A stretch of 64,000 bases of DNA. Source: a virus. The DNA lies in UHGV virus genome UHGV-0038498; one strand, written 5' to 3'. Positions within the stretch are counted from its first letter, which is position 1. Each line of letters begins with the position of its first letter. Both the position numbers and the translations under genes were made by a program. Shown one piece after another: positions 1-64,000 of the stretch. The notes under the pieces are model-generated. The model saw only the letters and a program-made list of their open reading frames with translations. It was not told where the DNA came from and did not search any database.

Positions 1-1
1 C

Positions 2-1030
2 ATCAGTAAGAATATCAAATTTCCAGCTTTTGCACAGTTAAAAGCAGATGGAGCTCGGTGTTTTGCTGAAGTCCGAGGTGATGAATTAGATGATGTTCGT
101 CTTTTATCACGAGCTGGTAATGAATATCTAGGATTAGATCTTCTTAAGGAAGAGTTAATCAAAATGACTGCTGAAGCCCGCCAGATTCATCCAGAAGGTG
201 TGTTAATTGATGGCGAATTGGTATACCACGAGCAAGTTAAAAAGGAACCAGAAGGCCTAGATTTTCTTTTTGATGCTTATCCTGAAATTAGTAAAGCTAA
301 AGAATTCGCCGAAGTAGCGGAATCTCGTACTGCTTCTAATGGAATCGCCAATAAATCCTTAAAAGGAACCATTTCCGAAAAAGAAGCTCAATGCATGAAG
401 TTTCAGGTCTGGGATTATGTCCCGTTGGTAGAAATATACGGTCTTCCGGCGTTTCGTTTAAAATATGATGTACGTTTTTCTAAACTAGAACAAATGACAT
501 CAGGATATGATAAAGTAATTTTAATTGAAAACCAGGTAGTAAATAACCTAGATGAAGCTAAGGTAATTTATAAAAAGTATATTGACCAAGGTCTTGAAGG
601 TATTATTCTCAAAAATATCGATGGATTATGGGAAAATGCTCGTTCAAAAAATCTCTATAAATTTAAAGAAGTAATTGATGTTGATTTAAAAATTGTAGGA
701 ATTTATCCTCACCGTAAAGACCCTACTAAAGCAGGTGGATTTATTCTTGAATCAGAGTGTGGAAAAATTAAAGTAAATGCTGGTTCAGGCTTAAAAGATA
801 AAGCCGGTGTAAAATCACATGAACTTGACCGTACTCGCATTATGGAAAACCAAAATTATTATATTGGAAAAATTCTAGAGTGCGAATGCAACGGTTGGCT
901 AAAATCTGATGGCCGCACTGATTACGTTAAATTATTTCTTCCGATTGCGATTCGTTTACGTGAAGATAAAACTAAAGCTAATACATTCGAGGATGTATTT
1001 GGTGATTTTCATGAGGTAACTGGTCTATGA
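2..1030 (+). CDS. 30: ATP-dependent DNA ligase (T4 gp30-like), 5'-truncated at window edge
   Basis: Frame-2 translation from nt 2 reads ISKNIKFPAFAQLKADGARCFAEV (KxDG adenylation motif) and runs into the 288-aa ORF ending at 1030; matches T4 ligase C-terminal half as I recall it. Confidence 0.9.
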   Translation: MSKNIKFPAFAQLKADGARCFAEVRGDELDDVRLLSRAGNEYLGLDLLKEELIKMTAEARQIHPEGVLIDGELVYHEQVKKEPEGLDFLFDAYPEISKAKEFAEVAESRTASNGIANKSLKGTISEKEAQCMKFQVWDYVPLVEIYGLPAFRLKYDVRFSKLEQMTSGYDKVILIENQVVNNLDEAKVIYKKYIDQGLEGIILKNIDGLWENARSKNLYKFKEVIDVDLKIVGIYPHRKDPTKAGGFILESECGKIKVNAGSGLKDKAGVKSHELDRTRIMENQNYYIGKILECECNGWLKSDGRTDYVKLFLPIAIRLREDKTKANTFEDVFGDFHEVTGL

Positions 1031-1215
1031 AAGCTTACTTAGAAACAATTGTCGTTGCTCAAAAAGAAGGTGAAGATGTTTCTACTTCTGTATCACAAAT
1101 TATGATTGAATTTATAGATGCATATGCTTATAATAAATTCACAGAAACATTTGATGCCTATGAAAAAGGTCCAAAGTTTGAAATATATCGTACTCTCTTA
1201 CCAATAGATTATTAA
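1027..1215 (+). CDS. hypothetical small protein (62 aa)
   Basis: ORF overlapping ligase stop by 4 nt (coupled); followed by GC hairpin terminator. Confidence 0.45.
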   Translation: MKAYLETIVVAQKEGEDVSTSVSQIMIEFIDAYAYNKFTETFDAYEKGPKFEIYRTLLPIDY

Positions 1216-1238
1216 AGGCCTTCGGGCCTTTAATTTTA
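1214..1238 (+). terminator. intrinsic terminator hairpin
   Basis: AAAGGCC-TTCG-GGCCTTT followed by T-rich run. Confidence 0.55.
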
Positions 1239-1244
1239 TAAATA
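1237..1244 (+). promoter_or_regulatory. T4-type late promoter TATAAATA upstream of alt
   Basis: Exact TATAAATA 21 nt upstream of alt ATG. Confidence 0.6.
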
Positions 1245-1264
1245 GAATAAACACTAGAGAGGAT

Positions 1265-3361
1265 ATGATGGAACTCATTACAGAATTATTTGACGAAGAT
1301 ACTACTCTTCCGATTACAAACTTAAATCCAAAGAAGAAAATACCGCAAATTTTTTCAGTTCATGTTGATGACGCAATTGAACAACCAGGATTTCGTTTAT
1401 GTACCTATACATCTGGAGGTGATACTAATCGCGATTTAAAGATGGGCGATAAAATGATGCATATTGTTCCTTTTACATTAACTGCTAAAGGTTCAATTGC
1501 TAAATTAAAAGGTCTCGGTCCAAGCCCAATTAATTATATCAATTCAGTTTTTACTGTTGCGATGCAGACGATGCGTCAGTATAAAATTGATGCATGTATG
1601 CTCCGTATTCTTAAGTCTAAAACTGCTGGTCAAGCTCGTCAAATTCAACTTATTGCTGATAGACTTATCCGTAGTCGCTCAGGTGGCAGATACGTCCTTC
1701 TTAAGGAACTCTGGGATTACGATAAAAAGTATGCATATATTCTTATACATCGCAAAAATGTATCATTAGAAGACATTCCAGGAGTTCCTGAAATTAGTAC
1801 CGAGCTCTTTACTAAAGTTGAATCGAAGGTCGGTGATGTTTATATCAATAAAGATACTGGAGCTCAAGTAACTAAAAATGAGGCAATTGCAGCATCTATT
1901 GCGCAAGAAAACGATAAACGTTCTGACCAAGCTGTAATCGTTAAAGTTAAAATTTCCCGTAGAGCAATTGCACAAAGTCAGTCATTGGAATCTTCTAGAT
2001 TTGAAAGTGAATTATTCCAGAAGTATGAATCTACTGCAGCTAATTTCAATAAACCTGCTACCGCTCCTTTAATTCCCGAAGCGGAAGAAATGAAACTTGG
2101 AATTAATTCACTAGCTTCTAAAACTAAGGCAGCAAAAATCATTGCCGAAGGAACTGCAGATGAACTTCACTATGATTATAAATTCTTTTCAAAAAGTGAG
2201 GTTAATGAAGTTTCTGAAAAAATTAAAGATGTAATTCTTAATGCGATTAAAAATGAACCAACTACTTCAATAAAATGTTTAGAGAAATACGCAGCAGCTA
2301 TTAATAAATTCTTTGAAGAATACAAAGATACTTGGCTTGATAAACATAATAAAACCCGTAAAGGACAGCCAGATGAAGTTTGGGAAGAAATAACTAAAAA
2401 TTCCTGGAACGCAGCAAAAACTAAATTCCTCAAACGAATGATTTATAGCTTTTCTGGAATTGGTGCAGGTCCAATGATTGATATTACTATTGCCCGTGAT
2501 GGTTCGAAATATACTCCATCACAAAAGCGCGGCATTAGAGAGTATTGTGGTTCAGGATATACTGACATCAATAATCTTCTTTTAGGACGCTACAATCCAG
2601 AACGATATGATGTAATGAGTGAAAAAGAAATTGAATCTGCTATAAATAACTTAGATTCAGCTTTTGAAAATGGTGACCGTATACCGGAAGGCATTACAGT
2701 TTATCGTGCTCAAAGTATGACTGCTCCTATATACGAAGCATTAGTTAAAAATAAAGTGTTCTATTTCAGAAATTTTGTATCTACTTCTTTAACTCCTATC
2801 ATTTTTGGACGTTTTGGAATTACACATGCTGGTATTGGTCTTTTAGAACCAGAAGCTCGTAATGAATTAACAGTTGATAAAAATGAAGAAGGAATAACTA
2901 TTAATCCAAACGAAATAAGAGCGTATAAAGAAAATCCTGAATACGTTAAAGTTCAAATAGGATGGGCAATTGATGGAGCTCATAAAGTTAATGTTGTATA
3001 TCCAGGAAGTCTCGGAATAGCAACCGAAGCTGAAGTTATTCTACCACGCGGATTGATGGTCAAAGTTAATAAAATAACTGATGCTTCTAATAATGACGGA
3101 ACAACATCTAATAATACAAAACTCATTCAAGCTGAAGTTATGACTACGGAAGAACTCACCGAATCAGTAATTTATGACGGTGACCGTCTAATGGAAACCG
3201 GCGAAGTAGTTGCAATGACAGGTGATATTGAAATAGAAGACAGAGTTGACTTTGCATCATTTGTTTCATCAAATGTTAAACAAAAAGTAGAATCATCTCT
3301 TGGAATTATTGCGTCTTGCATAGATATTACAAACATGCCTTACAAGTTCGTTCAAGGATAA
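1265..3361 (+). CDS. alt: Alt ADP-ribosyltransferase, packaged head protein (698 aa)
   Basis: N-terminus MELITELFDE (capsid-targeting/prohead-protease type leader); C-terminal ART signatures FYFRNFVSTS (STS motif) and EAEVILPRG (catalytic Glu region); late promoter TATAAATA at 1237-1244. Confidence 0.9.
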   Translation: MMELITELFDEDTTLPITNLNPKKKIPQIFSVHVDDAIEQPGFRLCTYTSGGDTNRDLKMGDKMMHIVPFTLTAKGSIAKLKGLGPSPINYINSVFTVAMQTMRQYKIDACMLRILKSKTAGQARQIQLIADRLIRSRSGGRYVLLKELWDYDKKYAYILIHRKNVSLEDIPGVPEISTELFTKVESKVGDVYINKDTGAQVTKNEAIAASIAQENDKRSDQAVIVKVKISRRAIAQSQSLESSRFESELFQKYESTAANFNKPATAPLIPEAEEMKLGINSLASKTKAAKIIAEGTADELHYDYKFFSKSEVNEVSEKIKDVILNAIKNEPTTSIKCLEKYAAAINKFFEEYKDTWLDKHNKTRKGQPDEVWEEITKNSWNAAKTKFLKRMIYSFSGIGAGPMIDITIARDGSKYTPSQKRGIREYCGSGYTDINNLLLGRYNPERYDVMSEKEIESAINNLDSAFENGDRIPEGITVYRAQSMTAPIYEALVKNKVFYFRNFVSTSLTPIIFGRFGITHAGIGLLEPEARNELTVDKNEEGITINPNEIRAYKENPEYVKVQIGWAIDGAHKVNVVYPGSLGIATEAEVILPRGLMVKVNKITDASNNDGTTSNNTKLIQAEVMTTEELTESVIYDGDRLMETGEVVAMTGDIEIEDRVDFASFVSSNVKQKVESSLGIIASCIDITNMPYKFVQG

Positions 3362-3364
3362 ATC

Positions 3365-5422
3365 ATGGAACTTATTACAGAATTATTTGACGGCGCTTCG
3401 GCGCCGGTTGTTAACTTAAATCCTAAGCATAAAATACCTCAAATTTTTGCTATTCAAGCCGGCGAAGAAAGTGTGCTTCCTGGATTTAGATTTTGTACAT
3501 ACACCTCTGGCGGTGATACAAATAAAAACGTTAAGCCAGGCGATAAAATGATGCATATCGTAATGATAGGTGTTAATGAGAAACTATCATTAGTTAAACT
3601 TAAAAACTTGGGTGGAAATCCAATTGGTGTCATTAATGCCGTTTTTGATACTGCTCTTCAAACAATGAAACAGTATAAAATTGACGCATGCTTATTCCGC
3701 GTACTAAAAAGTAAAACAAATGGCGCAGCTCGTCAAATGCAAGTTATTGCTGACCGTTTAGTACGTACTAAAGGAGCAGGTCGATATGTTCTTTTAAAGG
3801 AAATCTGGGATTATGATAAAAAGTATGCATATATTATGGTTTACCGTAAAAATGCCAATTTAGAAGACATTCCAGGTGTACCTCCTATTTCAACTGAGTT
3901 ATTCACAAAAGTTGAATCAAAGGTTGGTGATGTGTATGTAGATGTTAAAACAGGTAATGCTGTTCCTAAAGCTGTTGCTGTTGCTGCTTCTATTGCCTTA
4001 GAAAATGATAAGCGCACGGATCAAGCTGTTATTCAGAAAACTAAAATTAGTCGTCGATTAGCAGCGCAAGCTCAATATTCTACTGTCGATGCTTCACTAC
4101 AGAGTGATAGCTTCGCTGCCAAGAAATATCAAGAGTTTGAATCTAAAGTTCCGGTACATAAAGCAGAAGGACCAATGAACTCTGGCGTTATTCAGATTGG
4201 TTCAAACTTCGGCAAAGGAGCTATCGGTGGTATGAGAAGTGCTTCTCGTTTTAAATCTAACGATTATGAACTAGAAAGCTTCCGAAATCATATTGCATTG
4301 GCCCATGCACGTTTACGTGATCCATCTATCAAGCTGCAGAGCGATATAACATATCAAGGTTCTCAAGAATATTTAAAGAATAAAGAATTTTTTGATTATA
4401 AAACCGATAAAATTTTGAGCGATCTCGCTGACATTAATATTTCTAATAGCTTTGATGTTATTAAGAAAATTATCAATGATTTAGTTAAAGGTTCTAAAGC
4501 TACGCCAGACGAAAAGGTAGCTATTATTCAATTTGTCATGAATGGCATTTATAAATTGATTAATGAATCTGCTGCCCAGGCGTATGAATACGCAAGCACC
4601 GAAGTAACTCCAAAAGGACTGACTCAGGCTGAGTCTGATGTAATTGAAGATTATTGTGCAGATTCATATGTTGAAATGAACTCGTTCCTCTTGGGTAAAC
4701 CAGATTCTACCCGTGAAGAATACATGGAACGAGCTATTAAACACATCGAGACAATGGATTCTGCCTTTGCCAAAGGTTCAGTTCTTCCTCCAGGAACTAC
4801 GCTTTATCGTGGACAAGAAGTTACTTTTAAAACTTTACGCCATAATATTGAAAATAAAATGTTCTATTTCAAGAACTTCGTATCAACATCGCTTAAACCA
4901 AATATCTTCGGTGAGCATGGTAAAAACTATATGGCTCTAGATGATTCCGGCGCAGTATTTTCTGGTGAAGGAGAAGGTTCTGTTGATGCTGAAGATTTAA
5001 TGCATATGGGTAGTCATTCTGCTTATGCGAATGAAGATGCTGAAACTAGCGTAGGTATGGTAATTAAAGGGGCTGAGCGAATCAAAGTTATCGTTCCAGG
5101 TCATTTATCAGGATTTCCATCAGAAGCTGAAGTTATTCTACCGCGTGGAATTTTGTTGAAGATTAATAAAGTAAGCACGTACATGATGAAAGAAACTGCT
5201 TATAACAAGTATCTAATCGAAGGCACAATCGTTCCTCCTTCTGAACAATTAGAAGAATCGGTATATGATGGCGATCATCTAATGGAAACTGGTGAAGTTC
5301 GTCCAATGGCTGGGTTTAATCAATTCCTTGTAGAAGAATCAAAAGAAGAGGAAAACGAAGTTTCTCAAATCTTGGCTTCTTTGGTTAACATCAACGGAAT
5401 GTCTAAAAAGTTCAAGATGTAG
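3365..5422 (+). CDS. second Alt-family ADP-ribosyltransferase paralogue (685 aa)
   Basis: Same N-terminal leader MELITELFDG and conserved first ~230 aa; divergent middle; intact C-terminal FYFKNFVSTS and SEAEVILPRG motifs; start 4 nt after alt stop. Confidence 0.8.
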   Translation: MELITELFDGASAPVVNLNPKHKIPQIFAIQAGEESVLPGFRFCTYTSGGDTNKNVKPGDKMMHIVMIGVNEKLSLVKLKNLGGNPIGVINAVFDTALQTMKQYKIDACLFRVLKSKTNGAARQMQVIADRLVRTKGAGRYVLLKEIWDYDKKYAYIMVYRKNANLEDIPGVPPISTELFTKVESKVGDVYVDVKTGNAVPKAVAVAASIALENDKRTDQAVIQKTKISRRLAAQAQYSTVDASLQSDSFAAKKYQEFESKVPVHKAEGPMNSGVIQIGSNFGKGAIGGMRSASRFKSNDYELESFRNHIALAHARLRDPSIKLQSDITYQGSQEYLKNKEFFDYKTDKILSDLADINISNSFDVIKKIINDLVKGSKATPDEKVAIIQFVMNGIYKLINESAAQAYEYASTEVTPKGLTQAESDVIEDYCADSYVEMNSFLLGKPDSTREEYMERAIKHIETMDSAFAKGSVLPPGTTLYRGQEVTFKTLRHNIENKMFYFKNFVSTSLKPNIFGEHGKNYMALDDSGAVFSGEGEGSVDAEDLMHMGSHSAYANEDAETSVGMVIKGAERIKVIVPGHLSGFPSEAEVILPRGILLKINKVSTYMMKETAYNKYLIEGTIVPPSEQLEESVYDGDHLMETGEVRPMAGFNQFLVEESKEEENEVSQILASLVNINGMSKKFKM

Positions 5423-5482
5423 TTTACAAGTCCCTCGTGTTGTGTTATAGTAGTTTTACTGACATAACATGAGGAACACAAA

Positions 5483-5773
5483 ATGAAATCTTCTTTACGC
5501 TTTTTAGGTCAAGAACTTGTAGTTGAAGGCGTTATTCCTGCTGATAACGCTTTTAATGAAGCAGTTTATGATGAATTTATCAAAATTTTTGGAACAGATA
5601 AAAAGTTCGGAATTTTTCCTTCTGAAAATTTTTCAAAGCCAGAGCAGACTGAAAGCATTTTCCAAGGTGTAGTAACAGGTAAATTTGAGTCAGAAGCTCC
5701 GGTAAAAATTGAAGTTTACATTGAAGACAGTTTAGTTGCTTCAGTTGCTGCTTTTATTTCATTCCGTAAATAA
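5483..5773 (+). CDS. hypothetical protein (96 aa)
   Basis: ORF with AGGA-type RBS, followed by bidirectional hairpin terminator at 5780-5797. Confidence 0.5.
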   Translation: MKSSLRFLGQELVVEGVIPADNAFNEAVYDEFIKIFGTDKKFGIFPSENFSKPEQTESIFQGVVTGKFESEAPVKIEVYIEDSLVASVAAFISFRK

Positions 5774-5779
5774 AAATAT

Positions 5780-5797
5780 GGGGACCTTTCGGTCCCC
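5780..5797. terminator. bidirectional terminator between convergent ORF (96 aa) and gene 54
   Basis: GGGGACC-TTTC-GGTCCCC flanked by A-run upstream and T-run downstream. Confidence 0.6.
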
Positions 5798-5801
5798 ATT
5801 G

Positions 5802-6767
5802 TTATATTGCTCCTAATATCTTACTTTGCGAGTTGACAATTCCCGTCATAGTATTAATGTTGGAAATGCTTCCAGCAGTTCCCCCTAATCTACTAAGTCG
5901 TGAAAGCGAATTAGATAATCCAGTAACACCTCCACTATTTCCGAGAACGCTTTGAATGCCATTTATAGCAGCAGATTCAAGCCACTCAAGCGCAGCTTGT
6001 CTATCAACCGACCCAGCCTGCATGACTCTATACGCAAAAGTAACATCAAATGTAGTTATTTGGTTATCTCCATCATATGATAACTCAGGAGCGCTCACTG
6101 ACACTGGAATGCATCCGGTGAACATCACCGCAGTATGAGGTAATCCATTACGAGCATGAAGATTAACCTGAATATCTGCCTCGACATCTTGTGGCAAAGC
6201 ACGCAGTCCAGTTACTGGGTCTTGAACAGCGTTAACCCAGTCTTGCATCGCACGATAGTTACAAGCTTCTGAATCCATTCTAAATGAAATAACCAAAGGG
6301 TCTAATTCTCTCCCAGTTATACGAATATTAGGAGAATTATAGTTCCAGTCAGTTTCATAGGATAATCTATTCTCTGGCATTTTTACAGAATATATCATCA
6401 ATCCAGATGAGTTATATGCCATGTTAAAGAAGTCAATTAAATATGTACCAACTGTAAATGAGCCCAATAAACTTTGAACTGTACGTTGACTCATGGCACC
6501 AATAAGATATTTACTAACCCCTGATTTTCTTATCAGTTTTTGTGTGCCAGCGGTAATTAGCGTGGTAATTCCCTGATTAATATCGCCTTGAGTCAATCCT
6601 AACCAATCTGAATTTAGACCCAAGTTATTATAAGAAAAGTTGCTAATTGAACTTATCAACGAAGAGCTTTTAGTTGATGGAGTTGTCGCAAAAACGCAGC
6701 TAAACATATTATTACGTTGGAAATCTGCGTTTATTGCTTGATTATTAAATTCCTCTAAAGAATACAT
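5802..6767 (-). CDS. 54: baseplate tail-tube initiator gp54
   Basis: 321-aa ORF, position and length match T4 gp54; start MYSLEEFNNQ. Confidence 0.85.
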   Translation of the reverse strand: MYSLEEFNNQAINADFQRNNMFSCVFATTPSTKSSSLISSISNFSYNNLGLNSDWLGLTQGDINQGITTLITAGTQKLIRKSGVSKYLIGAMSQRTVQSLLGSFTVGTYLIDFFNMAYNSSGLMIYSVKMPENRLSYETDWNYNSPNIRITGRELDPLVISFRMDSEACNYRAMQDWVNAVQDPVTGLRALPQDVEADIQVNLHARNGLPHTAVMFTGCIPVSVSAPELSYDGDNQITTFDVTFAYRVMQAGSVDRQAALEWLESAAINGIQSVLGNSGGVTGLSNSLSRLSRLGGTAGSISNINTMTGIVNSQSKILGAI

Positions 6768-7861
6768 TAAAAAGTCCCCGCATATAAAGAAGCACGGTTT
6801 AACGTGATAATTTCTCTCATAGTAATCTCAAGAGTAAATGTACTAGGGAGGTTTGGAGCAATAGCTAATCCATTAAAGTTACCATTAGGTGTTTTATCAA
6901 ATCTGATGCTCTGTATTTGGCATGGACCAAATATTTCCGTTTTTCCATCAAACTTAGACGTTGCACCAAAGTTTTTCACCATCCAAATTGTCGGGTTTGA
7001 AACTACTAGAACGTTAGTTAAACTCGATGTCATTTTCTCAAATAGTGTTTTATTTTTAGCTGCATCTTCCGGAGATAAAGGTTCAATTAACGTAGAACGA
7101 TACCAATCATCTAAATACCCCTTTATTTCAGCAGCATATTGAGATTTACCCGTTTCACCATAAGAAAAATAGTTAAAATATTGATAGATATTAATAATAG
7201 CCATTAAATCTTCTGTGGAACGTGGAGTCAAATCCCATGTAAACACTTTAGTTCTATTCTCAGCACCGCCATACATACTTCTGGCTGTCGTATAAATCTG
7301 TTCATTATTATCAGCCATTATACCCTGTGTTATACTTTCCAGTGCCCCAAATACTGCAGTTGAAGCAATATTACTTAACACACCAGTAGCAGTACCTCCG
7401 CCTCTGCTGATAAGACTTTCTTGAACATCATTAAATCTGTGTGATGATGTATCAACATCAGATTTAGATCTCGGTAAAAGAATGTTTGCGACAGGAGCTT
7501 TACTTATTGTTCCTGAATTGTTATTTGATATTAATCCATTTGATAGTTTTGATACTGTACTACTAATAGTGTTTCTAGCTGTACTTAAAATACTCGAAGA
7601 TGAAGAAGAGTAGTTAGATCTCATCGATCTAAGACTTCCAGAATCCCTAGATGACATATTGTATGCAGTAAATAATAATCCATTCTTATATAGATCTGTT
7701 ACCTGGAAGTCCCCTGTAGTGTCATTACCACTAGCACGCCCAGTTGGAAACTGGGCAGTGTATGTTTTAGTTGCTACTTCTGATTTAGTACTCTGTCCGG
7801 CTGAAATTTTCTCACCGGACTTTTTAATTAAATCAGCAGTTATTTCTTTAACAATTGCCAT
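6767..7861 (-). CDS. 48: baseplate tail-tube cap gp48
   Basis: 364-aa ORF, same length and position as T4 gp48. Confidence 0.85.
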   Translation of the reverse strand: MAIVKEITADLIKKSGEKISAGQSTKSEVATKTYTAQFPTGRASGNDTTGDFQVTDLYKNGLLFTAYNMSSRDSGSLRSMRSNYSSSSSSILSTARNTISSTVSKLSNGLISNNNSGTISKAPVANILLPRSKSDVDTSSHRFNDVQESLISRGGGTATGVLSNIASTAVFGALESITQGIMADNNEQIYTTARSMYGGAENRTKVFTWDLTPRSTEDLMAIINIYQYFNYFSYGETGKSQYAAEIKGYLDDWYRSTLIEPLSPEDAAKNKTLFEKMTSSLTNVLVVSNPTIWMVKNFGATSKFDGKTEIFGPCQIQSIRFDKTPNGNFNGLAIAPNLPSTFTLEITMREIITLNRASLYAGTF

Positions 7862-7869
7862 ATTATTCC

Positions 7870-9642
7870 TTAATTAACTCCAGTCGCATCAAATACACCA
7901 GGAGCAGTCGTGCTCGTTACGGGTGTCATATTATGAACGACAGTATTTTTCTTAATAACATTATTAGTATTATTGATCGAAGGAGATGCTTGTTGAACAG
8001 GAGCTTGCTGTGCTTTGTTCTTTTCTATTACCTGGACTTGTTTTGCTTCTGGCGATTTAGCAGAAGTTTCAGGTTTGGCATTAGGCTGATTTTTCTTGAG
8101 CTCTTGATAAGTAGCATCAATTTTAGAAAATCTAGCAGCAAGTTCTTTTTTAACTGCCGGTGAATTATTTAAATCCGGGTCATCCATTCGTTTTTTAAGG
8201 TCTTCATAGGCAGCTTCAACTGATTTAACCGTTGAGTCTTTACTCATATCAGCTGAATCAGCATATTTTTCAAAACGAATCATCGCGGCACGTGCTTCAT
8301 TAGCCTTCATTAAAGCATTTTTTCTTTCTTCAGGTGAAAGTTGCTTTAATTTTTCTTCTTCTGCTGCGCGTTCTTCATCGGTTGTCAATGCTTCTTTATT
8401 ATCAACACCACGAATCCAATTAGATGCACGGGTTTTCCAATTAGCAATTTTATCTAATCCTTTTGCTATCGGACCAAGGTCTCCGTTCATTCGTTTATCT
8501 TGATAATTTGCAACTTTTTCTTGATCTTCTTTATTGAGAGATGCTCCAGTAGAATTTTGGAAATTTTCTAGTGCTCTTCCTTCTACTTCATCAGCAGTAT
8601 CCTTCATGCCAGGAATGACTCGAAGAATTGCGGCAGATAATTTAGCCATTCCAAGCTGAATAAGTTCTCCTAAATTATAAAGAACCTTTCCAAGCCCTTC
8701 TACAATAGCTACCGTCAAACCGCCCCAATCTCCCGCTTCCCAGAATTTTTTAATTTCATCAATAGAACTAAAGATGCTCTGTAATAAAGGACCCCATGTT
8801 CCGGTTTCGCTAGAGAATTTAGTAAAGTCTGTACTAAACAAATCCCAAGCCTGCGAAAATTTATCTGACCAATATTTGAAATGAACCATCAGCAGATCTA
8901 TTCCAACAACAACAGCCAATATCATTGCAGTCATTTTAGCAGCTTCAATAGCAGCACTGACGGTATACTTAAATAGCATGCTTGATATTTTATCAGTAAT
9001 TGAAATAGATTTCTTAAATCCGAAATCAACAGTCTTTGTTAATTTATCTAAAGCTTGAGATAATTTTAAGTTAAATGCGTCTTTTTTCTGTTTTTCTTCT
9101 GGCGATTCTTGTTTAGGTTCAACTGGCTGAGGGGTAGGGAAAAAATCAGCATCAGGATCATTATTAACTGCTTCAGGAGCTGGTAATAAAGGACCCACGG
9201 ATTCAGCTGTATCGTCCTCAACAACTTTAACAGGAATAGCGCTTTCAACCGTAGCTAAACTAGTTCCTGTTTGTTGAATTCCGGCTGTCTGGATTTTTTG
9301 CTCGAGTAAACTCGTTAATTTATCTAATTTACTTCCGAGCGATTCACCGATTTCTTTATTAATATTATTGCCAATTTCGACAGTTTCAGCAATTAACTCA
9401 GAACCAGCAGTAGTATCACTCACTGCGCTTTCTACATTGTCAATTGCTCCAATTATTTCATTCGATTTTTCTTCGACAGTTTGAGCAATTAATTCAGAAG
9501 CAGCTTGAGCATCATCCAATTTCGTAGATATATCGTTAAGTCCAGATAAAGTGTTGGAAGCGGATTTAGCCGCTTCCTGTGTTGGTTTATTATCTGAAAT
9601 AACTTTTCTACGCATCGTTTGCATTTCTTGTGGCTTTTTCAT
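7870..9642 (-). CDS. 29: baseplate hub / tail length determinator gp29
   Basis: 590-aa ORF, same length and position as T4 gp29; extended low-complexity/coiled-coil composition. Confidence 0.85.
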   Translation of the reverse strand: MKKPQEMQTMRRKVISDNKPTQEAAKSASNTLSGLNDISTKLDDAQAASELIAQTVEEKSNEIIGAIDNVESAVSDTTAGSELIAETVEIGNNINKEIGESLGSKLDKLTSLLEQKIQTAGIQQTGTSLATVESAIPVKVVEDDTAESVGPLLPAPEAVNNDPDADFFPTPQPVEPKQESPEEKQKKDAFNLKLSQALDKLTKTVDFGFKKSISITDKISSMLFKYTVSAAIEAAKMTAMILAVVVGIDLLMVHFKYWSDKFSQAWDLFSTDFTKFSSETGTWGPLLQSIFSSIDEIKKFWEAGDWGGLTVAIVEGLGKVLYNLGELIQLGMAKLSAAILRVIPGMKDTADEVEGRALENFQNSTGASLNKEDQEKVANYQDKRMNGDLGPIAKGLDKIANWKTRASNWIRGVDNKEALTTDEERAAEEEKLKQLSPEERKNALMKANEARAAMIRFEKYADSADMSKDSTVKSVEAAYEDLKKRMDDPDLNNSPAVKKELAARFSKIDATYQELKKNQPNAKPETSAKSPEAKQVQVIEKNKAQQAPVQQASPSINNTNNVIKKNTVVHNMTPVTSTTAPGVFDATGVN

Positions 9643-10172
9643 TCAAATAATCCAATAATATTGCCAATTCCGGTTATTGGACCATTAGGGCCAGGAATTG
9701 CTAAAGTTGTAAAAATATCATTTGCCCATTTTAAAACGAATGCTGGCATCTCAAGAAAATTAATTTCTTTAACTTCATCATTGACCTTAAGCAAGCATTT
9801 GGATAACATATCGCTCACCGTTAAAAATTGTTCAAATTTTCCAGGAGGTCTAAAATAAAATGTATTTCCTTGGTATTGAAATTCTAATCTTTGGCATACA
9901 TAAACATCATTAATGTCATAAGTATAACCATCTATTTCTTTACGAGATTTAATCTTTCCATTAAATTCCAATAAATGAATGGAAACGAAATCAACTTCTG
10001 CTGGTGATAAATTCGGGCAAATAGAATCAATAAGAAGTTTTAAATTTTCATCAGGACCTTTAACATCTTTTAAAATGTTATAATGTTTAAGACCCATTTT
10101 AGGAATAGAAACTTCTTTATTGCTTATTGGAAGAACTACTTTCTTCAGTGGTAGTATCAGATTTAAATTCAT
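9639..10172 (-). CDS. 28: baseplate hub distal subunit gp28
   Basis: 177-aa ORF matching T4 gp28 length; 5' end overlaps gp27 3' end by 56 nt. Confidence 0.75.
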
Positions 10173-11292
10173 TTTTAACCTTAACTGGGTCTATTGTTTC
10201 CAGTTTCGTTGCATTAGTGAACATATATAGATGAGTTACTGAATTATTATTGGATAATTCATGGATAACTTCATCAACGTAAAATTCTGTTTTAAATTGG
10301 TTTTTACTATCATTAAAAATAATTTTAACGCCAGGAGTCAAGTTAAAATTACCGACAGTAGAACATTTAGCATAGCCATCGTATTGTGCCATAGTTTGAA
10401 GACGAATAGCTTCTTCATATCCATTCCTATAAGTCATTTCAGAATAAGCACCTGACCTTGATACTACAATAGAGTTTTCTCCCTTTCCTGTAGTAATCAT
10501 TGGCAATGAAGAGTCTAAAAATGAATGCGCATAGATAGTAGCGTTTTTCATTGGGTCACGTTTGTGAGGATTTGATTTAGTCAACCAAACGAAATCATAC
10601 GCTAATGGATATTTTAATTCTTGGATGAATTGACCTATTAAAGATGGCTCACCGACAATCATTGGATATGGTTCTTGATTTATCATCATATCATAGTCCA
10701 TCATGTTAACTCCCATGATGTCTTGCCACACAAATACAAATTTGTCACTTCCTACAGCTAGAGCAACTTCTCTGACATATGACAAATAATTTTCAAATGT
10801 GCTGGTCCATGGAATATCAGGAACATAAGCATTTATTGCATTTATTGCTGGAGTTAATAACGTGCGATCCTGATAAATGACACCAAGCATTTCCTTTATA
10901 GATTCACCTGCATCAGAGAAAAACGGTCTGCCAAATTTAAGATTTTCTATAGAATGAATAGTTCCCAATTCAATAGCAATGATGTTATCACCCTTTGAAT
11001 CTACTGACACTGAAAAATGCTTACATCCATAAATTCGTGTTTTAACATTATTAATATCGTTTGCATTAGCTACAGAAATCTGAATTATTTCATTTCCATC
11101 CATTTTTGTATGGATATTTTTAGAATCATAAAACTGCAGCATTCCTTCATTTCGGCCATAAAGAGAATCCCGCATAGTTAATGTGGTAATAGTAGCAGCT
11201 AATTCAACAAATCTATTATTACTCCAAGCGTCGTAGCTATCAAATAATTTAACGCTGAGATTTGGATATCCTGGGCGTTGCAACATACTCAT
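10117..11292 (-). CDS. 27: baseplate hub subunit gp27
   Basis: 391-aa ORF starting [20 protein letters not shown], matches T4 gp27. Confidence 0.85.
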
Positions 11293-12041
11293 TATTGTTT
11301 ATCCTTCTCAATCAGTTTTAATACGAATCCGCGCTCAGCAGGAATCATTTTCATTATTGAATTTAAGCTATAATTACTTTTTACAAGTGTGTGATTAATT
11401 TGATAAAAAGTAAATATTTCATCTGGGTTAACTAATAGCTTAAACACATCTACTATATCAGTGTATTTTTTTACATACTTATTACAACATGACATATGCA
11501 ATGTTAAATTAATAGGATTCATTGCATCGAGAATTTTTTCTAATGTTTCTATCTCGATGGCATCAACAAGTTCTATTTGACTTGATTCACTAATTTCCTT
11601 CCAATCATACCATATTTCATCTACTTGAACAGAATGAATATTTTCAGTAATCATCTTTGCTTTATTTTCATAAAACTCAGAAGGAAACTTTAATTTAATT
11701 TTAACATTAGCTACATCAAAAACAGGCTCCTTTAATTCTTTTTGATATATTTCAAATGGAACTGTCTTTTCTTTTTTACATTTTGGACATACAAATGTGA
11801 CCGGTACTTTAGTTTTACCTATTGACCCTACAAATACCTGCAAAAATATAAATGGTTGCCAAGTCTTCGGATAGTCTCCAAAATAATCGGCAATTAAATC
11901 AGCAATTATTTCTTTTTGTTCTTGTGGTGACCGATGTTCTATATCGTTTCGAACTAACAAAAAATCTCGATAATCTTCTACCGTAAATGGTTTAAAACGA
12001 TGAACACCATCTGGTAATTTACAACGAATAATGTTTGCCAT
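11292..12041 (-). CDS. 51: baseplate hub assembly catalyst gp51
   Basis: 249-aa ORF, length and position as T4 gp51; CxxC...CxxC cysteine pairs. Confidence 0.8.
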
Positions 12042-12058
12042 AGATGCTCCTTTTATTC

Positions 12059-12070
12059 TATTTATAAATA
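12059..12070. promoter_or_regulatory. divergent overlapping late promoters for genes 51 (minus) and 26 (plus)
   Basis: TATTTATAAATA contains TATAAATA on both strands within the 50-nt divergent intergenic region. Confidence 0.6.
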
Positions 12071-12091
12071 TGATAAATAAAGGAGCTAAAT

Positions 12092-12718
12092 ATGTATGAA
12101 TACAAATTTGACGTGAGAGTTGGTTCTAAAATAATCAACTGTCGCGCATTTACTCTTAAAGAATATCTAGAACTTATTACTACTAAAAAGAACGGTTCAG
12201 TAGAAGAGATCGTTAAAAAGCTAATCAAAGACTGTACAAATGCAAAAGATTTAAACCGTCAAGAATCAGAACTACTGCTGATTCATTTATGGGCACATTC
12301 TCTTGGAGAAGTTAATCACGAAAACTCCTGGAAGTGCATCTGTGGAACTGAAATACCAACCCATATAAATCTATTACATACACAAATAGATGCACCAGAA
12401 GACCTCTGGTATACACTGGGTGACATTAAAATTAAGTTCCATTACCCTAAAATTTTTGATGATAAAAATATAGCCCACATGATAGTATCATGTATAGAAA
12501 CGATTCATGCTAACGGTGAAAGCATTCCAGTTGAAGACTTAAATGAAAAAGAATTGGAAGATTTATATTCTATCATCACAGAGTCAGATATTGTAGCTAT
12601 AAAAGATATGCTTTTAAAGCCTACTGTTTATTTGGCTGTTCCAATTAAGTGTCCAGAGTGTGGAAAAACTCACGCTCATGTAATAAGAGGACTCAAAGAA
12701 TTCTTTGAGCTATTGTAA
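12092..12718 (+). CDS. 26: baseplate hub subunit gp26
   Basis: 208-aa ORF divergent from gene 51, as in T4; late promoter TATAAATA at 12063-12070. Confidence 0.8.
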
Positions 12719-13116
12719 TGGCAAATATTAATAAGCTTTATTCTGACATTGACCCAGAAATGAAAATGGATTGGGACAAAGACGTTTCCAGATCTCTTGG
12801 ATTAAGGTCAATTAAAAATAGCCTTTTAGGAATTATTACAACCAGGAAAGGGTCAAGGCCATTTGACCCGGAATTTGGATGTGATTTATCTGACCAGCTT
12901 TTTGAGAATATGACTCCTCTTACTGCTGATACTGTTGAGCGTAACATTGAAAGCGCAGTAAGAAACTACGAGCCTCGTATTGATAAATTAGCAGTTAATG
13001 TAATACCAGTTTATGATGATTATACTCTGATAGTAGAAATACGCTTTTCAGTCATCGATAACCCTGATGATATTGAGCAGATAAAACTGCAACTGGCTTC
13101 CAGTAACAGAGTATAA
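12718..13116 (+). CDS. 25: baseplate wedge / sheath initiator gp25
   Basis: 132-aa ORF, length as T4 gp25, coupled to gp26 by ATGA-type overlap. Confidence 0.85.
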   Translation: MANINKLYSDIDPEMKMDWDKDVSRSLGLRSIKNSLLGIITTRKGSRPFDPEFGCDLSDQLFENMTPLTADTVERNIESAVRNYEPRIDKLAVNVIPVYDDYTLIVEIRFSVIDNPDDIEQIKLQLASSNRV

Positions 13117-13142
13117 TGCTTCACGTATAAACGTGGTATAAT
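13117..13142 (+). promoter_or_regulatory. MotA-dependent middle promoter upstream of uvsY (oriF-type context)
   Basis: MotA-box-like TGCTTCA at 13117-13123, then TATAAT at 13137-13142. Confidence 0.5.
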
Positions 13143-13182
13143 GAATCTAAGTCCATCCAATAACAATTGAATAGAGAACAAT

Positions 13183-13596
13183 ATGAAATTAGAAGATCTT
13201 CAAGAAGAATTGAAGAAAGATGTGTTTATAGATTCGACTAAATTACAGTATGAAGCAGCTAATAATGTGATGTTATATAGTAAATGGCTTAATAAGCATT
13301 CAAGTATTAAAAAGGAAATGCTTAGAATTGAAGCACAGAAAAAAGTTGCTCTTAAAGCTAGATTAGACTACTACTCGGGACGAGGAGATGGTGATGAATT
13401 TAGTATGGACCGTTATGAGAAATCAGAAATGAAGACAGTTCTATCAGCTGATAAGGATGTTTTAAAAGTTGATACTTCATTGCAATATTGGGGAATTTTA
13501 TTGGATTTCTGTAGCGGAGCTCTTGATGCTATTAAATCACGCGGATTTGCTATTAAGCATATTCAAGACATGCGAGCATTTGAGGCTGGAAAATAA
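13183..13596 (+). CDS. uvsY: recombination mediator UvsY
   Basis: 137-aa ORF MKLEDLQEELKKDVFIDSTKLQYEAANN; T4 UvsY length and sequence. Confidence 0.9.
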   Translation: MKLEDLQEELKKDVFIDSTKLQYEAANNVMLYSKWLNKHSSIKKEMLRIEAQKKVALKARLDYYSGRGDGDEFSMDRYEKSEMKTVLSADKDVLKVDTSLQYWGILLDFCSGALDAIKSRGFAIKHIQDMRAFEAGK

Positions 13597-13820
13597 TGAA
13601 ATATAGCATTGATGATGCTTTTAATTATGAAGAAGAATTCGAAACGGAAATTCAATTCTTAATGAAAAAGTATAATCTCAAGCGTCAGGATATTCGTATC
13701 CTGGCCGACCACCCATGCGGTGAAGATGTACTTTATGTTAAAGGAAAATTTGCCGGATATCTCGATGAATATTTTTATTCTAAAGATATGGGCATTGATA
13801 TGCATATGAGAGTTATATAA
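13596..13820 (+). CDS. hypothetical protein (uvsY.-1 position, 74 aa)
   Basis: ORF coupled to uvsY stop. Confidence 0.5.
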   Translation: MKYSIDDAFNYEEEFETEIQFLMKKYNLKRQDIRILADHPCGEDVLYVKGKFAGYLDEYFYSKDMGIDMHMRVI

Positions 13821-13848
13821 ATAGATATATAATTTAGAGGAGACAATC

Positions 13849-14016
13849 ATGTCAGATAAGATTTGCGTTGTCTGTAAAACTCCAATCGATTCTGCATTGG
13901 TTGTTGAAACAGACAAAGGTCCTGTGCATCCTGGGCCTTGTTATAATTACATTAAAGAACTACCAGTTTCAGAAAGTTCGGAAGAACAATTAAATGAAAC
14001 ACAACTTTTGCTATAG
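13849..14016 (+). CDS. small Cys-containing protein (55 aa; uvsY.-2 position)
   Basis: Manually translated MSDKICVVCKTPIDS...HPGPC...; GAGGAG RBS 7 nt upstream; TATAAATA at 13816-13823; terminator hairpin 14040-14068. Below ORF-track size cut-off. Confidence 0.4.
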   Translation: MSDKICVVCKTPIDSALVVETDKGPVHPGPCYNYIKELPVSESSEEQLNETQLLL

Positions 14017-14039
14017 TGTGACCTTTAGTCTATAGTTTT

Positions 14040-14068
14040 GGCCCTTCCTTTTTGGTTGGGCCTTTTTT
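14040..14068 (+). terminator. terminator hairpin after small uvsY-distal ORF
   Basis: GGCCC...GGGCC stem followed by TTTTTT. Confidence 0.5.
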
Positions 14069-14071
14069 AAT

Positions 14072-14314
14072 TTAAAAGCTTTCTTCTACTTCATCGTCTG
14101 AATCTTCTAATTCAGCTCTTTTTCCTGCCAAAGCATCTCTCACAGAGATGTCATCAGTATCTTTTAATTCAGTTTCTTTAACTCTTTTCTTGTAATAAGC
14201 TTCAAGTTCTTCTAGACCTTCTATCGTTTGACAAGAGGCAATTTTACCCATAAATTCATCAATAGAAGCTTCATAAAGAAATTGTTTAAATTCTAGTAAC
14301 ATCTTTTTCTCCAA
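14072..14314 (-). CDS. UvsW.1 small acidic protein
   Basis: 80-aa ORF immediately downstream of uvsW on the same strand. Confidence 0.7.
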   Translation of the reverse strand: MEKKMLLEFKQFLYEASIDEFMGKIASCQTIEGLEELEAYYKKRVKETELKDTDDISVRDALAGKRAELEDSDDEVEESF

Positions 14315-14327
14315 AGGGCCGAAGCCC

Positions 14328-15836
14328 TTATAAATTAACTGTTTTCATTACGTAATTAAATTTTTCATCTGCGTAGCGCTGAATACGATCAATGCCGTGT
14401 TTTAAAAGATAGTTCAAATGAACATATTTCTTTTTCGTATTAGCAGATTTTGGCTTAACACCACAATCATCGATGAGATCCCAGACTGTTGCGATTGTTT
14501 TAGAACCATGCTTACGTAATACGCGACCTATTGTTTGCAATACGATAATTTTAGATTTAACACCGTGTGCTAAAACAACGTGATGCAGATTTTTAACTGA
14601 AATACCAGTAGAAAATACACCATAACTAGCTACTATAATTATTCCTTTACCGTTTTCAGCTAAGGTTTTCATTACGTTGCGGGTTTCGGTATCAACTTCT
14701 CCTGATACGTAATAAACTTTATCGTATTCATTTTTAATTAAATCGAAAATAGCTTTACCGTGCGATACATGTTTAAACATGACAAAAGCGTTTTCATCTT
14801 TTTGCGCAAGCTTAATAGCTAATTTAGCGATCCATTTATTTCTTTTACTGAGTCCAGTAATAATTTTTATTTCTTCTTGGTAAGTTTTTCCCTTTAATTT
14901 AGTAGTGAACTCATCGGGATAGCGAAGAAAAATACTATTAATTTTTAACTCAGTTACTTGTCCATCTTCCATTAATTTAGAAGTCGTTACTGGCTTAAAT
15001 ATTTCACCAAACATTCCAACATACTGCATGATATTAGCTTTGCCATCACGTAATGAACCAGATAAACCGAATTTGAACATGCAGTTATTTAAACCTGATA
15101 TGATAGATGAAATACTTTTTCCTGTAGCAAGATGGCATTCATCATTCATCATCATTCCAAACTGTGAGAACCATTCTTTTGGCTGTTTTACTACAGTTTG
15201 CCATGTACCAACAACGACTGGTGCATCATTTTTATATTTATCATCTTTTGATGCTCCACCGCCGATTTTCTTTATCATTGCATGGCTGAATAAACGATAG
15301 TCAACAAAGTCATCAGCCATCTGAGTTGTCAGAGCAGTTGTTGGAACAATGATAAGAATTTTACCTTCATAATTTTCCAAATAATACCGAGCGAGCAAAG
15401 CTTGAATTAAAGATTTACCTGCGGATGTTGGAAGATTAAGAATTCTACGACGATTAACTAATCCTTCGAACACTGCATCTTTTTGATACCAATGCGGTTC
15501 AATTCTTTTATTTCCTGAATAGATTTCTAATTTAGAAAGCCATTCATCAAAATCTTTTCTTGATAATTCTTCTTTTTCGTTAATCTGTGGGTCAATCCAG
15601 GCTTTATAGCCAAAGTTATCGCAGAACTTTTTAATTTGCCCGACTAAACCAAACGGAAGAAGGCGATTATAATCTAATAGACGGATTCGTCCATCCCAGT
15701 TGCCATATCTGAAGCGAGGATTAAACCTATATCCATCGGCCTCAAACGAAAAGAAATCTCTTAATTCGTGGAACGTGCTCTCTTCACAATCGATGCGTAC
15801 ATGACTGAAGTCGTGAAAATGTACTTTAATATCCAT
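14328..15836 (-). CDS. uvsW: UvsW RNA-DNA/DNA helicase (SF2)
   Basis: 502-aa ORF with helicase motifs (LPTSAGKS Walker A-like, DECH box, SGS, QTIGRVLR). Confidence 0.9.
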   Translation of the reverse strand: MDIKVHFHDFSHVRIDCEESTFHELRDFFSFEADGYRFNPRFRYGNWDGRIRLLDYNRLLPFGLVGQIKKFCDNFGYKAWIDPQINEKEELSRKDFDEWLSKLEIYSGNKRIEPHWYQKDAVFEGLVNRRRILNLPTSAGKSLIQALLARYYLENYEGKILIIVPTTALTTQMADDFVDYRLFSHAMIKKIGGGASKDDKYKNDAPVVVGTWQTVVKQPKEWFSQFGMMMNDECHLATGKSISSIISGLNNCMFKFGLSGSLRDGKANIMQYVGMFGEIFKPVTTSKLMEDGQVTELKINSIFLRYPDEFTTKLKGKTYQEEIKIITGLSKRNKWIAKLAIKLAQKDENAFVMFKHVSHGKAIFDLIKNEYDKVYYVSGEVDTETRNVMKTLAENGKGIIIVASYGVFSTGISVKNLHHVVLAHGVKSKIIVLQTIGRVLRKHGSKTIATVWDLIDDCGVKPKSANTKKKYVHLNYLLKHGIDRIQRYADEKFNYVMKTVNL

Positions 15837-15838
15837 AA

Positions 15839-16456
15839 TTATGCCTTACTAAATTTGCCTTTAGAGTCTCTTTTCATGAGACGACCTTTAATAAATCCGT
15901 CGGGAATAATACCGTCTGGTTGTATTAATTTATTTATTACGCCATTATTGACCCAAAAAGTTCCTGTAGTAGTCGGTTTAACTTTACATCCTTTTCTAGA
16001 CTTTCTATTAGGATGAACCATTCCTTTTACAAATCCTTCTGGAATAAGTTCTCCAGGTTTAATAAAAATATTTTTAGTTCCATTAGTGTAACAAGTTGTA
16101 CCTAATACCGTGCCCGGTGAGTTTTCAAATCTCTTAGCGGAAGATTCTTTCATCTTTGCTATAACCTCTGTAGTCATAACAATTCCACCAATTCCACCAG
16201 GTTTCATATTATAATAATTTTTGCTTTTTATTAGTTCAGGAGTTATAATTTCTTCTTCATACATGTACGCTTCTTCTGAAGTTTTAAACTCTTTTAGTAT
16301 TTTTCTAGAGAAATTGTTTTCACCATATTTCTTTATAGCCTGCTGAATTGCCTTACCGGAACCAAGGTAGCCATCATTCAAGTCGTCAGTAGAGTGCTTT
16401 CCTATATACTTTTTACCATTTATTAGATTTGTTGTTTCATATACAAAGTGGTACAT
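15839..16456 (-). CDS. GIY-YIG homing endonuclease (Seg-like), free-standing
   Basis: N-terminal HFVYETTNLINGKKYIGK (GIY-YIG module) and two C-terminal repeats NGxxNxFIKPGExIPEGFxKG typical of Seg DNA-binding tails. Confidence 0.8.
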   Translation of the reverse strand: MYHFVYETTNLINGKKYIGKHSTDDLNDGYLGSGKAIQQAIKKYGENNFSRKILKEFKTSEEAYMYEEEIITPELIKSKNYYNMKPGGIGGIVMTTEVIAKMKESSAKRFENSPGTVLGTTCYTNGTKNIFIKPGELIPEGFVKGMVHPNRKSRKGCKVKPTTTGTFWVNNGVINKLIQPDGIIPDGFIKGRLMKRDSKGKFSKA

Positions 16457-16505
16457 ACTATTTTCCGAGTAATAAATATATCTATATTTATACTGAGGAA
16501 ATATT

Positions 16506-17186
16506 ATGATAGATAAAGATTATATTGCAGAGCTGAAGGCTCTTGATGATAATAAAGAAGCTAAAGCTAAATTAGCTGAATATGCTGAACAGTTTGGTAT
16601 AAAGGTCAAAAAGAATAAATCTTTTGATAATATCGTTAATGATATTGAAGAAGCCCTCCAGAAGCTCGCTAGTGAACCTATGCCAGAGACTGATGGGTTA
16701 TCTATTAAAGACTTAATTAATGCTGCTGATGCTGCAGAGGGATTAAAATATGACGATGAAGAAGTCAATCCAGAAGCAGCACTTCTGATTGATTCTCCGG
16801 TTAAATCTGATATTAAAATTGAAGTAGTCGAAACGGATAAAATTCCTGAAAATACCGATGTTTTAATTGAAGATACTCCTTTTGTTGAAGAAAAATTCGA
16901 ACAGGCTGTAACTGAGATTATTGAATCTGAAAAGCCGTCTGTATTTACTCTTCCGGAAAACTTTAGTCCGAATCTTCAGTTGATTGGAAAAAATCCAGGA
17001 TTCTGCACTGTTCCTTGGTGGATTTATCAATGGATTGCTGAAACCCCAGATTGGAAATCTCACCCAACTAGTTTTGAACACGCGTCGGCACACCAAACTT
17101 TGTTTAGCTTAATTTATTACATTAATCGCGACGGATCAGTTCTAATTCGTGAAACACGTAATTCTTCTTTCGTAACATTAAAATAA
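16506..17186 (+). CDS. inh: Inh, inhibitor of prohead protease
   Basis: 226-aa ORF, length and position as T4 Inh. Confidence 0.75.
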   Translation: MIDKDYIAELKALDDNKEAKAKLAEYAEQFGIKVKKNKSFDNIVNDIEEALQKLASEPMPETDGLSIKDLINAADAAEGLKYDDEEVNPEAALLIDSPVKSDIKIEVVETDKIPENTDVLIEDTPFVEEKFEQAVTEIIESEKPSVFTLPENFSPNLQLIGKNPGFCTVPWWIYQWIAETPDWKSHPTSFEHASAHQTLFSLIYYINRDGSVLIRETRNSSFVTLK

Positions 17187-17195
17187 GGATAACTT

Positions 17196-18044
17196 ATGGC
17201 TTTTACAGTTGATATAACTCCTAAAACACCTACTGGAGTTATAGATCAGACTCAGCAGTTTACTGCTACACCCAGTGGTCAAACTGGAGATGGACCTATT
17301 ACATATGCCTGGACTGTAGACGACGCTCCACAGGAAGAAACGTCAGCAACTTTTAGTTATGTACTAAAAGGACCTGCCGGTCAAAAAACTATTAAAGTAG
17401 TTGCAACAAACCCAGTTCCAGAAGCTGAAGCTGAAACAGCTACAGTTACTACAACTATTACAGTTCAAAATAAGACACAGACGACTACATTAGCCGTAAC
17501 TCCTGCTACTCCTCCGGAAGGAGTAATCGGAACAGCCGTTGAATTTACCGCTGCCTTAGCTTCACAGCCACCAAGTGCATCTGCTACATATCAATGGTAC
17601 GTTGACGGTTCTCCTGTTAGTGAAGCAACTTCTGCTACATTCAATTACACTCCTTCGACAAGCGGAGTTAAAACAATTAAGTGTGTAGCTCAAGTAACTG
17701 CGGCAGATTATGATAGCAAAACTATCACAGCAGAAGGTCAAGTTCAGGTAACTGATAAAGTTGCTCCAGAACCAGAAGGTGAATTGCCTTATGTTCATCC
17801 TCTTCCACATCGTACTTCAGCTTATATCTGGTGCGGTTGGTGGGTTATGGATGAAATCCAAAAAATGACTGAAGAAGGTAAAGATTGGAAAACTGACGAC
17901 CCAGATAGTAAGTACTACTTGCATCGTTACACTCTTCAGAAGATGATGAAAGACTATCCAGAAGTTGATGTTCAAGAATCACGTAATGGATACATCATTC
18001 ATAAAACTGCTTTAGAAACTGGTATCATCTATACCTATCCATAA
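17196..18044 (+). CDS. hoc: Hoc outer-capsid decoration protein (two Ig-like repeats plus capsid-binding C-terminus)
   Basis: 282 aa; two internally similar ~90-aa segments (TPxTP...TATPSGQ / TPATPPEG...TAALASQ, each ending ...VKTIK[VC]VA), Thr-rich linkers, conserved C-terminal domain; followed by hairpin terminator. Confidence 0.75.
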   Translation: MAFTVDITPKTPTGVIDQTQQFTATPSGQTGDGPITYAWTVDDAPQEETSATFSYVLKGPAGQKTIKVVATNPVPEAEAETATVTTTITVQNKTQTTTLAVTPATPPEGVIGTAVEFTAALASQPPSASATYQWYVDGSPVSEATSATFNYTPSTSGVKTIKCVAQVTAADYDSKTITAEGQVQVTDKVAPEPEGELPYVHPLPHRTSAYIWCGWWVMDEIQKMTEEGKDWKTDDPDSKYYLHRYTLQKMMKDYPEVDVQESRNGYIIHKTALETGIIYTYP

Positions 18045-18050
18045 TCATAA

Positions 18051-18070
18051 GGGGCTTCGGCCCCTTTCTT
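18051..18070 (+). terminator. terminator after hoc
   Basis: GGGGC-TTCG-GCCCC then TTTCTT. Confidence 0.55.
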
Positions 18071-18133
18071 CATTTTGAAAGCACACAAAACACAATCAGA
18101 AAATGATGTATATAATGGCACCAACTCGATAAC

Positions 18134-18349
18134 ATGAGATTGATTATGAGAACTGAGGTTGTGGTGTTTACTCTTCATGAGTCTGGAAAGTCATTCATTG
18201 AAATTGCTCGTGAATTGAACTTACAGGCAAAGGAAGTGGCTGTATTATGGGCTCGAGCTATGACTGCTAAGAATAAATTTGAAACTCGAGAAAAAGTTGT
18301 CTATAGAAAAAGACATATTAATAAAAAGGTGAAAAATGGAACAGTATGA
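18134..18349 (+). CDS. hypothetical small basic protein with helix-turn-helix-like segment (24.3 position)
   Basis: 71-aa ORF; SFIEIARELNLQAKEVAVLWARA resembles an HTH. Confidence 0.45.
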   Translation: MRLIMRTEVVVFTLHESGKSFIEIARELNLQAKEVAVLWARAMTAKNKFETREKVVYRKRHINKKVKNGTV

Positions 18350-18614
18350 TCTTTATGAAAATGAATCTTTTGCTAATCGATTACGCGAAAAAGCACTTAA
18401 AAGTAAACAGTTTAAGCTAGAGTGTTTTATTAAAGATTTTTCGGAACTTGCTAATAAAGCAGCTGAACAAGGTAAAACATATTTTAGTTATTATTGTACT
18501 GCTCGCGATAAATTGATTACTGAAGAAATTGGTGATTGGCTGAGAAAAGAAGGATTTAGCTTTAAAGTCAATAGTGATCAGCGTGATGGTGATTGGTTAG
18601 AAATTACATTTTGA
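18336..18614 (+). CDS. hypothetical protein (24.2 position, 92 aa)
   Basis: ORF overlapping upstream ORF stop. Confidence 0.5.
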   Translation: MEQYDLYENESFANRLREKALKSKQFKLECFIKDFSELANKAAEQGKTYFSYYCTARDKLITEEIGDWLRKEGFSFKVNSDQRDGDWLEITF

Positions 18615-18623
18615 GGATTAATT

Positions 18624-19628
18624 ATGTTTAAAAAGTATAGCAGTCTTGAAAATCATTACAATTCTAAATTCATTGAAAAACTTTACAGTTTAGGATTGAC
18701 TGGCGGCGAATGGGTAGCTCGTGAAAAGATTCATGGTACAAACTTTTCATTGATTATTGAGCGTGATAAAGTAATTTGTGCTAAACGTACTGGTCCTATT
18801 CTTCCTGCTGAAGATTTCTTTGGGTATGAAATTATTTTGAAGAATTACGCTGATTCCATTAAAGCAGTACAAGATATTATGGAAACTTCAGCGGTTGTAT
18901 CTTATCAAGTCTTTGGCGAATTCGCTGGACCTGGCATTCAGAAGAATGTCGATTATGGCGATAAAGATTTTTATGTATTTGACATTATTGTTACTACAGA
19001 AAGTGGTGATGTGACTTATGTCGATGATTATATGATGGAATCATTCTGCAATACATTTAAATTTAAAATGGCTCCACTTTTAGGTCGCGGTAAATTTGAA
19101 GAGCTTATTAAATTGCCAAATGATTTAGATTCTGTCGTCCAAGATTATAATTTTACAGTAGACCATGCTGGATTAGTTGATGCAAATAAATGCGTTTGGA
19201 ATGCTGAAGCAAAAGGCGAAGTATTTACCGCTGAAGGATATGTATTGAAACCTTGTTATCCTTCTTGGATGCCTAATGGCAATCGCGTAGCTATCAAATG
19301 CAAGAACTCTAAATTTAGTGAAAAGAAAAAGTCTGATAAGCCTATTAAAGCTAAAGTTGAACTGTCAGAAGCTGATAACAAATTGGTTGGAATTTTAGCT
19401 TGCTACGTTACACTGAACCGAGTAAATAACGTTATTTCTAAAATTGGCGAAATTGGTCCAAAAGATTTTGGAAAGGTGATGGGACTAACTGTTCAAGATA
19501 TTTTGGAAGAAACTTCTCGTGAAGGTATTACTTTAGCTCAAGCGGATAATCCTTCTTTGATTAAGAAGGAATTAGTTAAAATGGTACAAGATGTACTTCG
19601 TCCGGCTTGGATTGAATTGGTAAGTTAA
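18624..19628 (+). CDS. rnlB: RNA ligase 2 (RnlB)
   Basis: 334-aa ORF with nucleotidyltransferase lysine motif ([11 protein letters not shown] = KxHGxN variant); T4 Rnl2 length. Confidence 0.9.
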
Positions 19629-19635
19629 ATAAAAA

Positions 19636-19651
19636 GGGACCTTTCGGTCCC
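19636..19651. terminator. bidirectional terminator between rnlB and gene 24
   Basis: AAAAA-GGGACC-TTTC-GGTCCC-TTTGTTTT. Confidence 0.6.
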
Positions 19652-19657
19652 TTTGTT

Positions 19658-20941
19658 TTATTCATCAACGATAATTTTTGGTAGCTTAACACCTAATAAA
19701 ACAGACAAATCTGAACGACCCGCCATTTTATCCATGTCTCCACCATCAATTACTCTTGCTTCTTTTTCATCTTTTGCTACAGTGTAAGGATTTGCAGATA
19801 AAGCATATCTAACTAATAAACCGATAGATGGCTGCAAACTTTCTGGATCAACTACAACTTTAAATGCACCTACATGTTCAGGGTCATCTAAGTCAAGACC
19901 TTCTGTATACGGAGCATAGAAAATTGACCCAACAATTTCTTTTTCACCAATATTTTCTACTACGCCAACGATTACATAATCTAATGGGCTGTTGGTATCG
20001 CAATAAAGCGGTAAACCATTAGCTAAGAACCCATAGGCATTTTGTGAAAGATATTTATCATCTTCTGGTTTATGTTTTAACCAACCTGATGCAGCAAGAA
20101 TCGCAGCAGCACGAGCTGAAGCAACACAGAACGTTGCAGTATAAGTTGATTCTTTTTGGATATGCGAAACCATTTCACATACCATTCGGTATAATGAACG
20201 ACCAGCTTCAGGTGCAGATGCATAACTCAAATCAATGAATCCAGTATCAGTAATTCCTGTAACTTTATAGCGTTTTGATACTGTAATCAAAGACTGCAGA
20301 ATATCTTTATTGATTTCATCCGCCATTTCAGTTGCAAGCAAATCTTCCAAGAAATTAGGAGCATCGAATCCGTTTGCTTCTAAATCTTGTGCTAATTCAA
20401 CTGTGATGCCAGTTTTAAGTTTACGAGATTTAACTGCGGTTTGCCATTTATTAATCTGGAATCTAGCATCCGCAATTTCACTATCAGAGCTTTCAAATTT
20501 GCTTGTTACTGCAGCATCAGAAAATAGACGAACCTTTAAAAGAACGATTGCAATCTGAAGAGCTAATTCTAAATCGCTTTCTTCAATATCAGCAAATGGT
20601 GTATCTTCTAATACTTTATAAACGATATTATTATATTTGAATAAATCGCCTTTATTGAGAGTTAATTTAGACTCTTCTGTTAATTCTGTGATTTGTTCTC
20701 GGTCTACGTATCCAGCTTCGCCAGCGTAAGTAGCACCAGTTTTAAATGTAAATTCGTTATCTGGGTTAAGGTATTTGATACCGTAAAAAGCAGCAACAGG
20801 TTGATTAGTTCTTTGCGTTGCTACAATGTCAGAATATATTAATTTAGTGGTAGCGCGAGTCAAAGCAACGAGATTTGGGCGACCGATTGAGTTGCTATTC
20901 GTTGTGGTTGATTCGCGCAGAAGTTCGTTGATTTTAGCCAT
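19658..20941 (-). CDS. 24: head vertex protein gp24
   Basis: 427-aa ORF, gp23 paralogue; late promoter TATAAATA (minus strand) at 20969-20976. Confidence 0.9.
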   Translation of the reverse strand: MAKINELLRESTTTNSNSIGRPNLVALTRATTKLIYSDIVATQRTNQPVAAFYGIKYLNPDNEFTFKTGATYAGEAGYVDREQITELTEESKLTLNKGDLFKYNNIVYKVLEDTPFADIEESDLELALQIAIVLLKVRLFSDAAVTSKFESSDSEIADARFQINKWQTAVKSRKLKTGITVELAQDLEANGFDAPNFLEDLLATEMADEINKDILQSLITVSKRYKVTGITDTGFIDLSYASAPEAGRSLYRMVCEMVSHIQKESTYTATFCVASARAAAILAASGWLKHKPEDDKYLSQNAYGFLANGLPLYCDTNSPLDYVIVGVVENIGEKEIVGSIFYAPYTEGLDLDDPEHVGAFKVVVDPESLQPSIGLLVRYALSANPYTVAKDEKEARVIDGGDMDKMAGRSDLSVLLGVKLPKIIVDE

Positions 20942-20968
20942 TGCGCTTTCCTTTTGGTTTATATGATT

Positions 20969-20976
20969 TATTTATA
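20969..20976 (-). promoter_or_regulatory. late promoter for gene 24
   Basis: TATTTATA on plus strand (TATAAATA on minus) 28 nt upstream of gp24 start. Confidence 0.6.
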
Positions 20977-20992
20977 CCATAAAAACAACTAA

Positions 20993-21010
20993 AGGGACCC
21001 GAAGGTCCCT
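20993..21010 (-). terminator. terminator downstream of major capsid gene 23
   Basis: AGGGACC-CGAA-GGTCCCT; T-run on minus strand. Confidence 0.6.
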
Positions 21011-21024
21011 TAAATCGTCAAAGA

Positions 21025-22590
21025 TTAGATACCTTTAACATATACACGGCGGAAGTAAGCGTTTTTACCAAGGCTATTCAGAATAGAAGGCATACCGCTC
21101 TGGATGCGAGAAGCCGGAGCCTGAGCAGCGGATTCTGCAAATGGGTTGATACCGATACCGTAACGAGTTTTGAATCCCATTACTGGTTGGAAGTTCTTCG
21201 GATCGGAACCACGCAGCGGAGTCAGAGCTACATATGGAGCGTAGTAAATACCAGCATCCATTTCGTTCGGACCTTTATAACCTACAGTGAAATAATCCTG
21301 TTTAGCATACTGGTCGATATATACACGGTATTTACCACCCAGAACACCAGCAAATACTGACTTGGTAGTATCAGTGTTAAAGCCGGTAGCCAGACCCTGT
21401 GCAGCATAAGAAATGCCAGTATCAACTGAAGCCAGAACGTTAACTACGTTACGGGAAGCGATAATGAAGTTACCTTCACCGCGACCGGTCTGACGAGCAA
21501 TTTCAACTGCTTCTTTGTCAATCTGGAACAACAGAGCTTTAAAGGATTCACCCGCCCAGCGAGCACCACGAATATCAATCGGATCCTGGAAGTCAAATAC
21601 ACCAGCTTTAGAACCCGGAGTCAGGGTCATACCAGATTTACCAACCTGAGCTGAGTAGTTAATCCAATCAACAACTTCGCGGTTGATTTCCAGCATGATT
21701 TCGGTAGCCAGAATACCAGACAGTTCAGCATCAGCATCCATACCGTGAACAGCGCGGAGGTCTTGTGCTAATTCGATAGAGTAAGCAGCTTTCAGCTGAC
21801 GAGATTTAGCTTCAATAACTTGTTTATCGATACGGAAGCCCATTTCATTCCATGGGTTATCGGTAGAACCGTTGAAACCTTCCTGAAGTTCAGCGATAGA
21901 AGTAGCCATACCTTCAGCGATTTCTACCAGTGCACCAGCTTCCATTTGTTTCTTAATTTCAGCATCTAATTTAGCTGCATCATCTGCAGTAGAACTAATT
22001 GTTACTTGAGCAGAAGCTTGCAGATACACAGTACCAGTGTCCTGGAAGAAGTGAGTATAGATATCACCTACTGTAGTTTGTGTGCTAGCAGCCAGAGCTG
22101 GGAATTTCTTAGCAGCACCCTGACCAGAGAACATTGCATCTGGACCATACATTGGGTGGAATGCTTCTTTAGCACCGGCAGCGATTGGGTCTTTACCATA
22201 TACTGCGCGCAGTGCGAATACCTGGCCAGTCGGGCTGTTCATCGGCTGAACACCGCAAATATCGAAAGCAATCAGGTTAGGAATAGCACGACGTACCATA
22301 CCCATAACAGCTGGGCCAATCTGAGTTACTGCGCCAGAAGTCTGACCAGCAGCGATGTTAGTAGCGTTGTAACCGTGGTCACCACCGATTTCAGCTTCTG
22401 TTAAGAAAGAACCGAACGCCTGAGCGATTTTTTCGTCTTTGTATTCTGGAGCTGTCTGGAAATCTTTTTCCTGGTTTTCAAAGATTTTAGCGATAATCGC
22501 TTGTTTGCTATTAGCAATTTCCGGTAAACCTTCACCTTCCAGTAATGGCTTCCATTTGTTCAAAAGTTCAGCTTTAGTTTTGATAGTCAT
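21025..22590 (-). CDS. 23: major capsid protein gp23
   Basis: 521-aa ORF MTIKTKAELLNKWKPLLEGEGLPEIANSKQAIIAKIFENQ...; strongly biased codon use; terminator hairpin downstream at 20993-21010. Confidence 0.95.
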   Translation of the reverse strand: MTIKTKAELLNKWKPLLEGEGLPEIANSKQAIIAKIFENQEKDFQTAPEYKDEKIAQAFGSFLTEAEIGGDHGYNATNIAAGQTSGAVTQIGPAVMGMVRRAIPNLIAFDICGVQPMNSPTGQVFALRAVYGKDPIAAGAKEAFHPMYGPDAMFSGQGAAKKFPALAASTQTTVGDIYTHFFQDTGTVYLQASAQVTISSTADDAAKLDAEIKKQMEAGALVEIAEGMATSIAELQEGFNGSTDNPWNEMGFRIDKQVIEAKSRQLKAAYSIELAQDLRAVHGMDADAELSGILATEIMLEINREVVDWINYSAQVGKSGMTLTPGSKAGVFDFQDPIDIRGARWAGESFKALLFQIDKEAVEIARQTGRGEGNFIIASRNVVNVLASVDTGISYAAQGLATGFNTDTTKSVFAGVLGGKYRVYIDQYAKQDYFTVGYKGPNEMDAGIYYAPYVALTPLRGSDPKNFQPVMGFKTRYGIGINPFAESAAQAPASRIQSGMPSILNSLGKNAYFRRVYVKGI

Positions 22591-22608
22591 TTGTGTTAAC
22601 CTTTAAAA

Positions 22609-23418
22609 TTAGAAACGAGATGCGACTTTCGCATATACACTTACAATATCTTCTGCACCAGGTGCAGCTTTATCTTCTACAGCTTCAGTGACGAAATTCA
22701 GTCCGGCTGCTTCAGTATCAGGAGTATTTATACCCTCAGTAATAGTGCTTTCATCTTTATTAGACTTCTTCACCATTTCTACGATGGCACTCAATTTACT
22801 TGAGAATTCATCTGAATAATCCATACCTTCGACCAGAGCAGAGACTTTTTCTTTTTGAGACTCAGTCAGATCTTTAGTACTTTCGCTCAATGCCACTTCA
22901 CGCTGCACATAATTGATATATGCGTCGCGCATATTGAGTTCTTCGAACAGACGAGCTGATTCTTCTTTATGTTCTTGCAGCTCTTCTTCCATTTCAGCTA
23001 CAACATCAACTGATTCTTCTGGAACAACAACGTTGTGTTCAACAAAGAGCTCTTTTAATCCACCAAGCATGGATTCAAACAGTTCGGCTTTGATGCCTTT
23101 ATCAACTGCTAATTTATTTTCAGCGAGCCATTCTTTTGCAAGATGGTCGATGAATTTAGAAGCTTGCTCAGCGATTTTCTTCTCAGCTTTTTCTTCGGCT
23201 TCTTCTTTATTTTTTTCTACTTCTTCTTCTGCTTTTTCAGCAATTTTAGCGATATGAGATTCAGCTAATTTAACGGCGTGCTGCTTGACGGTAGCTTCGA
23301 ATACAGTGCCGAAAGTTTCTTTTGCTTCCGGAGAAATATTAACTGATTCGAAAATACTATCAAGAGCAACGGAAGCATCAATTTTTTGCGCTTCAGCAAT
23401 CAGTTGTTCTTTAAGCAT
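22609..23418 (-). CDS. 22: prohead core scaffold protein gp22
   Basis: 269-aa acidic, helical ORF; T4 gp22 length; late promoter at 23446-23453. Confidence 0.85.
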   Translation of the reverse strand: MLKEQLIAEAQKIDASVALDSIFESVNISPEAKETFGTVFEATVKQHAVKLAESHIAKIAEKAEEEVEKNKEEAEEKAEKKIAEQASKFIDHLAKEWLAENKLAVDKGIKAELFESMLGGLKELFVEHNVVVPEESVDVVAEMEEELQEHKEESARLFEELNMRDAYINYVQREVALSESTKDLTESQKEKVSALVEGMDYSDEFSSKLSAIVEMVKKSNKDESTITEGINTPDTEAAGLNFVTEAVEDKAAPGAEDIVSVYAKVASRF

Positions 23419-23445
23419 TTTGTAGTCCTGTTGTTTAGATAATAA

Positions 23446-23453
23446 TATTTATA
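23446..23453 (-). promoter_or_regulatory. late promoter for gene 22
   Basis: TATAAATA on minus strand 28 nt upstream of gp22 start. Confidence 0.6.
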
Positions 23454-24087
23454 ACGCTTTTTTCATGGCCTCTGCGAGAGCCATATAGGCGTCATCGGCA
23501 CTTGTATCGGCTTCCGCCGTCTGTGATTCGGTAATTTCCTTAGGAGTTACCCATGCATCTGGAGCACTTGGACCCCATACTGCATCAACACCTACAGTTA
23601 ATTTGAATCCTTCGTTTACGATACGATAACCTTTATTTGTGTCAGTCAATGAACCTAATCCACGAGAAGAAACTCCTGGAATCCATCCGGCACGAATATT
23701 AGCTGCTAATTTATCTCCAGGACCATGGTCACCTTCAATAACACGAGCTCGTCCGTATACGTCATTTCCTTTCCACCACATATCTTCTATAATGATAGCG
23801 GCTTGCATTGGGTCAACATTAGCGCGTGGAGGATGATTTAATTCTCCGAGAGCTTGTTTAGTTAAAACTTGCTCATTGATATAGTCTTTTACCGCTTTTT
23901 CTAATATGCGTTTTGGATAAAGACGTTTATTTCTATTGACGACTTCCGCTTGCATGAATATTCCTTCGATGTATAAACCGGGTTTTAAACCGAGGTCTTT
24001 TCCATCATGAGATTCAAGCATTGGCACGCCATCAATAATTTCGCCAGGTTGACCCCAAGTTTCAATTAGTAATTGGGGTTCATTCAT
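23449..24087 (-). CDS. 21: prohead core protease gp21
   Basis: 212-aa ORF; T4 gp21 length and position. Confidence 0.9.
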   Translation of the reverse strand: MNEPQLLIETWGQPGEIIDGVPMLESHDGKDLGLKPGLYIEGIFMQAEVVNRNKRLYPKRILEKAVKDYINEQVLTKQALGELNHPPRANVDPMQAAIIIEDMWWKGNDVYGRARVIEGDHGPGDKLAANIRAGWIPGVSSRGLGSLTDTNKGYRIVNEGFKLTVGVDAVWGPSAPDAWVTPKEITESQTAEADTSADDAYMALAEAMKKAL

Positions 24088-24512
24088 TAGCTTAATCCTA
24101 ATGCTTTACGGCGTTTAAGAGCTTTTTTACGCTTACGCTGAGCACGAGATTGACCTGCTGGATTGGCAATCTTCGTTTTGGTAGCTTTGCGAGCAATTTG
24201 TCTACGTTTTGCTTTAGACAGCCCGGTGGTTTGAAATGCATTACGTTCACGCGTCTTGCGGTCTTTAGTACGTGTAATTTCACCACGAGCAGAAACATGT
24301 TTAACGATGAATTCATTTAGCGGCATATCTTCATTAATAGAAGCTAATGCAATTGCTAAATCAGTTTCATCATCAAGCATATTCTCGACAATTGTATTTA
24401 TATCGTCTTTATTTAAAGCAGAAGACAATTCGTCAAAGCGACCCTGTGCTTCAGGAATAAGTGCTTCGACATTCTCGAGAACTAATTCATGAGTTTCAGG
24501 GATCAGAAGCAT
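24087..24512 (-). CDS. 68: prohead core protein gp68
   Basis: 141-aa ORF with basic C-terminus, position as T4 gene 68. Confidence 0.75.
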
Positions 24513-24753
24513 TATTCATCATCCTCGTCTTCGTCATCTTCGTCAGAGTCTTTGTCTTTTTTGTCGTCTTTATCATCGCTATCTTCGTCATCATCCTCAT
24601 CATCAGGTTCTTCACCTTCGATTAAGAAATTACGAGCGATAGCGATTTTTTCTTCTTTAATTAAATCAATCGTTCTTGCAGCCATGGCTTCAGCAAAGAA
24701 TTTACGAGCGGCTACGAGGTCGTTTGATTTAATAGCTTCAATTAAACCTTCCA

Positions 24754-24754
<1 letters not shown>
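24512..24754 (-). CDS. 67: prohead core protein gp67
   Basis: 80-aa ORF with poly-acidic C-terminal tail ([14 protein letters not shown]...). Confidence 0.75.
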
Positions 24755-26379
<1,625 letters not shown>

Positions 26380-26411
26380 TTAAGCAGGATGGGGATTTCT
26401 CCCCATTCATT

Positions 26412-26903
26412 TTATTCCCAATAATCGAGAGCGAGAGTTACTTCAAATGTTTGGATTTCATTATTTGAATCCCAATCTAATTGAAGTTCACCCACGTTAG
26501 TAGGCCACAGGCCTTTAATTTCGACTTCTTTTGTTACAGTTTTAGCGTCACGAGCATATTGGCGAACAACAGCGCTCTTTTTATACTCTGCTGGTTTTCC
26601 ACCAGTAATTTCGTTCCCTTGCCCAGCAGCAATGCTTTGCCAATCAACAAACTTCTGACGAGCATCGTGTGCCTCATCGTTCATTACTGTAACAGTCCAG
26701 TCATCGAATGTACGATCGCCTGCTACGTTAATTTTACGGTTCATAAATCCGACTGGAATTTTTTCTACAATACCAGCTGGTAAAGCAGTGGCTTTACATT
26801 GAAACGTAAAATTTTGTCCAAGATAAGAAATTTCTACTTGGAATAAGTTAGGTCGAGCAAAATCACCAGATTCAAACGCTCGTGTTACATCATCTACAAA
26901 CAT
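26412..26903 (-). CDS. 19: tail tube protein gp19
   Basis: 163-aa ORF, T4 gp19 length; two upstream late promoters (26918-26925, 26977-26984). Confidence 0.9.
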   Translation of the reverse strand: MFVDDVTRAFESGDFARPNLFQVEISYLGQNFTFQCKATALPAGIVEKIPVGFMNRKINVAGDRTFDDWTVTVMNDEAHDARQKFVDWQSIAAGQGNEITGGKPAEYKKSAVVRQYARDAKTVTKEVEIKGLWPTNVGELQLDWDSNNEIQTFEVTLALDYWE

Positions 26904-26917
26904 ATTAGCCTCTGTAG

Positions 26918-26925
26918 TATTTATA
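26918..26925 (-). promoter_or_regulatory. late promoter for gene 19 (second copy at 26977-26984)
   Basis: TATAAATA on minus strand 15 nt upstream of gp19 start. Confidence 0.6.
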
Positions 26926-26985
26926 TCCCTATGTTTAACCTAGGGCATATAGAATTAAAGAATTAAGGATATAGTGTATTTATAT

Positions 26986-27003
26986 GGCCTGCCGAAACAG
27001 GCC
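26986..27003 (-). terminator. hairpin downstream of gene 18
   Basis: GGCCTG-CCGAAA-CAGGCC. Confidence 0.45.
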
Positions 27004-27019
27004 TTTAGAATGCACCGTA

Positions 27020-28999
27020 TTAACCTGCAAGACCAGTTAACTCATCGAAATCTGCACCAGTAGCAGTTGCTACGAAGTTTAAGGTAATGTAGTTAATGCT
27101 TCTAGCTGGTTGGATGTAGAATGTTGCAACAAACTCATTTCTATCAATTACTGACGGAGTGTTATTTGTTGTATCGCAAACTACACGATATTCATAAATT
27201 CCACCGAGAGCTTTAATTCCCTGCAAGTACTGGGAAGTTTCTGTGCGGAATGATGAACGAGTAAACGCGTTGTTTAATTCGAACAAACGATATTTTGAAC
27301 TACGTCCGATATTCGTTTTCAACATATTAAACAGACGACGAACGTTAATACGATCAAATGGAGAAGGAACAGAAGTAGCTGTTTTATCACCATACAATAC
27401 GTAACCATCACCACCTGTACCAGTTACTGGGTTGATAGCTTCTTGATATAAACGGTCGCGCTGCGCCTGGCGAGTTTCAATAGCAAGTTTAATAACGTTC
27501 AAAATTTGGCCACGATTATAACCAGCTGGAGACATCCAAGTCTGAGAAACGTTATCAGTTCTTGCACACAAACCAGCAATATCAGCTGCTAATGGAACCC
27601 AACGATTCACATCATTATATTTGTCATACTGATACTTGTAGTTACCATCAATTGCTGCGTAGGTTGAACTGATATTAAAGTTATTATCAGTGTATGAACC
27701 TGCTGCAGTTCTCCAGTTGACTAAGTTATCAACAGCACGAGTTACAGGAATTCCAACTACAGTTTCACGCGGTGGTGAGCACAGTACTAAGCAATCTTGG
27801 CGAGCATCCCCAATTGAAACGACATGTTTTTGGACAGTAGATGCTGTTTCTAAAGATTCACCGGCACAAGAACCCGCAATAAACAACTGAACATCAACAG
27901 ATTCACGGTCAGCAAAGAAGTCCCAAGCTTCCATCAAATCTCCTGCTGTTACTTCAGCATTTGATGATAATCCACCAGACAGAGTTAAAATTCCAGAGAA
28001 GCCTTCTGGCCAGTTTTGTGCAGTTGCGAAAATATATTCTGAACCGCCTTTTGCGAAAAAGTCATCAATATAGATGTTACTATCGTAAATATCTTTTTCA
28101 CCACGCTTTGTTGAAAGAACAACGCTTTGAACAATAGCATCATTGCGACGAACTATAATAGCGTATTGTGAATCAGTTTGTGGTCCATATCCAAACACTG
28201 CTTTGGCAGTAGATGCGCGTGTGCCGCCGCCTGGATAAATTGGAAGTAATGCAGAAGCACCTTTTGCGTAGTCAGCTTTAGATACGATTTCAATTTCGAT
28301 TTTATCGCCCAACTCGCCTGGATAAAGAGCTACTACTCCTGGAATTCCATATTTTTCGAGATTTGCTTGAAAGTCAACAGCTGTCATGGCAGCTTCGGCA
28401 TTTTCAATTTCAGCTAATAAAATACCAGAATCAGTAATAATTTTTCCAAGAGTTATTACTGCAGCTAAACCAGAGGAAGACGAAGAAATTTCCGCGGTCC
28501 AGTTAGAACCTAATTCTGGATATTCGCCTACTTCTTTCGCTTTAGCGATAATTTTTGCGGTAGGAATATTAATTTTCTTAATTTTTCCATCAGCATCTAC
28601 TTCGGTAACTTTACATTCTGTTTCAACATCTTCTGAAACATACTTAACCGTGATTTTATCTCCAACCGCGTAGTTACTACCTGGGGTAGAAATAGTGTAT
28701 TCAATATTACCGGCAATCGGAGATGAGTTTTTAGCGGTATCTCTATCGACAGCACGCACAACTCGCAAATCATTTCCGTATTGTAAGAAATTCATTGCAG
28801 ACATAAAATAGTCAGCAGTTTCAGCTGTAGGTTGACCAAAAGTATTAACTAAATCTACTTCATTTGTAACCTGTTTAATTTGAAAAGCAGGACCCCACTG
28901 GAATTTACCGGCCAAAGCTGCTGTACCAGTAGAGTTATTAACCACGGTGCTTTGAACCGTAGTTTCTTTGAGCTCAATGCCCGGAGATAATAAAGTCAT
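27020..28999 (-). CDS. 18: contractile tail sheath protein gp18
   Basis: 659-aa ORF, T4 gp18 length; late promoter at 29028-29035. Confidence 0.9.
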   Translation of the reverse strand: MTLLSPGIELKETTVQSTVVNNSTGTAALAGKFQWGPAFQIKQVTNEVDLVNTFGQPTAETADYFMSAMNFLQYGNDLRVVRAVDRDTAKNSSPIAGNIEYTISTPGSNYAVGDKITVKYVSEDVETECKVTEVDADGKIKKINIPTAKIIAKAKEVGEYPELGSNWTAEISSSSSGLAAVITLGKIITDSGILLAEIENAEAAMTAVDFQANLEKYGIPGVVALYPGELGDKIEIEIVSKADYAKGASALLPIYPGGGTRASTAKAVFGYGPQTDSQYAIIVRRNDAIVQSVVLSTKRGEKDIYDSNIYIDDFFAKGGSEYIFATAQNWPEGFSGILTLSGGLSSNAEVTAGDLMEAWDFFADRESVDVQLFIAGSCAGESLETASTVQKHVVSIGDARQDCLVLCSPPRETVVGIPVTRAVDNLVNWRTAAGSYTDNNFNISSTYAAIDGNYKYQYDKYNDVNRWVPLAADIAGLCARTDNVSQTWMSPAGYNRGQILNVIKLAIETRQAQRDRLYQEAINPVTGTGGDGYVLYGDKTATSVPSPFDRINVRRLFNMLKTNIGRSSKYRLFELNNAFTRSSFRTETSQYLQGIKALGGIYEYRVVCDTTNNTPSVIDRNEFVATFYIQPARSINYITLNFVATATGADFDELTGLAG

Positions 29000-29027
29000 T
29001 TTTAATCCTCTTTAATATGCTTTAATA

Positions 29028-32168
<3,141 letters not shown>

Positions 32169-32209
32169 GATTTCTCCTAATCTGGGCTTTAATTAGTTTA
32201 TAATATTTA

Positions 32210-33911
<1,702 letters not shown>

Positions 33912-33943
33912 TTAAAAATCCTTTGGGGCCTTGCGGCCCCATG

Positions 33944-35407
33944 TTATGCTGGTGATAAAAAGGTAGAAAGTAATACCCACTCGCCGTCTTTACGAACGTA
34001 AGCTTGACCATCTTTTGGAGCTTCAGGAATATAACCTGCTTCTTGTAGAGCTTGAACATCACCTTGCAGAGAAGATATACTACCTTTGGCTGTATTCACT
34101 TCTTGTGTAACTGATGCAATGTTGGTTTCGTTAGCTTTTATTGAATTGGTTAATCCGCGTTCTTCGACTGTTGAACCGTTTGGATTAGTTCCATTTACTA
34201 AAGTATTTAACGCTACAACTTGCCCTTTAATTCCTGTGCTGTTATTACCAATCTCTACTTGTAGGTTTTGAACATCGTTATTCAAGCCTGAAACAGAAGT
34301 TTCAATTGTAGAAACTCGGTTTAAAAGAGACCCAGGAGGAGAAGGTTGTCCACCGCTAGAATCAGTTCCAACAATTTGGTTTAACCACGAAACATTCGCT
34401 CTTAAACCAGATGAAGTGTTTTCACCAACGATTCCATTTAGAGCTTCAATTGAAGTTGTATTATCTTTGATTTGGCCTTTAATACTCGAAGGAATATCAT
34501 CTGAACCAATAGAAGTTTCAATAACGGTTAAACGCTGTTTAATACCTCCACTTTGATTTAGCTCTAAATTAATAGATGCAATATTATCAGTGTTTGTATT
34601 AACACTCGTAATAATCGAATTATTTCCTGGATATCCTATTGAGGTCTTAATAGCACTAATGTCAGATTCAACTGTTGTCTGTTTAGTGTCAATTTCATTT
34701 AAACGACTGTAGATGTTTTGTGAAAATGACGGTGGTTTAGGTCCAAGCTCTTCGCGAAGATTACCAACTTCAATAGTTAAAGAACCTACATCAGATTCAA
34801 TAAATTTTGTTTCTAATTCGCTTAAACGTATTCCCTGTGAAGTGATGACATCAGTATTATTAATAATGCGATGCTTCATTCCTGTGCTAGGATTTCCTAC
34901 AACAGGAAGACCATTAATATCTTGACCTGTGTATTGTCCAAGTTCACGCTTTATCCACAGTAAATCATTTCTGATCGTTCTGTATACAGAGTTGGCCTCG
35001 GAGTTAAATGGACCAATATCAGCAAGAATGCTGTCAACTGTACTATTAGTTCCATTTAATATTTCTGTATGTTCACTGGTTAGCGTTTTAAGGTCAGAAA
35101 TATCCTTTTTATTGATACTTATTTGGGCCAAAGCTTCAATATCGCCAGATACATCTAAGATGCCCTGAATTGTTTTAATATCACTATTCGCGGATTCTAA
35201 AGATGTTTTGAGTATTCCAATGTTTTTATCAAGAACTTCAACATTTCTTAGTACAGAAACTGTAGGTCTATTCATTGAACCTTCACTTCCATACTGTGTG
35301 TCAGCTCCTAATATTTCTTCGCCGTTTTTAATCCAGGAAATGCGGCTCTGGCCCTCTGCAGGAGGGCCGTCAACGAATGGTAAGTCATTCAGTACAATAT
35401 CTGTCAT
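33944..35407 (-). CDS. wac: fibritin (whisker) Wac
   Basis: 487-aa ORF of coiled-coil heptads ending in the foldon [27 protein letters not shown]. Confidence 0.95.
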
Positions 35408-36987
35408 TCTTTTACCTTAATTATGTAGTTTAAAGAAATGTTCCATGGACGTGTTTCATTTCCAATTAATTCAGGACGATTTAGTGTATATTTGGAATTT
35501 CGTTGTGATGCTGGGTCAATTTCATATCCGTCATTGGTGAAATATGAACGGTTATCCCAGTCAAGTCCTTTACGTGTACCAACAAAATTTGATCTACGGG
35601 TATTACCGAATGCTCCAGAATCATCATGCTCACCAAATCCGCCAGCGTGTTTATGATAAGACATCTGCTGTTTTTGTACTTCGCCAACATATCCACCGGT
35701 ACAACCTACGCCTAATCTAGGCTTACCAAATTGGTCATTACCATTAACATTTGGATTTGTTAAGTGAGAGCCACGACCAGAGCCACGAACAAAAAGGCCA
35801 CGCATATCAGGTAATCCAGGATTTGATGAACTTCCGCCGTATCTTGTTCCAATTCTAGAAGCATATAATGGACAATCTGATGCTGAAACAGTTCCTCCAT
35901 GACAGAAGCGCCAAGCATCACTAGGAAGGCTATCAGCCGCCCACATCATAATAGCTCCGACAGGAATAGTTCTATCTATTTCATTCTGCGTTACAACACG
36001 CTTACCTTGAATATAACCACCGGTCATGTTAACTGTTCCGGTAATATTTGCTCCGCCTGAAGCTATTGTGAGCGTATTATTAATGCGAAGTGTTCCATTA
36101 ATCGTTTGACCACCTCTTTGGTGGATAACGTCAGCATTCCAAGCTAGTGCTGATGAAGCATCACCTCCGCTCTGTGAGCCGGCGGTTGTAGTTAATTTAA
36201 CTACGCCTCTCATTGACGTTGTAGAACCACGACCATTAAGAGTTGCGCCAGTAACCGCAACAGAAGCATTATTCGAGTTAACTTCTGATTGTGTTCCTAA
36301 TTTAATTACGCCTTTATATTCTTCAGTAGCAGTAGAATTCATTAGCGTATAAGGAGAAATTGCATAGCCTTCTCTTAATGTTCCTTGACGAACTTGAGCT
36401 ACTGTCGCTAATTGAACAACGCCTTGGTCAGATTCGGTAGCTGTGGTTTCAGAAGGAGCGATTTGCGCAATTAATTTAATAGCTAACTGCTGTGTTTTTA
36501 ACGGAGTCATCGCAGTAGTATCATCAGCGCCAGCTAATGCTTGCGGTAGAGATGAAATCTTAATAACTCCATTTGATGATTCAGTTGAAACACGAGTTTC
36601 AAAGGCATTATTAAGGGCAACAGTAAATTTAGCAGGAGTTATAGAAGATTCATTATTAACTCCGGCAATTGCTTCATCATTGGTTGAATATCTTGTTAAT
36701 CCGTAAACAGTTTCAGTTGCGTTTGGATAAGATAATCTTGTTGCCAACGTTGCTGGTGTAACTGCTTTGGTATTATCAGTTCCGTCGATAACTTCCTGTT
36801 CAGTGGCAAGAAATAAAATTCCCTTTGTTGTTGATGATGCGTCAGGAACTCCATTTACACCAGCAGGAGAAATGGCTGCTATAGCAGCCTGAACATCAGT
36901 AATCTCTGCTGGAAAATTTGTACCTGTTGGATCAAATTTTACATAGCGAGATTCATTAGAAACGTGTTGATATGTATTATTACTCAT
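35404..36987 (-). CDS. 12: short tail fibre gp12
   Basis: 527-aa ORF, T4 gp12 length and position. Confidence 0.85.
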
Positions 36988-37643
36988 GCTGTTCTCTCAA
37001 AATGATAAAGTACTATTGGAGTTTGCTGATTATCTAAAGTTACAGTTTGTGCACCAAGCAAATTCCATGTGCCATATCCAGGCTTAGATTCTGAAATAAT
37101 TTCTTGGGAAATAGTTATTCCATATGTGGAATATGTGCTTAATACATGTTTTTGATTATCTAAATAAGTAACTTCTAATTTACTACCATCAGTTGGATGG
37201 TCTTTATATGAATTGATAGCAGTAAATGACGCAATAGCTTCTTGTAGCGCAACACGAACTTTGGCAACAAACTCGATAGCTGTCATTCCGGTTGTTGCTG
37301 AAACTGGAAGACCAAATACTAATACAGTAACAGGAGAACCAGGAGGAAGCGAATCATCTGTCACAGTTCCTGAAAATGCCCAATAATCAGTTTGAGAAAC
37401 ACCCTCAGGAGAAACGCCGGTTTTATTAGTAATAATTGTACCAACGTCTTTTATAGAAAAATTATGAACATCATTAATAGCTGATTCTACGTTTGGTTCA
37501 TAAAATCCTTTCGCTAATTGAGAAATTGTCACTGACCCAACCGATTGACGATTCATTACATCGATGTCGCCAGTTTTAGGTCTAAAACCAAGAAAATCGG
37601 CTAAGCGGGAAATAACTCCCGCTTTATTATTAAGTAAACTCAT
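36984..37643 (-). CDS. 11: baseplate wedge / short-tail-fibre attachment gp11
   Basis: ORF 36984-37661; start set at [17 protein letters not shown] (219 aa), overlapping gp10 stop as TAATG. Confidence 0.8.
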
Positions 37644-39451
37644 TATGCAATCCTTATCCAACGATAAACTGTAATATATGGTTGAATGTTAGTTATTGAT
37701 GTTGGCGGAGTGTGAGTAGAGTTAGTAGATGCTTTAGCTTCACGGTATTTCGTGTAAACTGGACCAGATTCATCTGGATCGTATTGACATCCACCAACAA
37801 TGACTGATCCATTTTCATCAACTATTAGAACTTCTTCATCTGTCTCAGTTGCAGGAAGATTAGCATTTTCCAATGTAACAGAAGTAGAACCACCTGTTCC
37901 ACCTGCAGTGTGTGAAGGATTTCCGCCCGAATCTAAATCGTTGTTATTTAGAGCAAAGTTAGGGTCCGAAATATCTTCATTCCATCCAACTAAAACTTTT
38001 CCTTGCCCAAATAATTTCCATGAGCCGAATCCCATATATGTAACAGGGTTATTTGGATTAACAGCGTTTTCATATATAGTTCCAATAGGATAAATCGTAT
38101 CAAAGATATTTGAAACAGCATTAAATTCGCGTTGATAGGATTGAACTGCTTCTACATTTGGCCAACCAATTTTATCGAAGTCTGTTAAATTTACATCACC
38201 GGAAATATCTACTCCTGGTCCTTGCGATACATAGAGATTATCAGTTTCATCAATAATCTCATCTTTTGTTAATAATGTACCTAAATCATTATTAAACCAG
38301 GTGATATTGATAATGTCGCCATGCTCAAATACTCTATCGAAGTGCAATGTTTCTGGTATGCCGTTTTCATCGGTTTCAACTGAATAGTCGGTATGAGACT
38401 GTTCCCAAGTTCCACCTAAAACAGAGCATTCTACTTCATCATCTGAATCGGCACCAACACAATGAAATAATGGCATTCCAACTGTTCCAGCCAATTCTTG
38501 TAAAATTCCATTAAAACGGACCTCGAGAGAATTAGGATTAATAGGTTCACCTGGAATTAATCCAAAAGCTGAAAACGGAATTGATTTCATTGTTGATAAA
38601 TCAGTAACGTAAATGCTTCCTTCTAAAGAAGTTTTTGACGTTAATTTTGAATCTAACACTCTAATTTGACGTCTTGTATATGAACTTCTCCACTGTGATA
38701 CGCCATCCATAAATGTTTCAATTTGAACAGTATCACCGATATTACAAGGCTGTCTTAATCGAATATTAAATCCATCAAGAGGAACTAATTCACCTTCGTT
38801 TTCGCCCGGAGAGCCAAAATCGCTGTTTTCACTAAATACATCGCCGTAATACAATTCGTTACCACGATGTTTTACTCTGATATTATTTACATTATAACTA
38901 GTTCCACGGAAAACATCTAAAAAGTCTGTTTGTCCTTGGACTTCAACTAAAAATTCTTTACGAGCTACATTACTGATGTCTGAACTGGTAATTTTGTCAA
39001 TTTGCTTATTTTTGACATATTCCCAACGTCCTGGGGCGCAATACACTAATTCCAAATCGCTGAATTGAACATTAATTTCAACTGGTACTGCAGACCCTTT
39101 AATCGTATCGCCGGAAGCAGCTACTAATGTAACTGGGTTGACGTTCCATGTAGCAAATACGTCTCTAGCTCTAATTACCTTGTTGTAATCATTGACAGTT
39201 CCTTTTGGAAGATTTATAGTTACTCTTCCAGAAGAGGTATTAATAGCGTATGATTTCCCCCACTCAGCTTTTAGTGTTTGACCAGATGAAGCATCATAAG
39301 TTTTCCAGGCACCGGCTGAATATGGAACATCTCCATCACCAAGCTCATAATAAAGCTCATCAAAGTTTTCATTTATTTTTATACCACCTTTACGCAGGTA
39401 GTCACCGGTACCATCATCAACAACATTACCGATATTAATATTTTGTTTCAT
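37643..39451 (-). CDS. 10: baseplate wedge gp10
   Basis: 602-aa ORF, T4 gp10 length and position. Confidence 0.85.
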
Positions 39452-40317
39452 TATTGAGCCACCCCGATTTTCTGCGTAGCGATAACTTTAACTGCTGCTC
39501 TCATACCGACAGTTGGAGAACTTATAGTCGCCGTTACATAATTTTCTTTAATACTAAATGCAATATTAGCGATTTCGTCTTCTTCGGTTTCATTCCCAAC
39601 TCGCATGACAGCATATTCAGAAGAAATGACCTCTGAATTAACAGTATCCACAAGAATATTTATTTCTGCTGTTTTAATTTTTCTTCCATCTACTGATTGG
39701 CATGTAACTAGCAATTTAGCCATATTGTATTCAGTGCGATGAAATAGTGGAATATCAACTGATCCGGATGTAGAAATATTCCATGTACCTTCAGCTGGTG
39801 ATTCCTTTTGTCCAAACATGCTTTCAATAGAATAATTCCAAACCGATGTAGAATTATCAGATGAAATACAGCGTAAAGTTACTTTACTATATGGGCTAGT
39901 TACTACTAAATTACCCGAAACACCTTTAATTGAATCAATCGCTTGAATCGTTAAAGGATTAGTAACTGATATAGATCCATTTGAGTTAATAAATTCAACG
40001 CAGTCTCCAAGTTCGCCTCTTTCAATGATAACTTTAACACCTACAGTAGAGGTATCAATATCATGCCTAGTGCCAACTTTTACTGGAGTTGCGTACTCTG
40101 CAATAGAGTGTTTTTGATAATATCCAGTAGCATGGATAATTTGGCCATCTGCTCCAGTTCCATTTGCTACTGCCATTTTACGTTGATCGCCAAACGCATT
40201 ATAAATTGCGTTAAAATCACTATTAATTTTATTACCACCGTCGAATAAGATATCACCAGTAGAAGCGTTACCAATTTCGCCGGTATCAATCAATTTCTTT
40301 GGTTCTTGAATGAACAT
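39451..40317 (-). CDS. 9: baseplate wedge / long-tail-fibre socket gp9
   Basis: 288-aa ORF; late promoter 40342-40349 and hairpin 40356-40377 upstream. Confidence 0.85.
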   Translation of the reverse strand: MFIQEPKKLIDTGEIGNASTGDILFDGGNKINSDFNAIYNAFGDQRKMAVANGTGADGQIIHATGYYQKHSIAEYATPVKVGTRHDIDTSTVGVKVIIERGELGDCVEFINSNGSISVTNPLTIQAIDSIKGVSGNLVVTSPYSKVTLRCISSDNSTSVWNYSIESMFGQKESPAEGTWNISTSGSVDIPLFHRTEYNMAKLLVTCQSVDGRKIKTAEINILVDTVNSEVISSEYAVMRVGNETEEDEIANIAFSIKENYVTATISSPTVGMRAAVKVIATQKIGVAQ

Positions 40318-40341
40318 AGCGGTTTCCTTATGAGTTTATAG

Positions 40342-40349
40342 TATTTATA
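40342..40349 (-). promoter_or_regulatory. late promoter for gene 9
   Basis: TATAAATA on minus strand 25 nt upstream of gp9 start. Confidence 0.6.
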
Positions 40350-40355
40350 AAGAAA

Positions 40356-40377
40356 AAGGGAGCCCATGGGCTCCCTT
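40356..40377 (-). terminator. terminator hairpin between gene 8 and gene 9
   Basis: GGGAGCCC-ATGG-GCTCCC palindrome with T-run on minus strand. Confidence 0.55.
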
Positions 40378-40380
40378 AAG

Positions 40381-41385
40381 TTAAAATGTAAACAGAATAT
40401 TGATTTCTTCTGTTTGATCCATTGCCATGATAATAGGTGGCCTATTTTCCATATAAATCATTTCGCCCGAATGCCTCATTAAATCTTCCGGATCATAATA
40501 ATCCTTTTCAGCTTTAACGTTTGGGTCATTTGGATTAGCTTTAGCTTCAAGAGGATTCGTGATTATTGATATTTGTCTAAATCCTTTATTTCCCGGCAAT
40601 GCAGCCTCAGGAAAATAAACTGAATCTAAATATGCTTTAAAACGGATAGTATTTGCCTTAACACGGTAAATTAATCCAAAATCATCTTGTTGCCAAGTGA
40701 GATTATCTTCATATCCCCATCTAGCCGGGTCTTCTTTTAATTCCTCAGGCCAAGGAACCACGATATATTCATTCGTGCATCTATTTATAGATACATCAGG
40801 CGGAATCTCAAAAAGATATTCCCAAACATATCCGTCGCCGGGTTCGATTGTTCCTTCCGCGTCTCCTCGACCTTCAGGAGGAGTCATTGACCTAACAGAA
40901 GGAGTCCATTTTCCACCTAACTTAAGGCATTCATCCTTATTAGTTAAAGACTCAATTGAACACATTCCTGTGTCAGGAACATCTAAACAGCGATATACTA
41001 ACCAGCCTGCGCCTGATTCAGTAGCATTGTAAGGAGCTGAGTTACACACTACAATATCGTTAATTCTAAATGTGTATGGATCCGGATATCTAGTATCTCC
41101 CCAATCTCTACGAGGAATAACTGCATCAAGCATAGATGGAAGAACCTTTACGGTTCCCATCATATGCGTCCACATGTCAGTTACACCTAATACAGAATCG
41201 GTTGGATAAGGTGGAGCAAAGCCCACCTCATTTTCATTTGATGACCACGGTTCTGATCTTCCAAATGTGATAAAGATAGTGTTTTTATCCGGACCACTTC
41301 CAATTGAATTATAAAAATTCAACATTTTTTCTGTTCTAAATTTTGAAGTAACTATCGCACGATAGATAACACTTGAATCATTCAT
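40381..41385 (-). CDS. 8: baseplate wedge gp8
   Basis: 334-aa ORF, T4 gp8 length and position. Confidence 0.85.
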   Translation of the reverse strand: MNDSSVIYRAIVTSKFRTEKMLNFYNSIGSGPDKNTIFITFGRSEPWSSNENEVGFAPPYPTDSVLGVTDMWTHMMGTVKVLPSMLDAVIPRRDWGDTRYPDPYTFRINDIVVCNSAPYNATESGAGWLVYRCLDVPDTGMCSIESLTNKDECLKLGGKWTPSVRSMTPPEGRGDAEGTIEPGDGYVWEYLFEIPPDVSINRCTNEYIVVPWPEELKEDPARWGYEDNLTWQQDDFGLIYRVKANTIRFKAYLDSVYFPEAALPGNKGFRQISIITNPLEAKANPNDPNVKAEKDYYDPEDLMRHSGEMIYMENRPPIIMAMDQTEEINILFTF

Positions 41386-44300
41386 CTATTTTAACCTGTG
41401 TTGGATTTTCAGGGTCTCTTGGATTTCCTATATTATCTTTTAGACGTTTATTAACTAAATCCCTAAATTGTGCAAATGTTGTTCCAGATGCGTCAAATAG
41501 AGGACTCATTAATTTGCGTCGTTCAGACGGCAATTGACCTTGAAATATTGAATTGTTATTTTCAGCATTATAGTCATCAGGAAGAGGATATTCTACACCA
41601 GCCATTGGGCCAGGCTCATAAATTGCTTCGCCTGTTACTGAATCATGTTCAATTTCACCAGTCGGAGTTAATTTAGCTACTCTATCAGCATATTCAGTAG
41701 GCAATCCAGAATCCCATTTATAGTTTTTGTATTTATTAATTATGGTCTCTGTATGTTTAAGAGTTAAACCAACATTAATAAACATCGTTAAAAGGGTAAT
41801 TGCTATAAATCCAAATCCTACTGGATGAACAAAACGAATAACGTCAGATTTCCAGCGGGAAGAAGGTAAATTGGATTTAATTTTCATTACATAATATGAT
41901 CGACTTCTATTAATATAGTCTATATTATTTTGAAGCAAATCCTTTCCTTTAACCCCACGAATAATTTCGCCTTCAAAACTAGGAAGTCTTTCTGCTTTAA
42001 CTTCTTGACCGGCAATTAATCTTCCTAAAAGATTATGAATAGTTACGGTCCATTGCAATTTACCATTAGAATAGCTTCTTTCTATATAAGTAACATTACA
42101 TCTTCCTGTAGCTGTATAAATCGTTTGTCCTACTAAGTCTTCAGTCAAAGAATCAGATTGAACGATTATATCATATTCAGTACCAGCCCCAGATTCAATT
42201 TCAATTTCAACCTCTTCATTATAAAGAACTTTAAAAAGAAATTTGTATGATGCTTCAATTCCTTTAGTAGAATAAAAATCATAGCTACGTAATTCGAAAA
42301 ATCTTGTAACAGCATCGCGTTTGTCAGCATTTAAATAAATGTTTCTTTTATATATCTCTGACCACAAATATTCCCATGCATGCTCTTCTCGTGGATATTT
42401 GTTACGAATTAAATTTCGTAAATTGTTATACTGAGTTCCATATCCATCAGAAAGATATTGAATATATGCTTCGCAAAATGCCTCAAAATTCGAATCCTGC
42501 AACAAATAAGAATCAGGCATCATTGTGCCAATCAATGGTCTTAAATCAGGGTCAGCTAATCCACGCTCTTCTTCGGGCGACCAAGGGGTTTCATGCTCTT
42601 GGTTTTGTAAAAATGCTTTTAAAAATACTTCAGTTGGCTTCCAAATAATTTCGACAGTGTCTCTAACACGATAGTTAAAATCATAGTAAGAAATTATTTC
42701 ACCAGAAGCTTTATAGAAAAGCATCCCAGATGCATATTTTTTAAATCCAGTGAATTTAACATTTGGCATTACTATAGTGCAATCGCCATCATCCCAGTAT
42801 TCATGAACTAATCTATCTGGTGATGTTTCAGGAATATTTTCTATAACCTTGGTGTATTTCAAATCAGCATAAACTACTACAACCCTATCAGAGTTGTTTA
42901 TCCAACAACGTGTGTTAGATTTTTTAGACCAGTTAAAGAATGGTTCTGCGTAGTATTTCATCGGCTGAGGAGTAAAAGTTTCCCAATCAGACTTTTCATC
43001 TGCTATAAATGCCATCATATGATAATGCTTATCAGCTAACCATTCACGAGGAAATTCATATTTAACAGCACCGATTAACTGATATTTTGCTGCAGTTTCA
43101 GGGTCATTAACAACATTATCACTTAAAAATTTAAAATTGCTCGATGATAGAGAAACTAATTTACCATCAGTTGACATATTCGCATACCCTGGTTGAATAC
43201 GTCTTCTTTCTTCTTCAGTGTTGCCAAAAACTCTTTTCCACGTTTTTGTGTCGTGATTTAAAACATATATTCCTTTATCAGCAGAATCAATTATTTTTGA
43301 TGTTCTAGGATTAGCATTTAATGTTTCAACTTCACCAATAATAAGAGCAAAAACTTTATCACCGATAGAATCCATTTTATAGCATACTGCTTTAGGATTT
43401 CCGGTTATAGTCATTGTATCAGGTTCAAAAAGCCTTTCCGAATATGTTGGAGATAATGGATCAGAATCTATAGGTGCATTACTAGTTTTTATGTATCTAA
43501 CTTTGTCTCTGGCGACAACGTAAATGTAATCATCGGTGCAAGTAATAGCTTCTGCAATGCGATATACATTCGCTGGTAAAGTTGCGTAAGTGGCAAAAAT
43601 TTCTACATCAAATCCTAAATGTAATTGGTCGCCAAGTTTAGCAAATGTTATATCCTGAGAACTAAATCTGACATCATCAGCTGACCATCTAACATCAGTC
43701 GATTTGCGGCCATAGAAAATCTTGTCATATCCTAGAACGTATGTTGTGTTCGCAGATTGGTAATATACTGTCTTAGATAAAGGATATCCTACGCGGTCAT
43801 TGAAGAGCTTTACAGCTTTCCAAGTTTGTCCTTTATCATTGGATACTTTAACTACAGGTTGATAGCGCTCAAAAAGGTATAGAATCCCTTCTGATTCCAT
43901 CAAATAAACTCGGTTAATATCCTTACATACTTGCTGAATAGAACCTTGTATTTCATGATACTCATTTTCACCAATAATAAAATTACTTATTGATGAAACA
44001 TCAACATATGATGGGCTGAATTGAAATGATTCATTCATCAATGCAGCCATTATAGTGTCATTGTTAAAATTGACATAATCAGAATTATTAAGAGTAAATT
44101 TTTCCTGAATGAATTTATTAGCTAATTGCATTTCAATCATGTTTTGAAATGTATAAGCATTTGTAGCAAAAGTTTCAAACTCTTCGGTATAAATCCAATC
44201 AGACTGCTCAAAATCTTGTGCAGCTGTAGCTACTCTAATAACGTATGATGTCAATGGGTCAGCATCATCGAAAAAGAAGCTGTTATTTGCAGTATATCCT

Positions 44301-44476
44301 AAGTTAATCCATCTGTATTGATTACTCGGGAGATTTTCCCCCGAGTTTGTTTTTGTCTCAGCGATTTCTACAAAATAGTAGAAATTAGCACCAACGTCAT
44401 CCCAGCGTACTTGCACCTGATTTGCGGATAACTTGGAAATTCTGAGACTAGTGACTGAAGGTGCTTTTACTGTCAT
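41378..44476 (-). CDS. 7: baseplate wedge gp7
   Basis: 1032-aa ORF, T4 gp7 length and position. Confidence 0.85.
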   Translation of the reverse strand: MTVKAPSVTSLRISKLSANQVQVRWDDVGANFYYFVEIAETKTNSGENLPSNQYRWINLGYTANNSFFFDDADPLTSYVIRVATAAQDFEQSDWIYTEEFETFATNAYTFQNMIEMQLANKFIQEKFTLNNSDYVNFNNDTIMAALMNESFQFSPSYVDVSSISNFIIGENEYHEIQGSIQQVCKDINRVYLMESEGILYLFERYQPVVKVSNDKGQTWKAVKLFNDRVGYPLSKTVYYQSANTTYVLGYDKIFYGRKSTDVRWSADDVRFSSQDITFAKLGDQLHLGFDVEIFATYATLPANVYRIAEAITCTDDYIYVVARDKVRYIKTSNAPIDSDPLSPTYSERLFEPDTMTITGNPKAVCYKMDSIGDKVFALIIGEVETLNANPRTSKIIDSADKGIYVLNHDTKTWKRVFGNTEEERRRIQPGYANMSTDGKLVSLSSSNFKFLSDNVVNDPETAAKYQLIGAVKYEFPREWLADKHYHMMAFIADEKSDWETFTPQPMKYYAEPFFNWSKKSNTRCWINNSDRVVVVYADLKYTKVIENIPETSPDRLVHEYWDDGDCTIVMPNVKFTGFKKYASGMLFYKASGEIISYYDFNYRVRDTVEIIWKPTEVFLKAFLQNQEHETPWSPEEERGLADPDLRPLIGTMMPDSYLLQDSNFEAFCEAYIQYLSDGYGTQYNNLRNLIRNKYPREEHAWEYLWSEIYKRNIYLNADKRDAVTRFFELRSYDFYSTKGIEASYKFLFKVLYNEEVEIEIESGAGTEYDIIVQSDSLTEDLVGQTIYTATGRCNVTYIERSYSNGKLQWTVTIHNLLGRLIAGQEVKAERLPSFEGEIIRGVKGKDLLQNNIDYINRSRSYYVMKIKSNLPSSRWKSDVIRFVHPVGFGFIAITLLTMFINVGLTLKHTETIINKYKNYKWDSGLPTEYADRVAKLTPTGEIEHDSVTGEAIYEPGPMAGVEYPLPDDYNAENNNSIFQGQLPSERRKLMSPLFDASGTTFAQFRDLVNKRLKDNIGNPRDPENPTQVKIDE

Positions 44477-46455
44477 TGTGATATAGGCTCCAAATCGATA
44501 GTTAAGTATTGTGGACGTAAGTCATTTTCAAATACAATCAGTGAACCATCGCGAGTAAAGATAACATCATCGGTTGGGTCAGAATATAATTCGATGGTCT
44601 GAACTTCAAATTTTTCAGATGTTAAATTAATTTTAGCGATATTCCAATAAATCACATCAGCTGGATAATTTATTTCACCGATAACATAGTATTTGTCGCG
44701 TCCATCAGAATTTGCTAATTTGTTAAAATCGTTGCCTGTATACGGCTGAATGTTTTCATTTTCTGTAACATCGCCAGAAGCAAATGGACCAATAATAACT
44801 TTACCAATTCCTTTAGAATCTCGGTCTGTTGATACTATGCGAACGTCATATAATACATCTTCTTCTAAACCAGTATCAGGATTTACAACCTTTCGTCCGG
44901 AATTAAATGAAAACGTATTAGATTCCATAGAACGATCTTTTATTTGATTATTGTATTTAATACCTGCTTCAGGCGTTTTATAGAAGTTTTGTACTTCACG
45001 AACAATTTGAATTGTCGCTGATGAGCCAATGATAGAATGATCTGCATCATCTACATATGTCAACATCTTAGATTTAGCGAAAGATGAGTTAAAAATTTCT
45101 ACATCTTCGGTATAATAACGATCAATTTTATCAATTATTTGACCTTCGAGCCACTGTTCGGATTCTTGCAGCTTATTTAAAGCATATGTGACTTTTAAAT
45201 TAGTCTTAATAAAAAGATAATTAGGAGAAATAATTGATGGCGTAATAGGAGCTAAATTATAGTCTTTGAGATAATTTTTAATATCTTCGCGCTGTACAGT
45301 AGTTAAATACAGACCTGATTTAGGTTTAGCAGCAATAAATGCATAACCAGGTTTAGTAGAATCAGTGAACGTCTGAACTGCTTGAATAATAGAACCAAAT
45401 CTCTCTGAAACGAATGTATCATAGTCAGTCGCAGTTACGCAGCGTTGCTGGGTTTCGCGTTTAATAGTACCCAATTCGCGAATACGTTCAATATCTTCCG
45501 GATCACCGCCGCCATCTGCCCCAACAAAATCTGGGTCATCGTTTGGGTTTTCATTAATGTTGATGACAGTTATATTTGTCAATGTATCTGCATATGAAAA
45601 TCCGACTGCGCCATTCGCATCTGCGCCGTTAGTACTGATGTACTCAATAACAATCGTAGAGTTCTGGGTAGGTTTAAGACCTCCAATATAATTAGCAGTC
45701 AATGCTCCTTCTGCCGCATTAACAGAAATCTCACCTTCGCCAAAATAAAACTCAGTATTTCCATCAATAGTTTCACGCATGTAGTAAATTGTCGATGTAG
45801 AACCAGCATGAACCATTGACTTTCTTGTCCAGTTAATCCATTCTGCTCCATCAACGTACAGTTTAACTTGGTTTCTATCTATATTTTTGTCATAAATGAT
45901 AATAGGTGTTAATTTATCGTAAATGATTTCAGTTCTTACTATACGTCCCTGAGCCAATTTTAAACGTGGAAAATATTGGTTATTTTTATCACGAATAGCA
46001 ATAACATCTTCGGTAGATACAAAGTTATAAGGATTAACAGAAGTATCTTTTGCATATGCTAAAAAGCGAGTACCACGAGGAATAGTAATGTAATTTCTAT
46101 TCAATGCGTCTGTACAAGTTAGCATAATTTCAGTTTGAGCAGCTGATTTTGAAGTAGGTAAATATCCATTATCTTGTGCAGCTTGAACTACTGAACTACG
46201 CAAATTAGCAGTACGCATAAAGCTTTCATACAAGGCAGCATTACCAAACTGCTGAATGTACAATGTATTATAAGCCAAAAGGTCGCACAGAACGTTTAAT
46301 CTTGAGCCTTCAAAATCATAATCCAAAAATTCATTTTGACCATTAAGCCATTCAATGAGGTTTTGTTTTATTTCAGCAAATGTACCCCCGACGAATATCT
46401 CGGGAATAGCATTTGCTGTTCTTGTTAATTGATAATTTACAGGGGTATTTGCCAT
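44473..46455 (-). CDS. 6: baseplate wedge gp6
   Basis: 660-aa ORF, T4 gp6 length and position. Confidence 0.85.
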   Translation of the reverse strand: MANTPVNYQLTRTANAIPEIFVGGTFAEIKQNLIEWLNGQNEFLDYDFEGSRLNVLCDLLAYNTLYIQQFGNAALYESFMRTANLRSSVVQAAQDNGYLPTSKSAAQTEIMLTCTDALNRNYITIPRGTRFLAYAKDTSVNPYNFVSTEDVIAIRDKNNQYFPRLKLAQGRIVRTEIIYDKLTPIIIYDKNIDRNQVKLYVDGAEWINWTRKSMVHAGSTSTIYYMRETIDGNTEFYFGEGEISVNAAEGALTANYIGGLKPTQNSTIVIEYISTNGADANGAVGFSYADTLTNITVININENPNDDPDFVGADGGGDPEDIERIRELGTIKRETQQRCVTATDYDTFVSERFGSIIQAVQTFTDSTKPGYAFIAAKPKSGLYLTTVQREDIKNYLKDYNLAPITPSIISPNYLFIKTNLKVTYALNKLQESEQWLEGQIIDKIDRYYTEDVEIFNSSFAKSKMLTYVDDADHSIIGSSATIQIVREVQNFYKTPEAGIKYNNQIKDRSMESNTFSFNSGRKVVNPDTGLEEDVLYDVRIVSTDRDSKGIGKVIIGPFASGDVTENENIQPYTGNDFNKLANSDGRDKYYVIGEINYPADVIYWNIAKINLTSEKFEVQTIELYSDPTDDVIFTRDGSLIVFENDLRPQYLTIDLEPISQ

Positions 46456-46463
46456 TTTAAATC

Positions 46464-46757
46464 CTATTTAATGAATACTTTAGATGATGCCTGAGCCACA
46501 GTATCACCGCATGATATTGGATCAGCCATTTGAACAGCTTTCTTTCCAGTGACATATACCTTAGAAGTTCTAGGTTGTGTCACTCCGCCATGTGTTTCAT
46601 ATGGCTTTTTAATTTCTGTATGTTTTGTAATTGGATCACCTGCTACGAGAACAGCAATTCCTCCAGTGAATACTTTACTTTGTGTAGCATTCACAACTGT
46701 TGGAGGCCATGCTTCATGGCCGGCAGTAACACACTTATCATAACTTAATCCTGACAT
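46464..46757 (-). CDS. 5.4: PAAR-repeat spike-tip protein gp5.4
   Basis: 97-aa ORF with PAAR-like Gly/Val-rich repeats and Cys/His, downstream of gene 5. Confidence 0.75.
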
Positions 46758-47315
46758 TTATGGCCTCTCATACACGTAGCTTCTCAATTTATTAGCCCAA
46801 CGACTCCAATTTCCAACTATAGTTTTTGTATAATTTTTAACAAGAGTTTTTCTTATTGGAGCTGGAGGATTCGTCGGTTCAGTAGTATCAGAAGATGACC
46901 TAGAATTACTGCCAGAACCTCCAGATTCACCTTGTTCTTGGTAGTCATATATTAATGTTACTTCGTAAGTGAATGTCTTCTGGAGGTTTTGAGGAGCTTT
47001 CCATAAATATAACTGAGTATTAGAATCAGTTGGAAGGTCTTCCCATGAAGCAGCAGTTTTAAATTCATTATCTAAACGATATTTCAACGCATCATTTCCA
47101 AATCCAAACACAGATTCATACGTTCCATATAAACGATTTTCTTCTACTAAAACCCCAGGAGTTTCTTCGTAACTAGTTATATTTATAGATACTAACGTTT
47201 CACCTGTTTCTAATTGAGCGGTAAAGGTGACGTCGATAGAAGAACCTTCCATGGATTCTCCTAAATCAGCGCTCATTGGAAGTATATTAGCCAATGTCAA
47301 TCCTCGATCCATCAA
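46758..47315 (-). CDS. hypothetical protein (5.1 position, 185 aa)
   Basis: ORF overlapping gene 5 3' end by 29 nt. Confidence 0.55.
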   Translation of the reverse strand: MMDRGLTLANILPMSADLGESMEGSSIDVTFTAQLETGETLVSINITSYEETPGVLVEENRLYGTYESVFGFGNDALKYRLDNEFKTAASWEDLPTDSNTQLYLWKAPQNLQKTFTYEVTLIYDYQEQGESGGSGSNSRSSSDTTEPTNPPAPIRKTLVKNYTKTIVGNWSRWANKLRSYVYERP

Positions 47316-49014
47316 TTGTGTATTGACCGGATGAAATAGAACTCATAGATGCCATTTTTTCTGTCCAATCACCACCAACGTCCCAATCAACTGTCCCAGC
47401 AACTTTCCAAGAAAGATTTCCATTTACTGTATTAGTCTGATTTCCTTCAACTAAAGTGGTAGCATCTCCTTTAACTGTAATGTCAGCATTACCTTCAACT
47501 ACAATAGTAACATTACCTTTGACTAGGATAGTTCCATTACCTTCAACCGTCTTAGTTTCATCGCCACGTACAAATATTGTATTGCTTCCATCTATTTGGT
47601 GGAGACGATTATCCATGTTGTAATAAATTTCTGACCCACCGACGTTAGTCTTTTTATCGCCAGCTACCAAAAAATTACCATCAGCATTTGTTATATCATA
47701 CAAATTATCAACAGTTTTTCTTGTTCTTCTTCCTGACGGTGATACTTCCTCATATGTTCCAGTTGGATGAACTAATCTGTATCGTTCTTGTCCCGGGGTA
47801 TCGTCAAATTCCTGAATATGACCGCTTTCAGTTTCCATTGTGTGAACATACGGATATTCACCTTTATATGAAGAAACAGGTTCTTTAAATAAAATTCTCG
47901 AATCATTCGGAATAGGAGGGTCAGCTGGATCAGAAGACTTTGCTACAGCAGCAGCCATTGCTGACAAAGACCTAGCCGGTGTTTTCACTTCAATACCGTA
48001 TGATTCCAAATTCCCTGTAAGAATAATCATGGTAACACGGGATGCACGGCCTTTTGTTTGTTGATACCACAATGAATCACGACCAGCTTTATATGCTTTT
48101 TCCCAATCTCCGGCTAACATAGCAGTTAACATTGTGTTAAATTTAGCTACACCGCCAACACCCATTTGGAATGCCATATTTTCTAATGCCATTTGACGAG
48201 AACGATTAACTGCTTGCCAAACTGGGCCAACTTTAGAATGTGATTTAATGTCACGTTGCATATCAGCTAAATCACGTTCAAATAAAGTTACCGCTTCTTC
48301 CATTGTAATAGAACCTGGATTTCCGGTAATTTCACGACCAACTTGTTTTGATAAAACTTTATTAATTTGAGTCATATCACGAACTGGCTGCTTCATGATA
48401 AGATGACCAATGCCAATTGTCGGATATCCTTCAGTATCCCAATAAACTTTTAGTCTTAATCCTTCATCACGGCGAAGCATTTCAGCCATTGACATATTTG
48501 GATTATCATCAGTTGGAATCTCTGATAGCGGTCTATCATCAGGATTTATCGCAGTATCTAGATTGCTATCTTGGATAATATTAGAAGACGAATCATATCC
48601 TACTTCTCCGCCTTGGTTTAATACGTTAGTATCATTTCCTAGACGTCTAGGATACTGTCCAGTCGGGTCAGAAAATCCTTCAAGTCTATTCGGTTTTTCG
48701 CGAACTATTCCACCATAAGTGCCAAGGACAATTCCGTTAGTTTTCCATTTGTCTAAAAAATGACCATAAACTCTAGTTCCTTCTACCGGACCAGTAACGG
48801 AGCCTCCAATTCCAGACATTGCTGCAGAAGTTATAGGTTGAATAACTGACATCCATGGTAATTTATCAGTTGGAATACCCATTACGTCGCCTTGTGCTCT
48901 TTGAGGTGGATGCAGACCAACTACACGAACACGAACACGACCTAATTTTAATGGGTCCATTCTATCTTCAACAACACCAACAAACCAATTAAGGTTATTA
49001 CTTATCATTTCCAT
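47287..49014 (-). CDS. 5: baseplate central spike with lysozyme domain gp5
   Basis: 575-aa ORF: N-terminal OB-fold, internal lysozyme domain (DTEGYPTIGIGHL) paralogous to gene e, C-terminal VxGxxxxx beta-helix repeats. Confidence 0.95.
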   Translation of the reverse strand: MEMISNNLNWFVGVVEDRMDPLKLGRVRVRVVGLHPPQRAQGDVMGIPTDKLPWMSVIQPITSAAMSGIGGSVTGPVEGTRVYGHFLDKWKTNGIVLGTYGGIVREKPNRLEGFSDPTGQYPRRLGNDTNVLNQGGEVGYDSSSNIIQDSNLDTAINPDDRPLSEIPTDDNPNMSMAEMLRRDEGLRLKVYWDTEGYPTIGIGHLIMKQPVRDMTQINKVLSKQVGREITGNPGSITMEEAVTLFERDLADMQRDIKSHSKVGPVWQAVNRSRQMALENMAFQMGVGGVAKFNTMLTAMLAGDWEKAYKAGRDSLWYQQTKGRASRVTMIILTGNLESYGIEVKTPARSLSAMAAAVAKSSDPADPPIPNDSRILFKEPVSSYKGEYPYVHTMETESGHIQEFDDTPGQERYRLVHPTGTYEEVSPSGRRTRKTVDNLYDITNADGNFLVAGDKKTNVGGSEIYYNMDNRLHQIDGSNTIFVRGDETKTVEGNGTILVKGNVTIVVEGNADITVKGDATTLVEGNQTNTVNGNLSWKVAGTVDWDVGGDWTEKMASMSSISSGQYTIDGSRIDIG

Positions 49015-49588
49015 AAGATTTCTCCATTATACGTATAAGGTCGTTCATAAATGAATTGATGTCTGATTTTGCTATTATTTTTATTTGACGAAGTTTTTCA
49101 TTTTCAAGAACAGCAGCTTCATACGTATCGACCGCAGCAAGTGCTCCTTCATATTGAGGATATTTTCTAGCTTTATCACCTTTGTCATACCAAACATATG
49201 GATTATCATCGTATGATATTAAATTATAAAATTTTTCACCGTTTTCATTCACATGATATACTATTTGGTCTCCACCTACGTTTTTGTATTTTTGTATAGA
49301 TGCTTGATAAGCAGCTTCTTGCGAAGTAATCCATCCATAATACGGATCATAATTATCATTACACATCAATAAAACCCAATACAACTGCGGATTTCCATAT
49401 ATAGCATTTGCTAATTCTTCCGGACGTGGTGAACCTTTAATATAATAAGTACGTAAGCGGTATCCCGCAAGAGCACGTTTGAAATAGTCTTTATAGTTTC
49501 TAAAAATATCTGTCATAGGAATAGTCGGCGCGTTTTTATTCACCGTTTTGGCCGCATATTCAATCGGATCAAAAAATGTAAAGAGCAT
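48998..49588 (-). CDS. 53: baseplate wedge gp53
   Basis: 196-aa ORF, T4 gp53 length; late promoter at 49617-49624. Confidence 0.8.
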   Translation of the reverse strand: MLFTFFDPIEYAAKTVNKNAPTIPMTDIFRNYKDYFKRALAGYRLRTYYIKGSPRPEELANAIYGNPQLYWVLLMCNDNYDPYYGWITSQEAAYQASIQKYKNVGGDQIVYHVNENGEKFYNLISYDDNPYVWYDKGDKARKYPQYEGALAAVDTYEAAVLENEKLRQIKIIAKSDINSFMNDLIRIMEKSYGNDK

Positions 49589-49601
49589 GGGCCCTCCTGT
49601 T

Positions 49602-49624
49602 TATAAATATATTATCTATTTATA
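49602..49624. promoter_or_regulatory. divergent late promoters for gene 4 (plus) and gene 53 (minus)
   Basis: TATAAATA at 49602-49609 and TATTTATA at 49617-49624 in the 47-nt divergent intergenic region. Confidence 0.6.
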
Positions 49625-49635
49625 AGGAGAATCCA

Positions 49636-50088
49636 ATGGCATATTCTGGAAAATGGGTTCCTAAAAATATATCAAAATATAGAGGTGACCCTAAAAAAAT
49701 TACGTATAGATCAAATTGGGAAAAATTCTTTTTTGAATGGTTAGATAAAAATCCAGAAATTATTGCATGGGGTAGTGAAACAGCAGTGATTCCTTATTTT
49801 TGTAATGCAGAAGGGAAAAAACGTAGATACTTCATGGATATTTGGATGAAAGATTCTTCTGGACAAGAATTTTTTATTGAAATAAAACCTAAAAAAGAAA
49901 CACAACCACCAGTTAAACCAGCACATCTAACAACTGCAGCGAAGAAAAGATTTATGAATGAAATTTATACATATTCCGTTAATACTGACAAATGGAAAGC
50001 AGCGCAAGCTTTAGCTGAAAAGCGTGGAATAAAATTTAGAATTCTAACAGAAGATGGATTAAAAGCTCTTGGCTTTAAGGGGGCATAA
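49636..50088 (+). CDS. 4: head completion protein gp4
   Basis: 150-aa ORF; late promoter TATAAATA 49602-49609. Confidence 0.8.
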
Positions 50089-50912
50089 TGGCTATTTTTC
50101 AAATAATTAATGAAAGCACTCCCCAAGTTCCAAAGGTTAAGCAATCATTAAACGAAAAGAAATGGATTCAGATAGGTCTTGAATACAGAAAGGCCAAAGC
50201 AAAAGGAATGACAGGAAAGCAATTTGCCGAAGAAAGAGGAATCAAATACTCTACGTTTACTTCAGCAATGTCAAAATATGCTTCAGGAATTAAAACAGCT
50301 GAAAAGATTCAAAAGCTTGAATCAAAACCAATGAATAAACTCAATAAGCAAGAAAGACAACTGCTTATGATAAATTCATTCAGGCAAACATTGCGTGATA
50401 AAATTCGTAATGAAGGTGCAGCAATTAATAATAAAACCAGAAAGTGGTTTGCTGAAACTATTAAGCAAGTAAAAGGACATAAAGTTGTTCGCCCGCAGCC
50501 GGGACGAATATATGCTTTTGCTTATGATGCTAAACACAAGGAAACTCTTCCTTACTGGGATAAATTTCCTTTGATAATTTACCTCGGTTTAGGTAAACAT
50601 AATTTAATGTACGGATTGAACTTGCACTATATTCCACCTAAAGCTCGTCAGCAATTTCTAGAAGAGCTTTTAAAGCAATATTCAAATACACCTACTATTA
50701 CTAATAAAACGAAATTAAAAATTGATTGGAGTCAAGTGAAAGGATTTAGGGGTGCAGATCAAATGATTAAGGCATATATACCCGGTAATATTATGGGTAG
50801 CCTTGTTGAAATCGCCCCGAAAGACTGGGCGAACGTTGTGTTAATGCCACTTCAGCAGTTCGTTTCAAAAGGAAAACGTTTCTCTGCAAACAAAGTCTGG
50901 TCAAATATCTAA
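50088..50912 (+). CDS. 2: DNA end protector gp2
   Basis: 274-aa ORF coupled to gene 4 (ATGA overlap). Confidence 0.8.
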
Positions 50913-51015
50913 TTCTATTATCTTCCATTCTTTTCTATTGTTTGTTCTAATTGGAATTGAATGGAAGGGACTTAGACCCATTATACCACCAACATTTATG
51001 AAGCATTATGAGGAA

Positions 51016-51549
51016 TATATGTCGCAAGCACTACAACAAATTTTTAACCAAGCAAATACAACTAACTTTGTAGTATCAATACCGCATAGTAATACTACAT
51101 CTGCTTTTACTTTAAATGCTCAGTCAGTTCCTATTCCGGGAATTAGAATACCTGTTACTGATACCGTGACTGGGCCGTTTGGACTAGGCAGAGCACAACG
51201 TCCAGGAGTTACGTTTGAGTACGATCCACTCATCGTGAGATTTATAGTTGATGAAGAGCTTAAGTCGTGGATAGGAATGTATGAATGGATGCTAGGAACT
51301 AGTAACTATCTTACAGGCGAAAATACTGCCCAAAAAACAGGTCCTGAATACATTACGCTTTACATTTTAGATAATAGTAAAACTGAAATCGTGATGTCAA
51401 TAAATTTTTATAAGCCTTGGGTTTCTGACCTGTCTGAAGTAGAATTTAGCTACACAGAAGATTCAGACCCAGCCTTAGTATGCACAGCAACGATTCCTTA
51501 TACGTATTTTCAAGTAGAAAAAGATGGAAAAATTATAGCAGAAGTTTAA
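51016..51549 (+). CDS. 3: tail completion / sheath stabiliser gp3
   Basis: ORF 50938-51549; start placed at internal ATG with GAGGA RBS (177 aa, near T4 gp3 size). Confidence 0.7.
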   Translation, partial: YMSQALQQIFNQANTTNFVVSIPHSNTTSAFTLNAQSVPIPGIRIPVTDTVTGPFGLGRAQRPGVTFEYDPLIVRFIVDEELKSWIGMYEWMLGTSNYLTGENTAQKTGPEYITLYILDNSKTEIVMSINFYKPWVSDLSEVEFSYTEDSDPALVCTATIPYTYFQVEKDGKIIAEV

Positions 51550-51598
51550 TGCTTCAGTTTCATGTGTTATAATCTTAACTAAATTTGAGGAGAAACAT

Positions 51599-52311
51599 AT
51601 GAAACTAATCTTTTTAAGTGGTGTAAAGCGTAGTGGAAAAGATACTACTGCAGATTTTATTATGAATAATTATTCTGCAGTTAAATATCAACTTGCTGGT
51701 CCTATTAAGGATGCATTGGCTTATGCATGGGGTGTATTTGCAGCAAACACTGACTATCCTTGTTTAACTCGTAAAGAGTTTGAAGGAATTGACTATGATC
51801 GTGAAACTAATTTAAATCTGACTAAATTAGAAGTAATTACGATTATGGAACAAGCATTTTGCTATCTTAATAGTAAAAGCCCAATTAAAGGTGTGTTTGT
51901 TTTTGATGACGCAGTTAATTTCGTAGCATTTAACAAGATTGCTGACGTTATAAATAATATTGAAGATCAATGGTCAGTCCGTCGTCTGATGCAAGCCCTA
52001 GGTACGGATTTGATTGTTAATAACTTCGACCGCATGTATTGGGTAAAATTATTTGCTTTAGATTATCTTGATAAATTTAACTCAGGTTATGATTATTATA
52101 TCGTTCCTGATACTCGTCAAGATCATGAAATGGATGCGGCTAGGGCGATGGGTGCTACAGTAATTCATGTAGTTCGTCCTGGTCAAAAATCCAATGATAC
52201 TCATATTACAGAAGCTGGATTGCCAATTCGTGATGGCGATTTAGTAATTACAAACGATGGTTCTCTTGAAGAACTTTTTTCTAAAATTAAAAATACACTA
52301 AAGGTACTATA

Positions 52312-52312
<1 letters not shown>
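51599..52312 (+). CDS. 1: deoxynucleoside monophosphate kinase gp1
   Basis: 237-aa ORF MKLIFLSGVKRSGKDTT (P-loop). Confidence 0.9.
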
Positions 52313-53009
<697 letters not shown>

Positions 53010-53060
53010 TTTCACAAAGTTGTTTACACGCTGATGAGGTAGTGATACTATTATCTCATC
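53010..53060 (+). promoter_or_regulatory. early-type promoter cassette, copy 1 (upstream of IPI-like gene)
   Basis: ATTTCACAAAGTTGTTTACA with -35-like GTTTAC (53022-53027) and -10-like TACTAT (53046-53051), 18-nt spacer. Confidence 0.55.
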
Positions 53061-53081
53061 AAAATTAATTAGGAAAATAAA

Positions 53082-53369
53082 ATGAAAACTTTCAAAGAGT
53101 TTACTTCTACAACTACCCCGGTTTCTACCATTACCGAAGCTACTCTTACTTCTGAAGTTATTAAAGCAAATAAAGGACGAGAAGGTAAACCCATGATTAG
53201 CTTGGTTGATGGCGAAGAAATCAAAGGTACTGTTTACCTAGGTGATGGGTGGTCTGCTAAAAAGGATGGTGCTACAATCATTATCTCTCCTGCTGAAGAA
53301 ACTGCGTTGTTTAAAGCTAAACACATTTCTGCGGCACATCTCAAGATTATTGCTAAAAATCTTTTGTAA
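53082..53369 (+). CDS. ipI: internal head protein, IPI-like (95 aa)
   Basis: N-terminal MKTFKEFTSTTTPVSTITE-A capsid-targeting leader with (I/L)xE cleavage site; early-type promoter upstream. Confidence 0.65.
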   Translation: MKTFKEFTSTTTPVSTITEATLTSEVIKANKGREGKPMISLVDGEEIKGTVYLGDGWSAKKDGATIIISPAEETALFKAKHISAAHLKIIAKNLL

Positions 53370-53375
53370 TAAATA

Positions 53376-53420
53376 TTTCACAAAGTTGTTTACATAGGGT
53401 TTTAGTTGTGATACTATTAC
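53376..53420 (+). promoter_or_regulatory. early-type promoter cassette, copy 2
   Basis: Same ATTTCACAAAGTTGTTTACA block; GTTTAC 53388-53393, TACTAT 53412-53417. Confidence 0.55.
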
Positions 53421-53445
53421 CCTATCAACTACCGAGGAGAATAAA

Positions 53446-53631
53446 ATGAAACGTTGTGAATTAATTCGAAATGTTGCTATTGCAATTTCTGCTTCCGCTT
53501 TTAGTTTTTCAATGTTTGTTGGATTTATATGCGGATTATTGACTACAGCAGAAAATGTTTTTTCACTTGTAGTAGCATTTTTAATTGGTTTAATTGCTAT
53601 CGTTATGGATAAAATTTCTAAAGGTGAATAG
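53446..53631 (+). CDS. small hydrophobic membrane protein (61 aa)
   Basis: Two hydrophobic stretches; GAGGAG RBS; early-type promoter cassette upstream. Confidence 0.45.
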   Translation: MKRCELIRNVAIAISASAFSFSMFVGFICGLLTTAENVFSLVVAFLIGLIAIVMDKISKGE

Positions 53632-53632
53632 A

Positions 53633-54043
53633 ATGAGTGTGAGTATTAACGAATACTATGTTTATGCTGGGGATTATGCAAATCCTTCTCATTTTGAAGG
53701 TAATTTAATACCTGATAAAGTTTTTAATACTCCTTTTGAAGCGTGGAGTTGGATTGAAAGTAAAAATGGATTTTCTTATCGTTATGTTGAAGTAACTGAT
53801 TGGAGAGGAACTAAATATCCTAAAGAGCATTATTATGTAGACCCATCTAAAGTAAATTTTCTTTTGTTCGCAGGCGATAATTACTATCCTTGTGGTGGAT
53901 ATGATGATTTGATTGCGTATGCTGAAACAGAAGATGAATTACGCCAAATTATTGAAGACAATAAATCAAAACGATTTGGCGATAGTTTCGATTGGTGGCA
54001 AATCGTAAATGCCCATACACATACTATTGTTGATAAAGGTTAA
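53633..54043 (+). CDS. hypothetical protein (137 aa)
   Basis: ORF 53594-54043; start moved to ATG with AAGGTG RBS. Confidence 0.5.
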   Translation: MSVSINEYYVYAGDYANPSHFEGNLIPDKVFNTPFEAWSWIESKNGFSYRYVEVTDWRGTKYPKEHYYVDPSKVNFLLFAGDNYYPCGGYDDLIAYAETEDELRQIIEDNKSKRFGDSFDWWQIVNAHTHTIVDKG

Positions 54044-54045
54044 TA

Positions 54046-54333
54046 ATGATTCTTTATGCGAAAGTATCATCCATTGAAAATGGATATAAATATGATCAAG
54101 AAGCAGCTAAAGCCTTGATTGATGATTATGGCATTTTAACATGTTTTGAAGTTGAAAAGGTTTACATTGACCGTTCATCTTCTCAAGTTAAATTAGTAAA
54201 GGAAGACCGTAAATTTAATACAGTAAATTTTGATTTCTTTATTGAAACAGAAAAAGGTCCTCTTGAATATGATATTTTCAAGAATCCTTTGGGTCTTGAA
54301 TGCATCGTAAATATGTATTATCATAAATGGTAA
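54046..54333 (+). CDS. hypothetical protein (95 aa)
   Basis: ORF 3 nt after upstream stop. Confidence 0.5.
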   Translation: MILYAKVSSIENGYKYDQEAAKALIDDYGILTCFEVEKVYIDRSSSQVKLVKEDRKFNTVNFDFFIETEKGPLEYDIFKNPLGLECIVNMYYHKW

Positions 54334-54403
54334 ATATGCTTTAAGAATTATTTGTTATTATTAACTCATACCGCACTGATTAATACCCTCTATCATCAAG
54401 GGT

Positions 54404-54430
54404 TCTTGCTTAAGAGCCTTTGTTAATAAT
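54404..54430 (+). promoter_or_regulatory. possible middle promoter upstream of HNH endonuclease gene
   Basis: MotA-box-like TGCTTAA then TAATAAT about 12 nt downstream. Confidence 0.3.
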
Positions 54431-54443
54431 TGGGAATTATATT

Positions 54444-55052
54444 ATGGATACTAAATTAGCTGAAATTTTTGAAGGAAAACATCCAAATTTTAGTACAGGA
54501 AAGCTGAAAGACAAAATAATAAAAGAAAATATTTTTCCATACGAGTGTGCAATTTGTAAAATTTCAAAATGGCAAAATAAGCATATTGTTCTGCAATTAG
54601 ACCATATTGATGGAAATAACAAAAATCATCTTAAATCAAATTTAAGATTATTATGTCCAAATTGCCATTCGCAAACTGATACTTTTGCTGGTAAAAATAT
54701 TAAAAATAATAAAAAGCGTTATAATGTTAGTGATGAAGAAATTTTAAACGCACTATTAAATTCGGCTACTATATCATCTGCAATTACTTCATTAGGTTTA
54801 AGTAAAGGCGGAAACTATAAAAGATTCATTAAAATTGCTAATGATAATAAATTATATCATTTACTGGTAAATATTAATGAAAAGATTTTAACTGATGAAA
54901 TTTATGAAGAATTAGTTAAAATCGATTATTCTAAATTTGGATGGGTTAGTAAAGCTGCTAAAATAATAGGTATAAGCCCACAAAAAGCTAGAAAATGGAT
55001 AGAACGAAAGTGTCCAGAATTGATAGAACAATCTTTTTCACGTAATAAATAA
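54444..55052 (+). CDS. HNH homing endonuclease, free-standing
   Basis: CAIC...HIVLQLDHIDGNNKNHLKSNLRLLCPNCH (HNH/zinc-finger nuclease motif); ORF-track start 54420 is TTG, first ATG is 54444; abuts the tRNA array. Confidence 0.75.
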   Translation: MDTKLAEIFEGKHPNFSTGKLKDKIIKENIFPYECAICKISKWQNKHIVLQLDHIDGNNKNHLKSNLRLLCPNCHSQTDTFAGKNIKNNKKRYNVSDEEILNALLNSATISSAITSLGLSKGGNYKRFIKIANDNKLYHLLVNINEKILTDEIYEELVKIDYSKFGWVSKAAKIIGISPQKARKWIERKCPELIEQSFSRNK

Positions 55053-55058
55053 TATAGC

Positions 55059-55145
55059 GCGAGAATGGTCAAATTGGTAAAGGCACAGCACTTAAAATGC
55101 TGCGGAATGATTTCCTTGTGGGTTCGAGTCCCACTTCTCGCACCA
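55059..55145 (+). tRNA. tRNA-Leu (anticodon UAA), class II long variable arm, CCA encoded
   Basis: Manual fold: acceptor GCGAGAA/TTCTCGC, anticodon loop CTTAAAA, T-arm GGTTCGAGTCC. Confidence 0.8.
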
Positions 55146-55150
55146 AATTT

Positions 55151-55224
<74 letters not shown>

Positions 55225-55234
55225 ATTTAATTTA

Positions 55235-55308
55235 CTCCGTGTAGCTCAGTTTGGTAGAGCGCCTGATTTGGGATCAGGAGGTCCAAGGTTCAAATCCTTG
55301 TATGGAGA
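55235..55308 (+). tRNA. tRNA-Pro (anticodon UGG), no encoded CCA
   Basis: Acceptor CTCCGTG/TATGGAG with G-U pairs, anticodon stem CCTGA/TCAGG with loop TTTGGGA, T-arm GGTTCAAATCC. Confidence 0.75.
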
Positions 55309-55310
55309 CT

Positions 55311-55400
55311 GGAGGCGTGGCAGAGTGGTTTAATGCACCGGTCTTGAAAACCGGCAGTCGCTCCGGCGACTCATAGGTTCAAATCCTATCGCCTCCGCCA
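55311..55400 (+). tRNA. tRNA-Ser (anticodon UGA), class II
   Basis: Acceptor GGAGGCG/CGCCTCC, anticodon loop CTTGAAA, long variable arm, CCA encoded. Confidence 0.8.
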
Positions 55401-55405
55401 GTTTT

Positions 55406-55481
55406 GCTGATTTAGCTCAGTAGGTGGAGCAACTCACTTGTAATGAGAAGGTCGGCGGTTCGATTCCGTCAATCAGCACCA
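55406..55481 (+). tRNA. tRNA-Thr (anticodon UGU)
   Basis: Acceptor GCTGATT/AATCAGC, anticodon loop CTTGTAA, T-arm GGTTCGATTCC. Confidence 0.8.
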
Positions 55482-55482
55482 A

Positions 55483-55557
55483 GGCCCTGTAGCTGGAAGG
55501 TTCAAGCAAGCGACTCATAATCGCCAGATGGTGGTTCAATTCCACCCAGGGCCACCA
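55483..55557 (+). tRNA. tRNA with CAU anticodon (Ile2-type by analogy with T4, or Met)
   Basis: Acceptor GGCCCTG/CAGGGCC, anticodon loop CTCATAA. Confidence 0.7.
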
Positions 55558-55570
55558 AATTAAGAATTAA

Positions 55571-55657
55571 GGGGAGTTATCCCGTAGAGGTAGCGGTGTG
55601 GACTGTAAATCCATTGTCATTGCGACTCGGGTGGTTCGACTCCATCACTCCCCACCA
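55571..55657 (+). tRNA. tRNA-Tyr (anticodon GUA), class II
   Basis: Acceptor GGGGAGT/ACTCCCC, anticodon loop CTGTAAA (as in bacterial tRNA-Tyr), long variable arm, T-arm GGTTCGACTCC; D-arm irregular. Confidence 0.65.
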
Positions 55658-55661
55658 ATTT

Positions 55662-55736
55662 GGATGTGTAGCTCAATGGCAGAGCGATCGCCTGTTAAGC
55701 GATTGGTTATAGGTTCGAATCCTATCACGTCCGCCA
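55662..55736 (+). tRNA. tRNA-Asn (anticodon GUU)
   Basis: Acceptor GGATGTG/CACGTCC, anticodon stem ATCGC/GCGAT with loop CTGTTAA. Confidence 0.75.
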
Positions 55737-55850
55737 AATTTGTGACAACTGTCACATTAATATCTACTTGACGCGATTATAGGGGTTGAACTGATCACTC
55801 TTCTCTTAATTTCGTGTGAAGACATCTTGATTGTTGGAGTAGGTATTAAT

Positions 55851-55926
55851 GTGGCCGTAGTTCAGTTGGTAGAACTCGAGATTGTGATTCTCGTAGTCAT
55901 GGGTTCGACTCCCATCGGTCACCCCA
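55851..55926 (+). tRNA. tRNA-His (anticodon GUG)
   Basis: Acceptor GTGGCCG/CGGTCAC, anticodon stem CGAGA/TCTCG with loop TTGTGAT, discriminator C. Confidence 0.7.
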
Positions 55927-55930
55927 ATTA

Positions 55931-56006
55931 CGGGGCATAGCTCAGAAGGAAGAGCAAGGACCTTCTAAGTCCTAGGTCGTAGGTTCGATCCCTACTGCCT
56001 CGACCA
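55931..56006 (+). tRNA. tRNA-Arg (anticodon UCU)
   Basis: Acceptor CGGGGCA/TGCCTCG, anticodon stem AGGAC/GTCCT with loop CTTCTAA, T-arm GGTTCGATCC. Confidence 0.8.
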
Positions 56007-56022
56007 ATTAAGTGAGGAAAAT

Positions 56023-56373
56023 ATGAAAGGTAATGTTTATTTAGTAGTTCATGATTTGACATTCTATTTTAATCACAATGACACTGTTATTTCTGAACGT
56101 GTAATTAATTTGCTTTATCAACACGCGGATTATGTTTATGTCGAAAACGAATATGGCCATTGGCAATTTCTCAAAAATCGTTCATTTGGCTTAGATGGTT
56201 ACGAATACTTTGAACGTAAAGACCTTTTAGATAAAATTCCGTTATCTACACAATATCAAAATCATAAGTCTTTATATAAATGCCGTCCAATTCGAAATGC
56301 TGAATCTGCGTATGAAGTAATTGATTTATGGCGTAAACGCCGTGAACAGATTGATGCTTTAAAAGAATATTAA
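56023..56373 (+). CDS. hypothetical protein (116 aa)
   Basis: ORF with GAGGAAAA RBS immediately after tRNA-Arg. Confidence 0.5.
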   Translation: MKGNVYLVVHDLTFYFNHNDTVISERVINLLYQHADYVYVENEYGHWQFLKNRSFGLDGYEYFERKDLLDKIPLSTQYQNHKSLYKCRPIRNAESAYEVIDLWRKRREQIDALKEY

Positions 56374-56711
56374 GAAACCGGGTCGCTACCGGTAAGTCGT
56401 CGGACTGATGTTCCCTGAGTAAGGAATTGTGTTAATAAATCTTTATGATTTGTTGATGCCCTCTTACATTACAGCAGAAACGGCGCACAGAATTATCGAT
56501 TCGAGGAAATATCTTTGCCGTAAGCCGAGTAGCGTTTTTGACGGAACGTTCGGATATGGTCGAGATATGGCCTTTTAAAAATATTGAGTAGCGTCAACTG
56601 CTTAATAACCGGGTTCGAATCCCGGCGTTTCGTACAAACACTTGCCTTAGCAGGTGGAACCCGACAAGGTTGCCGCAAGGCTTAGCCCCGACCGAAAGGT
56701 TGGGGCTTTTT
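56374..56711 (+). ncRNA. candidate structured non-coding RNA segment with tRNA-like T-arm, ending at an intrinsic terminator
   Basis: 340 nt with no plausible ORF on the plus strand; several stable hairpins; CCGGGTTCGAATCCCGG T-arm followed by acceptor-like CGTTTCG pairing with upstream CGGAACG; terminator hairpin 56685-56706 plus U-run. Confidence 0.3.
56685..56711 (+). terminator. intrinsic terminator closing the non-coding segment
   Basis: GCCCCGACC-GAAA-GGTTGGGGC + TTTTT. Confidence 0.65.
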
Positions 56712-56713
56712 AG

Positions 56714-56721
56714 TATAAATA
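56714..56721 (+). promoter_or_regulatory. late promoter upstream of the 157-aa internal-protein-like gene
   Basis: TATAAATA directly after terminator, 41 nt upstream of ATG. Confidence 0.55.
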
Positions 56722-56761
56722 TAGTAGTATATTAAATCCACGAATTAAAACAGGAAATAAG

Positions 56762-57235
56762 ATGAAATCATATGCTCAATTTTTAAATGAAGCGGTGTTA
56801 AATGAAGCATCTAGCACCGAAATTCAAGCTGTCGCAAAAGCAGCCATTGCAGCGGGTAAATATTCCTATAAAGATGCTTCTGACGAATCACGATTCCAAT
56901 TTGCTCGCGACATGAAAGCAGAAGGATTTACGGGAAATGCAGTTAGTATGGCATGGAAAAGTTTAGTTGCTACTGGCGCTGCTTTTGCAAAGGCTTCGGG
57001 TAAACCTGCTCCTAAAGCAGATCCTAAAGCTGCACAAGAAAAAAATATCGTTAAAGGAATTATCGCTAAATATGAAGCTATCCTTAAAGAGCTTTTAGTA
57101 ATCAAAACCGAAGGCCAAAAGTTAGCCCGTGCTTATAGTTTCAAAGATAATCCACATGTTCACTCTCTTGAGTATGTTGAAGACATCCAAAAAATTATTA
57201 AAGACCGCATTTGGTCTGCTAAACAAATCAAATAA
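56762..57235 (+). CDS. internal-protein-like packaged protein (157 aa), Ala/Lys-rich
   Basis: N-terminus MKSYAQFLNE-A / VLNE-A resembles T4 internal-protein leader and prohead-protease (L/I)xE sites; late promoter 56714-56721; flanked by terminators. Confidence 0.6.
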   Translation: MKSYAQFLNEAVLNEASSTEIQAVAKAAIAAGKYSYKDASDESRFQFARDMKAEGFTGNAVSMAWKSLVATGAAFAKASGKPAPKADPKAAQEKNIVKGIIAKYEAILKELLVIKTEGQKLARAYSFKDNPHVHSLEYVEDIQKIIKDRIWSAKQIK

Positions 57236-57244
57236 CATTCTTAA

Positions 57245-57270
57245 CCCCAGCCGAAAGGTTGGGGATTTTT
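57245..57270 (+). terminator. intrinsic terminator after the 157-aa internal-protein-like gene
   Basis: CCCCAGCC-GAAA-GGTTGGGG + ATTTTT; near-identical stem to the 56685 terminator. Confidence 0.65.
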
Positions 57271-57390
57271 GGTATCTAGGCCTTTCTGGGCCTCTCTAGG
57301 CATCATTTAGTTTCTACCCTTTATAATATATTATCCTATCCTTTAATTGCCCCTCCCTTCCCTAGAATTCCCTAAAACTTTTTAAAAAAT

Positions 57391-57436
57391 TTTTCACAAA
57401 ACTGTTTACATCCCTGTTCTTCCATGGTACTATACA
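57391..57436 (+). promoter_or_regulatory. early-type promoter cassette, copy 3
   Basis: TTTTCACAAAACTGTTTACA; GTTTAC 57404-57409, TACTAT 57428-57433. Confidence 0.55.
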
Positions 57437-57476
57437 ACTATCAACTACTGATACAGAAAACAACTTGGAGAATAAA

Positions 57477-57740
57477 ATGGATAATTACGGCGAACTGTTC
57501 AACTTCTTTATGAAATGCGTTTCAGAAGATTTCGGTCGTACAGTGAATGATATTAAAGTTATCGGTCCTGATCATCCGATGTTTGAAACTTACGCAGTAA
57601 TGGGTAATGAAGATGGTCAGTGGTATACTGTAAAGGTTGTGATTAACATGTTCACAGCAGAAGGTTATGTTAAACTGTCTTCTAAAGTTTACCATGATAA
57701 CGACGAAATCGCAGAAGAATATTTCAATAATATGAAATAA
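57477..57740 (+). CDS. hypothetical protein (87 aa)
   Basis: ORF-track start 57465 is TTG; first ATG 57477 has GGAG RBS; early-type promoter cassette upstream. Confidence 0.5.
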   Translation: MDNYGELFNFFMKCVSEDFGRTVNDIKVIGPDHPMFETYAVMGNEDGQWYTVKVVINMFTAEGYVKLSSKVYHDNDEIAEEYFNNMK

Positions 57741-57808
57741 ATGTGTACAAACACCAAGGATGGTGTTATTATAGACTTATCAAAACAAATACAGAAACGG
57801 AGAAATAA

Positions 57809-57985
57809 ATGACTACTTTAATTATTTGGTTCGACGAGAATGAAGAAACATACTGCGTGAATATTGGTGAAAGCCCAATGCCAGAGTTTGAATCTTCAGA
57901 TAAAAATTCGGTTGTATCCTGGGCTGAAGGTTATAAAGCAGCAAAAGGCGATGTCGAAATAGTTTATAAACTCTTTGGAGTATAA
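57809..57985 (+). CDS. hypothetical small protein (58 aa)
   Basis: Manually translated MTTLIIWFDENEETYCVNIG...; GGAG RBS; below ORF-track cut-off. Confidence 0.4.
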   Translation: MTTLIIWFDENEETYCVNIGESPMPEFESSDKNSVVSWAEGYKAAKGDVEIVYKLFGV

Positions 57986-58028
57986 TACTCCCACGGATTT
58001 TAAATTTTAATCAACCTAAGGAAATACT

Positions 58029-58622
58029 ATGAACACACTGAAGAAAATTGTTGAGTTTATTCGCACTAAACTTGGTTCTGCTATGGCTAAAAATCTATCT
58101 GTTGAAGAACAGTATACTGCTGCAGCAGCAAAACTACTTGATAAAATTAAAGATCTAAAAACTGCTTCTGTTAAATCTATTAATGAAGAAAAACGTATTC
58201 GTGAACTTATTGTCGAAAAGAATCGACAAGCCGAATCAAAAGAGCGTGAAATTCGTAAACTTCTTTCTGAAGGTCAAGATGTAACAATGCATGCTAAACT
58301 CGGTTTACTATATCGTCGAACAGCTGAGCAGTTGACTACTAAAGCTGACGGTTATGCTGAAATGCGAATTGAAATCGCCAAGAAAGTAGTTGAATTAGAT
58401 GATGCTCGCCAAGAACTTGCAGTTAAATTGGAATATATCCGTGAAACTCGTGCGGCAAATGCCCTTGGAATTAGTACTGCAGATGATGTAGTTGAAATTG
58501 CAGCGCTGACTAAGGTTGATATTGAAGATACCCTTGCTCGAGTTGAAACCTTTAACGGTAATATTTCCGGGGTTGAAACTACCTCTGCCGATGTTCAGGA
58601 ATACATTAATTCTCTGAAATAA
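58029..58622 (+). CDS. coiled-coil protein, possibly PspA/IM30-like (197 aa)
   Basis: Uniformly helical, charged heptad pattern; N-terminal amphipathic segment and ...[12 protein letters not shown]... region reminiscent of PspA; no search run. Confidence 0.45.
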
Positions 58623-58628
58623 TGATAA

Positions 58629-58646
58629 GGGGCTTCGGCCCCTATT
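58629..58646 (+). terminator. hairpin after the PspA-like gene
   Basis: GGGGC-TTCG-GCCCC, weak U-run. Confidence 0.4.
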
Positions 58647-58663
58647 ACTTGGAGTAAATAGGA

Positions 58664-59269
58664 ATGAAAATGCAAAGTGATTTCAATTCAATGTTTGAAG
58701 AGTTCCAAAGACAGGTTGATGTTCCAGACCAATTACTAAATGCTCTTAAACGTATGGCAGAAGGACGTAATTATTATTGGGGGTCTTCATATGAAACTGA
58801 TGAAAGTCTTTCTGGATTTTATAAAGGTAAAAAGTCTTTAATACGTCCTGGAATACTCATTAAAAGTATTGAATCAATTCATTCATTGACTTGTGATTTT
58901 GATGTTGAATTTACTGATTTCATTTCTCCTGAATGGACAGTTTGTTATTTAAATGACGATTATGATTATCTTGGCGTTTATAGTTTAAGTGACGCATGGT
59001 TTAAACGTAATTTACAAAAGTCAAATTTATTTTATATTGATACTACGGTAAAATTTCAGGGAAAGAAATATTTCTTTACTCTTATAGTTGATTCTGAAAC
59101 AAAGCATGAAAATAAACGTATTCTTAGTAAAAAGAATATCTTAACTATTGTTGATGATCTTTTTGATAAATTCGTGGAAAATCCTAATTTTGAAAGCGAT
59201 TTATTATTAGAAAAATTTGTTAAGGAATGTAGAGAATATGTCAAAGCCATCAATGTATCTTCCAAGTAA
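58664..59269 (+). CDS. hypothetical protein (201 aa)
   Basis: ORF; C-terminus overlaps next gene start. Confidence 0.5.
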   Translation: MKMQSDFNSMFEEFQRQVDVPDQLLNALKRMAEGRNYYWGSSYETDESLSGFYKGKKSLIRPGILIKSIESIHSLTCDFDVEFTDFISPEWTVCYLNDDYDYLGVYSLSDAWFKRNLQKSNLFYIDTTVKFQGKKYFFTLIVDSETKHENKRILSKKNILTIVDDLFDKFVENPNFESDLLLEKFVKECREYVKAINVSSK

Positions 59270-59630
59270 ACCCTTAAAGTATGAATTAAAGCGCCAGCTA
59301 ATTCCTACTGACGTATTAATAGGTCCTGTGACAGCTATATCATTTGTAATTCTACTGATTATTGGAGGTGTTTTAGATGTTATGACTGATATTGATTCTG
59401 GCGAAATACTTGTGTTAATGCTAATTCTTCCATTAATAGTTCCATTTTTATTGGTACCCGTAAATTGGGTAGGATACTGGTATCAAGGAAGGCATTATCG
59501 TAAACGTGTACGTGATTGGAAAGCTCAGTGTAAAAAGATTAAAAAGGAACACCAGCTTAAACTTGCTGCGTATGAATTTGATGAAATTATGAAATTTGTT
59601 AAGGAATCACGATGCAAAAGCCAAAACTAA
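59238..59630 (+). CDS. small membrane protein, two predicted TM helices (paralogue 1)
   Basis: Start set at MSKPSMYLP (AAGGAA RBS); hydrophobic segments VTAISFVILLIIGGVL and ILVLMLILPLIVPFLLV. Confidence 0.5.
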   Translation: MSKPSMYLPSKPLKYELKRQLIPTDVLIGPVTAISFVILLIIGGVLDVMTDIDSGEILVLMLILPLIVPFLLVPVNWVGYWYQGRHYRKRVRDWKAQCKKIKKEHQLKLAAYEFDEIMKFVKESRCKSQN

Positions 59631-59974
59631 ATAAAGTCAAATATTCGTTTCCCGAGGCACTATTAATTCTTGCTGTGGCGTTGGCTGCAGCTCTTGCGGG
59701 TAGTCTTATTGGATTGCTAATTGACTGTTTTATTTTAAACATCGACGGCACAGTAATTATAACAGAGGTTTGGAGTGAACTTCGTTATACTATAGCGATT
59801 TCATTATTTTCATTCTTTGGTACCATGTTATATTTTCATTATGATAATTTTAAAATAAATTGGCAAAGAAAAAAGGATTACAAAATACAATTAAAGGAAT
59901 ATAATAACTACATGTCTTATATTGAAAAAGAATCAATGGAAGAGTTTGTGAGTGATTGTAGGAAAATTAAATGA
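59612..59974 (+). CDS. small membrane protein, two predicted TM helices (paralogue 2)
   Basis: Hydrophobic segments ALLILAVALAAALAGSLIGLLI and IAISLFSFFGTMLYF; basic C-terminal tail. Confidence 0.5.
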   Translation: MQKPKLNKVKYSFPEALLILAVALAAALAGSLIGLLIDCFILNIDGTVIITEVWSELRYTIAISLFSFFGTMLYFHYDNFKINWQRKKDYKIQLKEYNNYMSYIEKESMEEFVSDCRKIK

Positions 59975-60459
59975 TTTTAAAAACTCGCTGGTATGATTTA
60001 GATGATGGGGACGATGGCATTTCAGTTGATAGAGTTGACTGGAGTGGCTGTTCTGAAGATACAAAGAAACGATTAATTAGGGAGTTTAGAATGGGATATC
60101 AAGCAGCTAAGCCATCTACTGTAACAGATGATAAATTCGTGTGTATTCGAAACGGTCGCGCTAAATTAACGAACGCTGATTGGTTCACAGATAAGAAGGT
60201 TATTCTGTGGTATATTATTAGTTTTCCTGTGACATCATTTGTATTTTGCTTCTTTGGAGAAAGTCCAGTAGGCAGAACGGAAGATTGGATTCTTTTAATT
60301 ATACTTGTTAATATTTTTACAGCAGCAGTACTATCAGGAATATGGTGCGTGTTCGTTGAAATGCCATGGCGGTTACGTAGGCAGCAAAAGATTTTTGATG
60401 AAAAGAAATATACTCAAAATTTAAATAACTTTATTACTGAATGCAGGAAATTAAAATGA
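59971..60459 (+). CDS. membrane protein with N-terminal soluble domain and two TM helices (paralogue 3)
   Basis: Hydrophobic segments VILWYIISFPVTSFVFCFF and WILLIILVNIFTAAVLSGIWCVF; C-terminal ...ITECRKLK. Confidence 0.5.
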   Translation: MILKTRWYDLDDGDDGISVDRVDWSGCSEDTKKRLIREFRMGYQAAKPSTVTDDKFVCIRNGRAKLTNADWFTDKKVILWYIISFPVTSFVFCFFGESPVGRTEDWILLIILVNIFTAAVLSGIWCVFVEMPWRLRRQQKIFDEKKYTQNLNNFITECRKLK

Positions 60460-60896
60460 AAACACTATCAGCTGGTATTATCTTTATGACAGAAGATAAA
60501 GATTTATTTATGGGACGAGTTACTGGTTCTCGTAAGCCTGGAATGATGGCACATCGCTGGGATATTCCAAAGGGGCGTGTAGAAAATTCTGATTTAAGCG
60601 CATTAGATGCAGCACGAAGAGAATGCTCAGAAGAGACTGGTTTTAACAATTATAATCCAGACCTTCTAGAAGACCTAGGTGTATTTAAATATTCTAGTAA
60701 TAAAGACTTACAGTTATTTTATTATACGATTCCAGTAGAGCATGAGATGTTTAGAAATTGCCATTGCGAGTCTTATTTTGAAAATAAAGATGGAGTTATG
60801 ATTCCAGAGATGGATGCTTTTGCCCTTATTCCTCGTACTCAGTGGCAATATGTGATGGGTCCTTCACTTTACCGAATAATGAACAGCCTCTTTTAA
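60456..60896 (+). CDS. nudE: Nudix hydrolase NudE (e.1)
   Basis: Nudix box around RRECSEETGF; start set at MKTLSAGIIF with AGGAA RBS (ORF-track start 60441 has no RBS). Confidence 0.8.
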   Translation: MKTLSAGIIFMTEDKDLFMGRVTGSRKPGMMAHRWDIPKGRVENSDLSALDAARRECSEETGFNNYNPDLLEDLGVFKYSSNKDLQLFYYTIPVEHEMFRNCHCESYFENKDGVMIPEMDAFALIPRTQWQYVMGPSLYRIMNSLF

Positions 60897-61427
<531 letters not shown>

Positions 61428-61486
61428 AGTTATTTACTTTCTCCTAGAATTGTGATAGTATATTCACAGTTACTTGGAGGGATAAA

Positions 61487-61903
61487 ATGACTCGTATTAA
61501 TTTGACTTTAGTATCTGAACTTGCTGATCAACATTTAATCGCAGAATACCGTGAATTGCCGCGTGTTTTTGGTATAGTTCGTAAACATGTGGCAAATGGT
61601 AAACGGGTTAAAGATTTTAAAATATCTTCCGAGTTTATTTTAGGTTCTGGTCATGTCACGTTCTTTTACGATAAGTTAGAATTTTTGCGAAAGCGCCAAT
61701 CAGACATTATAACGGAATGCTTAAAACGTGGGTTCAGTATAAAAGATACTGAAGTTCCTGACATCAGCGATATTCCAGCAGAATGGAAAAATGATTATAA
61801 TCCATGCAAATCAGCTATTAAATTGAGTCAACAACGACTCGATGAAAAAATTTTAATGAAGCCATACTGGTATAAATACTATGGTAAAAATATTTACATT
61901 TAA
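61487..61903 (+). CDS. denV: endonuclease V, pyrimidine-dimer DNA glycosylase DenV
   Basis: 138 aa [29 protein letters not shown]... Confidence 0.95.
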
Positions 61904-61912
61904 AGGAAACGT

Positions 61913-62230
61913 ATGAAAACGTATAAAGAATTTATTGCAGAATCTGCCGCAGGACAACGTGTAGAAGGCGGTTATATTTGGATTGAAGAAGTTGAGCCAC
62001 CTAGTCGTACTTCTACTGGTAAATGGAAAATTACTGTTGATGGTCCTGGCGGAAAACGCAGAACTTTAAAAGAAATTAATGGATATTATAGTGAAGCTCT
62101 TTCAGACGCGGGCACTTATATGATGCAAATTATGATTAAAAATCCAGAAAATCGTTTTGCAGCTAGAGTTTTCCGTCGCATTGGAAATAAACTTTACGAT
62201 GCATATTCTAAAAATTTTCCAAAAGCATAA
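61913..62230 (+). CDS. internal head protein (IPII position, 105 aa)
   Basis: N-terminal MKTYKEFIAE-S capsid-targeting leader. Confidence 0.65.
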   Translation: MKTYKEFIAESAAGQRVEGGYIWIEEVEPPSRTSTGKWKITVDGPGGKRRTLKEINGYYSEALSDAGTYMMQIMIKNPENRFAARVFRRIGNKLYDAYSKNFPKA

Positions 62231-62246
62231 AAATTAAAGGAAACAC

Positions 62247-62720
62247 ATGAAAACATATCAAGAATTTATCACTGAAGCAGCTATTAATTCTCAAATTATT
62301 GCTGAATCTTTTACTGATCTTTTGAAATTTAAAAAAGGTCAAAAAATCACTGCTGTATTGGATGATGGTACAGAAGTTGAGATGGATGTACAGGGATATA
62401 ATTATGCAGTAGATGGAAAACTGTATAATAAATCTCACGCTAAATTTGATTCATTTGACGACTTTGTTAATACAGTTGAAGATGAAAAAACTCGTAGATC
62501 CATTGCAACTGGCGACGCTAAGGTTCTTATGGCGCACGGTCATGAACGTATCCGCGCTAAGCAGAATAAAATGGGTGAAGATAATTTCGCATTAGTTGGT
62601 TATCAATCTGGTAAACAAACTTATGGTTATCAGCGTACTGCTACCATGTATAACAAAAATGGTAAAATCGCTTTCGTGAATAGCAAAGGTTCTATTCAGT
62701 ACGTCAAATCATTCAAATAA
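62247..62720 (+). CDS. internal head protein (IPIII position, 157 aa)
   Basis: N-terminal MKTYQEFITE-A...IIAE-S leader with two (I/L)xE sites. Confidence 0.65.
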   Translation: MKTYQEFITEAAINSQIIAESFTDLLKFKKGQKITAVLDDGTEVEMDVQGYNYAVDGKLYNKSHAKFDSFDDFVNTVEDEKTRRSIATGDAKVLMAHGHERIRAKQNKMGEDNFALVGYQSGKQTYGYQRTATMYNKNGKIAFVNSKGSIQYVKSFK

Positions 62721-62873
62721 GCAAATAAGAAATATGGGAACAAGCTGGACCTCATGATTCTATGAGGGATTCCCGCCAACCTGTAATAAGGTCGAGCCTG
62801 AGCGCGGTAATGGGTAAATACAGAAATGGACAATTCATGCGCCATGGAATGGCCCAAATTTAGAGAAAATAAA

Positions 62874-63413
62874 ATGAGAACATTTTTAACTGGTCCTTAT
62901 CTATCCCTGATGAATGCTTTTACACACCATTCTGATGCTAGAGTAGAAGAAATTTGTAAAAATGATTATATCCCACCATTTGAAGACTTACTTAAGCAGT
63001 ATTGCACACTTCGACTAGATGGTGGACGTCAATCTGGTAAATCAACTGCTGTGACTAACTTTGCTGCTAATTGGCTGTATGACGGTGGAACAGTTATTGT
63101 TCTTTCTAATACTTCAGCTTACGCTAAAATTTCTGCGGGCCACATTAAAAAAGAATTTTCTCGTTATTCTAGCGATGATATTCGATTCCGCTTATTTACT
63201 GATTCTGTCCGTAGTTTTATCGGTAATAAAGGAAGCAAGTTCAGAGGTTTATCGCTTTCGCGAATTTTGTATATAATTGATGAGCCTGTTAAATCTCCTG
63301 ATATGGATAAAATTTACGATATTCATATTGAAACTGTACATTACTGTTGCAATAGCAAGTGTTGCATTGGTGGTATTACTCGTCCACAGTTTTTCGTAAT
63401 TGGAATGCAATGA
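62874..63413 (+). CDS. hypothetical P-loop protein (179 aa)
   Basis: Walker A-like GGRQSGKST; start moved to ATG with GAGAAAA RBS; C-terminal Cys cluster CCNSKCC. Confidence 0.45.
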   Translation: MRTFLTGPYLSLMNAFTHHSDARVEEICKNDYIPPFEDLLKQYCTLRLDGGRQSGKSTAVTNFAANWLYDGGTVIVLSNTSAYAKISAGHIKKEFSRYSSDDIRFRLFTDSVRSFIGNKGSKFRGLSLSRILYIIDEPVKSPDMDKIYDIHIETVHYCCNSKCCIGGITRPQFFVIGMQ

Positions 63414-63739
63414 TGACAGACACACAGCTTTTCGAATATCTTTATTTTTCGCCAAAAACTATTAAAAATAAATTGGTGAATCATTTTGAAATTTTGGCAA
63501 ATAACAACGTCTTGAGCGAATTTTATCCTAAGCAATACAAATTACAAAAAGGTGTATTCAAAGGATGCAGAGTTTTGTGTACTGCTCCTAATGCAAGATT
63601 AATGAATAAAATTCCATATTTTACCATGGAATTTATTGATGGACCTTTTAAAGGACTAATCACCCAAAGTTTAATGGCATATGATTCTGAGCCATTTTTA
63701 ATTGAAGAACAGTCTTGGATAAATTTATTTTCTAATTGA
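63410..63739 (+). CDS. hypothetical protein (109 aa)
   Basis: ORF beginning ATGATG overlapping upstream stop. Confidence 0.45.
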   Translation: MMTDTQLFEYLYFSPKTIKNKLVNHFEILANNNVLSEFYPKQYKLQKGVFKGCRVLCTAPNARLMNKIPYFTMEFIDGPFKGLITQSLMAYDSEPFLIEEQSWINLFSN

Positions 63740-63745
63740 GGTTAT

Positions 63746-64000
63746 ATGAAAGCATATCAAATTCTTGAAGGCACACATAAAGGTACTATTTATTTTGAAG
63801 ATGGTATTCAAGCACGAATTATTGTTTCTAAAACCTTTAAAGAGGATTCTTTTGTAGACCCAGAAATTTTCTACGGTTTGCACACCCGTGAAATTGAAAT
63901 TGAATCACAGCCTACAGTTAAAATTGAAGGTGGTCAACACCTGAACGTTAACGTTCTGCGTCGTGAAACTCTGGAAGATGCAGTTAAGCATCCGGAAAAA
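63746..64000 (+). CDS. autonomous glycyl-radical cofactor (GrcA/YfiD-like; T4 Y06I-type), 3'-truncated at window edge
   Basis: Translation ...[28 protein letters not shown] is the conserved start of the glycyl-radical domain; codon usage in this stretch is host-like (CTG, CGT, CCG); GAGG RBS. Confidence 0.8.

Follow-up and report, generated by a model that had tools for sequence, protein, structure and literature searches.

The window (the whole 64,000-nucleotide stretch of DNA that was analysed) belongs to a T4-like phage of the Tequatrovirus type, and the nearest records are about 98% identical to it across positions 1000-5800. Two genes of the Alt family of ADP-ribosyltransferases (ARTs) are found in this region, together with the following neighbouring features:

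164-1030, + strand: gene 30 (DNA ligase), its 5' part lying beyond the window start
1027-1215, + strand: alt.1
1237-1244, + strand: T4-type late promoter box TATAAATA, a consensus match 23 nt upstream of the alt ATG
1268-3361, + strand: alt orthologue, 697 aa (the ORF opens at 1265, 698 aa), matching PF03496 and phrog_802
3354-3358, + strand: Shine-Dalgarno sequence AAGGA, 6 nt before the second ATG, within the end of the alt orthologue
3365-5422, + strand: second Alt-family ART gene, intact, 685 aa, 75.9 kDa, the full-length form of T4 alt.-1 plus alt.-2
5483-5773, + strand: alt.-3
5778-5799, no strand: GC-rich hairpin separating alt.-3 from the convergent gene 54

The original prediction described two full-length tandem genes of 698 and 685 residues, and both ORFs are indeed found on the + strand. 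They form a close head-to-tail pair, with a gap of three bases (ATC) between the TAA at 3359-3361 and the ATG at 3365. For the upstream gene, the first ATG is at 1265 (698 aa), and the start chosen in related records is the ATG at 1268 (697 aa). This ORF (1265/1268-3361) is the alt orthologue, because the gene order in the T4 reference record is 30, alt.1, alt, alt.-1, alt.-2, alt.-3, 54. Its identity to T4 Alt is 70% over the whole length, about 99% in the N-terminal 240 residues and only 13-32% at residues ~250-440; the window's own alt is an allele different from that of T4. Its profile scores are 129 bits (1.7e-37) for PF03496 and 1.5e-272 for phrog_802. The assignment of the 685-residue ORF as the T4 alt orthologue has also been considered and is rejected, as this ORF shares 42% identity with T4 Alt and sits at the alt.-1/alt.-2 position. 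Its gene lies between gene 30 and the baseplate genes, which is the position of the Alt-family locus. The hairpin at 5778-5799 is terminator-like on both strands, and the transcription unit probably ends here; beyond it come the baseplate genes 54, 48 and 29, which are convergent.

The TATAAATA box at 1237 is, as judged from its sequence and position, the probable promoter of both ART genes. The late-box motif occurs more often in the window than expected (25 occurrences against 9.4); a scan finds no such box between the two ART genes, and the sole other late box on the + strand within positions 1-6000, at 2641, is inside the alt orthologue. Late co-transcription of both genes is the simplest reading, because the box at 1237 is the sole well-placed one and none is seen between the genes; the short 3-nt gap and the good Shine-Dalgarno sequence of the second gene also fit with it. 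A scan for sigma-70 promoters gives 17 sites, compared with 19.4 in shuffled sequence, and since this is fewer than in the shuffled sequence, these sites have been left unused for the ART genes.

The 685-residue protein (the second Alt) shares the four-part layout of T4 Alt (gpAlt, NP_049811), a packaged and injected NAD+-arginine ADP-ribosyltransferase of the same family, phrog_802. This layout consists of a leader, an N-terminal domain, a middle region and an ART domain with a C-terminal tail, and in the second Alt these parts and the associated motifs are as follows:

3365-3382, + strand: predicted N-terminal propeptide MELITE, ending in the gp21 motif ITE-6
3383-4078, + strand: Alt-specific N-terminal alpha/beta domain, aa 7-238, 66% identical to that of the neighbouring alt
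4079-4636, + strand: divergent all-helical central domain, aa 239-424
4637-5257, + strand: ART catalytic domain, aa 425-631, ending at the predicted gp21 site LEE-631
4808-4810, + strand: R482
4883-4891, + strand: S507-T508-S509
5123-5131, + strand: E587-A-E589
5249-5257, + strand: predicted gp21 site LEE-631 (L629-E630-E631, followed by S)
5258-5419, + strand: predicted C-terminal propeptide, aa 632-685, the counterpart of the removed tail of T4 Alt

The second Alt matches PF03496 (ADPrib_exo_Tox) over aa 416-620 with 72.9 bits (cutoff 23.4, E 2.9e-20), and over aa 1-685 it matches positions 2-674 of the 674 positions of phrog_802 ('Alt-like RNA polymerase ADP-ribosyltransferase', 1.7e-255). 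The ART signatures that had been pointed out in the two proteins, FYF[RK]NFVSTS and [TS]EAEVILPRG, are present in both, the Ser-Thr-Ser motif of the second Alt lying in FYFKNFVSTS. The catalytic set is also intact, as had been proposed: the alignment check reveals no substitution, and R482, S507, S509, E587 and E589 do not vary among 38 relatives with identities of 42-97%. The catalytic arginine is in the context Y481-R482 (aromatic-Arg, strand 1) and aligns with the arginine of VIP2 'TVYRW', and E587 and E589 align with the Glu-x-Glu motif of VIP2 in 'SEKEILL' (the ARTT loop). A Glu-x-Glu motif predicts arginine as the acceptor residue, and Gln-x-Glu is characteristic of the Asn-specific C3 enzymes. 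E587-A-E589 corresponds to E574-M-E576 in RefSeq T4 Alt. The E577A variant of T4 Alt is an inactive mutant, in which the alanine substitution abolishes activity (PMC11404850); this published numbering is one off the RefSeq numbering, and the mutated residue is the second Glu of the motif (RefSeq E576). The predicted structure of the second Alt has the ART fold, and when judged by the alignment the protein appears to be catalytically competent.

The R-S-E ARTs for which structures are available include the Vis toxin (4xzj), VIP2 (1qs1), iota/CDTa/C2-I and Certhrax, which are arginine-specific, and the C3 exoenzymes are Asn-specific relatives of this group. The R-S-E toxins are secreted by bacteria and act on eukaryotic or small-molecule targets. 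When compared with these toxins, the second Alt is a predicted phage head protein with an extra N-terminal portion of about 420 residues, and the sequence identity is 14-26%. A search of PDB chain sequences with the full 685-residue protein gives no match at E ≤ 0.01; the ART domain alone gives weak matches with VIP2 and Vis (E 0.03-0.3), and these alignments have served for motif placement only. No NCBIfam family matches either Alt-like protein, and PF26846 appears in the precomputed annotations of Alt-like proteins.

The processing signals of T4 Alt are also seen in the second Alt. In T4 Alt, the gp21 prohead protease cuts at ITE-6 and at LTE-619, as found by mass spectrometry, and the LTE-619 cut strips 63 C-terminal residues (PMC5694885); about 40 copies are present per head and are ejected along with the DNA (PMC9026906). 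The leader MELITELFD was said to open both window proteins, and this is what is observed, with the gp21 motif ITE-6 included, as in T4 Alt. LEE-631 lies within one residue of the aligned T4 Alt site, and neither E6 nor E631 varies in the alignment of 38 family members. The predicted mature form comprises aa 7-631 (69.1 kDa), and in the model the residues 642-670 of the predicted propeptide have pLDDT values below 50. The literature was also searched for virion proteomics covering the second Alt paralogue, and none was found.

The R/STS/ExE set, both gp21 motifs, the locus flanked by genes 30 and 54 and the N-terminal domain (66% identity) are shared with T4 Alt, but the overall identity with T4 Alt is only 42%, the middle region of about 185 residues is unrelated, the ART domain is 35-36% identical and the insert between the STS and ExE motifs is a different one. 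The two window paralogues are likewise 42% identical overall in the pairwise alignment, with 53-75% identity in aa 1-238, 15-20% in aa 239-424 and 30-47% over the greater part of the ART domain. For aa 239-424, a further alignment with the window's Alt or with T4 Alt gives 11-12% identity, and BLASTP of the isolated central regions of the paralogue and Alt gives E = 12, such that no similarity is detected. The proposal that the middle regions are unrelated agrees with this result, but the region concerned is about 185 residues, plus an insert of ~45-70 residues in the divergent STS-to-ExE segment, and not about 300 residues as first thought. In the related toxins, the substrate-contacting loops fall between the STS and ExE motifs. 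For the central domain, no convincing relative is found among the solved structures. A word-indexed homologue search with this domain returns one 112-residue fragment and misses the known full-length relatives, and it is hence uninformative; a HMMER search of 1.84 billion cluster representatives gives 0 matches, which is a weak negative, as the domain's own family is absent too. In these exhaustive sequence searches, of which the negative outcomes are weak, the central domain is not found outside this group of Alt paralogues.

The relation of the second gene to the T4 genome becomes clear when considering three sites in the window sequence:

3524-3528, + strand: run of five A (A5) at codon 54, where T4 has A4
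3704-3712, + strand: left copy of the 9-bp direct repeat CTAAAAAGT, at codon 114, the left end of the T4 deletion
5403-5411, + strand: right copy of CTAAAAAGT, at codon 680, with the frame shifted by one compared with the left copy, the right end of the deletion

T4 alt.-1 (61 aa, NP_049810) is 95% identical to aa 1-56 of the second Alt, and T4 alt.-2 (67 aa, NP_049809) is 98% identical to aa 62-116. In the DNA alignment, the A4 of T4 is a -1 frameshift that divides the gene copy into alt.-1 and alt.-2, and T4 is without the window positions 3713-5411, which is an out-of-frame deletion of 1,699 bp with its break within the CTAAAAAGT repeat. Because of this frameshift and this repeat-flanked deletion relative to the window, T4 alt.-1/alt.-2 is the remnant of a full-length gene. 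These ORFs are true orthologues at the same genomic position, broken in T4 and whole here. In the T4 record, alt.-1 and alt.-2 are hypothetical proteins, with a note that they duplicate the first part of alt, and this usual reading needs to be corrected: they are better read as the wreck of a decayed full-length paralogue than as a partial duplication. With respect to the suggestion of an intact second ART beyond the T4 set, the gene is intact here, but the phage is not T4, which keeps the decayed remnant. The converse suggestion, that the second copy could merely be the orthologue of an annotated T4 gene, is correct for alt.-1/alt.-2, being hypothetical fragments, and not for alt.

The intact gene is widespread. 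A tblastn search detects the central region in 446 phage records, in 402 of them (T6 and RB27 included) with at least 90% identity, and T2 carries the same 2,058-nt gene. The whole two-gene region is covered to at least 80% in 342 records, and the T4-type deletion junction is seen in about 91 of 500 records. T4 is thus the exception, because the intact gene is common (about 400 records, T2 and T6 included), and the tandem alt pair is the commonest state in Tequatrovirus. The second gene is also not new but already known and widely annotated: hundreds of records annotate the pair as 'Alt-like ... (x2)' or similar, and alt.-1/alt.-2, together with complete duplicates of alt, are described as alt paralogues in a comparative study of T4-like genomes from 2006 (PMC1524935). 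Except for this comparative-genomics remark, the literature searches yielded neither biochemical nor genetic work on the second copy. The modA and modB genes are present in 502 records, some of which also have the intact second Alt gene, so that those phages, having alt as well, possess four ARTs, in agreement with the original prediction of a fourth ART; the window itself stops short of the modA/modB region. As a whole, that prediction holds in substance, since the gene encodes a fourth ART that is intact, probably injected and different from Alt in its middle region; what does not hold is its framing, as the phage is not T4 and the gene is normal for the genus and widely annotated. Truncated alleles are found in P0006, P0008 and P0010, and the gene is split in UTI-E4. 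Since T4 and about 90 records are without the intact gene, and truncated alleles exist, the second Alt is dispensable, at least on some hosts.

In each of seven orthologues, the open frame is exactly 2,058 nt. The dN/dS values of the second Alt gene are 0.03-0.08 in 21 pairwise comparisons (dS up to 0.24), which is in the same range as the values of alt itself (0.015-0.076), and constraint is seen in all four regions (N-terminal, middle, ART and tail). The second Alt gene is under strong purifying selection.

The closest relative outside Tequatrovirus is the third Alt-like gene of Dhakavirus (UGJNEcP4 CAH1616805; JS10 'Alt', P0012). A Dhakavirus genome has three tandem Alt-like genes, and the third, like the second Alt gene, is the last in its array, adjoins alt.-3 and encodes the otherwise orphan middle domain; it differs in encoding 707 residues, in belonging to a three-gene array and in its N-terminal domain, which is 89% identical to the copies in its own genome and 46% identical to that of the second Alt. 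When the second Alt is compared with Dhakavirus copy 3, the identities are 46% in the middle, 56% in the ART domain and 64% in the tail. When Alt is compared with Dhakavirus copy 1, they are 55-62% in the ART domain and 52-55% in the tail, and the middle is weakly similar (25-32%). Since the paralogues pair with distinct Dhakavirus copies, the duplication is older than the split between Tequatrovirus and Dhakavirus, and the 685-residue protein is a separate, older paralogue of T4 Alt.

The N-terminal domains show another pattern, as the copies of a single genome resemble each other more closely than orthologues of the two genera do: the identity is 66% for the window pair, 89% for Dhakavirus copies 2 and 3, and 42-50% when the window or T4 is compared with Dhakavirus. 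Recent gene conversion of these domains has been considered and is rejected, as the nucleotide identity in segments of 60 nt ranges from 57 to 83% and no identical stretch exceeds 21 nt. The likeness may stem from an old conversion event, or from both domains having adapted together to one capsid. The pattern fits with a head-adapted delivery module that is joined to older, more divergent effector parts.

Taken together, it is rather probable that the second Alt is a working, packaged and injected, arginine-specific mono-ADP-ribosyltransferase, with targets that are at least partly its own. The protein would be made late, from a transcript shared with alt that starts at the 1237 promoter, with its own ribosome-binding site, and it would enter the prohead core by means of the shared N-terminal leader and N-terminal domain. 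Here, gp21 would trim it at ITE-6 and LEE-631, generating a mature protein of ~69 kDa, which would be ejected with the DNA into the next host cell and would there modify host proteins using NAD+, with the targets set by the helical middle domain and the divergent ART loops. We infer the late co-transcription, packaging, ejection, arginine specificity and distinct target set from the features described above. The targets probably differ at least partly from those of Alt, because the protein has its own middle domain and ART loops to set the specificity, and it is reasonable to expect, as the original prediction did, that a different host target is hit at injection. The two target sets may also overlap; the ART core and the ExE motif are common to both proteins.

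If the overlap were essentially complete, the second Alt would be an active, injected back-up enzyme acting on RNA polymerase alpha and the other targets of Alt, and it would be retained for its contribution to dosage or as a safeguard if one copy is neutralised. The architecture, the catalytic motifs, the ExE signature of the arginine type and the processing motifs are all as in Alt, and T4 has lost the second copy without obvious harm, as would be expected for such a back-up. However, the paralogues have been distinct since before the Tequatrovirus-Dhakavirus split, and the middle region is dissimilar to that of Alt and yet tightly conserved, which is unexpected for mere redundancy, such that we regard this explanation as unlikely. 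A protein that is packaged but has mainly a structural function in the head core, or that acts late in the producer cell rather than on injection, is more improbable still. Alt is described as a head-core protein besides being an enzyme (PMC11404850), which favours such a role, as do the predicted late expression and the observation that the N-terminal domain is the best-conserved part between the paralogues; nevertheless, the catalytic residues and the entire ART domain are strongly constrained, which would be needless if the protein were purely structural, and T4 heads assemble without the second Alt.

The notion of a decaying or inactive duplicate, a pseudoenzyme heading for the T4 state, could be based on the deleted form in T4 and about 90 related records and on the few truncated alleles. 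It is strongly disfavoured, to the point of being very improbable, by the 2,058-nt frame that is open in seven of seven phages, by the dN/dS values of 0.03-0.08, by the retention of all catalytic residues and by the approximately 400 records with at least 90% identity. The working, injected enzyme with its own targets is the preferred reading, and it is of relevance for what is known about phage ADP-ribosylation, nearly all of which comes from T4, a reduced case. Most of the close relatives of T4, T2 and T6 included, encode one extra Alt-type enzyme with its own conserved middle domain, and the target lists of T4 Alt may not transfer to relatives that have the second Alt. The remaining question, concerning the substrates of the second enzyme in the host, is well defined and experimentally easy.

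A more tentative idea, which is conceivable but on balance doubtful, is that the alt locus is a modular array, in which a head-delivery module (the leader and the N-terminal domain), tuned to the phage's own capsid, is combined with interchangeable 'warheads' consisting of the middle and the ART domain, the second Alt hitting a host protein untouched by Alt. If so, this target could belong, for example, to a defence system or to the translation machinery, and the loss in T4 would be one of the reasons why T4 is known to differ from T2/T6 in how sensitive it is to host defences. In the sampled records, the number of warheads per genome is one to three, and the Alt N-terminal domain is found at 1,820 places in 1,202 records, likewise with one to three copies in each of the sampled rows.

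The alt orthologue of the window (1268-3361, plus strand) and T4 alt are different alleles. The T4 and window Alt proteins are ~99% identical across the first ~240 residues, after which the identity falls to 13-32% at residues ~250-440, and a blastn search of window positions 2075-2503, inside the alt orthologue, gave no matches to T4. The middle region found in the window is of the RB32/T2/T6 type; 320 records contain this type with an identity of 90% or more, and it is ~31-33% identical to the T4-type middle. Mixed combinations are also found: phage W143 has an intact second gene together with a T4-type alt, and phage SG1 has the T4-type deletion together with the window-type (RB32/T2/T6-type) alt allele. 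Another T4-late-style TATAAATA box lies within the alt coding region at 2641-2648, about 720 nt before the second gene starts, and may be either an internal late promoter or a chance match.

A tandem of three Alt-like ADP-ribosyltransferase genes is present in Escherichia phage UGJNEcP4 (Dhakavirus; locus positions 1-5910), each separated by 3 nt from the stop codon of the gene before it. Copy 1 is incomplete at the locus edge; copies 2 and 3 (681 and 707 residues) share N domains that are 89% identical, whereas their middles are unrelated (18% identity).

In a minority of relatives the second gene is shortened, to 624, 528 or 415 residues (P0006, P0008 and P0010), and in phage UTI-E4 it is split, with these versions showing 96-98% identity. 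The occurrence of such shortened and split versions means that the second gene has been damaged independently more than once, by separate events in the T4 lineage and in others.

The features flanking the two genes are as follows.

1027-1215: alt.1, 62 residues, full-length match to Pfam PF24647 (Phage blade protein; 1e-27)
5421-5451: T4-early-style promoter of alt.-3, GTTTACA-N17-TATAGT
5483-5773: alt.-3 orthologue, 96 residues, Pfam DUF5498

The alt.1 gene shares 4 nt with the end of the ligase gene. The first base of the alt.-3 promoter falls within the stop codon of the second gene, and alt.-3 and its promoter are retained in T4 because the deletion stops 9 nt ahead of the first G of GTTTACA. 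Mutations by which T4 escapes the CmdTAC defence system are C-terminal extensions of Alt.-3 (PMC11618068).

Follow-up and report, generated by a model that had tools for sequence, protein, structure and literature searches.

The non-coding segment behind a Tequatrovirus tRNA array very probably holds orthologues of the T4 stable RNAs rnaD and rnaC, each with a conserved fold

In the window analyzed here, a 64,000-nt stretch of the viral genome UHGV-0038498, a segment apparently devoid of genes (56374-56711) follows an array of tRNA genes in otherwise gene-dense surroundings, and the question it raises is what it encodes. The DNA belongs to a T4-type phage (Tequatrovirus). ARAGORN identified ten tRNA genes on the + strand between 55059 and 56006 (Leu, Gly, Pro, Ser, Thr, Met(CAU), Tyr, Asn, His and Arg), a content unlike that of T4. 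There is no tRNA-Gln ahead of tRNA-Leu and no segB gene in the tRNA region of the window, which is of the T2/RB3 type bearing the SegB target tRNA-Asn (PMC2330249). The tRNA-Tyr scored only 30.2 bits in Rfam. Between tRNA-Asn and tRNA-His there is a gap of 114 nt (55737-55850) without any ORF or RNA call, containing an inverted repeat, TGTGACA-AC-TGTCACA, near 55742-55757 and a TTGACG at 55768. On the 3' side of the tRNAs the order is a 116-aa ORF (56023-56373), the flagged segment and a 157-aa ORF (56762-57235); the former is phrog_3355, and neither flanking ORF had a Pfam match above threshold. The initial annotation had regarded the segment as one non-coding region with a tRNA-like T-arm and a strong terminator at its end, and had proposed that it was either the counterpart of the two stable RNAs of the T4 tRNA region or a tRNA-like RNA, degenerate or non-canonical.

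We consider it very probable that the segment, extended to 56370, forms the 3' end of the tRNA operon and comprises the orthologues of T4 rnaD and rnaC, a conserved trailer hairpin and, last, the operon terminator (56370-56711). These small stable RNAs have been known from T4 since the 1970s, and the element is already annotated in T4, RB33, RB7 and RB68; what the present analysis adds is its comparative fold, a corrected acceptor stem, a pair of complementary loops and the breadth of the family. A BLAST search of 56374-56711 against phage genomes returned 806 records, the best being RB33 at 99.1%, where the features are annotated as rnaC and rnaD. The matches overlie the annotated rnaD and rnaC of RB33, RB7 and T4, and the annotation tables of RB33 and T4 give the order tRNA-Arg, rnaD (species 2 RNA), rnaC (species 1 RNA). 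A three-way alignment of the window, T4 and RB33 was collinear from the first bases of rnaD through the terminator, the T4 part being 71171-70908. The boundaries of both RNAs were set by mapping the T4 coordinates through this alignment, so that the mature 3' ends follow the T4 annotation, and the covariance models (CM) that we built matched the same coordinates: rnaD at 56370-56489 (120 nt, + strand; CM R2, 140.7 bits, E = 1.4e-37) and rnaC at 56496-56634 (139 nt, + strand; CM R1, 159.6 bits, E = 1.3e-37), the latter match being the only one for its model in the window. The rnaC sequence is identical to that of RB33 and shares 137 of 139 positions (98.6%) with that of T4, while rnaD is 96.7% and 90.9% identical to its RB33 and T4 orthologues, respectively. 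Folding was far more stable than that of shuffled sequence (z = -6.0 for the whole segment, -4.55 for rnaC and -2.96 for rnaD). Thus, the proposal of a T4 counterpart is borne out by the BLAST matches, the T4 and RB33 annotation, the collinear alignment and the CM matches, and comparison with T4 and other relatives revealed conservation and compensatory changes in both RNAs. The non-coding character of the segment stands as well; its unity does not, as it comprises two RNAs plus a trailer, with rnaD starting at 56370. Rfam scans at gathering and E-value thresholds gave no tRNA call and no family for rnaC or rnaD, but only sub-threshold noise, namely tRNA-Sec (56541-56633, 16.6 bits against a gathering score of 47 bits, E = 5.2), isrK and anti-hemB.

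The surroundings of the two RNAs agree with this identity. T4 rnaC (NC_000866, 70908-71046) occupies the same place, flanked by rnaD on one side and by the trailer and terminator on the other, with the same fold, T-arm and acceptor-like stem; its two substitutions with respect to the window are both neutral to pairing (G-C/G-U and U-A/U-G). T4 rnaD (NC_000866, 71053-71171) agrees with that of the window in 5' hairpin, basal stem and core motifs. As in the T4 family, rnaC lies on the same strand as the tRNA cluster, and it is separated from rnaD by a 6-nt spacer, GAAUUA (56490-56495, + strand), placed by alignment with the T4 annotation and about as long as the 5-nt spacers found between tRNA and rnaC in other genera. 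The trailer (56635-56683) includes a hairpin, CACUUGC-CUUA-GCAGGUG (56639-56656, + strand), that is kept in 15 distinct trailers, with compensating changes in one of them (L148). A 1-nt deletion at 56660-56662 (CCCC to CCC) was found only in the window, which reads GGAACCCGAC where the 14 other distinct trailers read GGAACCCCGAC. The strong terminator already recognized at the end of the segment is indeed present (56684-56711, + strand); it consists of AGCCCCGACC-GAAA-GGUUGGGGCU plus UUUUU, with a 10-bp stem (56684-56707) of which 7 pairs are G-C followed by the T run, and it is kept in T4 and RB33. A second terminator, CCCCAGCC-GAAA-GGUUGGGG (57245-57264), follows the 157-aa ORF, its stem-loop being almost identical to that of the rnaC terminator; this near-repeat also occurs in RB33 and other loci. 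A T4 late-promoter motif, TATAAATA (56714-56721), lies just past the first terminator, upstream of the 157-aa ORF, and a MotA-box-like middle-promoter motif (TTTGCTTTA, 13 nt, TATGTT) at 56109-56140 within the 116-aa ORF, upstream of rnaD; both are consensus matches only.

The main difference from T4 lies at the 5' side of rnaD. In T4 and RB33 this RNA begins 1-2 nt after tRNA-Arg, whereas in the window, as in T2 and RB69, an ORF of the 116-aa type stands between the end of tRNA-Arg (56006) and the start of rnaD (56370), the TAA stop of the ORF sharing bases with the rnaD start. The ORF is also present in Pinarejo (it is ORF150c in RB69), and absent from T4 and RB33. Since it is inserted exactly at the tRNA-Arg/rnaD junction, a T4-style 3' processing of tRNA-Arg cannot generate the 5' end of rnaD here. 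That rnaD does not adjoin a tRNA in the window is a feature of context and no ground for its exclusion from the family.

The fold of rnaC was derived from 20 distinct sequences belonging to at least five genera (Tequatrovirus, Kanagawavirus, Karamvirus, Moonvirus and Winklervirus), plus IMG/VR and metagenome contigs, which were aligned by MAFFT without fitting to any structure; the consensus was obtained by RNAalifold. It contains 50 pairs, which are 97.9% paired across the alignment and of which 19 show compensatory changes, and the window sequence forms every one. None of 500 shuffles reached the observed values, and sliding the partners by 1-3 columns lowered pairing to 37-47%. The consensus comprises an acceptor-like stem (nt 2-8 with 131-137), an arm of 70 nt (nt 9-78), an 8-nt linker, a 10-bp hairpin (nt 87-112), one unpaired nucleotide and a T-arm (nt 114-130). 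By covariation, rnaC is shown to be a tRNA look-alike in which the 70-nt arm takes the place of the D-arm and the 10-bp hairpin that of the anticodon arm.

The 5' strand of the acceptor-like stem, CGAUUCG (56497-56503, + strand), pairs with CGUUUCG (56626-56632), leaving in mid-stem two U.U mismatches that do not vary in the 20 sequences; its third pair (4-140) is A-U in 11 and G-C in 9 of them, and the other four pairs are invariant. The long arm in the D-arm position (56504-56573, + strand) carries the apical loop UUGACG (56538-56543) and shows compensatory changes in 13 of 24 pairs (helices 2-4). In Karamvirus and Moonvirus its sequence is only 28-35% identical to that of the window with the loop unchanged, and the length of its sides is nearly constant, within 1-2 nt (33-34 and 30-32 nt per side). 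At the tip of this arm CGGAACG pairs with GCGUUUU, 4 of the 5 pairs being compensated. The second hairpin, in the anticodon-arm position (56582-56607, + strand), has 10 bp, 4 of them with compensatory changes, and a loop, CGUCAA (56592-56597), that is invariant in all 20 sequences. The canonical T-arm noted at the outset is present (CCGGG-UUCGAAU-CCCGG, 56609-56625, + strand) and is supported by covariation, its middle pair being G-C in 13 sequences, U-A in 6 and A-U in 1; its loop is canonical in the window and reads UGCAUGC or UGCAUUC in Kanagawavirus and Winklervirus. The 7-nt strand that had been described after it corresponds to CGUUUCG, continued by UA to the end of rnaC (56626-56634, + strand) and followed by ACAA, with no encoded CCA: UACA stands in place of NCCA, and GUACAA is kept in all homologues. 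The reading of the element as a tRNA-like RNA that lacks a D/anticodon domain and CCA was therefore correct, as the acceptor-like stem and T-arm covary, UACA follows and both ARAGORN and the Rfam tRNA model are silent.

The two loops, UUGACG and CGUCAA, are exact 6-nt complements, both invariant in 20/20 sequences, and they probably dock on each other, either within one molecule or between two. As neither loop varies, their pairing lies beyond the reach of covariation. An intramolecular kiss would need the long arm to bend back, the alternative being pairing between molecules. The preservation of arm length while the arm sequence is replaced would fit a kissing contact that fixes the position of the arm tip. 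As hexamers the two sequences are unexceptional in the window (20 TTGACG and 17 CGTCAA against about 16 expected), and none of the other copies falls in the loop of a tRNA. A different contact, between the rnaD hairpin loop GUCGCUA and the UAGCGUC of rnaC, was discarded, as it pairs at only 6 of 7 positions and the rnaD loop is not conserved in W70 and Karamvirus.

For rnaD, 20 distinct sequences were likewise compared with RNAalifold, yielding 23 pairs, 5 of which show compensatory changes, arranged as two hairpins, one at the 5' end and, after it, a long irregular one whose core is invariant. The 5' hairpin, ACCGG-GUCGCUA-CCGGU (56377-56393, + strand), covaries in its closing pair (A-U in 13 of the 20 sequences, G-C in 5 and G-U in 2), and it is retained in W70, KMB17 and KP185 despite a replaced stem sequence. 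In the long hairpin (56396-56488, + strand) the basal stem, GUCGUCG (56396-56402) with CGGCG(C)AC (56481-56488), is invariant, a mid pair changes from U-A to A-U (14:4) and the upper stem is compensated, while the apical arm is variable, comprising at least three unrelated sequence types that each fold as a hairpin. The 3' end reads CACAG in the window, CACCA in T4 and CACCG in most others, so that CCA occurs in T4 only among 21 variants. The string CUGAUG ... GAAAC in rnaD resembles a hammerhead ribozyme; this candidate was rejected, as A9 is missing (CUGAUGU), stem I is absent from the stretch that separates GUCGUCGGA from CUGAUG, covariation (U-A to A-U) places the U of CUGAUG in a base pair with CAGCAG, and there was no Rfam match.

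With regard to known RNAs, rnaC shares with the canonical tRNA (RF00005) a 7-bp acceptor-like stem continuous with a 5-bp T-stem, the UUCGAAU T-loop, and a position and spacing in arrays like those of a tRNA; it probably shares processing by RNase P as well. It differs in having neither a D-arm nor a 5-bp/7-nt anticodon arm, no CCA, two U.U mismatches and a length of 139 nt. A canonical tRNA was thus rejected, with no ARAGORN call and no RF00005 match even at E up to 10, and rnaC is not a decoding tRNA. A tmRNA was also discarded, since neither ARAGORN nor Rfam reported one and the element is without a tag ORF or pseudoknot series. Mimics of the acceptor/T-arm half that engage tRNA enzymes without decoding include the tRNA-like domain of tmRNA, YrlA (Y-RNA-like), the tRNA-like structures of plant viruses and mascRNA. 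None of these has sequence homology to rnaC; the Ro-binding stem of bacterial YrlA is absent from it, and the sole YrlA match of the region falls on true tRNAs.

The distribution of both RNAs extends beyond Tequatrovirus. RB69 (Mosigvirus; NC_004928, L161) has unannotated rnaD and rnaC at 24160-24424 on the - strand, preceded by a homologue of the 116-aa ORF. Within the tRNA arrays of Karam-, Kanagawa-, Moon- and Winklervirus, rnaC is separated by 5 nt from the preceding tRNA and by 5-8 nt from the following one. In some Dhakaviruses, including SHP1 and JS10 (L005, L151, L155, L158), rnaC is cleanly absent and rnaD is joined straight to the same trailer and terminator, and rnaC is retained in L060 and in FB (L152), which is labelled as a Dhakavirus; such presence or absence suggests a module that phages acquire or lose as a unit. 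Elements similar to rnaD start 0-12 nt past the 3' end of a tRNA at seven loci (CM, 23-86 bits), in Karam-, Kanagawa-, Moon- and Winklervirus and also, with an identical core, in a phage of the Vequintavirinae. The latter, Escherichia phage W70 (L153), is not T4-like and carries its rnaD-like RNA (86 bits) straight after tRNA-Met. Upstream of that RNA we observed an 82-nt tRNA-like element (acceptor GCGCGGG/CCCGCGC, T-arm GAAGG-UUCGAGU-CCUUC) with no ARAGORN call, the two RNA elements lying at 1318-1399 and 1492-1592. A scan of bacterial and archaeal genomes with an rnaC pattern gave no true rnaC and 2 chance matches. In IMG/VR a 15-base pattern, GTAGCGTCAACTNCTT, found mostly chance matches, with about 10 real ones in 120, and longer patterns were then used; the metagenome scan gave 11 loci, of which one (L142) was a chance match. 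Given the outcome of the bacterial and archaeal scan and the linkage to tRNAs across phage genera, rnaC and rnaD are old, phage-restricted companions of tRNA genes.

How the two RNAs are produced may be outlined from their anatomy. They would be co-transcribed with the tRNAs on the + strand and excised by the tRNA-processing machinery of the host. The 5' end of rnaC would be set by RNase P, reading the 7-bp acceptor-like stem stacked on the 5-bp T-arm; for this enzyme, a stacked acceptor stem and T-arm make up the minimal substrate. According to the T4 literature of the 1970s-80s, the species 1 precursor is a substrate of RNase P and RNase III and is also able to self-cleave at UpA/CpA. Both 3' ends might result from an endonuclease cut in the spacer or trailer followed by trimming by a 3' exonuclease; such trimming is to be expected as a stable basal stem ends 1-2 nt before each of the 3' ends annotated in T4. 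We infer the roles of RNase P and the exonuclease from the anatomy and from that earlier T4 work. The papers covered by our literature search contained nothing on the processing of species 1 RNA. In T4 the tRNA cluster is transcribed as one precursor of ~1.75 kb that ends after species I (PMC2330249), and RNAC and RNAD appear as late RNAs on northern blots (PMC9697503); the northern evidence for a stable accumulation of rnaC of ~140 nt comes from T4 only (PMC9697503).

No function has been demonstrated for rnaC and rnaD in about 50 years (PMC3014915, PMC9697503). Among the explanations that we weighed, we tentatively favor a trans-acting role of rnaC as a mimic of tRNA. Such a mimic would occupy or recruit a tRNA-binding factor of the host or the phage, thereby tuning host-dependent fitness. 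A T4-like phage that was adapting to E. coli ECOR34 acquired an identical rnaD SNP in three independent lines (PMC12685909), which is a hint of a trans, host-dependent role. Two observations limit this idea: a partner reading a true T-loop would not be universal, since the T-loop is non-canonical in Kanagawa- and Winklervirus, and rnaC is dispensable in some Dhakaviruses, where it is entirely absent. The mimic is preferred to a purely cis-acting module, which is itself doubtful and according to which both RNAs would form the structured 3' end of the tRNA operon, blocking 3' exonucleases, giving entry sites to RNase P and other endonucleases and ending transcription, with the stable RNAs as long-lived by-products without a job of their own. 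The constant tie to tRNA genes (a distance of 0-12 nt from the preceding tRNA for rnaD-like elements, tRNA-like spacing for rnaC), the location at the operon end beside the conserved trailer hairpin and terminator and the single precursor of the T4 cluster (PMC2330249) all agree with a cis role. However, a pure processing signal would need neither invariant complementary loops nor a 70-nt arm of conserved length nor an rnaD core that is invariant across genera; moreover, rnaC stands in mid-array rather than at the 3' end in other genera, and the convergent rnaD SNP in host adaptation points to a phenotype (PMC12685909).

That the RNAs are a decayed tRNA gene or another functionless relic, kept by linkage to the tRNA cluster, is very unlikely, even though rnaC has no CCA, D-arm, 7-nt anticodon loop or tRNA call and is missing from some Dhakaviruses, and mutants of T4 with deletions in the tRNA region are viable on laboratory hosts. 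Selection on the RNA fold is implied by the 19 compensated pairs and the 97.9% pairing over at least five genera, and the invariant loops and conserved arm length persist despite an arm identity of 28-35%. Even less probable is a degenerate, class-II-like tRNA whose acceptor stem would be formed by an internal CGGAACG (56542-56548) with CGUUUCG (56626-56632), the pairing put forward in the initial annotation. The internal site does exist, 77 nt upstream of CGUUUCG; in the window 7 pairs can form, one being G-U, and the fragment 56536-56637 can take this fold (-31.9 kcal/mol). The weak tRNA-Sec match in Rfam (56541-56633) lies over it, and an analogue of it is the call of ARAGORN on the homologue in L133, where part of rnaC is taken for a 96-nt tRNA-Phe (in another record, G9062, rnaC is labelled 'tRNA-OTHER'). 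The alignment speaks against this stem, as 9 of 20 homologues, all of non-T4 type, fail to form pair 49-140 (G-U to A-C and similar), two further pairs are broken in 3 sequences and the helix shows no compensatory change. CGUUUCG covaries instead with the 5' end of rnaC, CGAUUCG, its true partner, and CGGAACG with the GCGUUUU of the tip helix; in addition, both the full-length MFE structure and the alignment consensus use the 5'-terminal stem. The comparative data thus rule out the internal acceptor pairing.

The least probable explanation is that the segment encodes small proteins. The statement that it has no sense-strand ORF needs correction, as there are ORFs of 49 aa (GTG start, 56429-56578) and 33 aa on the + strand, in addition to one of 61 aa on the - strand (56493-56678), but it holds in that no + strand ORF is gene-like or conserved in frame. 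A genuine short ORF was looked for among the relatives and none was conserved. Despite the presence of such ORFs, of an AAGGA 3 nt ahead of the GTG of the 49-aa ORF and of the CDSs that automatic annotation places over the region in many phages ('hypothetical protein' in many T4-like GenBank records, e.g. T2 PV648363 and Pinarejo), we rejected either the 49-aa or the 61-aa ORF as a gene, since the start and length of the former shift among phages (GTG, TTG or ATG; 39-49 aa), the + strand frame is lost in 4 of 18 relatives (L060, L124, L126, L152), a C-to-U change in T4 creates a premature TGA stop at a position that stays paired as G-U, RNA pairs survive the R-to-H and R-to-C changes, the arm in Karam-/Moonvirus has its sequence replaced and its RNA pairs kept, and the 49-aa ORF spans the rnaD/rnaC boundary, that is, two separate RNAs in the T4 annotation.

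Returning to the trans-acting mimic, a joint reading of both RNAs can be formulated, unlikely as it is to hold in full: two uncatalogued and widespread RNA families, in which rnaC would be a tRNA mimic closed or dimerized by its kiss and rnaD a shared element of tRNA 3' trailers. Under this joint reading rnaC might serve as a decoy or an adaptor for a host factor directed at tRNAs, such as a tRNA-cleaving defense nuclease or a processing enzyme, its 6-bp loop-loop contact holding a closed shape or a dimer, and rnaD might be a structured 3'-trailer element common to Straboviridae and Vequintavirinae. If this were true, the 50-year-old question of function would become testable by means of loop-swap mutants and panels of hosts and defense systems.

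In summary, the apparent gap in a gene-dense genome corresponds to two known RNA genes, which most T4-like GenBank records leave unannotated or hidden under spurious 'hypothetical protein' CDSs. Few phage non-coding RNAs have been known for as long as rnaC and rnaD without a function being assigned to them, and the present work provides experimental handles on these two, namely folds backed by covariation, the correct acceptor stem of rnaC, its invariant complementary loops, its occurrence in tRNA arrays and a relative of rnaD in another subfamily. Furthermore, the comparative results would justify the creation of Rfam families for both RNAs.

What the first reader, a model, noticed from the sequence alone, without database searches (positions are those of the whole stretch)
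58029..60459. Possible PspA/IM30-like coiled-coil gene followed by a 201-aa gene and three paralogous small membrane proteins
The 197-aa protein is wholly helical with charged heptad periodicity and resembles PspA in overall pattern; that call is by eye and unverified. It is followed by a 201-aa protein and three consecutive two-TM proteins, all translationally coupled and just upstream of nudE and endolysin. This looks like a membrane-acting module (envelope-stress management, superinfection exclusion or lysis timing). PspB/PspC partners of bacterial PspA are also small membrane proteins, though I cannot show homology.
Basis: inference. Interest (0 to 1): 0.5.

Follow-up and report, generated by a model that had tools for sequence, protein, structure and literature searches.

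The report
PspA-like gene module in T4-type phage
An early gene of this T4-like phage (the counterpart of T4 gene e.6) encodes a divergent relative of the bacterial membrane-repair protein PspA/Vipp1, and the four genes after it all end in one short helical motif found nowhere else in the genome, which suggests a phage-made system acting on the host inner membrane.

Summary
The window is a Tequatrovirus, and the five genes are T4 e.6, e.5, e.4, e.3 and e.2. All are real. They are early and non-essential, and the proteins are detected in T4.

"Three paralogues" is only partly right. e.4 and e.3 are probably related. e.2 shares only the two-TM layout and the tail motif.

New here: e.5, e.3 and e.2 (e.4 in variant form) end in a cytoplasmic helix with the pattern phi-E-x-F-[IV]-x-x-C-R. 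In T4, near a C-terminus, it marks only these genes plus one likely chance hit in tk. In 37 related loci it occurs 102 times downstream of e.6 and twice upstream.

The likely function is stabilisation or remodelling of the membrane, with the motif-bearing proteins as partners. That function is inferred, not shown.

The parts
57405..57433 (+). Promoter-like site (GTTTAC -35, TG-extended -10) upstream of e.8, preceded by an A/T-rich tract. Probably one source of the early transcript that reads through e.8, e.7, e.6 and on to nudE.
   Evidence: Consensus scan only; sequence read. The T4 genes have early RNA. Not evidence of function by itself.
57744..57772 (+). Second promoter-like site (TGTACA, 17 nt, TATTAT, with TG) upstream of e.7 and e.6.
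   Evidence: Consensus scan.
58029..58622 (+). e.6 homologue, 197 aa: a divergent member of the PspA/IM30 (bacterial ESCRT-III superfamily) family.
   Evidence: phrog_1203 E 1.1e-87. T4 e.6. BLASTP 1e-13 over the full length to P0066, which passes PF04012's gathering score. Profile versus PDB sequences puts Vipp1 first. Foldseek top eight hits are Vipp1.
58035..58094 (+). e.6 residues 3-22 ([20 protein letters not shown]): predicted N-terminal amphipathic helix, aligned to alpha0 of Vipp1/PspA.
   Evidence: AF2 helix 3-22, though pLDDT is only about 49 in this stretch. Hydrophobic moment 0.45 against 0.23 +/- 0.12 for shuffled sequence, about the 95th percentile. Aligned colinearly to Vipp1 residues 1-22.
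58101..58463 (+). e.6 residues 25-145: long helical hairpin. alpha1 is 25-80, the tip loop 81-85, alpha2/3 is 86-145. It contains the family's most conserved stretches, [11 protein letters not shown] (88-98) and KLEYIRET (133-140).
   Evidence: AF2 model with pLDDT 81-94 over residues 31-130 and 75 over 131-140. Conservation. Aligned to the Vipp1 hairpin.
58584..58616 (+). e.6 residues 186-196 ([11 protein letters not shown]): conserved C-terminal helix (x-Y-[LI]-x-S-L-K). A candidate equivalent of the alpha5 helix that mediates polymer contacts in Vipp1 and ESCRT-III.
   Evidence: AF2 helix 186-196. Y192, S195, L196 and K197 are nearly invariant. The alpha5 role in the family is taken from PMC8281802. 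The equivalence is inferred.
58628..58645 (+). Intercistronic GGGGC-UUCG-GCCCC hairpin between e.6 and e.5. An RNA stability or processing element, or a weak terminator.
   Evidence: Sequence. MFE -13.1 kcal/mol, z -2.0. The same 14-mer sits at the same place in T4, REP2 and four IMG/VR Tequatrovirus loci, and at two other T4 intergenic sites.
58664..59269 (+). e.5 homologue, 201 aa, soluble, fold unknown. The first and most constant of the motif-bearing genes that follow e.6.
59207..59233 (+). e.5 C-terminal motif LEKFVKECR (phi-E-x-F-[IV]-x-x-C-R).
59238..59630 (+). e.4 homologue, 130 aa, two TM helices (about 26-48 and 57-75), N-in/C-in, with a basic cytoplasmic tail.
   Evidence: phrog_2604; hydropathy and charge distribution; T4 annotation.
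59586..59612 (+). e.4 variant motif IMKFVKESR (Ser in place of Cys).
59612..59974 (+). e.3 homologue, 120 aa, two TM helices (about 15-40 and 58-75), N-in/C-in. A probable paralogue of e.4.
   Evidence: phrog_2330. hhalign of e.4 against e.3: 89% probability, E 2.4e-6, 69 columns. Hydropathy.
59936..59962 (+). e.3 C-terminal motif MEEFVSDCR. The CRK codons that follow also carry the AGGA ribosome-binding site of e.2.
59971..60459 (+). e.2 homologue, 162 aa: a 75-residue cytoplasmic N-terminal domain, two TM helices (77-95 and 106-127) and a basic tail. It is intact here, split in T4 itself, and absent from one close relative.
   Evidence: phrog_2203 'membrane protein'. T4 carries fragments of 102 and 51 aa, and locus L004 lacks the gene.
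60421..60447 (+). e.2 C-terminal motif LNNFITECR.
60441..60896 (+). nudE (Nudix hydrolase), overlapping the end of e.2. Downstream context, not shown to belong to the module.
   Evidence: NUDIX E 1.3e-13; T4 nudE.

Best explanation
Gene 58029-58622 is the T4 e.6 orthologue. It encodes a short, divergent, phage-borne member of the PspA/IM30(Vipp1) family, the bacterial branch of the ESCRT-III superfamily.

By analogy with that family, the proposed mechanism has three steps:
1. The protein is made early in infection.
2. It binds the cytoplasmic face of the inner membrane through its N-terminal amphipathic helix.
3. It self-assembles through the long alpha1-alpha2/3 hairpin and a C-terminal helix into a coat or polymer. 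That assembly stabilises, repairs or reshapes the membrane and so preserves the proton-motive force the phage needs.

The four genes after it are e.5 (soluble) and e.4, e.3 and e.2 (two-TM, N-in/C-in). Each ends in the same cytoplasmic amphipathic helix, phi-E-x-F-[IV]-x-x-C-R (Ser for Cys in e.4). I propose that they are its partners: adaptors or membrane anchors that use this tail as a common docking peptide. This would parallel PspB/C for PspA and LiaI for LiaH, without homology to them.

Shown: family membership of e.6, the predicted fold, early expression and dispensability in T4, the topology of the membrane proteins, and the genome-wide specificity and synteny of the motif.

Inferred: membrane binding, polymerisation, any e.6-motif contact, and the physiological purpose.
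For: Homology of e.6 to PspA/IM30:
- A profile built only from T4-like e.6 proteins finds P0066, P0065, P0067 and P0068 over their full length, at E 2.9e-20, 1.5e-21, 6.3e-20 and 1.2e-19, in 1.84 billion proteins.
- The window protein against P0066 gives BLASTP 1e-13 and 25% identity over residues 4-196.
- P0066 (39.0 bits, E 8.9e-10) and P0065 (35.1 bits, E 1.4e-8) exceed the PF04012 PspA_IM30 gathering score of 33.9, aligned 6-146 to profile positions 2-143. P0067 and P0068 reach E about 1e-4.
- The reversed sequences of these four proteins give no PspA hit at E<=10.
- The broad family profile against all PDB sequences puts Vipp1 sll0617 first (E 7.8e-5, residues 1-146 against 1-147). Eight of the top ten are Vipp1 or PspA.
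- The T4-like-only profile against Vipp1 1-147 by hhalign gives E 2e-4, with columns 1-73 colinear.

Fold: the AF2 model (pLDDT 74.7; 81-94 over residues 31-130) has helices 3-22, 25-80 and 86-145 plus three short helices. Foldseek's top eight PDB hits are Vipp1 (E 3.7e-4 to 7e-3), followed by archaeal CdvB, with PspA 7abk further down at rank 26.

Expression and dispensability: e.6, e.5, e.4, e.3 and e.2 have early RNA, and all five proteins are detected. All are non-essential in T4.

The motif:
- In the 64-kb window it occurs three times, all at the C-termini of e.5, e.3 and e.2.
- Across the whole T4 genome, the only occurrences within 15 residues of a C-terminus are e.5, e.3, the e.2 fragment and one likely chance hit in tk.
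- In 37 IMG/VR loci there are 102 motif-bearing ORFs downstream of e.6 and 2 upstream. In all but one locus, where the gene is truncated, the ORF directly after e.6 is a 93-290-aa protein with the motif, and in all but one of those no TM segment is predicted.
- Codons at the motif vary freely at synonymous sites, so selection acts on the protein.
- F185, C189 and R190 are three of only four invariant residues in an e.5 family that falls below 20% identity.
- Charge distribution places the tails of e.4, e.3 and e.2 in the cytoplasm, the same compartment as e.6.
Against: - The window protein itself gives no PspA_IM30 hit at E<=1, so membership rests on one transitive step and on profiles.
- The model is poor for residues 1-20 and 141-180.
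- The N-terminal helix is only moderately amphipathic, 0.45 against 0.61 for Vipp1.
- No PspB, PspC, PspF or LiaI homologue is present.
- No data show that e.6 binds membranes, polymerises or touches the motif-bearing proteins.
- The link between e.6 and the motif is synteny only. The cluster lies in a hyperplastic region, where neighbours can be co-inherited without working together.
- Transposon data show no phenotype for any of these genes under the conditions I could read.
- In Ackermannviridae the gene after the PspA-like gene carries only a looser I-[IV]-x-x-A-[RKH] pattern, which is not significant (hhalign E 0.19).
Confidence: 0.6

Rival explanations
1. Same protein family, but the purpose is counter-defence. 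The phage PspA-like protein, with its partners, neutralises abortive-infection or other immune effectors that kill by permeabilising or depolarising the inner membrane. This would be comparable in purpose to T4 rIIA/rIIB against RexAB. It refines the purpose of the best explanation rather than offering a different mechanism.
For: Proposed for the same PHROG (phrog_1203) in a Kuttervirus by PMC9409062. The genes are early and accessory, dispensable on laboratory hosts. They lie in a fast-evolving cluster whose gene content differs widely between related phages, which is typical of host-interaction genes.
Against: There is no experimental link to any defence system. In the HIDEN-SEQ table rows I could read, e.6 and e.5 were not significantly depleted (adjusted p = 1.0), and I could not see all conditions. 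e.6 itself is far more conserved than is typical of anti-defence genes (47-99% identity across genera).
Confidence: 0.3
2. The shared C-terminal tail is not a docking peptide. It is a by-product of how these genes arose and are expressed. Either serial duplication and recombination occurred at gene junctions, or there is constraint from the ribosome-binding site of the next gene, which lies within the last codons.
For: For e.3, e.2 and one candidate nudE start, the AGGA or AAGGAA ribosome-binding site falls in the K-E or C-R-K codons of the upstream tail. Gene content at these junctions varies: e.2 is split in T4 and absent in L004, which fits recombination between the repeated ends.
Against: Synonymous codons vary freely: TTT/TTC, TGT/TGC and six Arg codons. 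The motif sits anywhere from 0 to 15 residues before the stop, so it is not tied to the next start codon. Many versions contain no AGGA at all (FINYCR, FVDQCR). It is kept in e.5 homologues below 20% identity, where almost nothing else is conserved. Residues at -3, 0, +1 and +4 form one face of a helix, which is a protein-level pattern.
Confidence: 0.15
3. The membrane proteins are the effectors, for example in superinfection exclusion, ion or solute handling, or lysis control. e.6 then merely protects the cell from their toxicity, or is functionally unrelated.
For: There are three small N-in/C-in two-TM proteins immediately upstream of nudE and the endolysin gene. T4's known exclusion genes imm and sp are also small early membrane or periplasmic proteins (annotation).
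Against: RNA for all three, and protein for e.4 and e.2, is early or middle, which argues against a holin or lysis-timing role; only e.3 protein is classed late. T4's lysis and lysis-inhibition genes (t, rI, rIII, pseT.2/3) are elsewhere. No family match to holins, Imm or Sp was found. e.2 is a split gene in T4 itself. The set of membrane genes changes from phage to phage, while e.6 plus an e.5-like gene stays constant.
Confidence: 0.12
4. e.6 is a regulatory mimic. Like PspA, it binds the host activator PspF (or PspB/C) and so switches the host phage-shock response off or on, rather than acting on the membrane itself.
For: In E. coli the PspA hairpin region is the part that inhibits PspF (established knowledge of the Psp system, not tested here). 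The region of e.6 that aligns to PspA/Vipp1 is exactly alpha0 to alpha3.
Against: Identity to PspA/Vipp1 is only about 15-20%, so conservation of a specific PspF-binding surface is unlikely. T4 shuts off host transcription early (established T4 biology), which leaves little to regulate. The family occurs in phages of Aeromonas, Serratia, Klebsiella and others.
Confidence: 0.07
5. e.6 is a generic coiled-coil protein, and the PspA resemblance is a compositional or heptad artefact.
Against: Two relatives pass the curated PF04012 threshold. Reversed sequences, which have the same composition and periodicity, give no hit. Alignments are colinear from residue 1 and include the non-coiled-coil alpha0. 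Vipp1/PspA rank first in both the PDB sequence search and Foldseek.
Confidence: 0.05

Closest known systems
PspA (E. coli) and Vipp1/IM30 (cyanobacteria, plastids), Pfam PF04012, the bacterial ESCRT-III superfamily
   Same: The N-terminal amphipathic helix, a roughly 55 + 60-residue helical hairpin and further C-terminal helices match, with colinear sequence similarity over residues 1-146.
   Different: e.6 is shorter (197 aa against 222-267). The T4-like subfamily falls below the Pfam threshold. The C-terminal third (146-197) does not align. It is encoded by virulent phages and expressed early in infection. No PspF, PspB or PspC is present. Polymerisation and membrane binding are untested.
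Kuttervirus SeF3a Gp_125 / phrog_1203, proposed PspA homologue (PMC9409062, 2022)
   Same: The window protein belongs to the same PHROG (E 1.1e-87). That paper reported PspA homology from a comparison with pdb70 and suggested an anti-abortive-infection role. The Ackermannviridae members I tested pass PF04012.
   Different: The paper dealt with one Ackermannviridae phage and did not discuss T4 e.6, the downstream genes or the C-terminal motif. It has no experiments. The T4-like branch is more divergent from PspA.
LiaH-LiaI (Bacillus subtilis) and PspA-PspB/PspC (E. coli) effector-anchor pairs
   Same: A PspA-family protein is encoded next to small inner-membrane proteins with cytoplasmic tails. 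In the bacterial systems these recruit or regulate the PspA-like protein (established knowledge). Here there are three two-TM proteins with cytoplasmic tails.
   Different: No sequence relationship to LiaI, PspB or PspC was found. A soluble partner candidate (e.5) comes first. All candidates share one tail motif. The interaction is hypothetical.
Eukaryotic and archaeal ESCRT-III (CHMP1B, IST1, CdvB)
   Different: There is no detectable sequence similarity, and no Vps4-like ATPase or MIM/MIT partners nearby. The similarity is at superfamily level only.
T4 rIIA/rIIB ('membrane integrity protector')
   Same: These are early, non-essential T4 genes thought to protect membrane function against a depolarising defence, RexAB (annotation). 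This is a possible functional analogue.
   Different: The proteins are unrelated and lie at a different locus. No defence system has been linked to e.6.

Membership tests
PspA/IM30 family (Pfam PF04012) | The protein itself scores at or above the Pfam gathering threshold (33.9 bits). | tested here: not met
   Window e.6 has no PspA_IM30 hit at E<=1 or at E<=10 (member 1).
PspA/IM30 family (Pfam PF04012) | Homology through clear full-length relatives that do pass the threshold, with a control for composition. | tested here: met
   P0066 scores 39.0 bits and P0065 35.1 bits, both above 33.9, aligned 6-146 to profile 2-143. Both are full-length hits of the T4-like e.6 profile, at E 2.9e-20 and 1.5e-21. 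Window e.6 against P0066 gives BLASTP 1e-13. Reversed sequences give no hit. P0066 also weakly matches NCBIfam LiaH, colinearly, at E 0.005.
PspA/IM30 family (Pfam PF04012) | The family profile recognises solved PspA/Vipp1 sequences, colinearly from the N-terminus. | tested here: met
   Profile A2: Vipp1 sll0617 at E 7.8e-5, 1-146 against 1-147; eight of the top ten are Vipp1 or PspA. The T4-like-only profile A1 is weaker: E 1.4 against PDB sequences, and hhalign E 2e-4 with 47% probability over columns 1-73.
ESCRT-III/PspA/Vipp1 superfamily fold | A long alpha1-alpha2/3 helical hairpin, the hallmark of the superfamily (PMC8281802). | tested here: met
ESCRT-III/PspA/Vipp1 superfamily fold | An N-terminal amphipathic helix alpha0 that binds membrane (PspA/Vipp1 branch). 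| tested here: inconclusive
   A helix is predicted at 3-22, but with low confidence (pLDDT about 49). Hydrophobic moment is 0.45, about the 95th percentile of shuffles, against 0.61 for Vipp1. It aligns to Vipp1 alpha0. Membrane binding was not tested.
ESCRT-III/PspA/Vipp1 superfamily fold | Polymerisation by side-by-side hairpin packing and an alpha5 domain swap onto a neighbour's hairpin tip (Interface 1, PMC8281802). | not testable with these tools
   Only a monomer model could be made. A conserved C-terminal helix (186-196; Y192, S195, L196 and K197 nearly invariant) is a candidate alpha5.
Psp / Lia envelope-stress systems (as systems) | Presence of the cognate partners: PspF, PspB and PspC, or LiaI, LiaG and LiaFSR. 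| tested here: not met
   No Pfam or NCBIfam match to any of these in e.5, e.4, e.3, e.2 or the upstream ORFs. This is therefore not a Psp or Lia operon, although it may work in a similar way.
One paralogous family comprising e.4, e.3 and e.2 | Detectable homology over the body of the proteins, not only the tail. | tested here: inconclusive
   BLASTP finds nothing but the last 14 residues, and the three fall in separate phmmer clusters. hhalign gives e.4-e.3 89% probability, E 2.4e-6, over 69 columns (TM2 plus tail). e.3-e.2 aligns over only 13 columns and e.4-e.2 over only 10.
Motif-bearing partner set (defined here) | A C-terminal phi-E-x-F-[IV]-x-x-C-[RK] helix within 15 residues of the C-terminus, encoded downstream of an e.6 homologue. 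| tested here: met
   e.5, e.3 and e.2 carry it, and e.4 has the variant FVKESR. It is specific genome-wide in T4. There are 102 downstream against 2 upstream occurrences in 37 loci. Selection is at the protein level.

The most novel reading that the evidence does not exclude
T4-type phages carry a self-contained ESCRT-III-like membrane-remodelling system. The PspA-like e.6 protein polymerises on the inner membrane. A changeable set of soluble and two-TM proteins plugs into it through a shared C-terminal helix that mimics e.6's own alpha5-like tail (x-Y-[LI]-x-S-L-K against F-[IV]-x-x-C-R). That helix would dock on the hairpin site normally used for polymer contacts. In this way the partners would anchor, cap or steer the polymer at particular membrane sites.

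The tail resemblance is weak. hhalign of the two sets of tails aligns Y with F in register at P 0.005, against 0.26 for the reversed control. Nothing excludes the idea.
Probability: 0.15. Interest if true: 0.85.

Novelty: new variant of a known kind. Interest (0 to 1): 0.6.

Why it matters
PspA, Vipp1 and ESCRT-III are the cell's general tools for repairing and reshaping membranes. Current reviews of the bacterial branch do not discuss phage-encoded members. T4 is the best-studied virulent phage, yet e.2-e.6 are still annotated as hypothetical.

If e.6 works like PspA, T4-like and Ackermannviridae phages bring their own membrane-maintenance machinery into the cell. These groups account for hundreds of therapeutic-phage genomes.

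That would bear on three questions:
- how infected cells keep their proton-motive force while the envelope is being punctured and loaded with phage membrane proteins;
- how phages resist immune systems that kill by depolarisation;
- how ESCRT-III-type polymers are recruited.

The shared tail motif gives an immediately testable handle, a nine-residue peptide, on partner recruitment in a genetically easy system. All the genes are dispensable and can be deleted or mutated at will.

Tried and rejected
- Pfam and NCBIfam on the window proteins gave no significant family except NUDIX for nudE. PHROGs gave only 'unknown function' or 'membrane protein'.
- The T4-like-only e.6 profile against PDB sequences gave Vipp1 only at E 1.4-3.4, not significant on its own.
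- An exhaustive profile search of 1.84 billion proteins found 45 representatives, all about 200 aa or fragments of that family. No canonical PspA appeared at E<=1e-3. The family is closed at the HMMER level.
- phmmer of P0066 against PDB sequences found nothing.
- The afdb50 library was unavailable.
- e.5 relatives carry a precomputed Pfam accession, PF26876, that is absent from the local Pfam copy. Its name is unknown to me.
- The search for related loci with the e.5 alignment failed because no stretch was conserved enough. The reciprocal test, whether every e.5-like gene is preceded by e.6, was therefore not done.
- Pairwise BLASTP and phmmer clustering of e.4, e.3 and e.2 gave no homology.
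- The Ackermannviridae downstream gene against the e.5 profile aligned only the tail region, at E 0.19.
- Literature searches for T4 e.6, its UniProt or RefSeq identifiers, and phage-encoded PspA found only PMC9409062 and a passing 'pspA-like' mention in jumbo gut phages.
- A DNA-level explanation for the repeated junction was considered and rejected on codon evidence.
- A holin or lysis-timing role was considered and set aside on expression timing.

Full report
**What the region is.** The window is a Tequatrovirus. Positions 57400-61500 are 96% identical to Escherichia phage REP2 and match 700 phage records. Against the T4 reference annotation and by phmmer, the ORFs of the finding map as follows:
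- e.6: 58029-58622, 197 aa.
- e.5: 58664-59269, 201 aa.
- e.4: 59238-59630, 130 aa from the ATG used in T4 and REP2. The mechanical ORF starts at TTG 59217.
- e.3: 59612-59974, 120 aa.
- e.2: 59971-60459, 162 aa.

nudE (60441-60896; NUDIX E 1.3e-13), the lysozyme gene e (60933-61427) and denV follow. Upstream lie e.7, e.8, two ORFs that T4 lacks at this place, and a cluster of ten tRNA genes.

**Are these real genes?** Yes. In T4 all five proteins were detected by time-resolved proteomics. RNA is early for all. Protein is early for e.5 and e.4, middle for e.6 and e.2, and late for e.3 (PMC9697503 supplements). All are non-essential in a T4 transposon screen; e.6 was hit at 43 of 43 insertion sites (bioRxiv 10.1101/2025.11.20.689424, supplement 7). 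The block e.2-e.8 can be deleted (PMC9825161).

**Gene layout.** e.5/e.4, e.4/e.3, e.3/e.2 and e.2/nudE overlap by 32, 19, 4 and 19 nt. e.6 and e.5 are separated by 41 nt that carry a GGGGC-UUCG-GCCCC hairpin. That hairpin is conserved at the same place in T4 and close relatives. Two promoter-like sites lie upstream of e.8 and e.7. They are consensus matches only, though they fit the early transcription seen in T4.

The window protein has no PspA_IM30 hit at E<=1. PHROGs place it in phrog_1203, 'unknown function'.

Its homologues are all phage proteins of about 200 aa. A profile built only from T4-like members (A1) was searched exhaustively against 1.84 billion representatives. It returned just 45 proteins and no canonical PspA.

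That set does include a distant branch. P0065-P0068 match over their full length at E 1e-19 to 1e-21 and come from Ackermannviridae (Kuttervirus, Taipeivirus, Miltonvirus). Scanning every member of the broad alignment A2 against Pfam showed that five of 39 hit PF04012 PspA_IM30:
- P0066 at 39.0 bits (E 8.9e-10) and P0065 at 35.1 bits (E 1.4e-8), both above the 33.9-bit gathering score.
- Both are aligned 6-146 to profile positions 2-143.
- P0067 and P0068 reach E about 1e-4.

The reversed sequences of these four proteins have the same composition and helical periodicity, and they give no PspA hit at E<=10. The match is therefore not a coiled-coil artefact.

The window protein aligns to P0066 over residues 4-196 with BLASTP E 1e-13. 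The link to the family is a single secure step.

Independently, the A2 profile searched against all PDB sequences ranks Vipp1 (sll0617) first. The match is E 7.8e-5, residues 1-146 against 1-147, and eight of the top ten are Vipp1 or PspA. The T4-like-only profile gives weaker but colinear matches: E 1.4, and hhalign E 2e-4 over columns 1-73.

**Structure.** The AF2 model (mean pLDDT 74.7; 81-94 over residues 31-130) has helices 3-22, 25-80 and 86-145. It then has short helices at 156-161, 165-175 and 186-196. This is the alpha0 plus alpha1-alpha2/3 hairpin architecture that defines the Vipp1/PspA/ESCRT-III superfamily (PMC8281802).

The N-terminal helix is amphipathic, but less so than Vipp1's: 0.45 against 0.61, where shuffled sequence gives 0.23 +/- 0.12. 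It is also modelled with low confidence.

**What was already known.** One paper reported, from a comparison with pdb70, that a Kuttervirus member of phrog_1203 is homologous to PspA. It speculated about an anti-abortive-infection role (PMC9409062). It did not mention T4 e.6 or the neighbouring genes and contains no experiments. A recent review of bacterial and archaeal ESCRT-III systems does not discuss phage homologues. A 'pspA-like' gene is mentioned in passing for jumbo gut phages. I found nothing on T4 e.6 itself.

**The downstream genes.** e.4, e.3 and e.2 each have two hydrophobic segments with an acidic loop between them and basic termini. The topology is therefore N-in/C-in, and the C-terminal tails are cytoplasmic.

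They are not demonstrably three paralogues:
- BLASTP sees only the last 14 residues.
- phmmer clustering of 476 ORFs from 40 related loci leaves them in separate families.
- Profile-profile comparison links e.4 with e.3 (89% probability, E 2.4e-6, 69 columns covering TM2 and the tail).
- It links e.2 to the others only through 10-13 columns at the extreme C-terminus.

**The shared tail.** All four proteins end in the same short motif:
- e.5: LEKFVKECR
- e.4: IMKFVKESR
- e.3: MEEFVSDCR
- e.2: LNNFITECR

Several tests show that it is specific and selected at the protein level:
- In the six-frame ORFs of the whole 64-kb window, [FWY][IVLM]xxC[RKI] occurs three times, and all three are these C-termini.
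- In the full T4 genome (802 ORFs), the only occurrences within 15 residues of a C-terminus are e.5, e.3, the e.2 fragment and one likely chance hit in tk.
- In 37 IMG/VR loci anchored on e.6 homologues with 5 kb on each side, there are 102 motif-bearing ORFs downstream and 2 upstream.
- In all but one locus, where the gene is truncated, the ORF directly after e.6 is a 93-290-aa protein with the motif. In all but one of those no TM segment is predicted. This holds even where it is no longer recognisably e.5.
- Across 84 distinct tails the pattern is phi(-3)-[E/N/D]-x-F-[I/V]-x-x-C-[R/K], lying 0-15 residues before the stop. Positions -3, 0, +1 and +4 form one helical face.
- Codons vary freely at synonymous sites: TTT/TTC, TGT/TGC and six Arg codons. 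The constraint is on the protein, not on the DNA or the downstream ribosome-binding site.
- In the e.5 family, F185, C189 and R190 are three of only four invariant residues.

In Ackermannviridae the gene after the PspA-like gene carries a looser I-[IV]-x-x-A-[RKH] near its end. That resemblance is not significant.

**Interpretation.** The best-supported reading is that e.6 is a phage-encoded, early-expressed PspA/IM30-family protein. The most likely mechanism is the family's own. It would bind the inner membrane through alpha0 and assemble into a coat or polymer through the hairpin and a C-terminal helix, stabilising or remodelling the membrane.

The motif-bearing genes are the obvious candidates for partners. 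e.5 would be a soluble adaptor. The two-TM proteins would be anchors, functionally comparable to PspB/C or LiaI but unrelated to them.

The steps from 'family member' to 'binds membrane, polymerises, binds the tails' are inferences. So is the physiological purpose, whether general maintenance of proton-motive force or counter-defence against depolarising immune effectors. A late lysis-timing role is unlikely given the early expression.

One speculative extension concerns e.6's own conserved C-terminal helix (x-Y-[LI]-x-S-L-K). It resembles the partner motif in register: hhalign of the tails gives P 0.005, against 0.26 for the reversed control. In Vipp1 and ESCRT-III the alpha5 helix docks on a neighbour's hairpin tip. 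The partner tails could therefore act as alpha5 mimics. I give this low probability.

**Verdict.** The PspA call is right and can now be defended. It is partly anticipated in the literature for the same PHROG. The conserved tail motif that ties the downstream genes to e.6 appears to be new, and it is directly testable in a dispensable T4 locus.

Noticed in passing
window 59971-60459; L001 (T4) 2973-3461: e.2 is an intact 162-aa gene here and in REP2 and several IMG/VR relatives. In the T4 reference it is split into a 102-aa annotated ORF plus a 51-aa C-terminal fragment in another frame, so T4's e.2 looks like a frameshifted pseudogene. One close relative (L004) lacks e.2 altogether, with e.3 abutting nudE.
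   Followed up: partly
window 58628-58645: A GGGGC-UUCG-GCCCC tetraloop hairpin lies between e.6 and e.5 (MFE -13.1 kcal/mol). The same 14-mer sits at the same place in T4, REP2 and four IMG/VR loci. It also occurs at two other T4 intergenic sites, between genes 43 and regA and next to hoc. This fits the stable intercistronic C(UUCG)G hairpins long known in T4 (recalled from memory).
   Followed up: partly
L009 6862-8112, L010 6522-7778, L018 6710-7545, L022 6567-7616, L028 6553-7576, L050 3796-4322 and others: In many other T4-like phages, the cluster downstream of e.6 also contains runs of small soluble proteins (61-151 aa). They end in W-[VFL]-S-S-S-x-x-C or W-x-x-S-S-C. The largest phmmer cluster has 72 members in 28 loci, and two tested members match phrog_899 (unknown function). 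This family is absent from the window. It is a second, unexplained C-terminal signature in the same hyperplastic region.
   Followed up: partly
window 55059-56006: The tRNA cluster holds ten genes: Leu, Gly, Pro, Ser, Thr, a CAT-anticodon Met/Ile, Tyr, Asn, His and Arg. Tyr, Asn and His are not among the eight tRNA genes annotated in the T4 reference stretch.
   Followed up: partly
window 54420-55052: A 210-aa ORF just upstream of the tRNA genes has an HNH-like pattern (C-x2-C ... H-x-D-G-N ... C-P-N-C-H). It looks like a homing endonuclease. T4 has the GIY-YIG endonuclease gene segB inside its tRNA cluster.
   Followed up: no
window 56023-56373 and 56762-57235: Two ORFs (116 and 157 aa; the second matches phrog_2280, the first was not scanned) lie between the tRNA genes and e.8. 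Each is followed by a strong terminator-like hairpin (56684-56707 and 57245-57264). T4 has the small RNAs rnaC and rnaD at this position instead. Rfam found only tRNAs here.
   Followed up: no
window 57809-57985: The 58-aa 'e.7' of this phage (phrog_5461) has no phmmer match in the T4 stretch, where e.7 is annotated at 336 nt (111 aa). The slot is occupied by a different gene.
   Followed up: no
window 58664-59269: Relatives of e.5 carry a precomputed Pfam accession, PF26876.1, that is not in the local Pfam copy. A Pfam family for e.5 apparently exists, but I could not read its name or description.
   Followed up: no
L043 4647-5222, L044 4651-5381, L049 3179-3610: In Ackermannviridae the PspA_IM30-positive gene lies between replication genes (helicase and ligase). 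It is followed by a single-TM 'membrane protein' (phrog_11433) or a small soluble protein. These have a tail pattern I-[IV]-x-x-A-[RKH] that loosely resembles the T4-type F-[IV]-x-x-C-R motif.
   Followed up: partly

What the first reader, a model, noticed from the sequence alone, without database searches (positions are those of the whole stretch)
63746..64000. GrcA/YfiD-like glycyl-radical cofactor gene with host-like codon usage
The partial ORF carries the conserved start of the glycyl-radical domain ([28 protein letters not shown]) and, unlike surrounding AT-rich genes, uses CTG/CGT/CCG codons. That is a signature of relatively recent acquisition from an enterobacterial host. T4 is known to carry such a gene (Y06I), thought to rescue oxygen-damaged pyruvate formate-lyase.
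Basis: partly seen in the sequence, partly recalled or inferred. Interest (0 to 1): 0.45.

Follow-up and report, generated by a model that had tools for sequence, protein, structure and literature searches.

The report
T4 vs.6 spare-part gene, host-patched
This is the start of the already-known phage T4 gene vs.6 (Y06I), a small "spare part" protein that repairs the host's oxygen-damaged pyruvate formate-lyase; its tail end is a stretch of DNA copied almost letter-for-letter from the E. coli grcA gene.

Summary
An ORF starts at ATG 63746 and runs off the window at 64000 (85 of 120 codons). It is the ortholog of T4 vs.6/Y06I, a GrcA/YfiD-type autonomous glycyl-radical cofactor, in T4 synteny (vs.8, vs.7, vs.6). 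The RVSGY motif lies beyond the window but is present in all 13 relatives fetched.

The "recent acquisition" reading is only half right, because the gene is a mosaic:
- **5' part (63746-63923):** old phage lineage. All phage copies form one clade (100% bootstrap), with roughly 40-50% nucleotide identity to grcA.
- **3' part (63924-64000):** 77/77 nt identical to E. coli grcA. In the closest relative the identity runs 175 nt without a mismatch and stops 10 nt before the gene's end.

This tract is therefore an internal gene-conversion patch from Escherichia, not a whole-gene capture. It is the only chromosomal E. coli match in the 64-kb window. Klebsiella T4-like phages carry a K. pneumoniae-type patch with the same left boundary, so the exchange happened at least twice and is host-specific. 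Aeromonas, Karam-, Krisch-, Slopek-, Pseudoteven- and T5-like copies show no recent patch.

The gene and its biochemistry are already known. I found no description of the host-tracking patch in the searchable literature.

The parts
63746..64000 (+). 5' 255 nt (codons 1-85 of 120) of the vs.6/Y06I ortholog, a phage autonomous glycyl-radical cofactor of GrcA/YfiD type. It is truncated by the window end.
   Evidence: Translation. 2 nt differences from Shigella phage sb2 and 9 from T4 vs.6 over 255 nt. T4 RefSeq annotates vs.6 as 'autonomous glycyl radical cofactor GrcA'. Pfam Gly_radical and best NCBIfam hit TIGR04365. PDB 6owr (E. coli GrcA) E = 9e-42 for the full-length relative.
63746..63923 (+). 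Phage-lineage 5' segment (codons 1-59 plus 1 nt). AT-rich, homologous to the GrcA N-terminal half only at protein level.
   Evidence: GC3 0.19. Nucleotide identity to E. coli grcA is low, roughly 40-50% by eye from the alignments; blastn finds no match 5' of 63924. In a codon alignment of 5' halves all 13 phage copies are monophyletic (bootstrap 100%) and Tevenvirinae 99%. phmmer aligns phage residues 22-120 to GrcA 28-127.
63924..64000 (+). First 77 nt of the Escherichia-derived conversion tract. It encodes I60-K85, the start of the glycyl-radical domain. In relatives the tract continues about 98 nt beyond the window.
   Evidence: 77/77 nt identical to E. coli grcA. In sb2 a 175-nt perfect run against the E. 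coli strain 503025 allele ends 10 nt before the gene end. Synonymous codons are 56/56-57 identical to E. coli, against a host-host median of 0.55. Escherichia + Tequatrovirus + Mosigvirus clade has 100% bootstrap.
63738..63741 (+). GAGG ribosome-binding site, 4 nt upstream of the vs.6 ATG, overlapping the vs.7 stop codon (TGA 63737-63739).
   Evidence: Read directly from the sequence. The function is inferred.
63410..63739 (+). vs.7 homologue (109 aa), the syntenic upstream neighbour.
   Evidence: ORF list. Same order vs.8-vs.7-vs.6 as in T4 and sb2. No Pfam family.
62826..63413 (+). vs.8 homologue (195 aa), a syntenic neighbour. Contains GGRQSGKST.
   Evidence: ORF list. Synteny with T4. No significant Pfam family.

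Best explanation
The ORF is the phage's own copy of vs.6 (T4 Y06I). This is a roughly 14-kDa stand-alone glycyl-radical domain.

Proposed function:
1. The host radical-SAM activase PflA puts a radical on the Gly of RVSG*Y. This was shown in vitro for T4 Y06I by Wagner et al. 2001, as cited in PMC8683613.
2. The activated protein docks onto pyruvate formate-lyase whose own C-terminal radical domain has been cut off by O2, and restores PFL activity.
3. During infection under micro-oxic or anoxic conditions this would keep acetyl-CoA and formate flowing. This step is inferred.
4. Formate is the reductant of the phage's anaerobic ribonucleotide reductase NrdD. The link between vs.6 and NrdD is also inferred.

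Proposed evolution: the gene is a chimera. A long-resident phage gene (the 5' 178 nt and the last ~10 nt) has had its radical-domain coding segment (about 175 nt, from 63924 onward) overwritten by homologous recombination with the Escherichia chromosomal grcA. This happened after Escherichia split from Citrobacter and Salmonella. The same kind of overwrite occurred independently in Klebsiella T4-like phages, using the K. pneumoniae allele.
For: Identity and family:
- Translation and synteny match T4 vs.6.
- Pfam Gly_radical, best NCBIfam hit TIGR04365, and PDB 6owr at E = 9e-42.
- RVSGY is present in all 13 phage homologues fetched.
- Biochemistry of Y06I is described in PMC8683613.

Mosaic structure:
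- 77/77 nt identical to E. coli grcA in the window.
- T4 and sb2 match E. coli at 172/174 nt in the tract. Synonymous codons are 56/56-57 identical, against 0.76 for E. coli-Citrobacter and 0.57 for E. coli-Salmonella.
- sb2 shares a 175-nt perfect run with the E. coli 503025 allele.
- The last 3 codons are phage-type and shared with Slopekvirus, so the tract is an internal patch.
- Phylogenies conflict. In the tract, Escherichia + Tequatrovirus + Mosigvirus has 100% support and phage monophyly 0%. In the 5' half, phage monophyly has 100% support.
- It is the only E. coli chromosomal megablast match in the whole 64 kb.

More than one event:
- Jiaodavirus tract against K. pneumoniae grcA: 165/174 and 161/174 nt, with a 107-nt perfect run. 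Its GC3 is 0.59 against 0.24 in its 5' half.
- 106 phage records are 95-99% identical to K. pneumoniae grcA nt 202-369/374, and none match further 5'.
- Tequatrovirus against Mosigvirus: synonymous codons 41/52 identical in the 5' half but 57/58 in the tract, Fisher p = 0.0013.
- A TCA/TCC polymorphism is shared between phages and E. coli alleles.

Link to NrdD:
- In Aeromonas phage AsFcp_4, vs.6 sits in the cluster nrdD-nrdG-vs.6-nrdC-nrdH.
- Formate is the class III RNR reductant and a PFL product (PMC4390871).
Against: - The window stops 108 nt before the gene end, so the radical glycine is only inferred from relatives that are 96.5-99% identical.
- The full-length relative scores 154.7 bits on TIGR04365, below the 170-bit equivalog cut-off, because the N-terminal half is diverged.
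- No in vivo role of vs.6 in infection has been shown in anything I could read.
- The conversion is inferred from sequence only.
- The K. pneumoniae + Jiaodavirus clade has only 69% bootstrap on 174 nt.
- The shared Tequatrovirus/Mosigvirus tract could have spread phage-to-phage after a single host-to-phage event.
- Aeromonas, Karam-, Krisch-, Slopek-, Pseudoteven- and T5-like copies show no recent patch, so the process is not general.
- No promoter stands out locally: 5 sites found against 6.8 expected.
Confidence: 0.85

Rival explanations
1. Whole-gene recent capture. The entire ORF was picked up recently from an enterobacterial host. The 5' half then diverged fast.
For: Host-type codons and 100% identity to E. 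coli grcA at the 3' end. The N-terminal half is still recognisably GrcA-like at protein level.
Against: - Synonymous sites are saturated in the 5' 178 nt but untouched in the next 175 nt, and mutation cannot do that within one gene.
- The 5' half is shared and monophyletic among Straboviridae genera and T5-like phages.
- vs.6 is conserved in 6/6 T4-like genomes (PMC1524935).
- The last 3 codons are phage-type.
Confidence: 0.04
2. One ancestral conversion, then vertical or phage-to-phage spread. A single Escherichia-to-phage event occurred in an ancestor of Tequatrovirus and Mosigvirus. The Klebsiella-phage tract would be a diverged descendant of that event, or a coincidence.
For: The left boundary is the same (codon 60/61) in Tequatro-, Mosig- and Jiaodavirus. 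T-even phages recombine freely with each other (general knowledge).
Against: - The Jiaodavirus tract is closer to K. pneumoniae (0.93-0.95) than to E. coli (0.85-0.87). It carries the Klebsiella-type LLDAVE residues, has GC3 0.59, and shares a 107-nt perfect run with K. pneumoniae.
- The tract is significantly younger than the 5' half between Tequatrovirus and Mosigvirus, p = 0.0013.
- The shared boundary is expected anyway, because nucleotide homology between phage and host genes starts there.
Confidence: 0.08
3. Artefact. The host-identical stretch is an assembly chimera or host-DNA contamination in the phage genome.
For: Phage preparations do contain host DNA. The identity with the host is perfect.
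Against: - The same junction is present in about 650 independent phage records at 90% identity or more, including the T4 reference and T2, from many countries and sequencing technologies.
- The reading frame is continuous and the flanks on both sides are phage DNA.
- Phage-specific substitutions occur inside the tract, for example T4 R72H and 6 changes in WFL6982.
Confidence: 0.01
4. Different function. The protein serves the phage's own glycyl-radical enzyme NrdD as a spare radical domain or as an NrdG substrate, rather than serving host PFL.
For: vs.6 lies immediately downstream of nrdD-nrdG in Aeromonas phage AsFcp_4. PMC1524935 speculated about a role in nucleotide metabolism.
Against: - The radical-domain segment is identical to GrcA. 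It is much closer to the PflB C-terminus (94 bits, 1h16) than to any other solved glycyl-radical enzyme, and no NrdD chain appears in the hit list.
- T4 Y06I was reported to be activated by PFL activase and to complement cleaved PFL (PMC8683613).
- Overwriting by host grcA without loss of the gene argues that the domain does what GrcA does.
Confidence: 0.07

Closest known systems
Bacteriophage T4 vs.6 / Y06I (NP_049730.1)
   Same: Same gene. Same position (vs.8-vs.7-vs.6, between denV and regB), same 120-aa length in close relatives, and 246/255 nt identical over the part in the window. It has the same mosaic junction with E. coli grcA.
   Different: 9 nt differences, which change 3 residues in the window part (T47/A, S54/P, R73/H). 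The window copy is cut at codon 85.
E. coli GrcA (YfiD), autonomous glycyl radical cofactor (PDB 6owr; TIGR04365)
   Same: The C-terminal 60 residues are identical or nearly so, and 77/77 nt (window) to 175/175 nt (sb2) are identical at DNA level. Stand-alone radical domain with RVSGY. Spare part for O2-cleaved PFL (PMC8683613).
   Different: The N-terminal half is 7 residues shorter and only distantly similar. The protein falls below the TIGR04365 cut-off (154.7 against 170 bits). It is expressed from a phage early-region operon rather than the host's own grcA locus. The flanking DNA is unrelated.
Host-phage intragenic recombination in cyanophage psbA (Sullivan et al. 2006, PMC1484495)
   Same: An auxiliary metabolic gene resident in T4-like phages that exchanges internal segments with the host's own copy, giving compositional and phylogenetic mosaics.
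   Different: Different gene, hosts and environment. Here the patch is short (about 175 nt), has a fixed left boundary, and shows perfect identity to extant host alleles in virulent enterobacterial phages. I did not read the paper in detail.
PflB C-terminal glycyl-radical domain (PDB 1h16 / 2pfl)
   Same: Same fold and motif. Phage residues 58-120 align to PflB 697-759 (94 bits).
   Different: PflB is a 759-aa enzyme. At DNA level the tested Klebsiella-phage vs.6 is only about 80% identical to pflB, against 93.6% to K. pneumoniae grcA. The window's tract found a single E. coli locus per genome, grcA. So grcA, not pflB, is the donor.

Membership tests
GrcA/YfiD autonomous glycyl radical cofactor (TIGR04365 / IPR011140) | Contains a Gly_radical domain (Pfam PF01228) above the gathering score | tested here: met
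   Window fragment 29 bits against 22.2. Full-length sb2 ortholog 67.1 bits.
GrcA/YfiD autonomous glycyl radical cofactor (TIGR04365 / IPR011140) | Scores above the NCBIfam equivalog cut-off (170 bits) for TIGR04365 | tested here: not met
   It is the best family hit, but the full-length ortholog scores 154.7 bits and the window fragment 67.1. The shortfall comes from the diverged N-terminal half. E. coli GrcA scores 233.9.
GrcA/YfiD autonomous glycyl radical cofactor (TIGR04365 / IPR011140) | Small stand-alone protein (about 120-130 aa) with no catalytic barrel | tested here: inconclusive
   The window ORF is cut at codon 85. All close relatives are 120 aa with the stop overlapping the vs.5 start.
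GrcA/YfiD autonomous glycyl radical cofactor (TIGR04365 / IPR011140) | RVSGY glycyl-radical motif near the C-terminus | tested here: inconclusive
   The motif lies about 30 nt beyond the window end. It is present in sb2, T4 and 11 other phage homologues.
GrcA/YfiD autonomous glycyl radical cofactor (TIGR04365 / IPR011140) | Activated by PFL activase and restores activity to O2-cleaved PFL | not testable with these tools
   Reported for T4 Y06I by Wagner et al. 2001, as summarised in PMC8683613. The primary paper is not held in the library.
T4 vs.6 orthologous group (Straboviridae) | Synteny vs.8-vs.7-vs.6 downstream of e/denV/ip genes, and high nucleotide identity to T4 vs.6 | tested here: met
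   Window gene order against T4 and sb2. 96.5% nt identity to T4 and 99.2% to sb2 over 255 nt.
Host-to-phage gene-conversion mosaic (as in cyanophage psbA) | Sharp breakpoint with conflicting phylogenies on either side, and synonymous-site identity to a specific host | tested here: met
   Bootstrap 100% for the Escherichia + phage clade in the tract, against 100% phage monophyly in the 5' half. No formal recombination program (GARD/RDP) was run.

The most novel reading that the evidence does not exclude
The radical-domain segment of vs.6 may be a standing recombination interface between virulent T-even phages and the host chromosome. On this reading it is re-copied from whichever host the lineage has recently replicated in: the E. 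coli allele in Tequatrovirus and Mosigvirus, the K. pneumoniae allele in Jiaodavirus. The re-copying would be selected, because the spare part must fit the host's own PFL core and activase. The tract would then be a rare documented case of ongoing host-to-virulent-coliphage gene conversion, and a built-in record of recent host history. At least two independent host-specific events are well supported here. That the process is adaptive, and that it is undescribed, is not shown.
Probability: 0.3. Interest if true: 0.6.

Novelty: already known. Interest (0 to 1): 0.38.

Why it matters
The gene itself adds nothing new. It is the T4 vs.6/Y06I spare-part protein, annotated as GrcA in RefSeq and characterised biochemically in 2001.

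What is worth keeping is the anatomy. T4-type phages destroy host DNA and are thought to exchange little with the host chromosome. Yet this gene carries a patch of up to 175 nt that is perfectly identical to a living E. coli allele, and its Klebsiella-phage counterparts carry a K. pneumoniae patch.

This gives a concrete and experimentally tractable locus for three things:
- Measuring host-to-virulent-phage homologous recombination.
- Asking whether an auxiliary metabolic protein has to be matched to the host enzyme it repairs.
- Testing the proposed link between PFL repair, formate supply and the phage's anaerobic ribonucleotide reductase.

Tried and rejected
Inside the window it is not significant: 0.31 against 0.24, with 27.5% of windows as high. 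Nucleotide identity and synonymous-codon identity were used instead.
- **Homology past the stop codon.** I looked for E. coli homology extending into the grcA terminator. There is none; the flanks are unrelated and the last 3 codons are phage-type.
- **pflB as donor.** Rejected. The tested Klebsiella-phage gene is about 80% identical to pflB against 93.6% to K. pneumoniae grcA, and the window's tract matches one locus per E. coli genome, grcA.
- **Promoter/terminator scan of 62200-64000.** Nothing above chance.
- **Aeromonas phage against Aeromonas chromosome, as a third host-tracking case.** Negative: 114/174 nt, synonymous codons 13/41.
- **Karam-, Krisch-, Slopek-, Pseudoteven- and T5-like copies.** Synonymous identity to every host is at background level, so there is no recent patch.
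- **K. pneumoniae grcA from the genome collection.** It was recovered from a chromosome mislabelled as a plasmid in PLSDB.
- **Literature.** Eight full-text searches found no description of the mosaic. Miller et al. 2003 (PMC150520) is not held. I did not attempt to retrieve Wagner et al. 2001 and know it only through citation. Prior description cannot be excluded.
- **Pfam scan of the neighbours.** vs.8, vs.7 and the first IP-like ORF gave nothing informative; the second IP-like ORF matches DUF7412 at 319 bits.

Full report
**What is there**

The window is a T4-type (Tequatrovirus) phage genome read on the strand opposite to the T4 reference. It carries nudE, e (lysozyme), denV, two internal-protein-like ORFs, vs.8 and vs.7. 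The flagged ORF starts at ATG 63746. A GAGG precedes it at 63738-63741, overlapping the vs.7 stop. The ORF stays open to the last base of the window, giving 85 codons.

The closest public record is Shigella phage sb2, 98.7% identical over 701 nt. In sb2 the gene is 363 nt (120 aa) and ends ...[35 protein letters not shown], with its stop overlapping the next gene's ATG. T4's own copy is vs.6 (NP_049730.1), annotated "autonomous glycyl radical cofactor GrcA". It differs from the window at 9 of 255 nt.

The glycyl-radical motif lies about 30 nt past the window end. It can only be inferred from relatives, all 13 of which have it.

**Family evidence**

- The fragment passes Pfam Gly_radical at 29 bits against 22.2, and the full ortholog scores 67 bits.
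- The best NCBIfam model is TIGR04365 (GrcA). The full-length ortholog scores 154.7 bits, under the 170-bit equivalog cut-off, because the N-terminal half is diverged.
- Against solved structures the best hit is E. coli GrcA (6owr, E = 9e-42), aligned over phage residues 22-120. PflB's C-terminus comes next (1h16, residues 697-759).
- T4 Y06I and E. coli YfiD are described as the only two biochemically validated "spare part" proteins. They are activated by PFL activase and restore activity to O2-cleaved PFL (PMC8683613 citing Wagner et al. 2001).

**The codon-usage signal is a DNA patch, not a whole-gene property**

The last 26 codons in the window use CTG 3/3, CGT 2/2 and CCG 1/1. CTG is 7% of Leu codons and CCG 14% of Pro codons in the window's long ORFs. 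GC3 alone is not significant within the window (0.31 against a mean of 0.24).

The decisive result is that 63924-64000 is 77/77 nt identical to E. coli grcA. It matches in all 5426 complete E. coli genomes, at 100% in 2970 of them, E = 4e-30. Nothing 5' of 63924 matches.

Aligning full-length phage genes with grcA shows a sharp junction at codon 60:
- Upstream, nucleotide identity is low, roughly 40-50% by eye.
- Downstream, T4 and sb2 match at 172/174 nt.

Synonymous codons in the tract are 56/56-57 identical. The same measure is 0.76 between E. coli and Citrobacter amalonaticus, 0.57 between E. coli and Salmonella, and 0.55 (median) among 81 host genes.

sb2 shares a 175-nt perfect run with the grcA allele of E. 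coli strain 503025. That run ends 10 nt before the gene end. The final three codons (GAG AGT CTG/CTA) are phage-type and shared with Slopekvirus. Homology does not continue past the stop. The host-derived DNA is therefore an internal patch flanked on both sides by phage sequence, which is the signature of gene conversion.

**Phylogenetic conflict**

| Segment | Grouping | NJ bootstrap |
|---|---|---|
| 174-nt tract | Escherichia + Tequatrovirus + Mosigvirus | 100% |
| 174-nt tract | All phages monophyletic | 0% |
| 5' half (codon alignment) | All 13 phage copies, T5-like included | 100% |
| 5' half (codon alignment) | Tevenvirinae | 99% |

vs.6 is also one of the few ORFs of unknown function conserved in all six T4-like genomes compared in PMC1524935. 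Homologues turn up in 1516 phage records. The gene is old in phages, and only the patch is young. Transfer went from host to phage. The tract has the host's codon style, and E. coli's 3' half sits normally among other Enterobacteriaceae.

**Control**

Megablast of the whole 64-kb window against 5426 E. coli genomes finds a chromosomal match only at 63924-64000. The one other hit is an 85% match of the phage tRNA cluster to plasmid-borne tRNA genes.

**More than one event**

Klebsiella T4-like phages (Jiaodavirus) have the same architecture with a different donor:
- Their 3' half has GC3 0.59, against 0.24 for the 5' half.
- It encodes the Klebsiella-type LLDAVE instead of the E. coli-type LEDAVK.
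- It matches K. pneumoniae grcA at 165/174 and 161/174 nt, with a 107-nt perfect run. The match to E. coli is only 0.85-0.87.
- 106 phage records are 95-99% identical to K. pneumoniae grcA from nt 202 to 369/374. None match further 5'.

Within the E. coli phages:
- Tequatrovirus and Mosigvirus differ at 11 of 52 synonymous codons in the 5' half but at 1 of 58 in the tract (Fisher p = 0.0013).
- A TCA/TCC polymorphism in the Ser codon of RVSGY is shared between phages of both genera and E. coli alleles.

Both points suggest repeated exchange, either host-to-phage or phage-to-phage.

By contrast, copies from Karamvirus, Krischvirus, Slopekvirus, Pseudotevenvirus, T5-like phages and an Aeromonas Angelvirus are at background synonymous identity to every host tested. 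The process is lineage-restricted.

**How it most likely works**

Shown in the literature for the T4 ortholog: the protein receives a glycyl radical from host PflA and replaces the lost radical domain of O2-cleaved PFL.

Inferred:
- During infection of a facultative anaerobe this keeps PFL producing acetyl-CoA and formate.
- Formate is the reductant of class III ribonucleotide reductases and a product of PFL (PMC4390871).
- T4-type phages encode NrdD and NrdG. In Aeromonas phage AsFcp_4, vs.6 sits in nrdA-nrdB-x-nrdD-nrdG-vs.6-nrdC-nrdH, overlapping the nrdG stop. This fits a role in sustaining anaerobic dNTP synthesis.
- The conversion itself is most simply explained by the phage recombination machinery using host DNA fragments. 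The only place in the genome with enough phage-host homology is the highly constrained radical-domain segment. The left boundary coincides with the point where that homology begins.
- Whether the patching is selected (matching the spare part to the host's PFL and activase) or is a neutral, self-reinforcing by-product of homology is open.

**Rivals**

- Whole-gene recent capture is contradicted by the saturated 5' half, the phage monophyly there, and the phage-type last codons.
- Assembly artefact is excluded. The junction occurs in about 650 independent records, including T4 and T2, and there are phage-specific substitutions inside the tract.
- A single ancestral event cannot explain the K. 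pneumoniae-type tract.
- A direct role on NrdD rather than PFL is not excluded by synteny, but it fits the sequence data and the reported biochemistry less well.

**Comparison and novelty**

The feature is a member of an already known and annotated gene family and is nearly identical to the characterised T4 protein. The evolutionary pattern resembles the host-phage intragenic recombination described for psbA in T4-like cyanophages (PMC1484495).

I found no paper in the searchable library describing the grcA/vs.6 patch. Miller et al. 2003 is not held. I did not retrieve Wagner et al. 2001. Prior description cannot be excluded.

**Verdict**

This is a known gene. The "recent acquisition" claim is right only for a conversion patch of about 175 nt. 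Interest is moderate-low for the gene itself. It is raised somewhat by the clean, host-specific and apparently recurrent host-to-virulent-phage gene conversion.

Noticed in passing
window 55059-56006 (+): A cluster of 10 tRNA genes (Leu, Gly, Pro, Ser, Thr, Met/Ile-CAT, Tyr, Asn, His, Arg). The Tyr-Asn part (~55565-55722) is 85% identical to a tRNA-Tyr/Thr/Asn cluster on 259 E. coli plasmid records, for example the 110-kb NZ_CP022085.2. This is the window's only other megablast match to E. coli genomes.
   Followed up: partly
window 61913-62230 and 62247-62720 (+): Two adjacent ORFs (105 and 157 aa) both start MKTY(K/Q)EFI..., like the leader of T4 internal proteins. The second matches Pfam DUF7412 at 319 bits. 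The gene order e-denV-IP-IP-vs.8 differs from T4 (e-ipIII-ipII-denV-vs.8), and sb2 lacks the 105-aa ORF.
   Followed up: partly
window 62826-63413 (+): The vs.8 homologue (195 aa) contains a Walker-A-like GGRQSGKST motif but has no significant Pfam family. Public records label it inconsistently: 'large terminase subunit', 'endoribonuclease RegB domain', or hypothetical.
   Followed up: no
L100 (Aeromonas phage AsFcp_4, MH791407.1) 2556-8001: vs.6 is embedded in the ribonucleotide-reductase cluster nrdA-nrdB-x-nrdD-nrdG-vs.6-nrdC-nrdH on one strand and overlaps the nrdG stop. This suggests a functional link between the spare-part protein and anaerobic dNTP synthesis. Its radical-domain segment is not host-like: 114/174 nt to A. 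caviae grcA.
   Followed up: partly
L084, L094 (Klebsiella Jiaodavirus vs.6, 401-763) against L095 (K. pneumoniae grcA, 200-583): The two Jiaodavirus genes differ more in the host-derived tract (0.948 identity) than in the phage-type 5' half (0.977). The same holds for two Mosigvirus genes (0.960 against 0.983). This hints at separate or ongoing exchanges within genera, but the counts are small.
   Followed up: partly
PLSDB records CP125156.1 (5.37 Mb), NZ_AP026896.1 (4.9 Mb), NZ_OL790696.1 and others: Whole bacterial chromosomes are filed as 'plasmids' in the plasmid collection. This was useful here as a source of K. pneumoniae and Aeromonas grcA, but it is a trap for plasmid-based inferences.
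   Followed up: no
L096 (K. aerogenes NCTC10006, LR134122.1) 200-600: The grcA reading frame in this record breaks right after ...HPEK and is annotated as a shortened CDS. This is probably a sequencing indel rather than a real pseudogene.
   Followed up: no
one search hit H155 (Salmonella phage PSE-D1, ON550260.1); one search hits on Yersinia phages (fPS-90, PYps32T): Some phages carry a tract that does not match their stated host. A 'Salmonella' phage has the K. pneumoniae-type tract (97.1%). Yersinia-isolated Tequatroviruses are 98% identical to the window over 63300-64000, which covers only the first 77 nt of the E. coli-type tract. The tract may reflect an earlier host rather than the isolation host.
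   Followed up: no
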